From positions 1-39,728 of the forward strand of contig JBDTZG010000049.1 in NCBI GenBank assembly GCA_040005235.1: 39,728 nt of DNA. Reading direction: 5' to 3'. How positions within the stretch are numbered: the stretch's first letter is position 1; the number at the start of each line of letters is the position of its first letter. The position numbers were made by a program, and so were the translations under genes. The notes beneath the pieces were generated by a model that saw nothing but the letters and a program-made list of their open reading frames with translations, searched no databases and was not told the DNA's origin. Positions 1 through 39,728 of this stretch are shown here, piece by piece. This DNA comes from Acidobacteriota bacterium (GTDB lineage Bacteria > Acidobacteriota > Thermoanaerobaculia > Multivoradales > UBA5704).

Positions 1-1579
1 CGATCTCGCGGGTGATGGCGAGAACCTGCTCGAAGTACTCGATCGCGCGCCGAGTTTCGCCGAGGTCGGCGTAGGCGATTCCGAGGCTTCCGAGGTCCTG
101 TCCTTCGGCGCGTCGGTCCCCAATCTCGCGAGAGATCGAGAGTGCGGCATCGTGGTACTCGATCGCGCGCCGAGTTTCGCCGAGGTCGGCGTAGGCGAGT
201 CCGAGGTTTCCGAGGTGGTTCCCTTCCCTCGCCCGATTCTTCGTTCGCTGCGCCCCCTCCCGCCCCGCTTCGAGCCAGGCGATCTGCTGCCGAGGGGGCA
301 GGCGGAGTTCGAGCACGTACACCCCCGCATTCGGGTACTCGCTTGCGAGTCGCGCGGCTTCTTCCCTTTCCTGAAGCTTTTCGGCCGCCCACGTCTGTCC
401 GGCAGCGATCTGATGCCGCTCGCGATCGAACAGTGCGAGGCCCTCGAGGATGTGCTCGTTGCCCTGTTTGTAAAGCTCTTTCGCTTCCCCGAGCACGCCG
501 CAATAGTGCTCCGCATGCCGCAGCTCAACCTGCGCCTTCTCCTCCTCCGCCCGCTGCGAGGCCGCAAACGCCCGCGCGAGGTCGTGGAGCTTGTACCTGC
601 CGTCCTTCCCTTCGAGCAAACTCCCGCGCACGAAGGCGCCGAGCATTTCGTCCGTCTCTTCTTCGCCGAGCCCCCACACGGCCGCGGCGGCCGGGGCGTC
701 GAAGTCTCCGGCGAAAACGGCGAGGTGGTGGAAGCGCTGTTGAAAAGCATCAGGAAGGAGGGAAAGCCCAACCCCGAGCACCCTCTCGCCGATCGCGGCT
801 TTTTCTTTTTCCTTACCCAGACGCTTTTCCAACTCCTCAGGGGAGAGATCCGGCCGCTCCACGAGCGAACCGGCCGCAATGCGCAGCGCAAAGGGCAGAT
901 ACCCGCACAGCCCCGCGATGGACTTTGCCCGATCGCCGATCCTGCCGGCGATCCCGAGCAGGAGCGTGCAGGCATCCTTTTCGGGCAGCAGCTCCAAATC
1001 GCAAACGGTCAGCCCGGGGAGGGTGAACCTCTGCCGCGAGGTGACGAGCAGCGCGCACCCTGTGGGAGGCACGAGGGGGGCTACCTGATCGAGCCCGGAG
1101 GCGTTGTCCATCAAGAGGAGCGCTCGGCGGCCGGCCAGAACGTCTCGATAGACAGCCACAAGTTGGGAGCCTTCGGGCAGGCGCCTCTCCGGGTCAAACG
1201 AGCGCACCACCTGGGCCATGGCGTCGGCGGGCGAAAGCGGGCCTTCTTCGCTCACTCCCCGGAGATCGAGGAAGATCTGCGCATCGGGGTAGTCCGCCGC
1301 CATCTCGTGCGCGAGCACCAGGGCGAGCGCCGTCTTGCCCACGCCGCCCTGCCCCTGGAGGCCGCAGATCGTGGCGCCGCCTTTTCTCACCGAGGCGCGA
1401 AGCGCTTCGAGGTCCTCGGTGCGGCCGACGAAGTCGGCGGGCGGGGGTGGAAGTTGATGGAGGGGAGATCGAGAAGCCGATGCCGCGGCGGCTTCGATAT
1501 AGGTTCCGGCGAGAACGATGTTCCTTCCCGCCTGTGCGTTCGAGATCTCCCCCGTTACGCCGGGTGCGCCGGGGGTCAG
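1..1579 (-). CDS. NB-ARC (STAND) ATPase with C-terminal TPR repeats, bacterial NLR-like; 3' end runs off the window; no canonical start, probably reached by -1 frameshift from the 1576..1875 ORF
   Basis: Not in the ORF track; translated by hand on the minus strand. Motifs: LHQLPPPPADFVGR, Walker A GQGGVGKT, Walker B ALLLMDNA, sensor-1 LLVTSR, LCGYLPFALR (GxP), then 40-aa TPR units (GNLGLAYADLGETRRAIEYH / GSLGIAYADLGETRRAIEYF). The + strand ORF 152..1816 is its in-register antisense shadow. Confidence 0.9.
   Translation of the reverse strand, partial: MTPGAPGVTGEISNAQAGRNIVLAGTYIEAAAASASRSPLHQLPPPPADFVGRTEDLEALRASVRKGGATICGLQGQGGVGKTALALVLAHEMAADYPDAQIFLDLRGVSEEGPLSPADAMAQVVRSFDPERRLPEGSQLVAVYRDVLAGRRALLLMDNASGLDQVAPLVPPTGCALLVTSRQRFTLPGLTVCDLELLPEKDACTLLLGIAGRIGDRAKSIAGLCGYLPFALRIAAGSLVERPDLSPEELEKRLGKEKEKAAIGERVLGVGLSLLPDAFQQRFHHLAVFAGDFDAPAAAAVWGLGEEETDEMLGAFVRGSLLEGKDGRYKLHDLARAFAASQRAEEEKAQVELRHAEHYCGVLGEAKELYKQGNEHILEGLALFDRERHQIAAGQTWAAEKLQEREEAARLASEYPNAGVYVLELRLPPRQQIAWLEAGREGAQRTKNRAREGNHLGNLGLAYADLGETRRAIEYHDAALSISREIGDRRAEGQDLGSLGIAYADLGETRRAIEYFEQVLAITREI
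35..198. repeat. Direct repeat with 120-nt period encoding tandem TPR units
   Basis: gtactcgatcgcgcgccgagtttcgccgaggtcggcgtaggcga occurs at 35-78 and 155-198. Confidence 0.9.
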
Positions 1580-1603
1580 ACTTTTGGGTCGGGATGGTTC
1601 TCC
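1549..1603 (-). promoter_or_regulatory. Putative programmed -1 ribosomal frameshift signal
   Basis: Minus strand: GGAG (1603-1600), 11 nt, C_CCA_AAA (1588-1582) in the zero frame, 6-nt spacer GTCTGA, then hairpin CCCCCG-GCGC-ACCCG-GCGT-AA-CGGGGG (1575-1549). The -1 frame is the NB-ARC frame. Confidence 0.7.
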
Positions 1604-1875
1604 ACGCGAACATCGCCGCCTGCATCGAGATCGCGCGCGGTGACTTTGCCCCCGGTGCGGCCGGCGACGCCGATCGAGCCTTCGGCCCGAATTCTTTCGG
1701 CGGTCGTTTCTCCGGCCGGGTGCCGATCGCTCTCGCTGCTCCCTTTGAAGGAAAGGCCGGTGCCGCCCGGGCCGTCGATTTTCAGCTCGCCCTTCTTGCG
1801 GAATACGGCCAGGTAGGCGAGAGCGACGAGCGCAAGAATTCCTAAGGCGATCAATCCGGCAGTCTGAGGGTCCAT
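1576..1875 (-). CDS. 99-aa protein with one N-terminal transmembrane helix and a Gly-rich, beta-prone C-terminal segment
   Basis: ATG at 1875, divergent from the pilT-like gene. MDPQTAGLIALGILALVALAYLAVFRKK is a hydrophobic helix followed by basic residues; ends ...RDLDAGGDVRVENHPDPKV*. It is the C-terminal part of track ORF 1576..2661, whose remainder is a pilT shadow. Confidence 0.75.
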   Translation of the reverse strand: MDPQTAGLIALGILALVALAYLAVFRKKGELKIDGPGGTGLSFKGSSESDRHPAGETTAERIRAEGSIGVAGRTGGKVTARDLDAGGDVRVENHPDPKV

Positions 1876-1974
1876 GGATGTATTTTCGCAGAAAATGGGC
1901 TTCCTTGCGCGCACGAGCCCGGCGTCCGTCCGTGTACAATGAGCCGCTTTTAAAAAAACAGCGACGGAACTCGT

Positions 1975-3378
1975 ATGGAACTCGACAAGCTGCTGCGCAT
2001 AATGACCGATCGGAAGGCCTCCGATCTTCATTTGAAGCCGACCCGTCCGCCGCTGCTGCGGATCGCCGGCCGGCTGATGGCGCTCGACATGCAGCCGCTT
2101 CGGCCCGACGAGATCAACGAGATGGTGCTCTCGATCTTGAACCCGACGCAGAAGGCGAAGCTCGACTCGACCATGTCGGTCGACCTCGGTTACGGCGTTC
2201 ACGGGCTCGCGCGGTTCCGCGGCAATATCTACATGCAGCGTGGCACCTACGCCGCGGCGTTCCGGCGCGTGCCGTTCGACATCCGCAACATCCAGGATCT
2301 GGAGCTGCCGAAGGTTCTGCTCGATTTCACCGAGATGCCGATGGGGCTGGTGCTGGTCACCGGGCCGACCGGTTCGGGCAAATCGACCACGCTCGCCGCG
2401 ATGATCAAGCACATCACGGGGCGGCGGCCGGCCCACGTGATCACGATCGAAGATCCGATGGAATTCCTGTTCACCGACGACGTCGCGACCATCTCGCAGC
2501 GCGAGGTGGGCACCGACACGGTCAGCTTCCGGGAAGCGCTGCGCAACGCCATGCGGCAGGACCCCGACGTGATCATGGTCGGCGAGATGCGCGATCCCGA
2601 GACGGTCTCGACCGTCATCACCGCCGCCGAGACCGGCCACCTGGTGTTCTCGACCCTGCACACCAACAGCGCCACCCAGACCGTCGATCGCATCCTCGAC
2701 ACCTTCCCGGCCGACCAGCAGGGACAGGTGCGGGTGCAGCTCGCCCAGGTGCTCAAAGGGGTCGTCTCGATGAAGCTGGTCGAGCGCCAGGACGGCGCGG
2801 GGCTGGTGGCGGCGCTCGAAATCATGCGGTCGTCGCCGAAGATCTCCAAGATGATCGAGAAAGGCGAGACCAGCGAGCTGCTCGAAGAGGTCGAGTCGTC
2901 CGTCGGTTATTACCGCATGCAGTCGATGAACCAGTCGCTGCTCGCCCTGCTAGTCCACGGCACGATCACCTACCCCGAAGCGATGCGCGAGTCGTCCGAC
3001 CCCGAAGACCTGCAACTGAAAATGCGCAAGATGTTCCCCAACATCGAAGTGAGGGAAGGTGAGATGAGCCCGACCACGTCCGATTTCGCCGAGATCTTGG
3101 AGCTGCAACAGTTCCGCAAGCTGTATGAAGAGCAGGAAGAAAAGACCAAGATGAAGCTGGCCGAAAAGGACGACGAGATCGGGGATCTCCACTCCGCCAT
3201 GCGCCAGCGCGACGACGTGATCGAAGACGGTCGCCAGCGTTACGCTGAGTCGCTCAAGGAACAGGAACGGTTGAAGGGCGATTATGGCCGGCTGCGCCAG
3301 GAAGCGCAGGAGAAGATCGACAAGCTGATGGAGCGGATCAAAGAGCTGAACCAGAAGCTGGTCGGCGGGGCACGGTAA
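1975..3378 (+). CDS. pilT: PilT/PilU-family type IV pilus ATPase with C-terminal coiled-coil extension
   Basis: ASDLHL, RFRGNIYMQRG, Walker A GPTGSGKSTT, TIEDPME, RQDPDVIMVGEMRD, AAETGHLVFSTLHT. Confidence 0.9.
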   Translation: MELDKLLRIMTDRKASDLHLKPTRPPLLRIAGRLMALDMQPLRPDEINEMVLSILNPTQKAKLDSTMSVDLGYGVHGLARFRGNIYMQRGTYAAAFRRVPFDIRNIQDLELPKVLLDFTEMPMGLVLVTGPTGSGKSTTLAAMIKHITGRRPAHVITIEDPMEFLFTDDVATISQREVGTDTVSFREALRNAMRQDPDVIMVGEMRDPETVSTVITAAETGHLVFSTLHTNSATQTVDRILDTFPADQQGQVRVQLAQVLKGVVSMKLVERQDGAGLVAALEIMRSSPKISKMIEKGETSELLEEVESSVGYYRMQSMNQSLLALLVHGTITYPEAMRESSDPEDLQLKMRKMFPNIEVREGEMSPTTSDFAEILELQQFRKLYEEQEEKTKMKLAEKDDEIGDLHSAMRQRDDVIEDGRQRYAESLKEQERLKGDYGRLRQEAQEKIDKLMERIKELNQKLVGGAR

Positions 3379-3437
3379 ATCAATCCCGCGAGGGAATGCG
3401 AGCCCTTCCGGCGGGGGAACGCCGCGAGCGCACCCCC

Positions 3438-3557
3438 GCGAGCGGTTGAAACCGCTCGCTACGTAAAGAAGTCCCTCCCGGGACTTAAAGCCGATCGAAC
3501 CCGAAATTCTCGTCCCGCAGGGACGATTAACGTAGCGAGGGAATTCATTCCCTCGCG
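3438..3557. repeat. Pair of oppositely oriented GTAG-type REP-like palindromes (REPIN/BIME-like) between convergent genes
   Basis: gcgagcggttgaaaccgctcgc-tac (3438-3462) and gtag-cgagggaattcattccctcgc (3532-3556), with inner palindromes agtccctcccgggact and cgtcccgcagggacg. Confidence 0.65.
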
Positions 3558-4798
3558 ATCTTCCGGACCAGCCTCGCCGCCTCCTCCGCCGTCTTCACCT
3601 CGCCTCGCACCTGCGCCTTGCGCAGAGCGGCGAGCAGCCGGCCCAGCTCCGGTCCGGGGGAAGCTCCCGTCACTTCTCGGACTCTCTCGCTCGATAGCAG
3701 CCGTGGCGGGTCGAAGATCGCCTCCCCCTCGCGGTTCGCCAGCTCCGCCAACGATCGGATGTCCGGCTCCCGGGCTGCGCCGCGCGCACCGAGGTAGGCG
3801 AGCGCCGCGGGCCAGAGCTGCGCTCCCAGCCGATGGAGAAACAGGCGCCGGTCGGGCTCGGAGGGCGGCAGCGACGAGAGCGCCAGAAGGTAACCGATCG
3901 GCTGGGCTTCGGCTTTCGATAGATAGCCGCGGTCGACGAACCGCGCGAGCGAACTCTCGGCCCGGCCGCCGTGCTCGCCCAGCTCGGCGAACAGTAGCGC
4001 CCAGCGCCCGGCGGTCCGGGCCGCCTCGTCGGTCGCCCGCGCCCATTCCTCGTTCGAAATCCGTTCGTAGGTGGTCAGCCGTTCGATTCCTTGGGCGGAG
4101 GGGACGATCTCCCCCAGGGTGTAGGTCCATAAACCCGGATAGATGCCGATCTCGGCCAGGATTTTCACCCCCACCGCTGCGCGGGGGGAACCGACGATCC
4201 GGCCCAGCTCGTCGCGAATGCGCTCTCCGGCGACGCTCGGCAGGGCGGCGGCGCTCACCCGGGCGAGCAGCAAGGTCTCCTGTAAGGGGGCGAAGCCCGG
4301 CAGCTGGACCGCGAGCCGGGCGAGCCGGAGCAGGCGCAGGGGATCGCCCGCGAAGCTTTTCCCCGTCACCGCGCGCAGGAGGCGGCGCTTCAGATCGCCG
4401 AGGCCGCCGAACGGGTCGACCGTCTCGTGAGTCTGCAGGTCGTAGGCGACCGCATTGATCGTCAGGTCGCGGCGCGCCAGATCCTCCTGGAGCGACATGC
4501 CGGAGCGGTCCCAAATGTCGAGCTCCAGATCGTCCGCCACCAGGCGGAACGCCGGAAACTCCTTGCCGCCGAGCGGCACGAATCGCGCCGGGAGCCGGGC
4601 GGCGAGAGCGCGGGCGATCTCTTCGCCGCGCCCCTCAACGACGGCGTCCAGGTCATGAACCTCCCGGCCGAGCGCCGCGTCGCGGACCGCGCCGCCCACC
4701 AGGTGACAGGGGGTGGCGCCCGCGATCTCGGCGAGCTGGGAGACGGCGGGAAGGGCGAGCAAGGCCAACAAAGAAGAAGAGAAATTCATCGACGACAT
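3545..4798 (-). CDS. Class II tRNA nucleotidyltransferase (CCA / poly(A) polymerase family), possibly CC-adding type
   Basis: VGGAVRDAALG..HDLD, EDLARRDLTINA, DPFGGLGDL, DPLRLLR, ERIRDEL, C-terminal PGPELG. Start uncertain (4816, 4798 or 4789). Confidence 0.88.
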   Translation of the reverse strand: MSSMNFSSSLLALLALPAVSQLAEIAGATPCHLVGGAVRDAALGREVHDLDAVVEGRGEEIARALAARLPARFVPLGGKEFPAFRLVADDLELDIWDRSGMSLQEDLARRDLTINAVAYDLQTHETVDPFGGLGDLKRRLLRAVTGKSFAGDPLRLLRLARLAVQLPGFAPLQETLLLARVSAAALPSVAGERIRDELGRIVGSPRAAVGVKILAEIGIYPGLWTYTLGEIVPSAQGIERLTTYERISNEEWARATDEAARTAGRWALLFAELGEHGGRAESSLARFVDRGYLSKAEAQPIGYLLALSSLPPSEPDRRLFLHRLGAQLWPAALAYLGARGAAREPDIRSLAELANREGEAIFDPPRLLSSERVREVTGASPGPELGRLLAALRKAQVRGEVKTAEEAARLVRKIARE

Positions 4799-4862
4799 GG
4801 CACGATCATGCCGCAACTAAGCGGCCCCGGGGGCGGTGGACTCATTGCGGGGGAAGGATTCC

Positions 4863-4891
4863 TTGTCAGCGGCGCGTTCAACCGCTAAGAT
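4863..4891 (+). promoter_or_regulatory. Putative sigma70 promoter for gatC-gatA-amidase
   Basis: TTGTCA-17 bp-TAAGAT, ending 14 nt before the gatC ATG. Confidence 0.5.
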
Positions 4892-4905
4892 TTCACTCGA
4901 AGGCC

Positions 4906-5199
4906 ATGGCGCTAACTACCGAAGAAGTCAGGAAGATCGCGACCCTCGCCCGGCTTCGGTTTTCACCGGAGGAAGAGGGGCGTCTCACCGCACAGCTCGG
5001 CCAGATCGTCGAGTACATCGACCAGCTCCATGCGTTTGCCGGGAGCGCCGAGCCGGAGAGCTTGGCCGGCCTGCCGGAAGGAGAGGACTCGGTCGTCCCC
5101 GGCCTGCCGCGGGAGATGTTCCTGGCCAACGCCCCGGAAGAGCGCGACGGGTTCCTGGTGGTGGCCGAGGTCAAAGCGTCGGAGGCCGAAGGCTCGTGA
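4906..5199 (+). CDS. gatC: Asp/Glu-tRNA amidotransferase subunit C
   Basis: MALTTEEVRKIATLARL..QLGQIVEYIDQL..LANAPE..DGFLVV; stop overlaps the gatA start (GTGA). Confidence 0.92.
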   Translation: MALTTEEVRKIATLARLRFSPEEEGRLTAQLGQIVEYIDQLHAFAGSAEPESLAGLPEGEDSVVPGLPREMFLANAPEERDGFLVVAEVKASEAEGS

Positions 5200-6713
5200 G
5201 CGCGTCTCCGGCCGGAACGCCGCTTTGGAGCCTCTCGGTCGAGGAGATCGCTCGGCGCGTCGCGGCGGGGGAGACGACCGCGGTCGAGGTACTGGAATCA
5301 GCGCTCTCCCGCACCGCAGAGGTCGAGCCCTCAATCGGCGCCTACCTGGAAATCTGGGCCGACGAGGCCCGCGGGCGCGCCGGGCGGATTGACGCCCGCG
5401 TCGCAGCGGGCGAACCGGTCGGCCCCCTCGCCGGGGTGCCGATCGCGCTCAAAGACAATCTGAGCTTCTCCGGGCACGCCGTCACCTGCGCCTCGAAGAT
5501 CCTCGAAGGGTACGTCGCCCCCTATACCGCGACCGCGGTCGAGCGGCTGCTCGCGGCGGGGGCGGTGCCGGTCGGCCGGGCGAACATGGACGAGTTCGCG
5601 ATGGGCTCGTCGTGCGAAAACTCCAGCGTCCAGGTCACCCGCAATCCGTGGGACCTTTCACGCGTGCCCGGCGGTTCGAGCGGCGGCCCGGCCGCTGCGG
5701 TGGCCGCGGGCTCCGTGCCGCTCTCGTTCGGCTCCGACACGGGCGGCTCCATCCGGCAGCCGGCCGCGCTGTCCGGCATCGTCGGCTTCAAGCCCACCTA
5801 CGGGCGGGTCTCGCGGTACGGGCTCGTCGCGTTCGCCTCCTCGACCGACCAGATCGGCCCGCTCGCCAAGAACGTCCGCGACGCGGGCGTCGGCTATGCC
5901 GCGATCGCCGGGCCGGACGCGCACGATTCGACCTGCGCCGACCGAGCGGTAGAAGAGCCGCTGGCCGGAATCGAAGACGGTATCCGCGGCTTGAAGATCG
6001 GCTCGTTCCGAGAGGTCGACGCCTCGGGGCTCGGCCCCGCCAACGCCCGCTGCTGGCAGGAGTCGCTCGAACGGCTGGCGCGCGCCGGGGCCGAGATCGT
6101 CGAAGTCTCGGTGCCGAGCCTTCAGGCGGCGATCGCCGTCTACTACGTGATCGCCACGTCGGAGGCGAGCGCCAACCTCGCCCGGTTCGACGGCATCCGC
6201 TACGGCCGTCGCGCGAGCGGCGCCAACAGCCTCTCGGCCACCTACGTGCAAAGCCGCAGCGAAGGGTTCGGGCCGGAGGTGAAACGGCGCATCATGCTCG
6301 GCACCTTCGCGCTCTCCTCGGGCTATTACGACGCCTACTACGGCCGTGCCCGCGCGGTGCTCGAAACCATGCGCCGCGAGCTGGACGCGGCTTTCGAACG
6401 CTGCGATCTGCTGGTTTCGCCTACCAGCCCAACCGGAGCGTTCCGGATCGGCGAGCGCTCCGCCGATCCTCTCGCCATGTACCTGTCCGACATCTACACC
6501 ACCCCCGCGAGCCTGGTCGGCCTGCCCGCGCTCGCCCTTCCCGCCGGGTTCGATGACGAGGGGTTGCCGCTGTCGCTCCAGATCACCGGCCGGCCGTTTG
6601 CCGAGGCCCAGGTTCTCCGCGCCGGGCGCGCTTTTGAAGCCACAGGGGATTGGCGGGTCGCCCCGACGTTTAAAAATCGCCCGGGCTTGGGAGTGGGGGC
6701 GATTCCGCCATGA
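5196..6713 (+). CDS. gatA: Glu-tRNA(Gln) amidotransferase subunit A
   Basis: Amidase signature: IALKDN, NMDEFAMGSS, PGGSSGG, GSDTGGSIRQPA, KPTYGRVSRYG, EVKRRIMLGTFALSSGYYDAYY. GTG start coupled to the gatC stop. Confidence 0.96.
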   Translation: MSASPAGTPLWSLSVEEIARRVAAGETTAVEVLESALSRTAEVEPSIGAYLEIWADEARGRAGRIDARVAAGEPVGPLAGVPIALKDNLSFSGHAVTCASKILEGYVAPYTATAVERLLAAGAVPVGRANMDEFAMGSSCENSSVQVTRNPWDLSRVPGGSSGGPAAAVAAGSVPLSFGSDTGGSIRQPAALSGIVGFKPTYGRVSRYGLVAFASSTDQIGPLAKNVRDAGVGYAAIAGPDAHDSTCADRAVEEPLAGIEDGIRGLKIGSFREVDASGLGPANARCWQESLERLARAGAEIVEVSVPSLQAAIAVYYVIATSEASANLARFDGIRYGRRASGANSLSATYVQSRSEGFGPEVKRRIMLGTFALSSGYYDAYYGRARAVLETMRRELDAAFERCDLLVSPTSPTGAFRIGERSADPLAMYLSDIYTTPASLVGLPALALPAGFDDEGLPLSLQITGRPFAEAQVLRAGRAFEATGDWRVAPTFKNRPGLGVGAIPP

Positions 6714-8584
6714 ACGCCCCGGGGCCGCGCTCGAATTTTCGGCGGTCGGCCGCTGCGCTCGTGGTACTGCTCGCGCTCCAGATTCCGGCGCCGCTCGCCT
6801 CCGCCGGTTCGTCGCCGGGCGGCGAGCGGCCGAAGATCGTGATCAACGGCAAGCCCGTTTCGGTCTCGGCGGGCGCACCGGCCTCCAGGTTGCTTCGCGT
6901 GCCGCTCGACGATGGGGCGTTCGTCCGCCTCGGCGAAGACCAGAACGTGGTGATCGAGGCGACGCCGAAATCGGGCGAAGGCATTCTCGGGTTCGCCCGC
7001 CGGCTGTCCGGCGATCCCCTCACCGCGGAAAAGATCACCGACAGCAACGGCGGGCGGCGCGATTTACTCTCGGGCACGCTCTATCGCGTGTCGCTCGACC
7101 TGCTGACCCCCAAGATGCGCCTGCGGGCGTTGCGCGCGCTTTTTCCCGAAGACCGGTTCGAGCCGGACAGCTGGCAGCACAAGGTTCGCGGCGTCGGTCC
7201 GTTCGGTCGCGAAAGCCTTTGGCACATCGCGACCTGGTTCACCGGCAACGGCGAGAATTTCCGCGCCATCCGCGAGCTGAACGAGCTGCCCGACGACGAG
7301 CTCGGCCGGGGAACGACGGTCGCGATCCCCGCGGAGCTGCTGGTGCCCGAGCTCCGTTCGGCCCTACCCAAGGGGGACGGCGGTTTCCGGCTCGACTACG
7401 GCAAGGACGCTTACGGCGATTTCGCGATCTACCGCCTGCGCCCGCGCGAGGCGCTCTATTCGGGCGTCGTCGTCCGCTTCACCGGGCGCATCCACGCCCA
7501 GGACGTGAACGCTCTCGCGGCGGAATTGGCGAAGCGGAACGGCATTCCCGACGTCACCGACATCCCCGTCGGCTACCGGGTGAAGATCCCGCTCGACTTG
7601 CTGCAGCCGGAATTCCTGCCGCCGGGCGACCCGCGCCGCGTGGCCTACGAAACCGAGGTCGCCGAGAGCGAGAAGTTCACCAACCCGATCCTCGCCCAAG
7701 GGCTCGAAGGAATTACCGTGATCCTCGATCCGGGCCACGGCGGCAAAGACGCGGGCGCCTCGATGGGAGGCGTCTGGGAGAGCCTCTACGTCTACGACAT
7801 CGTGATGCGCACCAAGCGCAGGCTGGAGACCCGGACGGCCGCGCACGTCTTGGTCACCACCCGCGACGGCGCCGATTTCAAAATCCACGACTCCGACGTC
7901 CTTCCCTTTTCGCGCGGCCACGCGGTCTTGACCACGCCGCCCTATCCGATCGTCGACCCAGCCTTCGGCGTCAACCTCCGCTGGTACCTGGTCAACAGCA
8001 TTTTCCGCCAGATCACCCAAAGGGTGACGAAAACCAAGAGCGGCTCCGGCGGGTCGAAAGCCAACGACGAGGACAAGGTCGTCTTCCTCTCCGTTCACGC
8101 CGATTCGCTCCACCCCTCGCTCCGCGGTGCCATGGCCTACATCCCTGCGGCCTCCCTGGGGGCAGACACCTACGGCAAATCGGGATCGGCCTACGCCGCG
8201 TTTCGCGAGGTCCAGGAAAACCCCTTCGTCAGCCTGCCGCGCGACCGGCGCACCATGTCCGAAGGCCTGTCGCGACAACTCGCCGAAAAGGTCATCGGCG
8301 CCATCGCCGCCAAAAACCTGCCGGTCCACCCGTTCAAACCCGTGCGCGAAAAAGTCATCCGCGACCAGCGCGAATGGGTCCCGGCCGTCCTGCGCTACAA
8401 CGCAGTCCCCGCCAAGCTCCTGCTCGAAGTCTGCAATCTCGGCAACGACCTCGACCGCAGCCTGATCCAAACCCGCGCCTACCGCGAAGACATCGCCACC
8501 GCGATCGTCCAAGGGCTGCTCGACTATTACGGCAAGAATTCGGCGGGCGGGGGTAGCGTGCAGGTGGCGAAGAGCGCAAAGTAG
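6710..8584 (+). CDS. Secreted N-acetylmuramoyl-L-alanine amidase (Amidase_3) with LysM-like N-terminal modules
   Basis: Signal peptide; LysM-like segments (ESLWHIATWFTG..AIRELNEL..GTTVAIP; LAKRNGIPDVTDIPVGYRVKIP); catalytic ILDPGHGGKD, ESLYV, LSVHADS, LLEVCNL. Confidence 0.85.
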   Translation: MNAPGPRSNFRRSAAALVVLLALQIPAPLASAGSSPGGERPKIVINGKPVSVSAGAPASRLLRVPLDDGAFVRLGEDQNVVIEATPKSGEGILGFARRLSGDPLTAEKITDSNGGRRDLLSGTLYRVSLDLLTPKMRLRALRALFPEDRFEPDSWQHKVRGVGPFGRESLWHIATWFTGNGENFRAIRELNELPDDELGRGTTVAIPAELLVPELRSALPKGDGGFRLDYGKDAYGDFAIYRLRPREALYSGVVVRFTGRIHAQDVNALAAELAKRNGIPDVTDIPVGYRVKIPLDLLQPEFLPPGDPRRVAYETEVAESEKFTNPILAQGLEGITVILDPGHGGKDAGASMGGVWESLYVYDIVMRTKRRLETRTAAHVLVTTRDGADFKIHDSDVLPFSRGHAVLTTPPYPIVDPAFGVNLRWYLVNSIFRQITQRVTKTKSGSGGSKANDEDKVVFLSVHADSLHPSLRGAMAYIPAASLGADTYGKSGSAYAAFREVQENPFVSLPRDRRTMSEGLSRQLAEKVIGAIAAKNLPVHPFKPVREKVIRDQREWVPAVLRYNAVPAKLLLEVCNLGNDLDRSLIQTRAYREDIATAIVQGLLDYYGKNSAGGGSVQVAKSAK

Positions 8585-8607
8585 CGGGAGAGGGGCGGGC
8601 GATTTAA

Positions 8608-8728
8608 GTAGGGGCCGCCTGCTAAGGGCCGAAGGCCCGGCCGATGATTGCTCAGGGCAACGCCCTGGGTGCGAATCCTCCCCTGTAACAAGCTCCCCTG
8701 TAACAAGCGGGCTCAAAAGAGCGCCTGA
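8608..8728. repeat. REP-like palindrome cluster containing a tandem 15-bp direct repeat
   Basis: Palindromes gggccgaaggccc, cagggcaacgccctg and gctcaaaagagc; ctcccctgtaacaag twice at 8678-8707. Confidence 0.55.
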
Positions 8729-8809
8729 ACCTGTGGAAGATGCGGTGAGGCGGGCGGAAGTACCCCGCCCGAAAACCGGTCAGCAATGGCCACCACAGGA
8801 GACTCGACC

Positions 8810-9019
8810 ATGAGTGAATACCAGCTGAAAAAGGCGCACCCCGGCGTGCGCTCGATGACCCTTGCCGTCAGCACCAGCACCAAATTCGAAGACCTGGTCA
8901 AAATCCTCGAGCGGACGCTGACCGTACCGGAGCTGCCCGGTGTCCGCGGCTGCGCCCCCTGTCTTTCGGGCCTGGACAAGATCTTGATCCAGGACGAAAC
9001 CCTCTCGACGATTCGCTGA
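8810..9019 (+). CDS. Putative RiPP precursor / substrate (69 aa, GCAPCLSG motif) of the adjacent MNIO enzyme
   Basis: AGGAG RBS 8 nt before ATG 8810; short ORF with a single CxxC, directly upstream of the DUF692 gene. Confidence 0.75.
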   Translation: MSEYQLKKAHPGVRSMTLAVSTSTKFEDLVKILERTLTVPELPGVRGCAPCLSGLDKILIQDETLSTIR

Positions 9020-9076
9020 TTCTCCCTCCGCCCGCTCACCGCCCCCTTCCGCGTGGGACCGAGAGGAGAAGCCGCG

Positions 9077-10000
9077 ATGTTCAACGATTCGAACGCCATT
9101 GCGAAGCTGGGAGTCGGACTGGCCTATCAACCCGCTCTGCGTCCGTTTCTCGAATCCCGAGGCGACGCGTTCGACTATCTCGAAGTGGTACCCGACATCC
9201 TCTGGACCGATCTCGGCGCCGGCAAGAGTCCCCGTTACCTCGACGACTCCGCCGGCATCGATTTTCTGCGCCGCGTGGCCGCCGGGCGGCCGGTCGTACC
9301 GCATGGCATCGGCCTGTCGATCGGCACGGCGCATCGATTCAACCGCGGCCAGCTCGACCAGATCGAAAAGTGGCACGGCTGGTTCCAATTTCCCTGGCAC
9401 AGCGATCACCTGGCCTGGAACCTCGCCGAGCATGGAGTCGACGAGCTGAACGTCGGCGTGACCCTGCCCCTGCCCCGCGATCAGGAGACGCTCGATGCCC
9501 TGGCGCCCCGGGTGGCCGAGGTGCAGCGCCGGCTACCGGTGCCGTTCCTGCTCGAAAACAACGTCTACTTCTTCTCGATGCCGGGCGAGACGATGAGCGA
9601 CGCCGAGTTCTTGAACGCCCTGTGCGAACAGACCGGCTGCGGGCTCCTGCTCGACCTGCACAACGTCTACTGCAACGCCAGGAACCACCAAACCGATCCC
9701 TATCGCCTGCTGGGAGAGCTGGATCTTTCAAACGTGGTCGAGATCCACGTCGCGGGCGGCATGGAGCACGAAGGCTGGTATTTGGATGCCCACTGCGGCC
9801 CGCTGCCCGAGCCGGTCTGGCAGCTGCTGCGCTACTGCCTGCCGCGCTGCCCTAACCTCGGAGGCGTCACGTTCGAAATGCTCGGCTCCTGGTTCGTCGA
9901 GATGGGGAGCGAGCGCTTGGCTCAGGAGCTCACCGCCCTGCGTGAAGCCTGGCATCGCTGGCAGCCGGTGCCGAGGCACCTGGCCGAGGTGGCGGCATGA
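9077..10000 (+). CDS. DUF692 / multinuclear non-heme iron oxidative enzyme (MbnB/TglH/ChrH family)
   Basis: AGGAG RBS before ATG 9077; family motifs GVGL, YLEVVPD, PHGIGLSIG, SDHL, LLEN, LLLDLHNVYCN, EIHVAGG, LDAH, VTFE. Confidence 0.93.
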   Translation: MFNDSNAIAKLGVGLAYQPALRPFLESRGDAFDYLEVVPDILWTDLGAGKSPRYLDDSAGIDFLRRVAAGRPVVPHGIGLSIGTAHRFNRGQLDQIEKWHGWFQFPWHSDHLAWNLAEHGVDELNVGVTLPLPRDQETLDALAPRVAEVQRRLPVPFLLENNVYFFSMPGETMSDAEFLNALCEQTGCGLLLDLHNVYCNARNHQTDPYRLLGELDLSNVVEIHVAGGMEHEGWYLDAHCGPLPEPVWQLLRYCLPRCPNLGGVTFEMLGSWFVEMGSERLAQELTALREAWHRWQPVPRHLAEVAA

Positions 10001-10602
10001 GCGCCCCGGTCTTTCAGGCGCTCTTCGCCCGCCTGGTGATCGATCCCGACTTTCGCGACGACGTGCGGGAGCGGGGAGCGGCGGCGCTTCGGGAAGATCT
10101 GACCGACCTCGAACGGGAGCGGCTGCTGTTCGTCGCCGCCGATCCCGGAATGGACGTCACCCGCACGCTCCACAAGGGATTCCGGCTCAGTAAGCTGATG
10201 GGCCAGCTGCCCCTCACCTGCGCCGCGCTCGGCAAAGAGGCGCTCGCGCGCGAAGTCGCCGAGTTCTGGCGCCGGAACCCGCCGGTGAGCTTCTACTACC
10301 TCGCCGAGGCCGTCTCCTTCTGCGACTTTCTCGCCGCCCGGTTGGAGGAGGGGATGGAACCTGCCACCCCCTACCTCGCCGAAGTCGCAGCCTGGGAACG
10401 CGCCGGCCTGGAGCTGCAACGCCCGCGACCGGAGGGCGAATCGCCGCCGCTTCAGGTGGTCGAGTTCATCCACGACCCTCTGCCGCTGCTCGCCGCCCTC
10501 GGCCGCGGCGAGCCGGTCGATCCGACCGAGCGACCCTGCCTGATGATCGGCGGCTACGACGGCGGCAAGGTCGAGTGGCGGCTGGCAGACGCCCCGGTCT
10601 AA
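9997..10602 (+). CDS. MNIO partner protein (DUF2063/HvfC-like, predicted precursor-recognition subunit)
   Basis: ATGA-coupled to the MNIO gene. FQALFARLV..LPLTCAALG..FWRRNPP..EAVSFCDFL..PYLAEVAAWERA matches the usual pattern of DUF692-adjacent partners. Confidence 0.75.
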   Translation: MSAPVFQALFARLVIDPDFRDDVRERGAAALREDLTDLERERLLFVAADPGMDVTRTLHKGFRLSKLMGQLPLTCAALGKEALAREVAEFWRRNPPVSFYYLAEAVSFCDFLAARLEEGMEPATPYLAEVAAWERAGLELQRPRPEGESPPLQVVEFIHDPLPLLAALGRGEPVDPTERPCLMIGGYDGGKVEWRLADAPV

Positions 10603-10641
10603 GCGGAGGAGACTCCGGTCTAGGCGGAGGCTCCGGTCTAG
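10585..10641 (+). repeat. Three in-frame tandem copies of the partner gene's last codons plus stop
   Basis: GCA GAC GCC CCG GTC TAA / GCG GAG GAG ACT CCG GTC TAG / GCG GAG GCT CCG GTC TAG. Confidence 0.8.
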
Positions 10642-10776
10642 GGGCGTAGCCGCACTCCCCATCGCTCTTAGGTGGACCCCGCTCGCGCGGAAACTCGCGT
10701 GTGTCTTCTAGAAGGAGCCGGTCGGGCGGGTGATTGCCTCGATCCTTAGGGCTTCCTTCCGGGAGAACCGGTTCGC

Positions 10777-13161
10777 ATGCGTACGTTTTCGCTTCCTGCT
10801 CGGCTCGTCGTCGTCGTCCTTCTGTTCACCGGCTCCCTTCAAGCTTCCGCCGCCTCACCGGTCCACGTTCTCTTCCGCGAGGTTTCAATCGCGCGCTTCT
10901 CCGCCGAGCGACCGCGGGACCTCTTTCCCGCAGCCTTCCGCGCGCTGGCGCTGGAACCGGACGCGCTCCAATCCGCTCTCCGTGACGTGCCGTCCGAGGC
11001 CGACTTTTTAACCGGAACCTCTGCACCCACCTGGGTGCTGCCGAATCCAGAGGGAACGGCCTCGCGGTTCGCCGTGGTCGAGGCCCCGATTCTTGACGAA
11101 GCGCTCGCCCGGAAGTTTCCGGAGATTCGCACCTTCCGCGGTCAGGGGCTTTCCGATCCGGCGGAAACCTTGATCCTGGACGTCTCGCCGGCCGGCCTTC
11201 ACGCGATGGTCCTTTCTCCGCGCGGCACGATCCTCGTCGATCCGGTGGCCAACGGCGACGACGTCCATCACATTGTCTATTTCAAGAAGGACGCGGCCAA
11301 GATCGACGGTCCCTTCTCCTGTCACGATCAGGAGCTTCCCGACGTTGCCGACGTGAGCGCCTTCTCGGAGTCTCGTCCGGGCGGCGAACTCCCTCGGCTT
11401 CGGGTCGGCGGCAACCTCCGCACCTACCGGACGGCGATCGGAGTCACCGGCGAGTATTCCGCGGCGGTCTGCGCGCCCGCGGCCGCTGCCGTGCCTTGCG
11501 CGCTCTCCGCCGTGGTGACCGTGCTGAATCGGGTCGACGGCATTCTCGAGCGCGACGCCTCGGTGCGGATGGTCCTTGTCGCGAACGAGAACCTCGTGAT
11601 CTATACCGATCCTGCGACCGACTCTTATACCAACGCCAGCCTGAATACGATGCTCGTCGAGAACCAGTCCAAACTCGATACGGTGATCGGCACGAGCAAC
11701 TACGATTTCGGGCATGTCTTCGGGACCGCGGGAGGGGGCACCGCATACATCGGGGTGGCGTGCAACCCGACCTACAAGGCCCAAGGCGCCACCAGCTTGG
11801 TCCATCCGCTGGGAGATCCCTTCAGCGTCGATTACGTCGCGCATGAGATGGGGCATCAGTGGGGAGCGCGCCATTCGTTCAACGGCACGACGGACGGCTG
11901 CGTGTTCCGCGACGCCTCCTACGCCTACGAGCCGGGCAGCGGCTCGACGCTGTTGTCCTACGCCGGGCTCTGCGGAGCGGAGATGCTCCAGCTTCACCAT
12001 GACGACTACTATCACGCGACCAGCCTGGATCAGATTTTCCTGTTCGTGAGCGCCGGTGGGTCCATGTGCGGCACCGCCACCCCGAACGGCAACGTGCCGC
12101 CGGTGGTGACCGCGCCCGTCTCGTACATCATCCCGATCAAAACGCCGTTCGCCCTGACCGGAAGTGCCACCGACGCTAACGGCGACGTGATGTCTTACGC
12201 CTGGGAGGAGACCGATCTCGGCTCGCCGGGTCCTCCCAACGACGACGTCGCCGCGGAGCGGCCGATCCTGCGCAGCTTTCCTCCAGCGACCGTTCCCACG
12301 AGGACGTTTCCCAAGCTCTCCGATCTCCTGGGCAATGTCGCCACGCTCGGCGAATCGCTGCCCACCCGCACGCGAAACATGTTCTTTCGCCTGACCGTTC
12401 GCGACAATCGGATCGGCGGCGGCGAGGTGACCTTCGGCAACACGAAGGTGACGGTCCAGGCCAGCTTCGGGCCGTTCGCCGTCACGAGTCCGAACACCGC
12501 CGTCATCTGGCCCGCTCTCTCGTCGCAGACCATCACCTGGAACGTCACCGGCACCAACGTCGCGCCGGTCAATTGCTCCAACGTGGCGGTCACCTTGTCG
12601 ACCAACGGCGGCAATACTTTCCCCCTGACGCTCTTGGCTTCCACTCCGAACGACGGCTCCCAAGCGGTCACCCTGCCGAACCTGGCGACAACGAAAGCCC
12701 GGATCAAGGTCGAATGCGTGGGAAACATCTTTTTCGACGTTTCCAACGCGAACTTTTCGATCACCGGCGGGCCTGTGGCGGGCACGAACTTTTACACCCT
12801 CGTTCCTTGCCGCTTGTTCGACACCCGCGACCTCGCGTCGCCGACCGCGGGCGCGCCGCTTACGCCCAACACCCTCACCACCTTCAAGGTCGGGGGCAAG
12901 TGCGGCCTGCCGCTTCTGGCGACCGCCATGTCGGCGAACGTCTCGGTGACGCTGCCGACAGCCGGCGGCGCATTCAAGTTGTTCGCTGGCGATCTCGTCG
13001 CGGTGCCGACCGCCACGACCCTTTCCTATTCCACCGGCCAGACCCGCGGGAACAACGCGATCGTTTCTCTTTCGCTAGACGGTGCGGGGAACATCAAGAT
13101 CAAGAACGAGTCGGCCGGCAGCGCGCACATCATTGTCGACGTCAACGGCTACTTTCAGTAG
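10777..13161 (+). CDS. Secreted reprolysin-like (M12B) zinc metalloprotease with C-terminal beta-rich domains
   Basis: Signal peptide, prodomain, LRTYRTAI, YDFGHVF, HEMGHQWGARHSFN (HExxHxxGxxH), EPGSGSTLLSYAG; C-terminal FYTLVPCRLFDTR...IIVDVNGYFQ domain. Confidence 0.9.
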   Translation: MRTFSLPARLVVVVLLFTGSLQASAASPVHVLFREVSIARFSAERPRDLFPAAFRALALEPDALQSALRDVPSEADFLTGTSAPTWVLPNPEGTASRFAVVEAPILDEALARKFPEIRTFRGQGLSDPAETLILDVSPAGLHAMVLSPRGTILVDPVANGDDVHHIVYFKKDAAKIDGPFSCHDQELPDVADVSAFSESRPGGELPRLRVGGNLRTYRTAIGVTGEYSAAVCAPAAAAVPCALSAVVTVLNRVDGILERDASVRMVLVANENLVIYTDPATDSYTNASLNTMLVENQSKLDTVIGTSNYDFGHVFGTAGGGTAYIGVACNPTYKAQGATSLVHPLGDPFSVDYVAHEMGHQWGARHSFNGTTDGCVFRDASYAYEPGSGSTLLSYAGLCGAEMLQLHHDDYYHATSLDQIFLFVSAGGSMCGTATPNGNVPPVVTAPVSYIIPIKTPFALTGSATDANGDVMSYAWEETDLGSPGPPNDDVAAERPILRSFPPATVPTRTFPKLSDLLGNVATLGESLPTRTRNMFFRLTVRDNRIGGGEVTFGNTKVTVQASFGPFAVTSPNTAVIWPALSSQTITWNVTGTNVAPVNCSNVAVTLSTNGGNTFPLTLLASTPNDGSQAVTLPNLATTKARIKVECVGNIFFDVSNANFSITGGPVAGTNFYTLVPCRLFDTRDLASPTAGAPLTPNTLTTFKVGGKCGLPLLATAMSANVSVTLPTAGGAFKLFAGDLVAVPTATTLSYSTGQTRGNNAIVSLSLDGAGNIKIKNESAGSAHIIVDVNGYFQ

Positions 13162-13286
13162 GGGAAATGCCTTAGAGTGCGCCGAAGCAGTCCTTTCGGC
13201 GTGAAAAGCGGCACAGGAGGCGGGAGCCGGAAGTGCGTCAGAGGATTGACCTTGACGGCCCCGGCTAAAGTGCCAGCCTATTTAAC

Positions 13287-13469
13287 CTAACAACCACAAG
13301 TATGGGATGCGGGCTCTCGGGGGCAAAACAGCGGGTCGCTGAAACTGCACACTGGGCCGCACGACCCTGTGCAGGCCGCCCCCAGTGTTGCAACCCCTAC
13401 TGTTGCGGACAGACTCCCATTCCTTATCGTCTCCTTCGCCAACGCAAGCTTCTTGACCCGCTTCTTCAT
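13287..13469 (-). CDS. 60-aa Cys/Ser/Thr-rich peptide, lanthipeptide-precursor-like
   Basis: GAGG RBS; MKKRVKKLALAKETIRNGSLSATVGVATLGAACTGSCGPVCSFSDPLFCPREPASHTCGC, i.e. a KKLxLxKET leader and a core with 6 Cys. Confidence 0.75.
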   Translation of the reverse strand: MKKRVKKLALAKETIRNGSLSATVGVATLGAACTGSCGPVCSFSDPLFCPREPASHTCGC

Positions 13470-13581
13470 GGGTGGCCTCTCTGGTATTGCCAGGGCCCAC
13501 CCCCGGCCTGGGCATTCTAGCGCACGGCCAAGGGCCAGGTTCTCCCGGCCCCGTTGGGCCGGACGACCTTGAGAATCCAGA

Positions 13582-13610
13582 TTGACAGACCCCCCTCGTT
13601 CCCGTAGCCT
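13582..13610 (+). promoter_or_regulatory. Putative sigma70 promoter of the yceD-rpmF-plsX-fab cluster
   Basis: TTGACA-17 bp-TAGCCT, ending 43 nt before the yceD ATG. Confidence 0.6.
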
Positions 13611-13653
13611 TAGTGGTCGCGCCGCGCGCTGCTGAGGACACCAAGGGGCCCCA

Positions 13654-14196
13654 ATGCAGATTTGGCTGGAACAGGTTCGCGAGGAGCCCCTCGCGTGGAA
13701 AGAATCGGTGGTCGTGGCGCTTTCGGATTTCGACAGCCCCGATCTGGTCGCTTTGAGCCCGGTGGATTGCTCGGGGCGGATGGTGTTTGCCGAGCCGGGG
13801 TTCTTGCTCACCGCGGAGTTGTCGTACGAGCAGACTCTCGCCTGCACGCGCTGCTTGACGCAGTTCGTGGAGAAGCTGGAGCCGACGATCGAGCTTCTGG
13901 TGCTTCAGGGCAAGGAGCTGGTCGAGGACGAGGAGCAGGAGCTGGGGGCGCGGGATCTCGGGGTCTGGCAGGTCGAGGGGGACAAGTTCCGCACGGAGCC
14001 GGTCATCGTCGAGCAGGTCCAGTTGAACATCCCGATGAAACCGCTCTGCCGCGAGGACTGCCGGGGGTTGTGCCCGACGTGCGGCGCGGATCTGAATGCG
14101 GGCGACTGCGCTTGCGACAAGGAGGTCGTCGACCCTCGCTGGTCCGGCCTTGCGGCGCTTCGCGCGCAGCTTGGCAAGGCGGAAGACGGGTCGTAG
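13654..14196 (+). CDS. yceD: YceD/DUF177 family protein
   Basis: CTRCL, PMKPLCREDCRGLCPTCGADLN..C.C..DPRW; conserved position before rpmF. Confidence 0.92.
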   Translation: MQIWLEQVREEPLAWKESVVVALSDFDSPDLVALSPVDCSGRMVFAEPGFLLTAELSYEQTLACTRCLTQFVEKLEPTIELLVLQGKELVEDEEQELGARDLGVWQVEGDKFRTEPVIVEQVQLNIPMKPLCREDCRGLCPTCGADLNAGDCACDKEVVDPRWSGLAALRAQLGKAEDGS

Positions 14197-14326
14197 TCGC
14201 GTTAAACGAGAAAGCCGTGTAGATTCCGGGGTTCCAGCCGAGGTTTGCGGCCGGACGCCCCGAAACTGAAAGATACAGAAAGACGCCGGAAGACGGAGAT
14301 TCTTCCGAGACTCTTGAGGTTCGACG

Positions 14327-14512
14327 ATGCCTAATCCCAAGCGCCGCCATTCCAAAGCCCGCCGTGACCGTCGCCGGGCGCACGACGCCCTGCCCCGGCC
14401 TGCCACTTCGAACTGCCCGAACTGCGGCGAGTCGAAGCTGCCGCACCGCGCCTGCGGCAGCTGTGGCTTCTACCACGACCGCCAAGTGATCGAAGTCGCC
14501 GAAAAGGCGTAG
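14327..14512 (+). CDS. rpmF: 50S ribosomal protein L32 (zinc-binding form)
   Basis: MPNPKRRHSKARRDRRRAH..CPNCG..PHRACGSCGFY. Confidence 0.97.
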   Translation: MPNPKRRHSKARRDRRRAHDALPRPATSNCPNCGESKLPHRACGSCGFYHDRQVIEVAEKA

Positions 14513-14655
14513 GGCCATCTCGCCCTTCAGAGCGCCCTCGGGCGAGCCGCACCGCCGGTTCGCTCTGCCGGCCCGAGGTGTATCCGGGCTCGTAGTTTCC
14601 GGCCTGTCATTTCCGGGCTAGAATCGGCGCCGTTCCAAAGGGCCACAATCTGAAC

Positions 14656-15711
14656 ATGATGCGCATCGCCGTCGACGCCATGGGTGGGGATTTCGCGCCG
14701 CGTGCGGTGGTCGAAGGCGCTTTCCTTGCAGCGGTCGAGGACGGGATCTCGATTCTGCTGGTCGGCGATCGCGAACGAGTGGCGGCCGAGATCGCGCGCT
14801 TGGGCGATCCGCGCGGGCGGATCGAAGTGATCCACGCCGAGGAGATCGTCGGCATGGACGATCCCGCGACCGCCCCATTGCGCAAGAAACGCCGTTCCTC
14901 CATCCGTCTGTGTGCCGAGCTAGTCCACGAAGGCCGCGCCCAGGCGATGGTGACCGCCGGTCATACGGGAGCTGCGATGATCGCGGCCAAAGTGGTGATC
15001 GGCACCTCCGCCGGGGTCGATCGGCCCGCGCTCGCCGCCGTTGTGCCGAGCGCCCACGGCCGGACCGTCCTGCTGGACGTCGGTGCCAACGTAGACAGCA
15101 AACCGAACCACCTCCGCGAATTCGCCGTCATGGGGCATTTCTATGCCCAAGAGGTGATCGGCACCGAGTCTCCTCGGATCGGCCTGCTGTCGATCGGCGA
15201 AGAGGAGAACAAGGGGAGCGAGCTGACCCGCGAGGTGTTCAAGGTGCTCAAGCGCACCGGCCTCCGCTTCGTCGGCAACGTCGAGGGGGGAGACGTCTTC
15301 CAGGGCACCGTCGACGTGGTGGTGTGCGACGGCTTCGTCGGCAACGTCCTCTTGAAGAGCGCCGAGGCGCTCGCCGAGCTGCTCGGCCGGATGCTCGGCG
15401 AAGAGATCGGCAAGAGCCGCCGCACCCAGCTCGGTTACGCCATCTTGAAGCCCGCGATCGACCGCTTCCGCATCCGCACCGACTACACCGAATACGGCGC
15501 GGCGCCGTTGCTCGGCGTCGAAGGGGGCTGCTTCATCGGCCACGGCCGTTCGACGCCGCGGGCGATCCGCAACGCCATTCGCCGCGCGGTCGAGTTTTCC
15601 GAGGGGCGCGTGCACGAAAAGATCCGCGACAAGCTGGCCGAGTTGCACCGGCAGGAGGCGAGCCTGGTCGCCGCCGGGGCCGTGCATCCCGAGGAGATCT
15701 CCGCCCGATGA
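14656..15711 (+). CDS. plsX: Phosphate acyltransferase PlsX
   Basis: IAVDAMGGDFAP, GVDRPAL, LLDVGAN, IGEEENKG, VCDGFVGNV, GAAPLLG, HGRS. Confidence 0.96.
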   Translation: MMRIAVDAMGGDFAPRAVVEGAFLAAVEDGISILLVGDRERVAAEIARLGDPRGRIEVIHAEEIVGMDDPATAPLRKKRRSSIRLCAELVHEGRAQAMVTAGHTGAAMIAAKVVIGTSAGVDRPALAAVVPSAHGRTVLLDVGANVDSKPNHLREFAVMGHFYAQEVIGTESPRIGLLSIGEEENKGSELTREVFKVLKRTGLRFVGNVEGGDVFQGTVDVVVCDGFVGNVLLKSAEALAELLGRMLGEEIGKSRRTQLGYAILKPAIDRFRIRTDYTEYGAAPLLGVEGGCFIGHGRSTPRAIRNAIRRAVEFSEGRVHEKIRDKLAELHRQEASLVAAGAVHPEEISAR

Positions 15712-16694
15712 GCGCGCCTGAGACCCCCGCCGCTTTGGCCCGTACCCACGCCTTCGTCTTTCCCGGCCAGGGGGCGCAGAAAGTGGGGATGGGGCGCGCC
15801 TGGGCCGACGTTTCGGCGGCCGCCCGCGACGCGTTCGCCGAGGCCGACGAAGCGCTCTCGATGCCGCTCTCGAAGCTCTGTTGGGAAGGCCCCGAAGACC
15901 AGCTGAATCTGACCGCCAACACCCAGCCGGCCCTGCTCGCGACCTCGATCGCGATCCACCGCGCGCTGCTCGAAACCGGCACGCCGTTTGCGCCCGTCGC
16001 TTTTGCCGGGCACTCGCTGGGCGAATGGTCTGCCCAGGTCGCCGCCGGTGCGCTCGATTTCGCCACCGCCCTGCGTTTGGTGCGGCGGCGCGGCGAGCTG
16101 ATGCAGGAGGCCGTGCCGATCGGAGTGGGCGGAATGGCCGCGATCATCGGCATGGATTTGGAGGCGATCGCCGCGGTCGCCGCCGACGCGACGGCCCATC
16201 ACCCCGGCGAGGTCTGCGCGGTCGCGAACCTGAACGGCCCGGGCCAGACCGTGCTCGCCGGCCATCGCACCGCGATCGACCGCGCGGTCGAGCTGGCGAA
16301 GGCGCGCGGCGCGCGCAAGGCGACGATTCTCGCCGTTTCGGCGCCGTTCCATTCGCCGCTGATGAAACCGGCGCGCGAAGGAATGGCGGCACTGCTCGCG
16401 ACGACCGAGGTGCGCGACCCGGCGGTGCCGGTGATCACCAACGTCGACGCCCTGCCGGTCACCTCTGGAGAGGCCGCGCGCGACGCGTTGATCCGCCAGA
16501 TCGACCATGGCGTGCGCTGGGTCGAGGTGGTGCGCTACATGGCCGAGCAGATGGGCGTCGGCCTGGTCATCGAGGTCGGACCGGGAACCGTGCTCGCGGG
16601 GCTCAATCGGCGGATCGTCGACGGCATCCGGGTCGCCTCCACGGCTGAGCCGGCGCAGCTCGAAAAGCTGCTCGCGATGACCGAAGAAGGCTGA
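15708..16694 (+). CDS. fabD: Malonyl-CoA:ACP transacylase
   Basis: FVFPGQGAQ, TQPALL, GHSLGE, VSAPFHS, EVGPG; ATGA-coupled to plsX. Confidence 0.96.
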   Translation: MSAPETPAALARTHAFVFPGQGAQKVGMGRAWADVSAAARDAFAEADEALSMPLSKLCWEGPEDQLNLTANTQPALLATSIAIHRALLETGTPFAPVAFAGHSLGEWSAQVAAGALDFATALRLVRRRGELMQEAVPIGVGGMAAIIGMDLEAIAAVAADATAHHPGEVCAVANLNGPGQTVLAGHRTAIDRAVELAKARGARKATILAVSAPFHSPLMKPAREGMAALLATTEVRDPAVPVITNVDALPVTSGEAARDALIRQIDHGVRWVEVVRYMAEQMGVGLVIEVGPGTVLAGLNRRIVDGIRVASTAEPAQLEKLLAMTEEG

Positions 16695-16713
16695 ATCGGA
16701 GAGGGAGACACGC

Positions 16714-17460
16714 ATGGAAGGCCGACTGTCAGGCAAAACCGCCCTGGTCACCGGGGCTTCGCAGGGGATCGGCGAGGCGATCGCCACCCGCCTCGCCGCC
16801 GAGGGGGCGAAAGTGGTCGTCGCCGCCCGGAATGCCGAGAAGCTCGCGGCGCTCGTCGCCACGATCGAGTCGGCCGGCGGGCAGGCGCACGCTCTCACGC
16901 TCGACGTCGCGGATCCGGCGTCGATTCCGGAGCGATTGAAGGAGCTGCCGGAGGAATTCGCCGCGATCGACATCCTGGTCAACAACGCCGGCATCACCGC
17001 GGACAACCTGCTGCTGCGCATGAGCCTGGACGATTGGGAGCGGGTGCTGCGCACCAATCTCACCGGGGCGTTCGCGCTCACCAAGGAGCTGGTGCGCGGC
17101 ATGATGAAGAAGCGGTGGGGCCGGGTGATCTCGGTCTCTTCGGTCGTCGGCCTGATGGGCAACGCCGGCCAGGCGAACTACGCCGCCTCGAAAGCGGGGC
17201 TGATCGGGTTTTCCAAGTCGGTCGCGCGCGAGCTGGGGAGCCGGAACCTGACGGTCAACGTCGTCGCCCCCGGCTACATCGAAACCGCCATGACCGACGC
17301 TCTGCCGGAGGCGAACCGCGCCGAGCTGGCGAGCCAGATCGCGCTCAAGCGGCTGGGGCAGGTGGCGGACATCGCCGGGGTGGTGGCGTTCCTGGCGAGC
17401 GAAGACGCCGCCTACATCACGGGCGAGACGATCAACGTCTCCGGCGGGCTCTACATCTGA
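16714..17460 (+). CDS. fabG: 3-oxoacyl-ACP reductase
   Basis: [27 protein letters not shown]. Confidence 0.96.
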
Positions 17461-17623
17461 CGGCTTTGGCTCAAATCGCAGGTTGGAAGCGGCTTTTCGG
17501 CTCTTGGGCGACCTGATAACCGGCGTTCGGCGTGGACGGGCCGAGAGGTTTGTGTTAGAAACCTGCGCCGACGGATTCGGTCACAAAGGTCCATTTCCCG
17601 TTCAAAATAGGAGGGCAGCACTC

Positions 17624-17869
17624 ATGGCGGTCATGGAAAAAGTCAAGGGCATCATCGTCGAACAGCTCGGCGTCGACGAAGAGGAGGTCACGATGGAAGC
17701 GAGCTTTACCGATGACCTCGGCGCGGATTCCCTCGACATCGTCGAGTTGGTCATGGCCTTCGAGGAAGAGTTCGGCATCGAGATCCCGGACGAGTCGGCC
17801 GAGAAGATCGCTACGGTTCGGCAGGCCGTCGAGTACATCGAGGCGAACGCCGGAGAGCCGAAGAATTAG
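17624..17869 (+). CDS. acpP: Acyl carrier protein
   Basis: AGGAGG RBS; [21 protein letters not shown]. Confidence 0.97.
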
Positions 17870-17938
17870 TTTCACCGGGCCTCCAGGCTGTCTAAGGCCT
17901 CGCCCACAAGTTTTCCGTCAACTGCCGAGCCCACTCGA

Positions 17939-19198
17939 TTGAGCCTACCGAACCGTCGTCGTGTCGTCGTCACCGGTGTCGGCCTCGTCTCCCCGGTGGG
18001 GATCGGGACCGCCGAGACCTGGGCGGCCCTGCTCGCGGGCAAAAGCGGGATCGCGCCGATCACCAAGTTCGATACCGCCGAGTATCCCACCCGCTTCGCC
18101 GGCGAGGTGAAGGGGTTCGATCCGCTCGCCTTCTTCGAGAAGAAGGAGGTCAAGAAGAGCGACGCCTTCATCCACTTCGCGGTGGCGGCGGCGCAGTTCG
18201 CGATCGAGGATTCCGGCCTGGTCATCCATGACGGCAACGCCGAGCGGGTCGGGGTCAACATCGGCTCCGGCATCGGCGGCCTGCCGCTGATCGAGTCCAC
18301 CCACAAGACGCTGCTCGAACGGGGCCCCAGCCGGGTCTCGCCGTTCTTCATCCCCGGATTGATCGTCAACATGGCCGCCGGCCTGGTGTCGATCCGCTGG
18401 GGGGCCAAAGGTCCGAACACGGCGCCCTGCACCGCCTGCACGACCGGTCTTCACGCGGTGGGCGACGCCTTTCGCTTCATCCAGCACGACGACGCGGACG
18501 CGATGATCGCGGGCGGCGCCGAGGCGGTGGTGAGCCCGCTCGCCGTCGCCGGGTTCTCGGCGATGCGCGCGCTTTCTACCCGCAACGACGATCCGGAGAG
18601 AGCCTCGCGCCCGTGGGATCGCGATCGCGACGGGTTCGTGATCGGCGAAGGGGCGGGAATCGTGGTGATGGAAGAGCTGGAGCACGCCAAAAGGCGCGGC
18701 GCGTCGATCTATGGCGAAGTCGTGGGCTATGGCATGAGCGCGGACGCCTACCACATCTCGGCGCCCCACCCGCAAGGGGACGGCGCCGCGCGGGTGATGA
18801 AGATCGCGCTCGCAGATGCCGGGATCGCTCCCTCGGAGGTGGGCTACATCAACGCCCACGGCACCTCGACCGAGCTGGGCGACCTCGCCGAGGTCCATGC
18901 GGTCAAAAGGATCTTCGGCGACCACGCGTACAAGCTTGCGGTCTCGTCCACCAAGTCCTCGACCGGCCACCTGCTCGGCGCGGCGGGCGGCTTGGAGATG
19001 GGCATCCTGGCCCTCTCGATGCGCGACCAGATCCTCCCCGCCACGATCAACTTCGATCATCCCGGCGAGGGGTGCGATCTCGACTTCGTGCCCAACACGC
19101 CCCGCCCGACCGATCTCGAATACGCGATCACCAACTCGTTCGGCTTCGGCGGCACCAACGGCGCGGTGATCCTGAAGCGCTACCGCGACGAGCCGTAG
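17939..19198 (+). CDS. fabF: Beta-ketoacyl-ACP synthase II
   Basis: RRVVVTG, TACTTG, NAHGTST, KSSTGHLLGAAG, NSFGFGGTN; TTG start. Confidence 0.96.
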   Translation: MSLPNRRRVVVTGVGLVSPVGIGTAETWAALLAGKSGIAPITKFDTAEYPTRFAGEVKGFDPLAFFEKKEVKKSDAFIHFAVAAAQFAIEDSGLVIHDGNAERVGVNIGSGIGGLPLIESTHKTLLERGPSRVSPFFIPGLIVNMAAGLVSIRWGAKGPNTAPCTACTTGLHAVGDAFRFIQHDDADAMIAGGAEAVVSPLAVAGFSAMRALSTRNDDPERASRPWDRDRDGFVIGEGAGIVVMEELEHAKRRGASIYGEVVGYGMSADAYHISAPHPQGDGAARVMKIALADAGIAPSEVGYINAHGTSTELGDLAEVHAVKRIFGDHAYKLAVSSTKSSTGHLLGAAGGLEMGILALSMRDQILPATINFDHPGEGCDLDFVPNTPRPTDLEYAITNSFGFGGTNGAVILKRYRDEP

Positions 19199-21441
19199 GC
19201 AGCGCCGACCTCGCGGTCGAAAAACTCCGTCATCATTTGGAAGTAGTGGATCTGGCCGTCGCCGCGAATGCCGTGCTTCTGGCCCGGCAGGGCGAGGTCC
19301 TCGTAGGAGAGGTGCGCCTTTTGGAACGCCCGGATCATGTTCCAGGTGTTCTGGGGGTGGACGTTGTCGTCGGCCGTGCCATGGACGATCAGCAGCCGGT
19401 CCTTGAGGTTCGCCGCAGCGGTCACCGCCGAGGAGAGCCGGTACCCCTCGGGATTCTCCTCGGGCGTGTCGAAATAGCGCTCGGTCCAGATCGAGTCGTA
19501 GAGCTGCCAGTCGGTGACCGGAGCGCCGGCCACCCCCGCCTTCCAGGTGCCGGGCGAGTGAAGCAGCGAGTAGAGCGTGTTCGAGCCGCCGCCCGACCAC
19601 CCCCAGAGGCCGAGGCGCCCGGCATCCACCCACGGCTGGCCTTTTAGATAATCGACCCCGGCCAGTTGCCCGGCCAGCTCCAGCTCGCCGAAGCGGCGGT
19701 GCAGGCGGATCTCGCCCTTCTTGCCGAAGAAGAGCGAGGCCTGGTTGTCGACGCTCCAGACGGCGTAGCCGCGCGCAGCCATCCACTTGTTCCAGGAGCC
19801 TCCCCAGCGATCGATCACCACCTGCGAGGCCGGGCCGCCGTAGTGGTAGGTGAGAACCGGGTATTTCTTGGCCGGATCGAATCCGGCCGGCCTGAGCAGC
19901 CGGGCGGGAAGTGTTGAGCCTTCCGGCCCCGGGACGGTGAGGAACTCATATTTCGGCAGGCCCGCCGGATCGATCGTCGGCGGATTGGACGGAAGGTGAA
20001 CGGCGGCCTCCCGGCCGTCCGGGCCGATCAGGCGCAGCAGAGGCGGCGTGTCGGCGTCGCTATAGGTATCCACCCACCAGCCGCCGGAAGGTGCCACGGT
20101 CGCGGTATGCCAGCCGCGGCCATCGGTCAGGAATCTGGGATCCGAGCCGTCGAGCCGAACCGAAAACACGTGCCGCTGGGCCGCGGCGAGCAGCGGGGAG
20201 GTCGCATAGCCGGTACAGGTCACCACCCCTCGGGCCTCGTCGATGCCGTCGAGCGAGTCGTGGACCCAGCCGGCGGGGGTGACCGCACCGAGCACCTTGC
20301 CGAGGGCGTCATAGAGATAGAGCCGGCGGGCACCTTCGCGCTCGGAGCTCCAGAGGAATCGGCCGTCCTTGAGCGGTCGGAAGTCGTTGCCCAGATTGAC
20401 CCAATCCGGATCGCGATCGCTCACGAGCACGCTGCACTTGCCCGTGGCGGGTACGCATCGCAGGAGGTCCAGCTCCGTCTGGTCGCGGTTCAGCCGCTCG
20501 ATCGCGAGCCAGGAGCCGTCCTTCGACCAAGCGGCACGGGCGAGATAGTCACCCGGCGCGCCGCCGGTCTCCATCCAGATCGTCTTGGCCGAAGCAGAGG
20601 CCGTATCGCGGACGCCGATTTTCACGTTGGGATTCGGCTGGCCGGGGAGCGGGTATTTCTGCCAGCGCACGGTGGCCTGGCGGGGTACGTCGTCGATCAG
20701 CGGATAGACCCCTACGGGAGTCTCGTCAAAACGGTAGAACGCGATGTGCCGCCCGTCCGGGTTCCACCAGAAGCCGGTCGAGTCGCGATTCCAGATCTCT
20801 TCCCAATAGACCCAGTCGGTCTCGCCGTTCAATGTCACGTTCTCTTTGCCGTCGCGGGTCTGCCGCACCTCCCGACCGGTCGCGGAATCGAGCGTCCATA
20901 GGTCGTGATCGCGGACGAACGCGACCCGCCCGCCTTTGGGGGAGATCATCGCTCCCTCTTCCTCGGCGGCGGTTCGGGTGAGCCTACGCGGCGCAGCGCC
21001 GGGAAGGGCGAGATAGAGATTGCCGTTGGAGACGACGAAAAAGCCCTTCCCCTCCGGCAGCCAGGAGACTTCGCCGACGCTCGGGGGCGTCGGGACCGCC
21101 GGGGGCGTCGGGGACTCCGGAGACATCGAGTCGGTCTTTTCCTTCAGCGTTTCCTTGGGTTCCGCCAGCTCCGCCCCGGAGAGACGCTTTTCGACCTTGC
21201 CGGTCGCGGGGTCGAGCACCCACAGCGCCTCGCCCTGTCCGTCGTCCCATAGGTAGCTCAGATGCGCGCCGTCGGGCGACCAGGTCAACTGCGTTGGGAG
21301 CTTGCCCCAGGCGGTCGGCGCGAGCAGCTCTTCGATCGTGGGGAGAGCGCCTTTGGCCGCCGGGGTTTCGGCGGCCAGAGCGGTCCCGGCGACGGTAGCG
21401 GCGAGCAGCAGAGCGAAAACGGAACGGGAAGCGATGGCCAT
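19180..21441 (-). CDS. S9B dipeptidyl peptidase IV family protein, secreted
   Basis: Signal peptide from ATG 21441; DWVYWEEI, YGGP, GWSGGG nucleophile, HGTADDNVH, QKHG. Overlaps the fabF 3' end by 19 nt. Confidence 0.93.
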   Translation of the reverse strand: MAIASRSVFALLLAATVAGTALAAETPAAKGALPTIEELLAPTAWGKLPTQLTWSPDGAHLSYLWDDGQGEALWVLDPATGKVEKRLSGAELAEPKETLKEKTDSMSPESPTPPAVPTPPSVGEVSWLPEGKGFFVVSNGNLYLALPGAAPRRLTRTAAEEEGAMISPKGGRVAFVRDHDLWTLDSATGREVRQTRDGKENVTLNGETDWVYWEEIWNRDSTGFWWNPDGRHIAFYRFDETPVGVYPLIDDVPRQATVRWQKYPLPGQPNPNVKIGVRDTASASAKTIWMETGGAPGDYLARAAWSKDGSWLAIERLNRDQTELDLLRCVPATGKCSVLVSDRDPDWVNLGNDFRPLKDGRFLWSSEREGARRLYLYDALGKVLGAVTPAGWVHDSLDGIDEARGVVTCTGYATSPLLAAAQRHVFSVRLDGSDPRFLTDGRGWHTATVAPSGGWWVDTYSDADTPPLLRLIGPDGREAAVHLPSNPPTIDPAGLPKYEFLTVPGPEGSTLPARLLRPAGFDPAKKYPVLTYHYGGPASQVVIDRWGGSWNKWMAARGYAVWSVDNQASLFFGKKGEIRLHRRFGELELAGQLAGVDYLKGQPWVDAGRLGLWGWSGGGSNTLYSLLHSPGTWKAGVAGAPVTDWQLYDSIWTERYFDTPEENPEGYRLSSAVTAAANLKDRLLIVHGTADDNVHPQNTWNMIRAFQKAHLSYEDLALPGQKHGIRGDGQIHYFQMMTEFFDREVGAAYGSSR

Positions 21442-21575
21442 CGGGGTTCTCCGCGAATGCGTTCGATAGGATGCCTGCCAGGAGGAATTGGCCAAAGCAT
21501 AGCGCGTCGGCAACTTTTCCCTGCGGGCCTACGTAAGGAGTGCGGAGCGTAGGTTTCACCCGAGGAGGAGCAGCG

Positions 21576-22784
21576 ATGAACGCCACCCCCAGAATCTCCC
21601 GTTATGCCGCCCTGCTGGCGGTTCCGATCCTCTTTGCCGTGGTAGCCCAGGCCGCCCAAGCCGATGACCTCGGGCGGCGTTCGTTCCGCGTCCAACTGCC
21701 GGCATCGGCGGGCGACCAGCCGATCCGTCTCGCCAACCTCGCCGGCCGGATCGAGATCGTGCCGGGCACGGCCGATCCGATGAGCATCGAAACGACGGTC
21801 TACGCCCAAGGCAAGGACGGAGTGGAGACCCAAGACCTGCTGCAGCGCGTCAAGTGGGTGAAGGGCCGGGACGCCAAAGGGCGCGAAGAGTGGGCGCTCT
21901 CGTATCCGGTCGACACCTATCGCGGCTTCCACTATCCCAGCTCAAAGAACACCGATGACGACGTGCCGTCGTTTTTGAGCGGCATGTTCGACGGCGCCAC
22001 TTCCACCCTGTACCGGGGCGAGAAGGTGCGCGTCTACGGTTCGCGCCGTTCGGGCATTCCGACGCTCTACGCCAACGTGCGCATCGCGATGCCCCCCTCC
22101 GCCAAGATCTACGTCCGGAACGTCGTCGGACCGGTCGACGGCGCGAATCTGAGCGGCGATCTGGTCATCGACACCGGCTGCGGCGACGTCAAAATCGCCT
22201 CATTCGACGGGCATCTGGTCATCGACACCGGTTCGGGCGACGTCAAAGTGGGCACGGCGCGGGGCGAAAGCTCGATCGACACGGGGTCCGGCGACGTCGT
22301 GGTCGCCCACCTGATCGGCAACAGCGCGATCGACACGGGCTCGGGCGACGTGCGGGTGGAAGGCGTCTCGGCCGGCAAGCTCGCGATCGACACCGGCTCG
22401 GGCGACGTGAGCGTGAAGAACGGCGCCGCCGGCCGCCTGGTCGCCGACACCGGCTCCGGCTCGGTCGAGGTGCTCGGCGTCGAGCTCGAAGAGCTGGTGG
22501 CCGAAACCGGCTCGGGCGACGTATCGGTGCACAGCTCGCTCGCCAAGACGCGCAAGATGTCGATCGAAACGGGTTCGGGAGAAGTGTCGATCAAAGGCGG
22601 TCAGTCCGCCTCGTTCGACATCTCGTCGGATCAGGGCAGCGGCCGGCTGAACGTCGGCTACAGCGACGCGGTTCTCCGGAAGGACGGCCACAAAGTGATC
22701 GGGGCCAAGCGCCTGAACGGCCAGACCGCCATCCATGTCGAAACCGGCAGCGGCGACTGCACGATTTCGCCGAATCAGATGTAA
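21576..22784 (+). CDS. Secreted DUF4097 / putative adhesin beta-strand repeat protein
   Basis: GGAGGAG RBS, signal peptide, about 10 (D/E)TGSG(D/S/E)V-type repeats at about 19-aa spacing. Confidence 0.85.
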   Translation: MNATPRISRYAALLAVPILFAVVAQAAQADDLGRRSFRVQLPASAGDQPIRLANLAGRIEIVPGTADPMSIETTVYAQGKDGVETQDLLQRVKWVKGRDAKGREEWALSYPVDTYRGFHYPSSKNTDDDVPSFLSGMFDGATSTLYRGEKVRVYGSRRSGIPTLYANVRIAMPPSAKIYVRNVVGPVDGANLSGDLVIDTGCGDVKIASFDGHLVIDTGSGDVKVGTARGESSIDTGSGDVVVAHLIGNSAIDTGSGDVRVEGVSAGKLAIDTGSGDVSVKNGAAGRLVADTGSGSVEVLGVELEELVAETGSGDVSVHSSLAKTRKMSIETGSGEVSIKGGQSASFDISSDQGSGRLNVGYSDAVLRKDGHKVIGAKRLNGQTAIHVETGSGDCTISPNQM

Positions 22785-22819
22785 GCGAAGGGCACGATCG
22801 GTAGGAGTTTTACCGAAAA

Positions 22820-22842
22820 GACCGCCCGGTTCGCCGGCGGTC
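22820..22842. terminator. GC-rich hairpin between convergent genes
   Basis: gaccgcccggttcgccggcggtc; on the minus strand it is followed by TTTT. Confidence 0.4.
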
Positions 22843-22875
22843 TGCCGTTGTCGCGAGGTTGCGCCACGCGGCGCC

Positions 22876-24651
22876 TTACCGCTCCAGATGAATCCGTCGC
22901 TGGAGATGCGCCGATACCTGGGACCGCTCCGCCCAGGCCGCTTCACGGATCTCCGCAGGCTGATCGCGCAACCAAGCCCTCTGTTCTCTCAGTCGCCGGG
23001 TGCTATTGAGGTCTTTCGAGATCGCATAGCGGATCCTCCCCTTGGAGTCGATGACCAGCGTCGACCCGCCGAAGAAGTACCCTTCGCGAACCTTCTTTTT
23101 CTGGACGACCTCCGCGACGAGATCGATCTTGACGCTTCGATCCGGCGCCACTCGGCGGAGGGTTCTCATGGACATGATCGCGGCCGGTAGAACCGTCGCG
23201 GAGGGCTCGACCAGGCCGAATTGCGGACCCTGCTCGGAGTTGCAGATCGCTCGCCCGAGCGCCTCGGCCGCTACGCGGAGCGACTCTCGGTTCTGCCCCC
23301 AGTCGATCTGCCCGTGATCGGCTTCGAGCGAAAGGCGCTCGAAACGAAGGGCTTCGATTTCAACGGCCGGATCGACTGGCCGCCAAAGCAGAGAGCGTTC
23401 GGAGAGATCCATCACGTCGGGGACCGTGATGCCGAAGCGGCGAAACGAGGTAACCAGAGACTCGCGATAGGCCCAGGGGTCTTGGGGAACGAGCTCGAAA
23501 TCGGCCGTGATCATCGCCCGCAGATACTCGCCGAACGTGCAGTGATGGGAGGGGCAGTAATCGATTGCGCGAAGAAGGATGCTTAAGAACTGCTCCGCAA
23601 GCCGAGACGCCTCACCGGCCAAGAGCTCAATTCCCTCCGCCGGAAGGCGGCCTTGATACGATGCGAAGACCCTGCGCAGGGTCGCCGTTTTTCGCTTGTA
23701 GACCCGCCGATAGGCCTCGAACACCGCGGAGAGGAGGACCGAGCCGAGGTCGTGTTCCTCCTTGCGAGGGTCGTAGAGGAGGTCTTTGTCGAGGATGCGC
23801 TCGTTGAGGTCGGTCGTCCGGAGCGCCGTGCGCAACGGATTTCGGCCGTCGAGCAGATCGAAGCCGAATTGCCGGCCGATCGCCGCCAGCTGATCGTCCT
23901 CAATCGACCCCTGCGTCCGTTCGAGGGCGAGAGTGAGCGACTTCGGCTGCGCAAAGTGCAGGAATACTGCGACCAAATCACCAAATGCCTCGTGGAGGGC
24001 GCCGACGTCCGGATGGGTCGGGCGCAGGAAGTTCGGCCGCAGCCCGTCGAGGAGAGCATGGCTCACCTCGTGGGCGACCACGTCGTGAGAGAGCCCTAGA
24101 AAGACGTGCCCTCCCGGCTGGCTCCGCCCCTGTGCGAACTTCCTCGCGTGGTCCCAGCCGAGGAGCACCGCCCCTTCCTCGCGATCGTAATAGGCGTTCG
24201 CGTCCTTGAAAGCGCGCGGCACGATGCGCAACCTGCCGTCCTCGTGCGGGATCGGCCCGAACCCCGGGTTGCGGCCGAGCGCCTGCGCGAACCGTGCGTA
24301 GGTCTCCATCGCGACTGCGTAGACCATCTGGCAGGTGAAGGCGCGATCGGTGGTGCTCGGATCGAGCCCGTCTCGCATCAGCAACTCGGGACGATCGAGA
24401 TCGACGGCAGGGTACTCCTTGAGATGGTCGCGGTCGGAGTCGACTACCACGAAGTAGCTACCGGCCGGACCGGGCTCGAGGCGCTCGTTGTCGATCTCCA
24501 GGGTGGAGATGGCGCCATCGAGCTGACCGAGACTTGGGTCCTGGGTGAAGACCCGTAGCCGACGAACCGGCGGATGGCCCTTTGGAGGCTCCTTCCAACA
24601 CGGTAGCTCGCGCGTCAGATAGCGATGGACGATGAAGCTCCAAGCGGCCAT
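22876..24651 (-). CDS. Cytoplasmic gluzincin (M4/M36-like) metallopeptidase
   Basis: NAYY, HDVVAHEVSHALLDG, downstream LHEAFGD third ligand, EEHDLG; no signal peptide. Confidence 0.8.
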   Translation of the reverse strand: MAAWSFIVHRYLTRELPCWKEPPKGHPPVRRLRVFTQDPSLGQLDGAISTLEIDNERLEPGPAGSYFVVVDSDRDHLKEYPAVDLDRPELLMRDGLDPSTTDRAFTCQMVYAVAMETYARFAQALGRNPGFGPIPHEDGRLRIVPRAFKDANAYYDREEGAVLLGWDHARKFAQGRSQPGGHVFLGLSHDVVAHEVSHALLDGLRPNFLRPTHPDVGALHEAFGDLVAVFLHFAQPKSLTLALERTQGSIEDDQLAAIGRQFGFDLLDGRNPLRTALRTTDLNERILDKDLLYDPRKEEHDLGSVLLSAVFEAYRRVYKRKTATLRRVFASYQGRLPAEGIELLAGEASRLAEQFLSILLRAIDYCPSHHCTFGEYLRAMITADFELVPQDPWAYRESLVTSFRRFGITVPDVMDLSERSLLWRPVDPAVEIEALRFERLSLEADHGQIDWGQNRESLRVAAEALGRAICNSEQGPQFGLVEPSATVLPAAIMSMRTLRRVAPDRSVKIDLVAEVVQKKKVREGYFFGGSTLVIDSKGRIRYAISKDLNSTRRLREQRAWLRDQPAEIREAAWAERSQVSAHLQRRIHLER

Positions 24652-24661
24652 CGCCTGACTC

Positions 24662-27463
24662 TCACCGTCCGCCCAAGAAAGGAACGCTTTCGAGCCCGCC
24701 CGCCGGCTTGGGCATGAGCGGATGCTGGCGAAGATCCTCTCCGAAGTCCGAGCGGACGGCCTCCAGGAAATCCTGGTTGGTCCCCCTTCCGGCCAGCACT
24801 TTCCCGATCACGACGAGAGCGTGACGGCTAAAGTTTCCCTGCCCATCCTCTTCGAAGGCGACCTCGTTGTCGCGGCAGGCCGCGATGCTCACGACACCTG
24901 GGAGGGGGTTCCTTTCGCCGACCGGGGGGGCGCTCCTCGTCCCACGGCGAACCCTCTCGTGCGCCGCGATTTCGCTCGCGTTGAGCCGGAGAAACCGTGG
25001 CACGGCCCCTTGAGTCGAACGGGAGACTGGCGGGGCGAACCGGGAGTTGGTGCCGGAGTGGCAGCAGTCCATCAGCAGGGTGAGCGTCGTGCCGCGGCGG
25101 AGTCCCTGGCAGAGCTCGTAGAGGTCGTCGTCGATCAGCAGCGCGCCCTGGTCGAAGTCGACCGGCACGAGAACCTCGTCGAATCGGTCGCGCTCATCCC
25201 CCGAGACATCTTTGACCTGAGCACCGTGGCCGGAATACTGGAAGACTAATTGATCCCCGGCGCGCCCGTCGCGCAGGAGGTCGCGCAGTCCGCGCACGAG
25301 GTTCGCGCGCGTCGCCTCGCCATCGTGAAGCTCGCGGACCTCGAACCCGAGTTTCCGGAGCGCGGCGGCCCAGTTGCGGCTGTCTCGAACGCAACCGGTG
25401 AGAGGCTGGCGGGGGTACCTGTCGATTCCCACGCAGAGGGCGATCCGGCGACCGACGCCGCTCGGGCCCGCGGCCGGCTTCGGGTCCTCGCTGGCCGGAA
25501 GATCGCTCCCGTCCAATTCGTCTTCGACCGCCGCGGTTTTCCGGCAACAGCAGCAAGGGGCCTCGGAAGCGGCCGCCGCAAAGTCCTCGTCGAGGTCGCG
25601 GAAGACGTCGCGCGAAGATTTGCATCCCGAGGTGCCCGGCCACGGAAATTTCACCAACGGCGAGGGAACCGCCTTTGGATCTCCGAGAATCTCCCGCAGC
25701 GCGCTCGTCACCGTCGCTTCCTCGTTGTCGAAGCAGCCGTGTCGGGTGGCTTTCGTCCTCGGGTTCTGGGGGAAGTCGTCCGCCGGCACCGCGAAGTCGA
25801 TCTGTGCGAGCGGATCGGCTTCTTTGGAGGAAGCGCTGAGGACGCCGGGCGCGCCGGGCAGGCCGAACAGCGCACGGGTCTTGGGGTCGCCGTAGAGGTC
25901 GCGCTCGAGCCCCAGGATCCTCCCGTCGGTGTCGTCTTCGCACGCCTGGCGCACGTAGTAGAGGAGCGACTTGGTGTAGATCGTTGCAACGTCGTCTTCG
26001 CGCTCGGCTGCGTCGTTCATGGTGAACTGGCGGAGGCGTCGGATTCCGGCCATCGCGGTGCGATGGACGTTGGGCAACACCTCGTCGACGAAGTCGTCGA
26101 TTCGGATCGCGGGAGCGAAGTAGCTGAGGGTCGAGAACTCGACACCCCCCTGGAGGGCGAGTTTCATGAAGGGGGCGAGGAGGATCGGCCCGGTGCTGTG
26201 GCCGATGGCGTGAAGTTTGGCCTGCCCCGGATGAGCGGCGAGCCAGACCTTCAGCTTCTGCCAGAACTGGTACAGGCCGCCGGCTTCCCCTTCGCCCGCG
26301 TCTTTCGCCGAGCAGCGCCGCGCGTTCGCCTTCATCCGGCGCCAGACCTTCCGGGCTACCACCTGGGTCAGACCTTCGAGAATCTTGTCGGAAAGCTCCC
26401 CGCGGGCCGCGGTTCCTCGCCCGATCTCGCGGCGACCTTCGAAGATCGCCTGCAACAGGCTCGACTCCCAGACGAAGAAGATCGGGTAGACGCCGTTGGC
26501 CCGCCACCAGGGGGCGATCGTGCGAGCGTAGTCGAGCGCCCCTTTTTCGGTCACCAACCCGCCGTGGGCGTAGAGGAGAAGGTGTTTGCACTCGCCCGAA
26601 TCGAAGGCATTCTTCAGGTGGACATCGACGAGCCGGGCGAGGTCTTCGGGTTTGTTCGTGAAGTCGCCCTTCACCGAAAGAAACCCTTGCGAGGTATTGA
26701 CGACGTAAGGAATCAGGTCGCGGTACTTGTCGGCGACCTCTCTTACGCCATCGGCAGTCGGGCCGAGGAGGTCTCGATCGATCCAGCGCGCGAGGAGCAC
26801 CTGCTCTTCGACCGACGCGGCATCCTCGGGAACTTCGGAGAAGAGGGTGTTTTCCTCCAGATCCTTGTCGAACATCGCGTCGCGGTCGATCGCCGTCCGC
26901 TCGATGCCTCGCGGCACCGTGATTTCGGCGGCGCGGGGTTCGTCGGCCAGCCGTTTGGCGATCTCCTTGCGGAAGACTTTGGGGTCGAGCGCGTTGCCCG
27001 GACAGGTCTTACCGGTGTTCGGAAACTCGCGGTGGAAGCGAACGGCGTCCTCCTTGAGCCCGAACTTTCGCAGCACGGAGCAGACGACCCCTTGGGCGGC
27101 CTCCTTCTGCCTGCCGTCGAAAGTGTCTTTGTTCTGGTCGAAGAGCCCGACCATCTCGATCATGAAGGGGCCCGCCGCTGTCGTTCCGTTGTGCCTGCGA
27201 ACGCTCGCCGGCATGGCGTCGAAGGGCCGGCCGGTCCAGAGGAGCCCGCTCGGGTCGACCGTCAGATGCTGGGCGATGTCGTTCATCCCGTGGCTCTGGT
27301 GAAAACGCCGCATCGCCTCGATCGAGGCGAGCCCTCGGAACTCGGCGTGATTCGGATGGTCGGTGCAGTGGACGTGGACCTGGGTGATCTTCCGCGCCGG
27401 GACCCACGATTCGAGGGCGGAGTCGAACTCTTCCGGGGTGAGGACTTGAATCGGCTTTGGCAT
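24662..27463 (-). CDS. Fusion of Amidase_2 (T7 lysozyme/PGRP-like), alpha-beta hydrolase and C14 metacaspase domains
   Basis: VHVHCT..DIAQHL..WTGRP..FHREF..KTCPG; YAHGGL..FFVWES..IGHSTG..APAI..HGCFDN; IALCVGIDRY..QYSGHG..MDCCHSG. Start placed at MPKPIQ (uncertain). Confidence 0.85.
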   Translation of the reverse strand: MPKPIQVLTPEEFDSALESWVPARKITQVHVHCTDHPNHAEFRGLASIEAMRRFHQSHGMNDIAQHLTVDPSGLLWTGRPFDAMPASVRRHNGTTAAGPFMIEMVGLFDQNKDTFDGRQKEAAQGVVCSVLRKFGLKEDAVRFHREFPNTGKTCPGNALDPKVFRKEIAKRLADEPRAAEITVPRGIERTAIDRDAMFDKDLEENTLFSEVPEDAASVEEQVLLARWIDRDLLGPTADGVREVADKYRDLIPYVVNTSQGFLSVKGDFTNKPEDLARLVDVHLKNAFDSGECKHLLLYAHGGLVTEKGALDYARTIAPWWRANGVYPIFFVWESSLLQAIFEGRREIGRGTAARGELSDKILEGLTQVVARKVWRRMKANARRCSAKDAGEGEAGGLYQFWQKLKVWLAAHPGQAKLHAIGHSTGPILLAPFMKLALQGGVEFSTLSYFAPAIRIDDFVDEVLPNVHRTAMAGIRRLRQFTMNDAAEREDDVATIYTKSLLYYVRQACEDDTDGRILGLERDLYGDPKTRALFGLPGAPGVLSASSKEADPLAQIDFAVPADDFPQNPRTKATRHGCFDNEEATVTSALREILGDPKAVPSPLVKFPWPGTSGCKSSRDVFRDLDEDFAAAASEAPCCCCRKTAAVEDELDGSDLPASEDPKPAAGPSGVGRRIALCVGIDRYPRQPLTGCVRDSRNWAAALRKLGFEVRELHDGEATRANLVRGLRDLLRDGRAGDQLVFQYSGHGAQVKDVSGDERDRFDEVLVPVDFDQGALLIDDDLYELCQGLRRGTTLTLLMDCCHSGTNSRFAPPVSRSTQGAVPRFLRLNASEIAAHERVRRGTRSAPPVGERNPLPGVVSIAACRDNEVAFEEDGQGNFSRHALVVIGKVLAGRGTNQDFLEAVRSDFGEDLRQHPLMPKPAGGLESVPFLGGR

Positions 27464-27684
27464 GAAGCGAACCCTCTGAGCGGTGCAAACGATCTGGAGG
27501 TCGACGGAGAGAGCTCGGAGGCTCGATCCGGGTTGACCGCCGTGAGTTTTCAAGGTGGACGGACGCAGCCCGTTGGTTTCCCGATCCTTTTTCGGCGCAA
27601 ATCATGCCTTCCGCGAGCGAAGGATCTTCAGGGGCGACCTGACCAGAGATGTACGGTTCCGGGAGTGACTCGCATGAGCTGGTT

Positions 27685-29373
27685 TTACATCTTCCCGTAG
27701 CTGGGACCTCCGCCCCCTTCGGGCGGGACCCAGGTGATGATCTCGTAGGGGTCCATGATGTCGCAGGTCTTGCAGTGGACGCAGTTGCTGGCGTTGATTT
27801 GGAGCTTTTTGCCGGAGGGGGTGGTCGGGTCGGGGACCATTTCGTAGACGGCGGCCGGGCAGAAGCGTTGGCAGGGGTTGTCGTAGGACTTCGCGCACTG
27901 GTCGGCGCAGATGGAGAGGTCGGCCACGTGAAGATGGACCGGCTGGTCCTCTTCGTGGGCGGTTCCTGAGTTGTAGACGTCGGTCAGGCGATCGAAGGTC
28001 AGAATGCCGTCGGGGGTGAAGGGTACGGGTTTGGGAATCGAGCGGCCGGCAGGCGAATCGAGCGCGACCATCCGCTCGTGGCCGCTTTCCGTGCTCAATC
28101 GGTCTTTGAAGCCCCAACCGCGGCCGTTCGTCACCAGGCCGAGGCCGGCTTGGAGCATGCCGAACGGCAGGCCATGGTCGAATGACTGGTGGAAGTTGCG
28201 GACCGGCCAGAGCTCCGTCTTGATCCAGCTCGCTTCGACTTTCTGTTGATAGACGGCGAGGCGCTCCGCGGTCGGCTCGCCCGCGAGCAGCGCTTCGAAG
28301 ATCGTGTCGGCCGCGAGCATGCCGGACTTCATCGCCAGGTGAATGCCTTTGAGACGCTGGCTGTTCAGCATGCCGGCCGAGTCGCCGACGATCAGAAAGC
28401 CGTCGCCGAACGAGCGCGGCATCGACCACCAACCCCCTTCGGGGATCGCCTTGGCGCCGTAAAACGCCATCTTGCCGCCGGTCAAGATCTTGGCGATCTC
28501 CGGATGGGTCTTCATACGCTGGAACTGGGCGTGGGGATCGAAATGCGGGTTCTTGTAGTCGAGCCCGGCGACCAGGCCGACGATCGCCTGATCCCCCTTC
28601 ATGCCGTAGAGGAAGCCGCCGCCGAAATTGCTCCAGCCGAGCGGCCAGCCCATGGTGTGGACCACCTGGCCCGGCGCGATCCGGCCCGCGGGCAGGTCCC
28701 AGATCTCCTTGATGCCGATCGCGTAGATCTGCGGGTTCTGGCCCTGCCCCAGCTGGAACCGCTCTTCGAGCTGCTTGGCGATCGTGCCGCGCGGCCCTTC
28801 GCCGAGCACCACGACGCGGCTTTTGATGTCGATCCCCGGTTCGTAGTTGGCCTTTTTGTGCCCCTCTTTGCTCAGCCCCTTGTCGCCCGTGCGCACGCCC
28901 ACCACGCGGCCCTCTTCGATCAGCGCCTCGACCGCGGGGAATTCGTGGAAGACGTCGACCCCCGCGGCTTCGACCTTGCCCGACAGCCATTTCATCAGCC
29001 GGCCGAGCGAGGCGACGTAGCAGCCGTGGTTGTTGAGCGGCGGCGGGATCGGCATTGAGAACGATCCCTTCTCGGTGAGGTAGAGAAGTTTCTCTTTGCC
29101 TACCTCGGCCTCGAACGGCGCGCTCTGCCAGTCCTCGGGGAAAAGCTCCTTCATCGCCCTTGGATCGACGACGGCGCCGGAGATCGCGTGCGCGCTCGGG
29201 TCTTTGCCTTTTTCGAGCACGGCGATGGCCAATTCCATCTTCTGGCCGCCGCCGGGGAGGTTCTTGTTGTGCTCTTCGAGCCGCTGCGCCAGCCGGTAGG
29301 CCCCGGCGAGGCTCGCCGGACCGGCGCCGACGAAGACGACATCGAGCTCTAGAGTTTCGCGCTCAGGTGACAT
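27685..29373 (-). CDS. Electron transfer flavoprotein-ubiquinone oxidoreductase
   Basis: VGAGPASL FAD motif, GIKEIW, IPEGG, LKGIHLAMKSG, C-terminal 4Fe-4S motifs CQRFCPAAVYE..NCVHCKTCDI..WVPPEGGGGP. Confidence 0.95.
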   Translation of the reverse strand: MSPERETLELDVVFVGAGPASLAGAYRLAQRLEEHNKNLPGGGQKMELAIAVLEKGKDPSAHAISGAVVDPRAMKELFPEDWQSAPFEAEVGKEKLLYLTEKGSFSMPIPPPLNNHGCYVASLGRLMKWLSGKVEAAGVDVFHEFPAVEALIEEGRVVGVRTGDKGLSKEGHKKANYEPGIDIKSRVVVLGEGPRGTIAKQLEERFQLGQGQNPQIYAIGIKEIWDLPAGRIAPGQVVHTMGWPLGWSNFGGGFLYGMKGDQAIVGLVAGLDYKNPHFDPHAQFQRMKTHPEIAKILTGGKMAFYGAKAIPEGGWWSMPRSFGDGFLIVGDSAGMLNSQRLKGIHLAMKSGMLAADTIFEALLAGEPTAERLAVYQQKVEASWIKTELWPVRNFHQSFDHGLPFGMLQAGLGLVTNGRGWGFKDRLSTESGHERMVALDSPAGRSIPKPVPFTPDGILTFDRLTDVYNSGTAHEEDQPVHLHVADLSICADQCAKSYDNPCQRFCPAAVYEMVPDPTTPSGKKLQINASNCVHCKTCDIMDPYEIITWVPPEGGGGPSYGKM

Positions 29374-29463
29374 CGGGTTCGCTTCCCTTGGAAGGTTCAA
29401 ATCGGGTTCGTTGAAAACCCGACGGATGCTAGCACCCGAAGCGAACGGAGGGATGGGCCGGTA

Positions 29464-30267
29464 TTACCGCTTGCGCAACCGGAACTTCTGCGCCGCCGAC
29501 TCGCCCTGCGCGTCGAGGACGCTCCAGAAGTAGTCGACCCCGCTCTTCAGCTTCGCCCGCTCGGCGGCGGGAAGCTCGACGCGCTCCCCGGTGGTCTCGG
29601 GGCTCTGCCACTGATAGGGGGGATCGGTCGCGAACAGGAGCACGCGCTTCGGCTCGTGGTCGGGGTTGGCGAAGCGGATCTCGCTCGGCGCCCGGTCGAG
29701 CCGGCCGGTTGGCGCGACCTCTCCGGTGGGCGAGGAGGGACCGCCGCGCTGGACGTCAGGACCAGCGGGACCGCCGGGAGCGGGCGGCGAGCCGGAGGCC
29801 ACCTGGATCGGCGTGATCGTCGGGACGGTCGAGGTACCGAGAAAGAACCCGAGGCCTAGGCCCACCGCGAGCGTCGCCGCGGCGGCCCAACCGGCGTAAC
29901 GCCAGGGGCTCGGGGTGGCGAGCGGCCGGGGCGAAGGCGTCGGGAATGGCACGATCGTCGCCTGCCGCGGTGCGGGAGGAGCCTGGACTTGGCCTCTGCG
30001 TGCGGGTTCGGCGGCGCCGGGGTTCGCGCGGTTCCGGAAGCGTTGCCAGGCGTCGTCGATCGCTTGCGGTGCCACCGCTTCGGGTTGCTCGAACGCTTCG
30101 AGATGGGCGATCTCGGCCGAGCAAACGGCGCAAGAGGCGGCGTGGGCGAAGACCTCCTCGTCGGCGGAGCTGCACGCTCCGGAGCGCTCGGCGGCGACCG
30201 CCAGATAGAGCTGCTCCGCGGTGGGGTGCGGCCCGCTTGGACGTGGCGGAATTTTCGGTTCGCTCAT
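29464..30267 (-). CDS. Putative membrane anti-sigma factor (zf-HC2-like N-terminus, single TM, extracytoplasmic domain)
   Basis: HPT..HAASCAVC (HxxxCxxC), TM WAAAATLAVGLGLGFFLG, Pro-rich linker, DVQRGG, YFWSV; ATGA-coupled to the sigma gene. Confidence 0.8.
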   Translation of the reverse strand: MSEPKIPPRPSGPHPTAEQLYLAVAAERSGACSSADEEVFAHAASCAVCSAEIAHLEAFEQPEAVAPQAIDDAWQRFRNRANPGAAEPARRGQVQAPPAPRQATIVPFPTPSPRPLATPSPWRYAGWAAAATLAVGLGLGFFLGTSTVPTITPIQVASGSPPAPGGPAGPDVQRGGPSSPTGEVAPTGRLDRAPSEIRFANPDHEPKRVLLFATDPPYQWQSPETTGERVELPAAERAKLKSGVDYFWSVLDAQGESAAQKFRLRKR

Positions 30268-30833
30268 GCGGCCCCCGCAAGGTGCTGGCGCAGTCGCCTG
30301 CGCGCGTTCCAGATCTGAACTTTTACCGTCGGCACGGACAGAGTCAAGCGCCGGGCCACCTCGCCGTAGGAGAGCCCCTGCTGAACGTGGAGCAGCAGAC
30401 AGGCCCGCATGCGGGCGGGGAGCACGGCCAGGGCTGCTACGGTGCGCGCCAGGTCCTCTCTTCCGTGCGCATTGTGTTCCGCCGACGGTCGCCCGTCGGC
30501 CACCGTGGCCGCCAGCGTTTCGCCGCCTTCCTCTCCCAACGGTCGGTCGAGAGAGTCGGTCTCGGGGGCGCGGCCGCGTCGACGCCATTCGTCGCGCGCG
30601 GCGTTTTTCGCCACCGTGTAGACCCAGGCGGCGAAGCTTCCCTCCGCTCGGAACTGCCCTTCAGAACGATAGACGTTCCAAAGAGCAGTTTGACTTAGAT
30701 CTTCGGCGTCGAAGTGGGAAAATCCCTGGGCGAGGAAATAGCTGCGCAGCCGCGGGTAGAACTCGCGGAAGGTGTCGTGGAAGTCTTCGGGAACGGATGG
30801 GTCGCTCGAAACGGCCATCGGTTGGGATGTCAT
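30264..30833 (-). CDS. ECF-type RNA polymerase sigma factor
   Basis: Region 2 DAEDLSQ..FAAWVYTVAKNAARD; region 4 LPARMRACLLL..GLSYGEVA..TVKVQIWNARRRLR. Confidence 0.93.
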   Translation of the reverse strand: MTSQPMAVSSDPSVPEDFHDTFREFYPRLRSYFLAQGFSHFDAEDLSQTALWNVYRSEGQFRAEGSFAAWVYTVAKNAARDEWRRRGRAPETDSLDRPLGEEGGETLAATVADGRPSAEHNAHGREDLARTVAALAVLPARMRACLLLHVQQGLSYGEVARRLTLSVPTVKVQIWNARRRLRQHLAGAA

Positions 30834-30899
30834 CGTACCTCTAGGCGCAGGAACCGGCTCCGGCGTTTCATTGGACTGCGAAGTTGTCTTTCCGGTTCC

Positions 30900-30938
30900 A
30901 AAAAGGCGAACGCCCCGGGGGCGGAACCCTCCGGGGCG
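30900..30938 (-). terminator. Rho-independent terminator after the cold-shock gene
   Basis: Minus strand hairpin CGCCCCGGAGGGTTCCGCCCCCGGGGCG followed by TTCGCCTTTTT. Confidence 0.6.
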
Positions 30939-30962
30939 CGAGCGGTACGGACGGTGAATCTC

Positions 30963-31166
30963 TCAGATGCGAACGACGTTTCGGGCCTGCGGACCCTTCG
31001 GGCCGTCGACGACGTCGAAGGAGACGCGGTCGCCCTCGCCCAGCGTGCGGAAGCCCTCTGCCTGGATGGCGGTCTGGTGGACGAACACGTCCGAGCCCTT
31101 GTCAGCGGTGATGAACCCAAAGCCCTTGGCGTCGTTGAACCACTTGACCGAACCCTGTTCCGACAT
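30963..31166 (-). CDS. Cold-shock protein (CspA family)
   Basis: [27 protein letters not shown]. Confidence 0.96.
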
Positions 31167-31284
31167 GAATCGACTCCTTGCAATATGCCGCGCGCTGCCG
31201 GGCGGCCCGGTTTGGAAAGCGGAGGAATCGTGGCACAGCCGATGGCACCCGGCAAGAGGGCAAAGGCGTTCTGAAACACGCTCG

Positions 31285-34200
31285 TCATCGCCAATCGCCG
31301 TCGAGCTGGAACGCGGCCCAATGGTAGGGGTGATGGAACGCTCCGGCGAGCATCTCGCGCTGGGCCAGGGCGAGCGCCCGGTCCTTCGGTTCGCCCGCCC
31401 CCAAGTGGGCGTAGAACCGGCGCATCAGCTCGGCGGTGGAGCGGTCCGAGACCGACCAGAGGGAGGAGAGCACGGTGCGCGCTCCGGCATAGTGAAACGC
31501 CCGGGTCAGTCCGAGCAGCCCTTCGCCCTGAGCTTCGAGCCCCAGCGCGGTCTCGCAGGCCGAAAGCGTCACCAGGTCGGCCGACAGTCTCAGGCGTTCG
31601 AAGATCTCCCACGCCTGAAGCAGGCCGTCGTCGCCCAAGCGGCCGGGCCGAGCCGGCGCGGAGAGCGCGAGCGCCGAATCGAGCGGGAAGCGGGGGTCGA
31701 GCAGCGCATGGCCGGCGAAGTGGACGATCCGACCTCGCGGCGCCTCCGCGAGGAAACGCGCTTCGGTCGCCTGGGCGCCCAAGAACGAACGGGCGGGCCG
31801 GAGCAGTCCGGCCACCTGCTCGACCTCGCCGCGGCTCGCCGGCAGCGGTTCGAGCCCGGCGCGAAAGCGCACGGACGGCCGGGGCCCTCGGCTCGCGGCC
31901 GTGCCGGGCCGGCCGCCGTAGCGCGGATCGCCGAACGCAACCAAGGCTTCGGCCGCCGGCTTTTCGCTGCGCATCCTGCCGAGCTCGGCGGCGAGGGTGG
32001 CGGAGAGCACGGTCGAGAGCGGCCAGCGCTCCGCAAGGAAGGGCGGGCCGGGTAGCGACGCGCCCGATGCGCCCGATCCGGCCGGCGCCACGAGGGCGGC
32101 GAACGGCAGCGCCGCGAGCGGGCCGTCGGCAGAGATCCGCAAGCGCTCGGCCTTGTCGAGCCACGGGGCGACGGGAGCGAGCAGCCGCGAAAACAGCCGG
32201 GCCCCGAGCGCGCGGAGCGGCCGGTCGTCGCCGGTCCCCTGGCCCGCGAGCATCAAGCTGCGAAACGCCGCGACCTCGCTGCCGAGCGCTTCACGGCCGA
32301 GCGGGATCGTCGCCACGGCGAGGCCGTCCGCCGGGGCGCCGGCAAGCCCTTCCGGCATCAGCACGAACAGCGTGGTGCGGCGCTCGCCGACCGAATAGGC
32401 GAGGCCGATCTCGCCCGGGGAAAGCGTGCGGCGGGCGCCAGCCGCGTCAAGCGGGACGGGCGCGGCGATCGCGGCGTAGCGCGGCGAGATGCGGCGCACC
32501 TTGGCCCGCAGGTTCTCGCGCTCGCCGAACACCCGCGCCCGTCGGGCGATCAGCTCGTCGATTTTGGCCGATTGGGTCGCCGGATCGAGAGCGCCGATCT
32601 CCTGCTCGAATTGGGCGAGCCGCGCGTCGATCCGGCGCTGCTGCTCGACCAGCTCGGCGGGCAACTCGGCGGGGGGGGCGAGATCGCGCTCTCCGAGCAG
32701 GTCGAGAAGGCTTCGGGCGCGGAATCGTTCGAGCGTCCGGTAGGCCTCGCCGGGCTGGCCGAGGTCGACCTTCAGCTCGATCGCTTCCCGATAGAGCCGC
32801 GCGAACTGGGCGCGAAAGCGGGTTGCGTCGAGGTCCGATCCGCCGAGGCGCCGGACGCTGCGGTCGAGCGCGTCGAGCGCGCGGGTGAAATGCCCCTCGG
32901 CCTGGGCGGTCAGGCCGCGTCGCCGTTCCACCCGCCCGAGCAGGCCGAGCGCGTCGGCCTCTTCGACCGCGCCGGGCACCGCGCGCTCGTAGATCGAAAG
33001 GGCGCGCCGGATCGCCGGTTCCGCCCGCCGCAGGTCTTCCGGCGTGCCGAGGTCGAGCAGCAGAGCGGCCGCCCGGCGGAGGGGAAGGGCGACCTCCAGG
33101 GAATCCGGCAGGTTGTGGACCCCCAGGAGCGCCTCGCCGATCCACGCCCGCGCCGCCCCGGCATCTCCTCGCGCGAGAGCGATCTCGCCGAGATTGATCA
33201 GGTCGACCGCAACGAGCGGAGATCCGGGCGCGATTTTTCGTTGCAGGTCGAGGGCGCGCGCCGCGTACCCTGCCGCCCGGTCGGAGGCGCCCTGGGCGTT
33301 GGCGACCGTGGCGAGGCTGGTGAGCGCGCTCGCGACCGAGGGGCCGCCGGGGGCGAGCACTTCGAGGACCGCGAGCGCCTCCTTGTCGCGCGCCTCGGCC
33401 TCCGCGAAGTCGCCGCGGCGCTCGGCGACCGAGCCGAGCTGGGCGAGGGCGTTGGCAGCCGTCTCCCCTTTGGGATTGAGCGTGCGGCCGGTACGCAGCG
33501 CCTCTTCCAGCAGCTCGTCGGCGGAATCGAGATGGCCGCGCGCGATCGCCACGTCCGCCAAGTTGAGCAGGATGCTCGGCACCTTCTGGGAGCCCGGCTC
33601 CAGCCGCCGGACAAGCAGGAGAGCCCGCTGCTGGTAGCGCTCCGCCTCGTCCAGGCGGGCGCGCAGCCGGGCGAGGATGCCGAGGTTCATGTAAAGCGAC
33701 GAGATGAAGCGGCCCTCCGGGACCTTCCGTTCCGCGGTGTCGAGAGCGGCGCGCAGGTGGACGTTCGCCCCTTCGAGGTCGCCACGGATTCCGGCGCAGG
33801 TGGCCAGGGTGTTCTCGGTAAAAGCCAGGGTGATGCTGCCCGGCGCTTGGACGATCTGGACTTGCCGCGCCCGGTTCAAGGCCGCGACCGAGGCGTCGAG
33901 ATTTTCGCGCTGGAACTCCAGGCGCCCACGCACCGCCCACGCCGCCGCCTCGGCCAGGCTCCCCGGGTCCAGCCGGTGATGGATCTCGATCGCCGACTCG
34001 ACGTCCGGCAGGGAGACGTCCGGATTCTCGACCGTAATCCGGCCGTCCGTTCGCCGTTGACGGATCAGGGCGAGGAACTGCTCGTCGTGCCGCGTTTGGG
34101 CAAAGCGCTCGGCCGCGGCATAGCTCGCCTCGGCTTCCTTCCCCTCATGCGCCTCGGCGTGCAGGGAGGCCTGCCGCAGGTGGTCCCAGGCCTGGGCAAA

Positions 34201-34593
34201 CGGGGTTTTCGACCGCTCGGTGCCGTAGCGGATTCGCCAATCGTCGGCGTCGAGCCGAAAGTTGAGACGCTCGGGTTTGCCGCCGGGCTCGGCGGCATCC
34301 CGCTCGATCTGGAGCTCCACCGGTCCGCGCGGCGCCTGCTCGATCTCGAACAGGCTCACCGACAGCGGGTCGTCCGGCACCAGCTCGGCGCCCTGTGGAT
34401 TGGCCGGCGGGGCCGGCAGCCGGACGAGCTTCACGATTCGGTCGCCCTGCCGAAGGCCGGCGACCGATCCCACGCCTCCGGGGAGGATCTGCGCGATGAC
34501 GACCGCCCCGTCCGGCCGGGGCGGGCGGGGCGCGGGACAACCCCCGAAGACGAACGTGAGCGCAATGAGCGCGGGAAGACGGACAAGTTTCAC
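31285..34593 (-). CDS. Lipoprotein PDZ-TPR-CHAT (caspase-like) protease, paralog 2
   Basis: GTG start overlapping the upstream TGA; lipobox FVFGGC; PDZ-like AGLRQGDRI; TPRs; CHAT motifs [36 protein letters not shown]. Confidence 0.9.
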
Positions 34594-37500
34594 CGCCAGT
34601 CTCCGTCGAGCTGGAACGCGGCCCAGTAGTAGGGGTGGCGATAGGGGCCGGCGAGCATTTCGCGTTGCGCCGCGGCGAGGGCGGTGTCTTTCGGCTCGCC
34701 CGCCCCCAGATGGGAGTAGAAGCGGCGCATCAGCTCGGCGGTCGAGCGATCGGAAACCGACCAGAGGGACGAGAGCACGGTGCGCGCCCCGGCGTAATGA
34801 AACGCCCGGGTCAGGCCGAGCCGCCCTTCGCCTTCGCTCTCCGTGCCCAGCGCGGTCTCGCAGGCGGAGAGCGTCACCAGGTCGGCCGACAGGCGTAGCC
34901 GCTCGAAGATCTCCCACGCCTGGAGCAGGCCGTCCGCGCCCGAGTCGCCCTGCCGCGTCGCCGAGGGAGCGCCGGCCGGAGCGGGGCTGAGCGCGAGCCC
35001 CGAGTCGAGCGGAAAGCGCGGATCGAGCAGGGCGTGGCCGGCGAAGTGGACGATCCGCCCGCCCGGCGCCTCGGCGAGAAATCGCGTTTCGGTCGCGTCG
35101 GCGCCGAGGAACACGCGCGCCGGGCGGACCAGCGCCGCCACTGCGGCCACCTCAATGCCGCTTCCCGGCAGCGGCGAAAGCCCCGCCCGAAACCGCAGCA
35201 GAGGGTTTGCCTCCCGAATCACATCCCGCGGAGCGGTCTTTCCCGTCGCCCCATACCGAGGATCTCCGAAAGCCACCAAAGCCCCGGCCGGCGCCTTCGC
35301 CGGGCGCATCCGGCGCAGCTCCGCGGCGAGTGTCGCGGAGACCACGTTCGCGAGCGGCCGGCTCTCGGCAAGATAGTGGCCGGAGCGGTCGACCAGGGCG
35401 GCAAACGGCAACGTCGCGAGCGGCCCGTCGGCCGAAATGCGCAGCCGCTCCGCCGCGGCGACCCAAGGGGCGGCCGGGGAGATCAGCAGCTCATAAAGCC
35501 GGGCGCCCGCCTGGCGAATCGCCCGGTCTTCGAGCGTGCCCGGCCCGGCTTGCGGGTGGCCGGAAAGCGCGAGGCTCCGCCAGGCGGCGACCTGGGCGCG
35601 CAGGGAGTCGCGGCCGATCGGCAGCGTCTTGACGACCAGCCCGTCTTGGGGCGCGCCCGCAAACCCTTCCGGCAGCAGGACGAACAGGGTGGTCCGCTGC
35701 TCGTCGACCGCGTAGGCGAGTGCCACCTCGCGCGGATCGAGCGTCCGGCGTGCCTCCGCCGCGACGAGCGGCCGGGGGGCGGAGAGCGCGGCGTAGCGCG
35801 GCGCCGCCCGGCGGATGCGTTCGCGCAGGTTGTCGCGGGCGTCGAGCGTCCGGCTGCGGGCGGTGAGCATCTGCTCGATGCGCGCCCGGTTAGAGTCCGG
35901 TTCGGCGTTTTCGAGCACCGTCTCGAACCCGGCGAGCTCGGCGTCGATCCGGCGTTGCTCTTCGACCAGAGCGGCGGGAATATCGGCGGCCGGGGCGAGA
36001 TCGCGCCCGGCCAGCAGGTCGAGCAGGCTTCGCGCGCGGAAACGCTCCAGAATCAGATATGCGTCGGTCGCCCGGCCCGCATCGACCGCAATCACGATCG
36101 CGTCGCGGTAGAGGCCTGCAAACAGGGCGCGAAAGCGGGCCCGGTCCTGGTCCGCACCGCCGATCCGTGCGACTTGGGCCTCCAGCAGGTCCATCGCTAC
36201 AGCGAAGCGCCGGGCCGCCTCTTCTCGCCGGCCGCGCAGCTTGGCGATCCGGCCGAGCAGGGCCAGCTCTTCGATCTGATACTGGGTCCCCGGGGCGATC
36301 CGGTCTTGAATTTCGAGCGCATGCAGCAGGTGGCGCTCCGCGGTCGCGAGATCGCCCAGCTCGACCTCCGTTTCGCCCGCCCGCTCAAACGTCCAGGACG
36401 CGTCCATCGTCTCCGGCAGGGCGGTCGCCACCACGAGCGCCTCTTCGGTGCGGCGCCGCGCCCCGGCCCGGTCGCCGGCTTTCCGCGCGATCTCGGCGAG
36501 CAGCGTCAAGTCGTACGCCAGGATCGCCGATCCCGGCGCGGCCTTCTTATGCAGTTCGTAGGCGCGGGTCGCATAGCCTTCGGCACGCGCGGCGGCGCCC
36601 GCGCCGAGCGCCACCGAGGCGAGGTTGGTCAAGGCCCTGCCGACGGAAGGGCTGCCGGGTGAGCGTCCCTCGTAAAAAGCGAGCGCCTGCCGGAGCGACG
36701 CCTCGGCGCTCGAATAGTCGCCGCGCTGCATGTAGAGCAGGCCGAGGTTCGAGTGGATCGACGCGACCGCCGGGCCGTCCGGGCCGCGCGCCCGCAAAGC
36801 GGTGAGCGCCGTCTGCAGGAAGTCCTCGCCCCGCTCGAAATCGCCGCGGTAGGTCTCGATCACGCCCAGGTTGATCAACAGGTCTTCGAGCTTCGGCGAG
36901 CGGGGATCGGCGTGGAGGATGACCTCCAAGGACCGGCGCGCGAAACGCTCGGCCTCGTCCAGCCGGCCGCGATGCCGGGCGGCGACGCCGAGATTCATCA
37001 ACAGAATGCCGGTCGTCTTGCCGGTGGGGGTTTTCGCCTGCGCGATCGCCAGCGCCTTCTGGAACTGCGCCCGCGCGGATTCGGTGTCGTCGCGGTCGAG
37101 CGCCACGTTGCCCAAAGCGCGCAGGGTGGCCGCGTACGCCAGGCTGCCGGCCGCCAGCACCGATTGCATGGCGGCGGCCTTTTGAAGCGCCGCGGTCGCC
37201 GGCTCGGCGTCGTTGTTGAGCGCGAGCAGCCGTCCGACCAGCGCGCGGCTCTGCTCGACGGCGGCCGGTCCGACCTCGCCTCCGCCGGAAGGCGCCAGGG
37301 ACAGAGCGGTGCGCAGTTCGAGCGCGGTCTGGGCGTCGGCCCGTCCCCCGGGGACGTCTTCGGCTTCGAGCCGGAATTCCGCCCGGCGAAAGAGGAGGAG
37401 CGCGAGCAGCCGCTGATCGGGAAGTTTTCGCGCGGCTTGCTCGGCGGCGGCAAACGCGGTTTCGGCCTCTTGCACCCGGTGTTCCGCGGCCGGCTGCTCG

Positions 37501-37940
37501 GCCTGTTCGAACAGCTCCCAGGCGCGCGCCGCGGCGGTCGTCGGCCGCTCGGACCGGAGGCGAATCCGCCACTCGTCGGCCGAGAGCGTGAGGGTCTTTC
37601 GTTCGTTCGCACCTCGCTCGACGTCGATCTCCACCGGCCCGCGCACCGCCTGCTCGCACTCAAATTCCGCGACCGGCAGGGCCGCCGTGGGTTCAAGCTC
37701 TGCGGCATCGGGGTTTTCGGGCGGAAACGCCGCGCGCCGCAGGCGGACGATCCGGTCGCCGGGTTGAAGGCCGGCGAGGTCGCCGGTTCCGCCGGGCAGC
37801 ACGGCGGCGACGATCACCGCGCCGTCCGGCGATGGGGCCGGAGCCTGCCGGCACCCGCCGAGTGCTACGGCCGCCGCCGCAAGCACGGCGAGCCGGGGCA
37901 CGGTGACGAAAAGCAGACTCGAACGACGCGGCGGGTTCAT
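34590..37940 (-). CDS. Lipoprotein PDZ-TPR-CHAT (caspase-like) protease, paralog 1
   Basis: Lipobox ALGGC; AGLQPGDRI; TPRs; HFAGHA and LSACET catalytic motifs; HPYYWAAF. Start 37940 preferred. Confidence 0.9.
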   Translation of the reverse strand: MNPPRRSSLLFVTVPRLAVLAAAAVALGGCRQAPAPSPDGAVIVAAVLPGGTGDLAGLQPGDRIVRLRRAAFPPENPDAAELEPTAALPVAEFECEQAVRGPVEIDVERGANERKTLTLSADEWRIRLRSERPTTAAARAWELFEQAEQPAAEHRVQEAETAFAAAEQAARKLPDQRLLALLLFRRAEFRLEAEDVPGGRADAQTALELRTALSLAPSGGGEVGPAAVEQSRALVGRLLALNNDAEPATAALQKAAAMQSVLAAGSLAYAATLRALGNVALDRDDTESARAQFQKALAIAQAKTPTGKTTGILLMNLGVAARHRGRLDEAERFARRSLEVILHADPRSPKLEDLLINLGVIETYRGDFERGEDFLQTALTALRARGPDGPAVASIHSNLGLLYMQRGDYSSAEASLRQALAFYEGRSPGSPSVGRALTNLASVALGAGAAARAEGYATRAYELHKKAAPGSAILAYDLTLLAEIARKAGDRAGARRRTEEALVVATALPETMDASWTFERAGETEVELGDLATAERHLLHALEIQDRIAPGTQYQIEELALLGRIAKLRGRREEAARRFAVAMDLLEAQVARIGGADQDRARFRALFAGLYRDAIVIAVDAGRATDAYLILERFRARSLLDLLAGRDLAPAADIPAALVEEQRRIDAELAGFETVLENAEPDSNRARIEQMLTARSRTLDARDNLRERIRRAAPRYAALSAPRPLVAAEARRTLDPREVALAYAVDEQRTTLFVLLPEGFAGAPQDGLVVKTLPIGRDSLRAQVAAWRSLALSGHPQAGPGTLEDRAIRQAGARLYELLISPAAPWVAAAERLRISADGPLATLPFAALVDRSGHYLAESRPLANVVSATLAAELRRMRPAKAPAGALVAFGDPRYGATGKTAPRDVIREANPLLRFRAGLSPLPGSGIEVAAVAALVRPARVFLGADATETRFLAEAPGGRIVHFAGHALLDPRFPLDSGLALSPAPAGAPSATRQGDSGADGLLQAWEIFERLRLSADLVTLSACETALGTESEGEGRLGLTRAFHYAGARTVLSSLWSVSDRSTAELMRRFYSHLGAGEPKDTALAAAQREMLAGPYRHPYYWAAFQLDGDWR

Positions 37941-38015
37941 CGCAATCCTCGGGATCGACAGAACTAGACACGGAATCAAGTCTTTAGTGTAGACGGCAAG
38001 CCCCAGGGGGACGCT

Positions 38016-38402
38016 TCAGGGACGGCGGGCGATCGCGCGGGCGACCGCCTGCAACAGCGCATCGCGCGAGTACGGCTTCTGGAGAAATTCGGTGCCGGGC
38101 GCGAGAGCGCCGCAGCCCAGGACCTCCCGCTGCGGGTGACCGGAGACGAACAGGACGCTCAGCTCCGGTTGCCTTCCTCGAAGCTGCTCCGCCAGATCCT
38201 TGCCGCAGAGCCCGGGCATTTCGATGTCGGTGATCAGTAGCCGGGGCGGTTCTTCGGCCGCGAGCGCGAGCGCGGTCTCCGCCGCGCCCGCGACCCGGAT
38301 TTCGTATCCCGCGGCTTCGAGGATCTCGCGCGCCAGCTCGCGCAGCATCTCCTCGTCCTCGACGAGCAACACGGCGGCCGTGACACCCGGCTTGTGGGTC
38401 AC
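38016..38402 (-). CDS. Stand-alone response regulator receiver domain
   Basis: VLLVEDE, LLITDIEMPG, FVSGH, FLQKPY; GTG start overlaps the amidohydrolase stop. Confidence 0.88.
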   Translation of the reverse strand: MTHKPGVTAAVLLVEDEEMLRELAREILEAAGYEIRVAGAAETALALAAEEPPRLLITDIEMPGLCGKDLAEQLRGRQPELSVLFVSGHPQREVLGCGALAPGTEFLQKPYSRDALLQAVARAIARRP

Positions 38403-39721
38403 GGCCGGCTTGGCGACGCCGGCCCGCCCGGAAGGGTCCGGTATCGATCGCGCAGCTCGAGCTGCCGGCTGCGCATTGGGATCTGTTCGCCCTTGAGGAT
38501 CACCCGCTCGGGAAACGACGTGACCTCCAGCGGATCGCCGTCCCAGATCACCAGGTTCGCCTCTTTGCCCGGTTCGAGCGAGCCGAGCCGGTCGGCGACG
38601 CCCCAGATTTTTGCCGGCTCGATCGTCATGGCCGCGAGCGCGTCGTTCCAAGGCAGGCCGTTGGCGACCGCGTTGCCCGCAGCTTGGCGCAGGTTGCGGG
38701 CGTTGTGCGCGTCGAACGTCGCAAAAGCGATCCGTACGCCGGCCGCTTTCATTCGCGCGGCGTTTTCGAGCGTCGCGCCGAGCGACTCGAAGGTCCCCGG
38801 CAGGTCGTCGAGCGGGTTGAGCAAGACGGGAACGCCCGCCGCCGCTATCTCTTTGGCCACCTCCCACCCCTCGTCGGCGCCCGCGAGGATCAATTGCACC
38901 TTCTCCTCTTTGGCGAAGCGCAGCGCGGCGAGCAGGTCGCTCGCGAGGTGCGCCTGGACGATCAACGGCTCCTCACCGCGTGCCACGGGCAAGAGCGCTT
39001 CGAGGTCGAGCCGGGAGAGCGCATAGGACCGGCGCGCGCCTTTTTCCCAATCGCCCTGGTGGTCGGCCCAATCGCGCGCGTCGGCCAACGCCTCGCGCAG
39101 CAGCAGGATCGCGCCCGCCCGCGAGCCGCCCGCCTTCTCGGCTCCCGTCTCGCCGAGCACCGCGAACATCGCGGCAGGGGTTCGAAGCACGAGATCGACG
39201 CCGGAAAGCTGGATCACCGCCGCCTGGCCGGCGATCAAGCTCTTGCCGATCTCCGGCGCCACGAGCGCGTGGGTGAGCCCTTCGATCCGGTTGATCGCGA
39301 TCAGGCTCGACGCCGGGTTGAGCGCGTCGGCGACGGAGAGCGCCGCGGTGATCCGATCGTTGTCGCTCCCCGCATCGGCGGTGGCGTCCACCTGGTTTAC
39401 CTCGACCAGGCCGATCCGCGACAGCGAATCGAACAGCCCCGGCGTAATCACCTTGCCGGTGGCGTCGATCCGGATCGCTCCGGCCGGGATGGCGATAGTG
39501 GCTCCAGGGGTGCCGACCGCGCGGATCGTGCCGTCCTGGATCAGGATCGCGCCGTTCTTGATCTCGCCCAGGGGACCCATCGTGTGGATCGTCGCCCCGA
39601 CGATCACGACCGGCGGCGCGGCGAACGCGATGCAACCCAGGAAGAAGGCGAACGCCGCCAGGAGGGCGGGCGTCAATCTGGACGGGACGTAGGGGCGGAG
39701 CTTGCCTCCGCCCGAGATCAT
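38399..39721 (-). CDS. Secreted amidohydrolase-superfamily protein
   Basis: IVGATIHT..IDATGKVITPGLFD..TIEPAKIWGVADRLGSLEPGKEANLVIWDGDPL; signal peptide. ATGA at the start suggests coupling to an upstream gene outside the window. Confidence 0.85.
   Translation of the reverse strand: MISGGGKLRPYVPSRLTPALLAAFAFFLGCIAFAAPPVVIVGATIHTMGPLGEIKNGAILIQDGTIRAVGTPGATIAIPAGAIRIDATGKVITPGLFDSLSRIGLVEVNQVDATADAGSDNDRITAALSVADALNPASSLIAINRIEGLTHALVAPEIGKSLIAGQAAVIQLSGVDLVLRTPAAMFAVLGETGAEKAGGSRAGAILLLREALADARDWADHQGDWEKGARRSYALSRLDLEALLPVARGEEPLIVQAHLASDLLAALRFAKEEKVQLILAGADEGWEVAKEIAAAGVPVLLNPLDDLPGTFESLGATLENAARMKAAGVRIAFATFDAHNARNLRQAAGNAVANGLPWNDALAAMTIEPAKIWGVADRLGSLEPGKEANLVIWDGDPLEVTSFPERVILKGEQIPMRSRQLELRDRYRTLPGGPASPSRP
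39689..39713 (+). repeat. GTAG-type REP-like palindrome within the 5' end of the amidohydrolase ORF
   Basis: gtag-gggcggag-cttgc-ctccgccc. Confidence 0.55.
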
Positions 39722-39728
39722 CGCCGGC

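Follow-up and report, generated by a model that had tools for sequence, protein, structure and literature searches.

The window, a 39,728-nt stretch of an Acidobacteriota contig, begins with two overlapping reading frames on the minus strand (Table 1). One encodes a small protein of 99 amino acids. The other, the NB-ARC frame, lies in the -1 frame of the small ORF, reads PKSLTPGAPGVTGEISNAQAGR..., and meets no stop before window base 2, where the contig ends. The first-pass annotation had described the end of the small ORF as GGAG, 11 nt, C_CCA_AAA, 6 nt, and a hairpin, with the NLR in the -1 frame; all of these elements are present on the minus strand, exact to the base. The neighborhood holds genes for a PilT-like ATPase, a nucleotidyltransferase, amidases, and an M12B peptidase, with no defense-island context.

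Table 1. Features of the small ORF, the junction, and the -1 frame ORF in the window
Feature	Position	Strand	Basis or remark
Small ORF, 99 aa, MDPQ...HPDPKV, stop	1576..1875	minus	ATG 1875, TGA 1578-1576
Predicted helix, residues 3-28; putative membrane anchor or insertion helix	1792..1869	minus	AF2
SD-like GGAG, 11 nt 5' of heptamer	1603-1600	minus	read from sequence
Candidate slippery heptamer C_CCA_AAA (X_XXY_YYZ)	1588-1582	minus	phase C|CCA|AAA with small ORF
Spacer GTCTGA, 6 nt, contains TGA	1581-1576	minus	read from sequence
0-frame stop TGA	1578-1576	minus	overlaps CTG 1579-1577 of NLR frame
Predicted 3' stem-loop	1545..1581	minus	core CCCCCG (1575-1570) / CGGGGG (1554-1549)
-1 frame ORF: linker, STAND NTPase (NB-ARC/AfsR-like NOD), TPR	2..1588	minus	529 aa to contig end
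AQAGRNIVLAG (AGRD-type) motif, -1 frame, upstream of any canonical start	1505..1537	minus	alignment A7
HQLPPPPADFVGR motif at NOD entrance, before first canonical start	1421..1459	minus	conserved
First canonical start, GTG, 66 codons past heptamer	1388..1390	minus	codon scan
P-loop GQGGVGKT	1331..1354	minus	translation; NB-ARC, NACHT, and AAA_16 matches cover region
First TPR repeats, array cut by contig end	5..217	minus	TPR_12 at 4e-12

The small protein is made up of an N-terminal hydrophobic helix and a Gly/Asp-rich, beta-prone tail that ends in DPKV directly before the TGA. AF2 predicts a single confident helix for it (pLDDT of 82-91 at residues 1-20; below 55 outside the helix), flanked by a near-invariant Asp2 before and RKK after; in the family alignment M1 is invariant and D2 occurs in at least 90% of sequences. 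The five-helix Bell bundle (∼120-140 aa) is absent, since the 99-aa protein has only this one helix predicted with confidence. Searches of Pfam, PADLOC, and PDB profiles gave no match, and the Atlas yielded unnamed clusters of ∼100 aa and nothing else. The protein belongs to a family with 43 close homologues of 87-136 aa and, in an exhaustive profile search, 530 cluster representatives at E ≤ 1e-3. Among the best 150 of these 530, 134 are short and 16 are longer proteins; 22 of the 134 short representatives end otherwise than in PK plus 1-9 residues. Eight or nine short family members have a KK tail where others have PK, which suggests an A_AAA_AAR variant of the slip site.

By its domain matches, the -1 ORF is classed as a STAND NTPase, that is, a bacterial NLR-like protein with an NB-ARC/NOD region and C-terminal TPR repeats. 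Against NB-ARC, the truncated window copy reaches 21.2 bits, short of the 23.5 cutoff. In a full-length paralog of 666 aa, residues 30-347 align with the AfsR NOD (E = 7.8e-41), and TPR_12 is matched at 2.4e-28.

Between the two proteins lies the heptamer, in phase with the small ORF, and a predicted stem-loop whose core begins 6 nt past it (minimum free energy [MFE], -18.5 kcal/mol), extended by an inner CGC/GCG stem and an outer GTCT/AGAT stem. Taken alone, the window hairpin is unexceptional (z = -1.30 against dinucleotide shuffles, with 18 of 200 shuffles as stable), so its significance rests on comparison. The composite pattern has exactly four matches in the 6.2-Mb genome, all at four paralogous small-ORF/NLR junctions. 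These four copies (77% nucleotide identity, 58-59% amino acid identity) have the heptamer, spacer, stem, and -1 arrangement in common, while the position of the 0-frame stop shifts. The genome encodes tRNA-Lys with UUU and CUU anticodons and tRNA-Pro with UGG, a set that would make AAA a better candidate than AAG for the slippery codon in the A site. Rfam returned no match for the element, and a sigma-70 promoter scan found nothing. Independent contigs from two sequencing runs agree with positions 1300-2000 without a difference or a gap; no RNA run is listed among the runs holding the locus. A contig from another sample carries 560 different letters in place of 1462-1922.

Does the arrangement recur? 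Protein similarity alone, followed down to ∼30% identity, gave 17 loci, and the non-redundant set comprises 23 loci from Acidobacteriota, Chloroflexota, and Planctomycetota. The protein P0008 used as a query on metagenome contigs contributed three loci. A DNA pattern scan of genome contigs returned at least 116 stretches, with 80 loci listed; the small-ORF/-1-ORF arrangement is found in 12 of the 80, and 5 of these 12 duplicate earlier loci. Seven of the 23 came from a pattern that includes the heptamer and stem and are therefore uninformative on the conservation of either. The remaining pattern loci, judged from frame statistics, represent other contexts, mostly an A-rich spacer plus stem of terminator-like character, and L054 and L077 were rejected after inspection. 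We left out L016, L017, L032, and L033, which are in-frame TM-TPR proteins similar in the N-terminal helix only, as well as L018 (31 residues at a contig end) and duplicates of the same places (L019, L021-L024, L030, L034, and L154-L164). L035, where the heptamer is present and the contig ends 28 codons later, counts among the 17 and stands outside the 23. One match, L161, has an E value of 7.8e-4 over 27 residues. Sampling of genomes, with few candidates scored in each, gave new loci in 2 of 401 genomes of the window's own phylum, 3 of 301 of its class, and 1 of 401 of the phylum of G501.

Among the 17 protein-ascertained loci, CCCAAAA is in the correct phase in all 17. Across the 23 non-redundant loci, every one has C|CCA|AAA in phase with the upstream ORF, a 0-frame stop 1-6 codons after the Lys, a predicted GC stem 5-6 nt 3' of the heptamer, and the NLR in the -1 frame. 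The expectation of upstream small ORFs that repeatedly finish in PK-x-stop, together with a conserved CCCAAAR and a hairpin, was thus borne out. The dnaX/IS3-type architecture proposed in the first-pass annotation fared less evenly: the heptamer and 3' stem extend family-wide, but GGAG occurs 7-11 nt upstream of the heptamer in just 7 of the 23 loci, the window included, and by this count the upstream GGAG is not a feature of the family. An indel introduced during sequencing or assembly, or a pseudogene in decay, could in principle mimic the arrangement, as the draft contig ends inside the TPR array and the small ORF of L031 is broken. We regard this as having a negligible chance of being right, given that the same frames recur in 23 loci from independent assemblies, that the contigs of the two runs match with no gaps, and that the -1 STAND ORFs, where complete, are intact over ∼650-923 aa.

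How, then, is the NLR translated? The earlier claim that ATG, GTG, and TTG are all missing from the NLR frame ahead of LPPPPADFVGR held: between TTG 1939 and GTG 1390, the latter downstream of that motif, the frame has just two start-like codons, both CTG, and one of these lies at 1579-1577. Nor is there a conserved start codon in the NLR frame across the 23 loci, where the first canonical start lies at +3, 3, 3, 8, 9, 13, 16, 17, 18, 24, 24, 24, 27, 30, 31, 31, 32, 35, 47, 66, 66, 70, and 86 codons. In 22 of the 23 the stretch upstream is open and has no start, and in four, the window among them, the first canonical start falls past the HQLPxPPxDFxGR motif. The CTG at the junction appears to be a by-product of the overlapping TGA and is not a conserved start. 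In three loci a canonical start does overlap the TGA (TTGA in L010 and L085, ATGA in L064), and coupled initiation could supplement or replace slippage there. Upstream of the canonical starts, differences fall on the three codon positions of the -1 frame as 252/202/349; 161 changes are synonymous in this frame, compared with 91 and 100 in the other two, and the AGRD motif is kept in alignment A7. By these measures the -1 frame is protein coding ahead of its first canonical starts, and across the aligned loci both the frames and the missing NLR start codon are conserved.

The nucleotides of the junction are also more constrained than their coding would predict. Given the residues, local codon usage predicts NNC CCA AAA with a probability of 0.002-0.07 at each locus; for the arm codons xCC-CCC and xCG-GGG the median is 0.0075. 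The arm residues vary (T/A/P/S in one, S/P/T/A in the other) at the non-pair-breaking base only; in L085 the 3' arm is in a different codon phase, and in L020 another hairpin occupies the same place. As judged from these codons, the heptamer-stem cassette is invariant at synonymous sites. This constraint, together with the shifted arm of L085, points to selection at the RNA level rather than the peptide level. Hairpin loops range from 3 to 15 nt, a spread that, with the different hairpin of L020 and the phase change in L085, lends the predicted structure some support. In 18 aligned sequences the six core pairs are invariant and no significant base-pair covariation was detected (a score as high arises in 53 of 500 shuffles). 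Measured against the encoded peptide and codon usage, the mean MFE z is -1.29 compared with 0.08 for controls (window, -0.4), and hairpin stability thus exceeds the expectation only modestly.

It might be proposed that these are simply two separate proteins of the Bell/BASS-NLR kind, with the NLR started by coupling or re-initiation near the overlap and the nucleotides conserved through the N-terminal peptide. In the accessible part of Dyrka 2020, 42% of Bell/NLR pairs overlap and are read as polycistronic two-protein systems. The three loci with a start at the TGA would suit this explanation, as would a weak profile similarity between effector tail and NLR N-terminus (hhalign, 21 columns, P = 6.9e-4, probability 27%). 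However, the +3 codon in the other 20 loci is CTG, CTA, CGA, CAA, GGA, TGG, GCA, etc., and a TGA stop necessarily creates an NTG in the overlapping frame. The first canonical start lies at +24 or beyond in 14 of the 23 loci, four of them beyond the HQLP motif, and the candidate start positions lack an SD and would be covered by the stem. Coupled initiation also sits poorly with a heptamer in the correct phase in 23 of 23 loci and with the signs of RNA-level selection. Altogether, we consider independent translation of the two proteins very improbable.

Relatives of the small protein give a further view of the fusion. P0070, P0166, and a class of ∼290 aa carry the TM helix, the tail, and an AGRD/AGGNITIQQ motif in one chain, in frame; in P0070 and P0166 the AGRD-type motif follows the beta tail. 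In P0117 (866 aa) the module is fused to an HATPase_c_3 domain. An earlier search for longer, fused forms had found none, which was weak evidence, and the exhaustive profile search later gave the 16 longer proteins noted above. In-frame fusions were among the homologues that the first-pass annotation had weighed against frameshifting, and these do exist, whereas no conserved start of the NLR's own was found and the slippery site is kept in 23 of 23 loci. We take the in-frame relatives to support a functional fusion rather than to refute frameshifting. One further representative, P0103, reads ...RPKSLNPGG... in frame; the frame appears to be lost toward its C-terminus, and the record may contain indels throughout. 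Pairwise motif scores between effector tail and NLR N-terminus are mostly within shuffles, and a complex prediction for the two scored 0.23 against a mark of 0.32.

In L004, a paralog in the same genome (NB-ARC, 31.8 bits), a CHAT domain occupies the equivalent position before HQLPAPPADFVGR, and HQLPPPPADFVGR follows that domain; in L083 the same cassette is joined to NACHT and FGE-sulfatase. The cassette might serve another role, as a recombination junction for N-terminal modules or in mRNA stability or pausing, with non-canonical start codons giving low NLR production. The recurrence of one junction on different bodies (NB-ARC-TPR of two types and NACHT-FGE-sulfatase) and the replacement of 1462-1922 in the other sample's contig are in keeping with this. 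Such a role is compatible with frameshifting, and it leaves unexplained why the downstream ORF has no start and invariably occupies the -1 frame, and why an in-phase X_XXY_YYZ heptamer is followed by a stem at the spacing of programmed frameshifting (PRF); the ∼35 conserved nucleotides are also short for homologous exchange. As a full alternative, we judge it very improbable.

We therefore favor, as likely the best full explanation, a programmed -1 frameshift from the small ORF that makes the NLR as a fusion to the TM module. The frameshift proposed in the first-pass annotation is thus supported by the heptamer in 17 of 17 loci, by the stem and -1 NLR in 23 of 23, and by the synonymous constraint, all of them comparative lines of evidence. 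On the resulting model, one mRNA would be translated from the small-ORF ATG (1875), and most ribosomes would read C|CCA|AAA|GUC|UGA and release the 99-aa protein. Some would pause with tRNA-Pro on CCA and tRNA-Lys(UUU) on AAA, the GC-rich stem-loop 6 nt ahead and, in the window copy, GGAG 11 nt behind. A slip back by one base would re-pair CCA with CCC and AAA with AAA, and the ribosome would continue as ...DPK-SLTPGAPGVTGEISNAQAGRNIVLAG...HQLPPPPADFVGR into the NB-ARC-type NOD and TPR; the predicted junction peptide of the trans-frame product is ...DPK-SLTPGAPGVTGEISNAQAGR. On this model the NLR-like sensor would never be produced on its own, but always attached to the membrane module.

What might such a design accomplish? 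The fusion may act as a membrane-tethered or membrane-targeting "all-in-one" NLR with the N-terminal module as executioner, while the free 99-aa product would form a pool of the same executioner, recruited upon sensor oligomerization, perhaps through repeated beta motifs. The effector:sensor ratio would then be set by the slip rate. It is tempting to join these ideas into a single design, a one-gene, two-component immune module in which the 0 frame supplies a free membrane executioner and the -1 frame an executioner-tethered STAND sensor, and ligand-induced oligomers seed a beta-motif (amyloid-like) assembly of the free pool that forms a lesion in the membrane. The seed:subunit ratio would be fixed by the slip rate. 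Since slippage depends on the decoding by tRNA-Lys(UUU) and tRNA-Pro and on ribosome pausing, sensor dose could in turn follow translational stress in infection, and some overlapping Bell/NLR "gene pairs" of the literature may likewise be single recoded genes. We offer this joint reading as speculative and, as a whole, rather unlikely.

If the frameshift is confirmed, a conserved multi-phylum cellular family would be added to the few bacterial examples of -1 PRF, and, as far as full-text searches show, it would be the first in NLR/STAND immune-like receptors. These literature searches returned no report of -1 PRF in such receptors, though the pair lists of Dyrka 2020 may include the family. 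At present these sensors are annotated as two items, an orphan "hypothetical protein" of 100 aa and an NLR with a misplaced N-terminal start. Recoding would offer a concrete, testable route to effector:sensor stoichiometry and would connect all-in-one NLRs with those encoded by two genes, a long-standing issue in amyloid or prion-like immune signaling. The ∼45-nt cassette would also be a compact candidate frameshift module for GC-rich bacteria.

Several known recoding systems share parts of this arrangement. Escherichia coli dnaX combines an A_AAA_AAG heptamer with a 3' stem-loop and an upstream SD-like element. The present junction resembles it in its X_XXA_AAR heptamer, its stem-loop, the SD-like element of the window copy, and two predicted products with a common N-terminus; the available text of Antonov 2013 describes a dnaX type in which the longer subunit needs recoding. 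In contrast to dnaX, the heptamer here is C_CCA_AAA, the SD is unconserved, and the gene family and its biology are unrelated. In IS3-family OrfA/OrfAB and phage tail chaperone G/GT, a short 0-frame product stops just past the slip site, the ratio of products is set by slippage, and the longer trans-frame fusion has no start of its own. Those are mobile-element or phage genes, whereas the gene here is chromosomal and STAND/NLR-like. The slip site of E. coli copA is CCCAAAG, nearly identical to the present heptamer, but the copA frameshift truncates where the one proposed here would extend. According to the accessible portions of Atkins 2016 (PMC5009743), copA frameshifting yields a 70-aa product and C_CCA_AAG is highly shift-prone in E. 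coli; here, by contrast, the A-site codon is AAA, in a genome with both tRNA-Lys species.

Several immune-type systems also come close, and in two of them the partners are described, as far as the available text of each source goes, as separately encoded. Like the Bell/BASS-NLR pairs in the accessible part of Dyrka 2020 (bioRxiv 10.1101/2020.01.06.895854), the family has a small protein whose gene directly precedes, is collinear with, and overlaps an NB-ARC-TPR gene. The small protein likewise opens with a hydrophobic helix bearing an acidic residue at position 2 and closes with a beta-prone tail that is rich in G/N/Q/V/I and contains pseudo-repeats; the N-terminus of the NLR may carry a related motif. 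The family differs from the pairs described there in lacking the five-helix Bell bundle and in having an NLR with no conserved start, placed in the -1 frame behind a slippery site. One Bell/NLR example in that text overlaps by 4 bp, and the word "frameshift" is absent from the text. Bab/Agp antiphage amyloid signaling, as set out in the available text of Ibarlosa 2024 (bioRxiv 10.1101/2024.11.07.622273), uses two separately encoded proteins with no recoding described there; the points of likeness are adjacent genes, a putative shared motif, and, on the model above, an executioner directed at the membrane and the death of the cell once activated. Finally, the all-in-one NLR of the window's own genome, L004 (CHAT-NB-ARC-TPR), has the same NOD-TPR body, HQLPxPPADFVGR entrance motif, and N-terminal effector. 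In L004 the effector is fused in frame, whereas the family described here would need a -1 shift to attach it and would also release a free copy.

The elements reported in the first-pass annotation (ORF, heptamer, hairpin, GGAG, −1 frame and start-codon gap) all proved correct when re-read in the window. The product of the NLR frame begins with PKSLTPGAPGVTGEISNAQAGRNIVLAG, continues through HQLPPPPADFVGR and GQGGVGKT, and then enters TPR repeats. Pfam TPR families score above their cutoffs, and NB-ARC reaches 21.2 bits, slightly below its cutoff of 23.5. The TPR array is cut short because the window starts at base 1 of contig C9 (6.2-Mb genome, 140 contigs). In a full-length paralog, residues 30-347 match the NOD of Streptomyces AfsR (E 7.8e-41), with TPRs behind, and by homology the body downstream of the small ORF is a STAND NTPase. 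Between TTG 1939 and GTG 1390 the NLR frame holds no ATG, GTG or TTG; GTG 1390 lies 3' of the LPPPPADFVGR motif, and CTG 1579-1577 overlaps the small-ORF TGA. The window hairpin is by itself unexceptional (−18.5 kcal/mol, z −1.30, 18 of 200 shuffles equally stable).

Features of the small ORF/NLR junction in the window
Feature	Position	Strand	Basis or context
Small ORF, 99 aa, MDPQTAGLIALGILALVALAYLAVFRKK...VENHPDPKV-stop	ATG 1875 to TGA 1578-1576	−	translation
NLR frame, one base back from the small ORF	open from small-ORF end to base 2	−	translation
SD-like GGAG	1603-1600	−	11 nt 5' of heptamer
Heptamer C_CCA_AAA	1588-1582	−	mRNA reading, then GUCUGA
Stem CCCCCG...CGGGGG	1575-1549	−	directly after GUCUGA

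Comparison with independent assemblies gave no sign of a sequencing indel. Independently assembled contigs of two public runs, both from one study that may be the source of the window DNA, match window 1300-2000 with 0 differences and 0 gaps, and a low-depth relative from another study spans the slip site without a gap. Among the public runs listed for the locus, none was an RNA run. A contig of run X3, again from another study, matches the NLR entrance on one flank and the intergenic region towards pilT on the other, with 560 other letters replacing 459 at window 1462-1922; it may carry a different N-terminal module at the same locus. The divergent neighbour (window 1975-3378, plus strand) encodes a PilT/T2SSE-type ATPase with a charged, coiled-coil-like C-terminal extension of ~130 aa. 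At loci L013, L014, L025-L028 and L035-L037, a clear TATAAT lies ~25-30 nt upstream of the small ORF, with AAAGGAG ~8 nt before the ATG. The window's group lacks an SD and has TTTCTGCGAAAAT ending 7 nt 5' of the small-ORF ATG; its mRNA may therefore have a short leader or none.

In the window's own genome the small ORF occurs four times, always with an NB-ARC-TPR gene behind it: the window copy, one on C18 with 77% nucleotide identity to it across 1.9 kb, and two in tandem on C5 with 58-59% protein identity. Each copy shows CCCAAAAG, a spacer of 5-6 nt and a CCCCCG/CGGGGG stem, and in each the NLR occupies the −1 frame. The position of the 0-frame stop differs: it is a TGA within the spacer (C9, C18) or a TAG within the hairpin loop (both C5 copies). 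When the composite element was written as a regular expression and run against the whole genome, it matched exactly these four junctions.

Relatives, family, class and phylum were then searched at the protein level, using the small protein itself or a profile built on it and no nucleotide information. These searches and one protein-based metagenome scan yielded 13 further loci with the ORF end on the contig. CCCAAAA stands in the phase C-CCA-AAA at all 17 protein-found loci (these 13 and the four own copies), at protein identities down to ~30%. A DNA pattern scan, biased towards heptamer plus stem and run over a single genome of each species, placed the same arrangement, among the pattern matches listed, in at least five Chloroflexota records, at least one Planctomycetota record and more Acidobacteriota; most of the remaining matches listed resemble terminators. 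Dropping five duplicates left at least 23 non-redundant sites, to which counts out of 23 refer. The 0-frame terminates 1-6 codons past the Lys in 23/23 (PKA-stop, PKV-stop, PKAEPPA-stop and similar), and the −1 frame runs on for 650-923 residues where the contig is long enough. The expectation that upstream small ORFs recurrently end in PK-x-stop with CCCAAAR was thus borne out, both by the heptamer phase (17/17) and by the PK-type ends (23/23). Going by record titles, and in one case a source name, the carriers belong to Thermoanaerobaculia, Chloroflexia, Anaerolineae and Tepidisphaeraceae. One Anaerolineales genome has this cassette ahead of a NACHT-FGE-sulfatase protein, not NB-ARC-TPR. At L031/L034 (G436:C40), the N-terminal half of the small ORF is out of frame, with one TGA inside the match, whereas cassette and NLR are undamaged; the copy may be decaying or misassembled. 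Desulfovibrio records L043, L044, L056, L058, L071 and L116 carry, in several genomes, a near-identical CCCAAAAGGCGCGCCCCCGGCCTC(N)GGGCCGGGGG whose frame context is different; it is probably a terminator or a repeat that has been conserved.

Could the NLR frame be translated from a start of its own? In the window, the absence of a canonical start ahead of the LPPPPADFVGR motif was confirmed, and across the 23 loci the first ATG, GTG or TTG after the heptamer is scattered, at codons +3, 3, 3, 8, 9, 13, 16, 17, 18, 24, 24, 24, 27, 30, 31, 31, 32, 35, 47, 66, 66, 70 and 86. The upstream open −1 stretch lacks a start codon in 22/23 and is closed within 30 codons in 13 loci. In four loci, including the window, the first start lies 3' of the conserved HQLPxPPxDF(V/T)GR, and in L026 the first canonical start is at the P-loop. 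The stretch from the hairpin to the first starts encodes a conserved motif of AGRD type, xQxAGRDIxxxA. In seven related loci this pre-start region bears the signature of coding sequence in the −1 frame: differences at codon positions 1/2/3 number 252/202/349, and synonymous codon changes number 161 in that frame versus 91 and 100 for the remaining frames. At the junction, the place of the window's CTG is taken by TTG or ATG in three loci and by CTA, CGA, CAA, GGA, TGG or others elsewhere; any TGA stop creates an NTG there.

Codon choice indicates that the RNA is under selection at the cassette, besides the encoded peptide. For residues x-Pro-Lys, the codon usage of the individual loci gives NNC-CCA-AAA a probability of 0.002-0.07; these loci are 57-72% GC and use CCA and AAA as minority codons. 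The four arm codons (xCC-CCC and xCG-GGG, −1 frame) have a median probability of 0.0075 from codon usage, and the residues of the outer two, T/A/P/S and S/P/T/A, differ only via the base harmless to pairing. L085 retains the 3' stem arm in a different codon phase, L020 has another hairpin at the equivalent position, and loop lengths span 3-15 nt. Hairpins are modestly more stable than synonymous recodings (mean z −1.29 versus 0.08 for control segments; window z −0.4). All six core pairs are constant across the 18 alignable sequences, so covariation did not reach significance (53 of 500 shuffles score at least as high as the real alignment). Rfam gave zero matches. Of the dnaX-type architecture first proposed, heptamer and stem are kept in other loci; the upstream GGAG occurs in only 7/23 and is therefore a feature of some copies, not family-wide.

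At the level of sequence, the comparison shows a canonical in-phase heptamer, a stem at the spacing of programmed frameshifting, a 0-frame stop close by and a −1 ORF that is conserved and lacks a start. In-phase heptamers (17/17), frames (23/23) and synonymous constraint together support the original reading of a programmed −1 frameshift, and we consider it likely that NLR expression depends on one. tRNA-Pro(UGG) and tRNA-Lys(UUU) would slip from CCA-AAA to CCC-AAA, giving the trans-frame product ...ENHPDPK-SLTPGAPGVTGEISNAQAGR. The genome encodes tRNA-Lys UUU and CUU and tRNA-Pro UGG, GGG and CGG; with both Lys tRNAs present, the slippery Lys codon would be AAA, whereas in E. coli it is AAG. 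Translation would yield the 99-aa helix-tail protein on its own as well as its fusion to the NLR, and the slip rate would fix their proportion.

The small protein has no relative in Pfam (above cutoff), PADLOC or PDB. An AF2 model from 35 homologues gives a single confident helix at residues 3-28 (pLDDT 82-91) and a low-confidence tail; Met1 is invariant, Asp2 nearly so, and basic residues follow the helix. An exhaustive profile search found 530 cluster representatives at E<=1e-3. Among the best 150 of these, 134 have at most 150 aa, 112 of them ending in PK plus 1-9 residues, and 16 are longer in-frame proteins. P0070, P0166 and a ~290-aa class combine helix, tail and AGRD/AGGNITIQQ motif in one chain, and P0117 (866 aa) joins the module in frame to a HATPase_c_3 domain. 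The window's genome also has an all-in-one CHAT-NB-ARC-TPR paralog of 986 aa (L004, G000:C122, ORF 320-3280, plus strand), with the CHAT protease domain in frame immediately 5' of HQLPAPPADFVGR; its NOD-TPR body and HQLPAPPADFVGR resemble the window NLR (64% nucleotide identity across 1.46 kb). The in-frame relatives and the CHAT paralog therefore place the helix-tail module where NLR-like proteins have their N-terminal effector, a position that most members would apparently fill only via a −1 shift.

Other members vary. P0103, a 297-aa representative, reads ...ASRPRPKSLNPGG...GMPGVGKT, the predicted trans-frame junction, in a single frame, and its last ~60 residues seem out of frame; it may represent a naturally fused in-frame gene or a record with many indels. 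Short members P0102, P0119, P0120, P0136, P0189, P0078, P0100 and P0165 end in KK(A/V/R/E)-stop or KK(V)GPPA-stop instead of PK, which may mark an A_AAA_AAR slippery variant. L032 and L033 (G006 and G003, same genus) fuse the helix and a KGP-like segment in frame to a long TPR array (544-558 aa), without beta tail, NTPase or slip site.

The cassette is a signal of the same kind as those of dnaX, IS3 and copA, and the related C_CCA_AAG is described as highly shift-prone in E. coli by Atkins 2016. The gene context is that of the Bell/BASS-NLR pairs of Dyrka et al. 2020, where 42% overlap and are interpreted as two proteins; the word "frameshift" is absent from that paper. Assignment to the BASS pairs was rejected: the small protein here fails the Bell-domain test and the NLR the own-start test. 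By analogy, the system may nevertheless work like a BASS pair. Likeness to Bell/HeLo-type executioners suggests that the helix would be the membrane-damaging part, with tethered copies clustered by sensor oligomerisation and free copies recruited via repeated beta motifs. Support for this recruitment step is weak: effector tail and NLR N-terminus aligned in hhalign at P 6.9e-4 and a probability of 27%, and pairwise tests were mostly negative. Full-text literature searches gave no relevant account of frameshifting in bacterial NLR/STAND or defence genes, and the frameshift surveys searched by term do not mention these families. Altogether, the junction would represent a known kind of signal in a new and biologically interesting setting.

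Follow-up and report, generated by a model that had tools for sequence, protein, structure and literature searches.

A stretch of 39,728 nucleotides from an Acidobacteriota contig (hereafter the window) carries a gene for a small protein with two cysteines, followed by genes for an MNIO-family enzyme and a third protein, and the question raised by this locus is what such a unit makes and whether its product belongs to a class already described. The earlier note on this DNA had described a compact precursor-MNIO-partner operon with clear ribosome binding sites and ATGA coupling, and the features collected in Table 1 bear this out. Its description of the 69-aa protein was likewise accurate: there are exactly two cysteines, Cys48 and Cys51, both within RGCAPCLSGLD, 18 residues follow Cys51, and a hydrophobic signal-like stretch is absent (the best 11-residue hydropathy within the first 40 residues is 1.0). 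The three-gene unit contains no transporter or protease gene. An M12B peptidase gene begins 174 bp 3' of the cassette; flank clustering and Pfam scans did not find it beside the relatives.

Table 1. Features of the three-gene cassette and its upstream region, in window coordinates.
Feature	Position	Strand	Details
TGTAAC-N17-CGCC element, probable ECF-sigma-type promoter	8699..8725	+	Conserved in aligned upstream regions
RBS of precursor gene, AGGAGA	8797..8802	+	From sequence; purine-rich site also kept in relatives
Putative MNIO substrate, 69 aa, signal-less	8810..9019	+	ATG start at 8810; beta-strand, helix, GCAPCLSGLD motif, beta-strand tail
Core motif G-C48-A-P-C51-L-S53-G54-L-D	8948..8977	+	C51 as the proposed site of modification; C48, which some relatives replace by His, as a proposed ligand
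RBS of MNIO gene, AGGAGA	9064..9069	+	From sequence
MNIO (DUF692, PF05114), 307 aa	9077..10000	+	ATG start at 9077; candidate iron ligands H76, H111, E160, D193, N196, H224, D237, H239, E267
Partner, predicted TglI / PME-type 2 fold, 201 aa	9997..10602	+	ATGA overlap with MNIO stop; predicted structure, fold search

The small protein matched no Pfam or NCBIfam family. When its reading frame was compared with those of eight relatives of equal length, 218 of 367 base changes fell at third codon positions. Of the 281 codons that differed, 170 were synonymous. The frame is clearly coding and the gene is real. A protein-collection search returned 34 matches, itself included, and a profile run against 1.84 billion representatives gave 48, including one low-complexity false match. 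Structure prediction of the precursor gave a low-confidence model (pLDDT 61), with which a fold search reached a best Z of 2.5; dynein-like matches in the ESM Atlas, all below 0.9, were taken as chance, and a single 11-residue match in viral contigs was dismissed. Motif and profile searches of the window's own genome found no further substrates, and the specific motif strings of the precursor did not occur in the papers listed for the generic term 'CxPC'.

The association of the small gene with the enzyme was examined from both directions. Starting from the precursor, we found 51 loci in species-representative genomes. They are spread over Thermoanaerobaculia and further Acidobacteriota, Xanthomonadales, Burkholderiales and Actinomycetota; the MNIO gene lies directly downstream in 50 and the partner gene is present in 48. 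The exceptional loci are two that stop at contig edges (L009, L016), one with an internal deletion (L030) and two with a frameshifted MNIO gene (L045, L047). By our own start calls, the ATGA overlap is found in 41 of 48 loci. Starting from the enzyme, an upstream [C/H]xxCxSG ORF was present at 71 of the best 80 of 441 confirmed metagenome MNIO loci (these 80 span 46-92% identity), against 7 positives when the same motif test was applied at 2000 random genome positions. The 71 positives represent 59 distinct enzymes at <90% identity, and eight of the nine misses had less than 160 bp of upstream DNA, leaving one true miss (L126). Conservation of a GCxxCxSG-type ORF beside homologous MNIOs, which the earlier note had proposed as a check, was thus found in both searches.

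Beyond the three genes, the neighborhood varies by lineage (TPR, kinase, NUDIX, purD, FMN reductase, cysteine dioxygenase and others). We clustered the flanks of 52 regions and scanned with Pfam 178 flanking ORFs, picked by length and many of them shadow frames. These analyses revealed no fourth conserved gene for an exporter, a protease or a metal function, in agreement with the earlier claim that the operon has no transporter or dedicated protease; nor did they reveal a conserved copper, metal-export, DoxX, sigma or NrsF gene near the cassette. The cassette is a self-contained three-gene unit that occurs at many sites. A plasmid search gave 514 records, all below 60% identity, and the four that were inspected belonged to other cluster types. 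We conclude that this MNIO RiPP cassette is real and conserved, a good target and not a surprising one in kind.

The small protein is very probably the substrate of the cassette MNIO. It could instead be an accessory subunit whose CxxC donates electrons or iron to the MNIO, with the true substrate encoded elsewhere. CxxC and HxxC are classic redox or metal motifs, the N-terminal strand and helix of the precursor are conserved like a folded domain, and there is no protease or exporter, all of which would suit such a subunit. However, some precursors of only about 45-55 aa consist of motif and tail without the strand-helix part (L053, L143, L147, L148), and L143 carries two precursors in tandem, an arrangement frequent among RiPP precursors. 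Flank clustering found no other conserved candidate substrate near the cassette, and the order precursor-MNIO-partner is the usual one for MNIO substrates in the accessible part of the survey by Antoine et al. 2025 (PMC12452194). We regard an accessory role as very unlikely.

The enzyme matches the MNIO family model PF05114 at 196.9 bits (cut-off 25) and falls below the cut-off of every NCBIfam model (BufB 163.1/310, ApyH 131.1/400, HvfB 131.1/360, ChrH 73.1/600 and MbnB 23.7/325 bits), the best-scoring characterized model, BufB, reaching about half its cut-off. It also matches 8hci_D of the TglHI structure (E 3.9e-20). The nine residues that the family pattern marks as candidate iron ligands are retained in 138 of the 139 full-length rows, which form a redundant set. 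The L055 MNIO, our single natural negative, has lost three of the nine and has no precursor. The partner was modeled with pLDDT 94, and the model resembles 8hi7_A of TglHI (Foldseek, E 3.5e-6), 8hci_C (VIA, Z 14.1, rmsd 3.6, 193 aligned) and NGO1945 (3dee_A; VIA, Z 9.6), while the protein scores 15.8 bits against DUF2063, under the cut-off of 27.2. Judged from the predicted structure, this TglI/NGO1945-like fold without a DUF2063 match corresponds to what Antoine et al. 2025 call a PME-type 2 partner (PMC12452194).

Co-folding, which had also been suggested for the three proteins, lent weak support to binding of the precursor. The precursor on MNIO, partner and three Fe scored 0.35 against 0.00 for the best control (runs 0.46, 0.06 and 0.35), with contact agreement of at least 36% and partner pLDDT of at least 37. 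Of 157 solved complexes, 116 reached this mark, as did 2 of 215 mismatches, but only 18 of the solved complexes did so with a score of 0.60 or less, a range that also holds both passing mismatches. The pass may stem from likeness to solved TglHI-type complexes, and the models weakly suggest that the precursor binds the MNIO and its partner.

Among characterized systems, TglHI shares with the cassette the fold of the partner and a signal-less substrate. The Cys modified by TglH is C-terminal, whereas in the cassette family the cysteine is internal, with a tail of 14-33 residues beyond it (median 18), and no PEARL ligase was found nearby by flank clustering or Pfam scans. TglH carries out a carbon excision in thiaglutamate formation, removing the beta-carbon of Cys, according to the accessible part of PMC13174530. 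The captophorins/bufferins (BufABC, HvfABC, FonABC), which are 5-thiooxazole copper chelators, have the same precursor-MNIO-partner gene order, and the cassette MNIO has some of its highest scores against BufB and HvfB, below the cut-off in both cases. In contrast to these systems, the cassette has no Sec signal, no DUF2282, EGKCG or 6- or 12-Cys pattern, no DUF2063 match above cut-off and no DoxX, and its enzyme falls in a separate clade. Since the enzyme scores about half the BufB cut-off and groups apart from bufferin-type MNIOs, its chemistry is not transferable from BufB. The same genome encodes a true BufB-type operon elsewhere (359.7 bits, cut-off 310).

The earlier note had proposed a distinct MNIO subfamily. 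The scores below all NCBIfam cut-offs agree with this, but the kind had already been listed: in the accessible part of PMC12452194, signal-less CxxC precursors beside MNIO cluster 7 are named adjamnio-7, in silico only, with WP_078758616 as the representative and WP_078758615 as its MNIO. Two of our sequences, P0276 and P0269, are identical to these proteins, respectively. Cassette and adjamnio-7 have in common a signal-less small protein with CxxCxSGxD encoded 5' of the MNIO gene, and adjamnio-7 includes a variant with His at the first motif position (L170), as does the cassette family. The cassette precursor is 29% identical to the adjamnio-7 representative over 52 residues, the two precursor profiles show weak homology in hhalign (84%, E 7e-6, 48 columns), and the cassette partner profile aligns to the fused C-terminal domain of WP_078758615 at 96.9% (E 1.4e-10). 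The adjamnio-7 family is not among the 48 matches of the cassette precursor profile. In the adjamnio-7 rows examined the partner is fused to the MNIO (472-480 aa), whereas in the cassette it is separate and ATGA-coupled.

We placed the enzymes in a tree of 48 rows, hand-picked from 78 that had themselves been thinned from 171 at 75% identity, leaving out the frameshifted L045 and L047, window duplicates and the short L076. All CxxC-linked MNIOs form one clade of 33 rows (96/93), apart from TIGR04222-linked and bufferin-type enzymes. Within it, the adjamnio-7 rows sit together on a long stem (100/100), and support is moderate (82-87/87-89) for the 27 rows that group with the window's enzyme. 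The tree includes no characterized TglH, ApyH, ChrH or MbnB, and L179 scores only 76.7/400 for ApyH; as far as such comparisons reach, the clade appears to have no characterized member that could be identified.

Identity with adjamnio-7 in the sense of strict membership was rejected: the cassette MNIO is 34% identical to WP_078758615, against an SSN threshold of about 40%, it lies on a separate branch, its partner is unfused, and the family MNIOs that occur in the survey are absent from the cluster 7 list. In the survey table of PMC12452194, four of six family MNIO accessions occur, each only in the Fig. 7B PME-type 2 column and in no numbered cluster (1-3, 7) or named-precursor column, and six further accessions were not found. 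Adjamnio-1 and -2, which are signal-less and have PME-type 2 partners, were compared by their MNIO lists, and family MNIO accessions are missing from the cluster 1 and 2 columns, while the representatives of clusters 1 and 2 appear in four sheets each. Since family enzymes stand in the table without a named precursor, the family was surveyed in 2025 and its precursors were left unnamed, so far as that table goes. The cassette thus belongs to a subfamily that is sister to adjamnio-7. An experimental study of either group was not found in the literature, and subscription papers and the family alignments of PMC12452194 may bear on this point.

Which residue is modified can be approached through the variation of the motif. 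Alignments made with no filter on the motif show G-C-x-P-C-L-S-G unchanged throughout the close family; in wider relatives the x positions vary. The residue at +1, directly behind the second Cys, is L, R or H in most cases. Ser-Gly at +2/+3 is invariant in alignments A1, A2 and A5 and in all 71 enzyme-first hits. Exactly two Cys occur in 51 of 51 genome-locus precursors, and the second is present in every enzyme-linked precursor. The pooled set of 159 sequences was gathered with a pattern that itself required the second Cys and the Ser-Gly, and the unbiased figure is that from the enzyme-first search, 71 of 72 testable loci. The second Cys is missing from P0209 and P0237, two matches seen as proteins only. 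The first motif position is more permissive: among the 71 enzyme-first loci, 69 have Cys there and 2 have His, and 4 of 159 unique precursors (L054, L094, L163 and L170) carry His. The His codons are CAT or CAC, two bases off a Cys codon, and the four loci occupy separate parts of the MNIO tree. The motif GCxxCxSG given in the earlier note is therefore conserved, but not strictly as a two-Cys site.

These substitutions bear on a possible convergence with ChrH/DybH (chryseobasin), with which the cassette shares the CxxCxxG spacing and a second Cys that is likely the first target. In the accessible part of PMC13733907, DybH oxidizes the second Cys of CxxC first, to a thioaldehyde, a step proposed to be common to MbnB, TglH and BufB; the first Cys closes the ring last, and Ala or Ser at that position leads to glutathione adducts. 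A ChrH/DybH-like cassette would oxidize its second Cys into a hydantoin-type ring with the following backbone and use the first to close a thioether macrocycle. Both motifs read C-x-x-C-x-x-G (CPACGMG and CAPCLSG), the first position is Cys at nearly all enzyme-first loci, and ChrH-family enzymes also act on an embedded motif (ArlA) and on large proteins, as the accessible part of PMC13056109 describes. The enzyme, however, reaches 73/600 bits for ChrH and, at 307 aa, has no C-terminal helical extension; the motif is CxPCxSG and not CPxCGxG, with Leu, Arg or His in place of Gly at +1; it is internal, the partner is separate and TglI-like, and there is no signal or lipobox. The first Cys is replaceable by His in four lineages, which removes the thiol that the DybH ring closure needs and for which Ser also failed (PMC13733907, accessible part). 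His at the first position cannot close a DybH-type ring, and therefore, if the His variants are active, there is no ChrH macrocycle here. The rare variants could be inactive or yield a different product. The Cys-to-His swaps argue against a ChrH-type Cys-Cys macrocycle and for second-Cys oxidation in which the first position is retained as a metal ligand, and we consider the ChrH-like outcome unlikely.

The second Cys is probably the modification target, and the reading we prefer, at about even chances, is a minimal RiPP-type cassette that oxidizes Cys51, keeps residue 48 as a metal ligand and leaves its product in the cytoplasm. Cys and His are exchangeable as metal ligands. From family and fold, the MNIO and its TglI-like partner would form a complex that binds the small protein, and the iron cluster and O2 would oxidize Cys51, most likely by way of a thioaldehyde; a four-electron oxidation (-4 Da) would leave a heterocycle, for instance a 5-thiooxazole. 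A thiooxazole is the most likely single outcome, though we put it somewhat short of even; BufB, whose model scores best, is a thiooxazole-forming enzyme. Cys48, or the His of some relatives, would not be a reacting partner but would stay beside the modified residue as a metal ligand. Because signal peptide, protease and exporter are all absent, the product would remain cytoplasmic and intact, as a mini-protein that would bind metal through [C/H]-x-x-C*-x-S-G; since one relative, P0207, has a twin-arginine-like leader (judged by eye), this need not hold throughout the family. The mini-protein would probably buffer metal under stress, although for a metal-binding role of the predicted product as such we see the balance as level; the lack of any conserved metal gene around the cassette speaks against such a role.

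The invariant Ser-Gly may serve simply as a turn, or it may participate in a new reaction. If the latter, chemistry using the Ser two residues past the second Cys (for instance cross-linking of Cys to Ser, desulfuration to formylglycine or cleavage of the backbone) would give a protein-derived cofactor and not a simple chelator. The constancy of the pair across the enzyme-first hits and the three alignments fits this, as does an enzyme clade with no identifiable characterized member, and small MNIO clades have repeatedly yielded new reactions (PMC13174530, accessible part). Against it, Ser-Gly may be a mere recognition or turn element, and it is missing in the more distant relatives L057 and L059. 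We hold this alternative to be rather improbable and retain oxidation of Cys51 beside an unmodified ligand as the preferred reading.

The element upstream of the precursor gene is probably an ECF-sigma-type promoter. All 10 aligned upstream regions share GTAAC and CGCC without change, and GTAAC-N16/18-CG occurs in 14 of 123 upstream regions, mostly from Thermoanaerobaculia, against about 3 expected from shuffles. The cassette element, TGTAAC-N16/17-CGCC, resembles the Caulobacter sigma-F (ECF-sigma) site, given as GTAACC-N16-CGAA in the accessible part of PMC3511200. A sigma-70 promoter scan returned 0 sites. The genome contains a sigma/NrsF pair. Genome-wide, the pattern is at chance (18 found, 16.6 expected), and it is absent before the bufferin operon (C104) and in the sigma/NrsF locus; shared regulation with the genome's own bufferin operon was rejected on these grounds, and for the same reasons we claim no regulon.

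MNIO subfamilies studied so far have tended each to give a different, unusual peptide reaction, and this cassette is minimal, with three genes and no tailoring enzymes. It is present in Acidobacteriota, Pseudomonadota and Actinomycetota, cultured strains (Hydrogenophaga and Marilutibacter) among them. Since nature supplies Cys-to-His variants as well as minimal substrates of 45 aa, the mechanism is open to direct testing. The cassette links adjamnio-7, named only in silico, to a larger unnamed sister group. The product, if as proposed, would be a characterized MNIO product that remains in the cytoplasm as a protein. More tentatively, and on balance doubtfully, this clade and adjamnio-7 together may form a widespread MNIO branch that builds a protein-derived cofactor in a cytoplasmic mini-protein, in which a Cys rewritten by an unseen reaction involving Ser-Gly and a Cys or His ligand left unmodified together form an intracellular metal or redox site; if true, this would be a cytoplasmic counterpart of the exported captophorins.

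The cassette's flanks differ between lineages. Flank clustering and Pfam scans did not find the M12B gene that follows the partner gene in the window adjoining the cassette in relatives, whose cassettes have YceD, RHS or methyltransferase genes downstream in its place. On the upstream side, Marilutibacter-type loci have a cysteine dioxygenase gene just ahead of the cassette and some Burkholderiales loci a divergent FMN reductase gene, both limited to their lineages. Further downstream in the window, a 60-aa ORF resembles lanthipeptide-type precursors; a longer version of its reading frame had no Pfam or NCBIfam match.

Loci and window features outside the cassette
Feature	Position	Strand	Content
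M12B reprolysin-like metallopeptidase gene	window 10777-13161	+	starts 174 bp past partner gene
60-aa ORF	window 13287-13469	-	basic leader; six Cys within Ser/Thr-rich C-terminal half
Second MNIO operon of the window's genome (L082)	G000:C104:84559-88341		BufB-type enzyme, above cut-off (359.7/310)
NrsF-family anti-sigma gene (L182)	G000:C42:68567-69160		next to a gene that, judged by eye, probably encodes an ECF sigma factor
Burkholderia plasmid cluster	L179:3710-8909		Ala-rich multi-Cys 77-aa ORF, divergent MNIO, two methyltransferase-domain genes, radical SAM gene
Bacillus plasmid cluster	L178:1663-5562		two 44-aa GCGTGC peptides, S8 peptidase, MNIO, ABC transporter
Loci with upstream cysteine dioxygenase or FMN reductase gene	L019:4436-5029, L029:7024-7617; L016, L021, L025, L028 upstream

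Short repeats lie on both sides of the window cassette: an exact 15-nt tandem duplication (8678-8707) takes in the conserved TGTAAC element, a probable ECF-sigma-type promoter, and short direct repeats (10594-10640) stand immediately 3′ of the partner stop. Separately, the Rfam family Acido-Lenti-1 RNA gave a weak match at 8625-8669 on the minus strand (25.3 bits versus a gathering threshold of 37, E = 0.0056).

An internal deletion at L030:8188-8500 has joined the start of the MNIO gene to the end of the partner gene, with the precursor gene still present, and at L041:915-2387 a single open frame spans MNIO and partner, either a fusion like that of the sister family adjamnio-7 or an assembly indel. 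The degenerate MNIO at L055:1444-2415 is missing three candidate iron ligands, and no precursor was found upstream of it.

More distant MNIOs at loci L057 and L059, which branch beside the adjamnio-7 group in the tree, have signal-less GCxxCG(R/L) precursors that share the family's layout but lack the Ser-Gly. The MNIO of the Burkholderia plasmid cluster scores under every NCBIfam MNIO cut-off. In the second MNIO operon of the window's own genome, the BufB-type enzyme is preceded by a Cys-rich precursor that carries, as judged by eye, a twin-arginine-like leader.

Precursors of the cassette family itself also vary. One locus has a second, near-identical copy with no MNIO behind it (L047:5480-5626, minus strand), and another has two short precursors in tandem that differ from each other (L143, upstream of 2500). 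The family member P0207 has a twin-arginine-like signal (judged by eye) at its N-terminus, ahead of the usual domain, a leader which suggests that in one lineage the product is exported in folded form.
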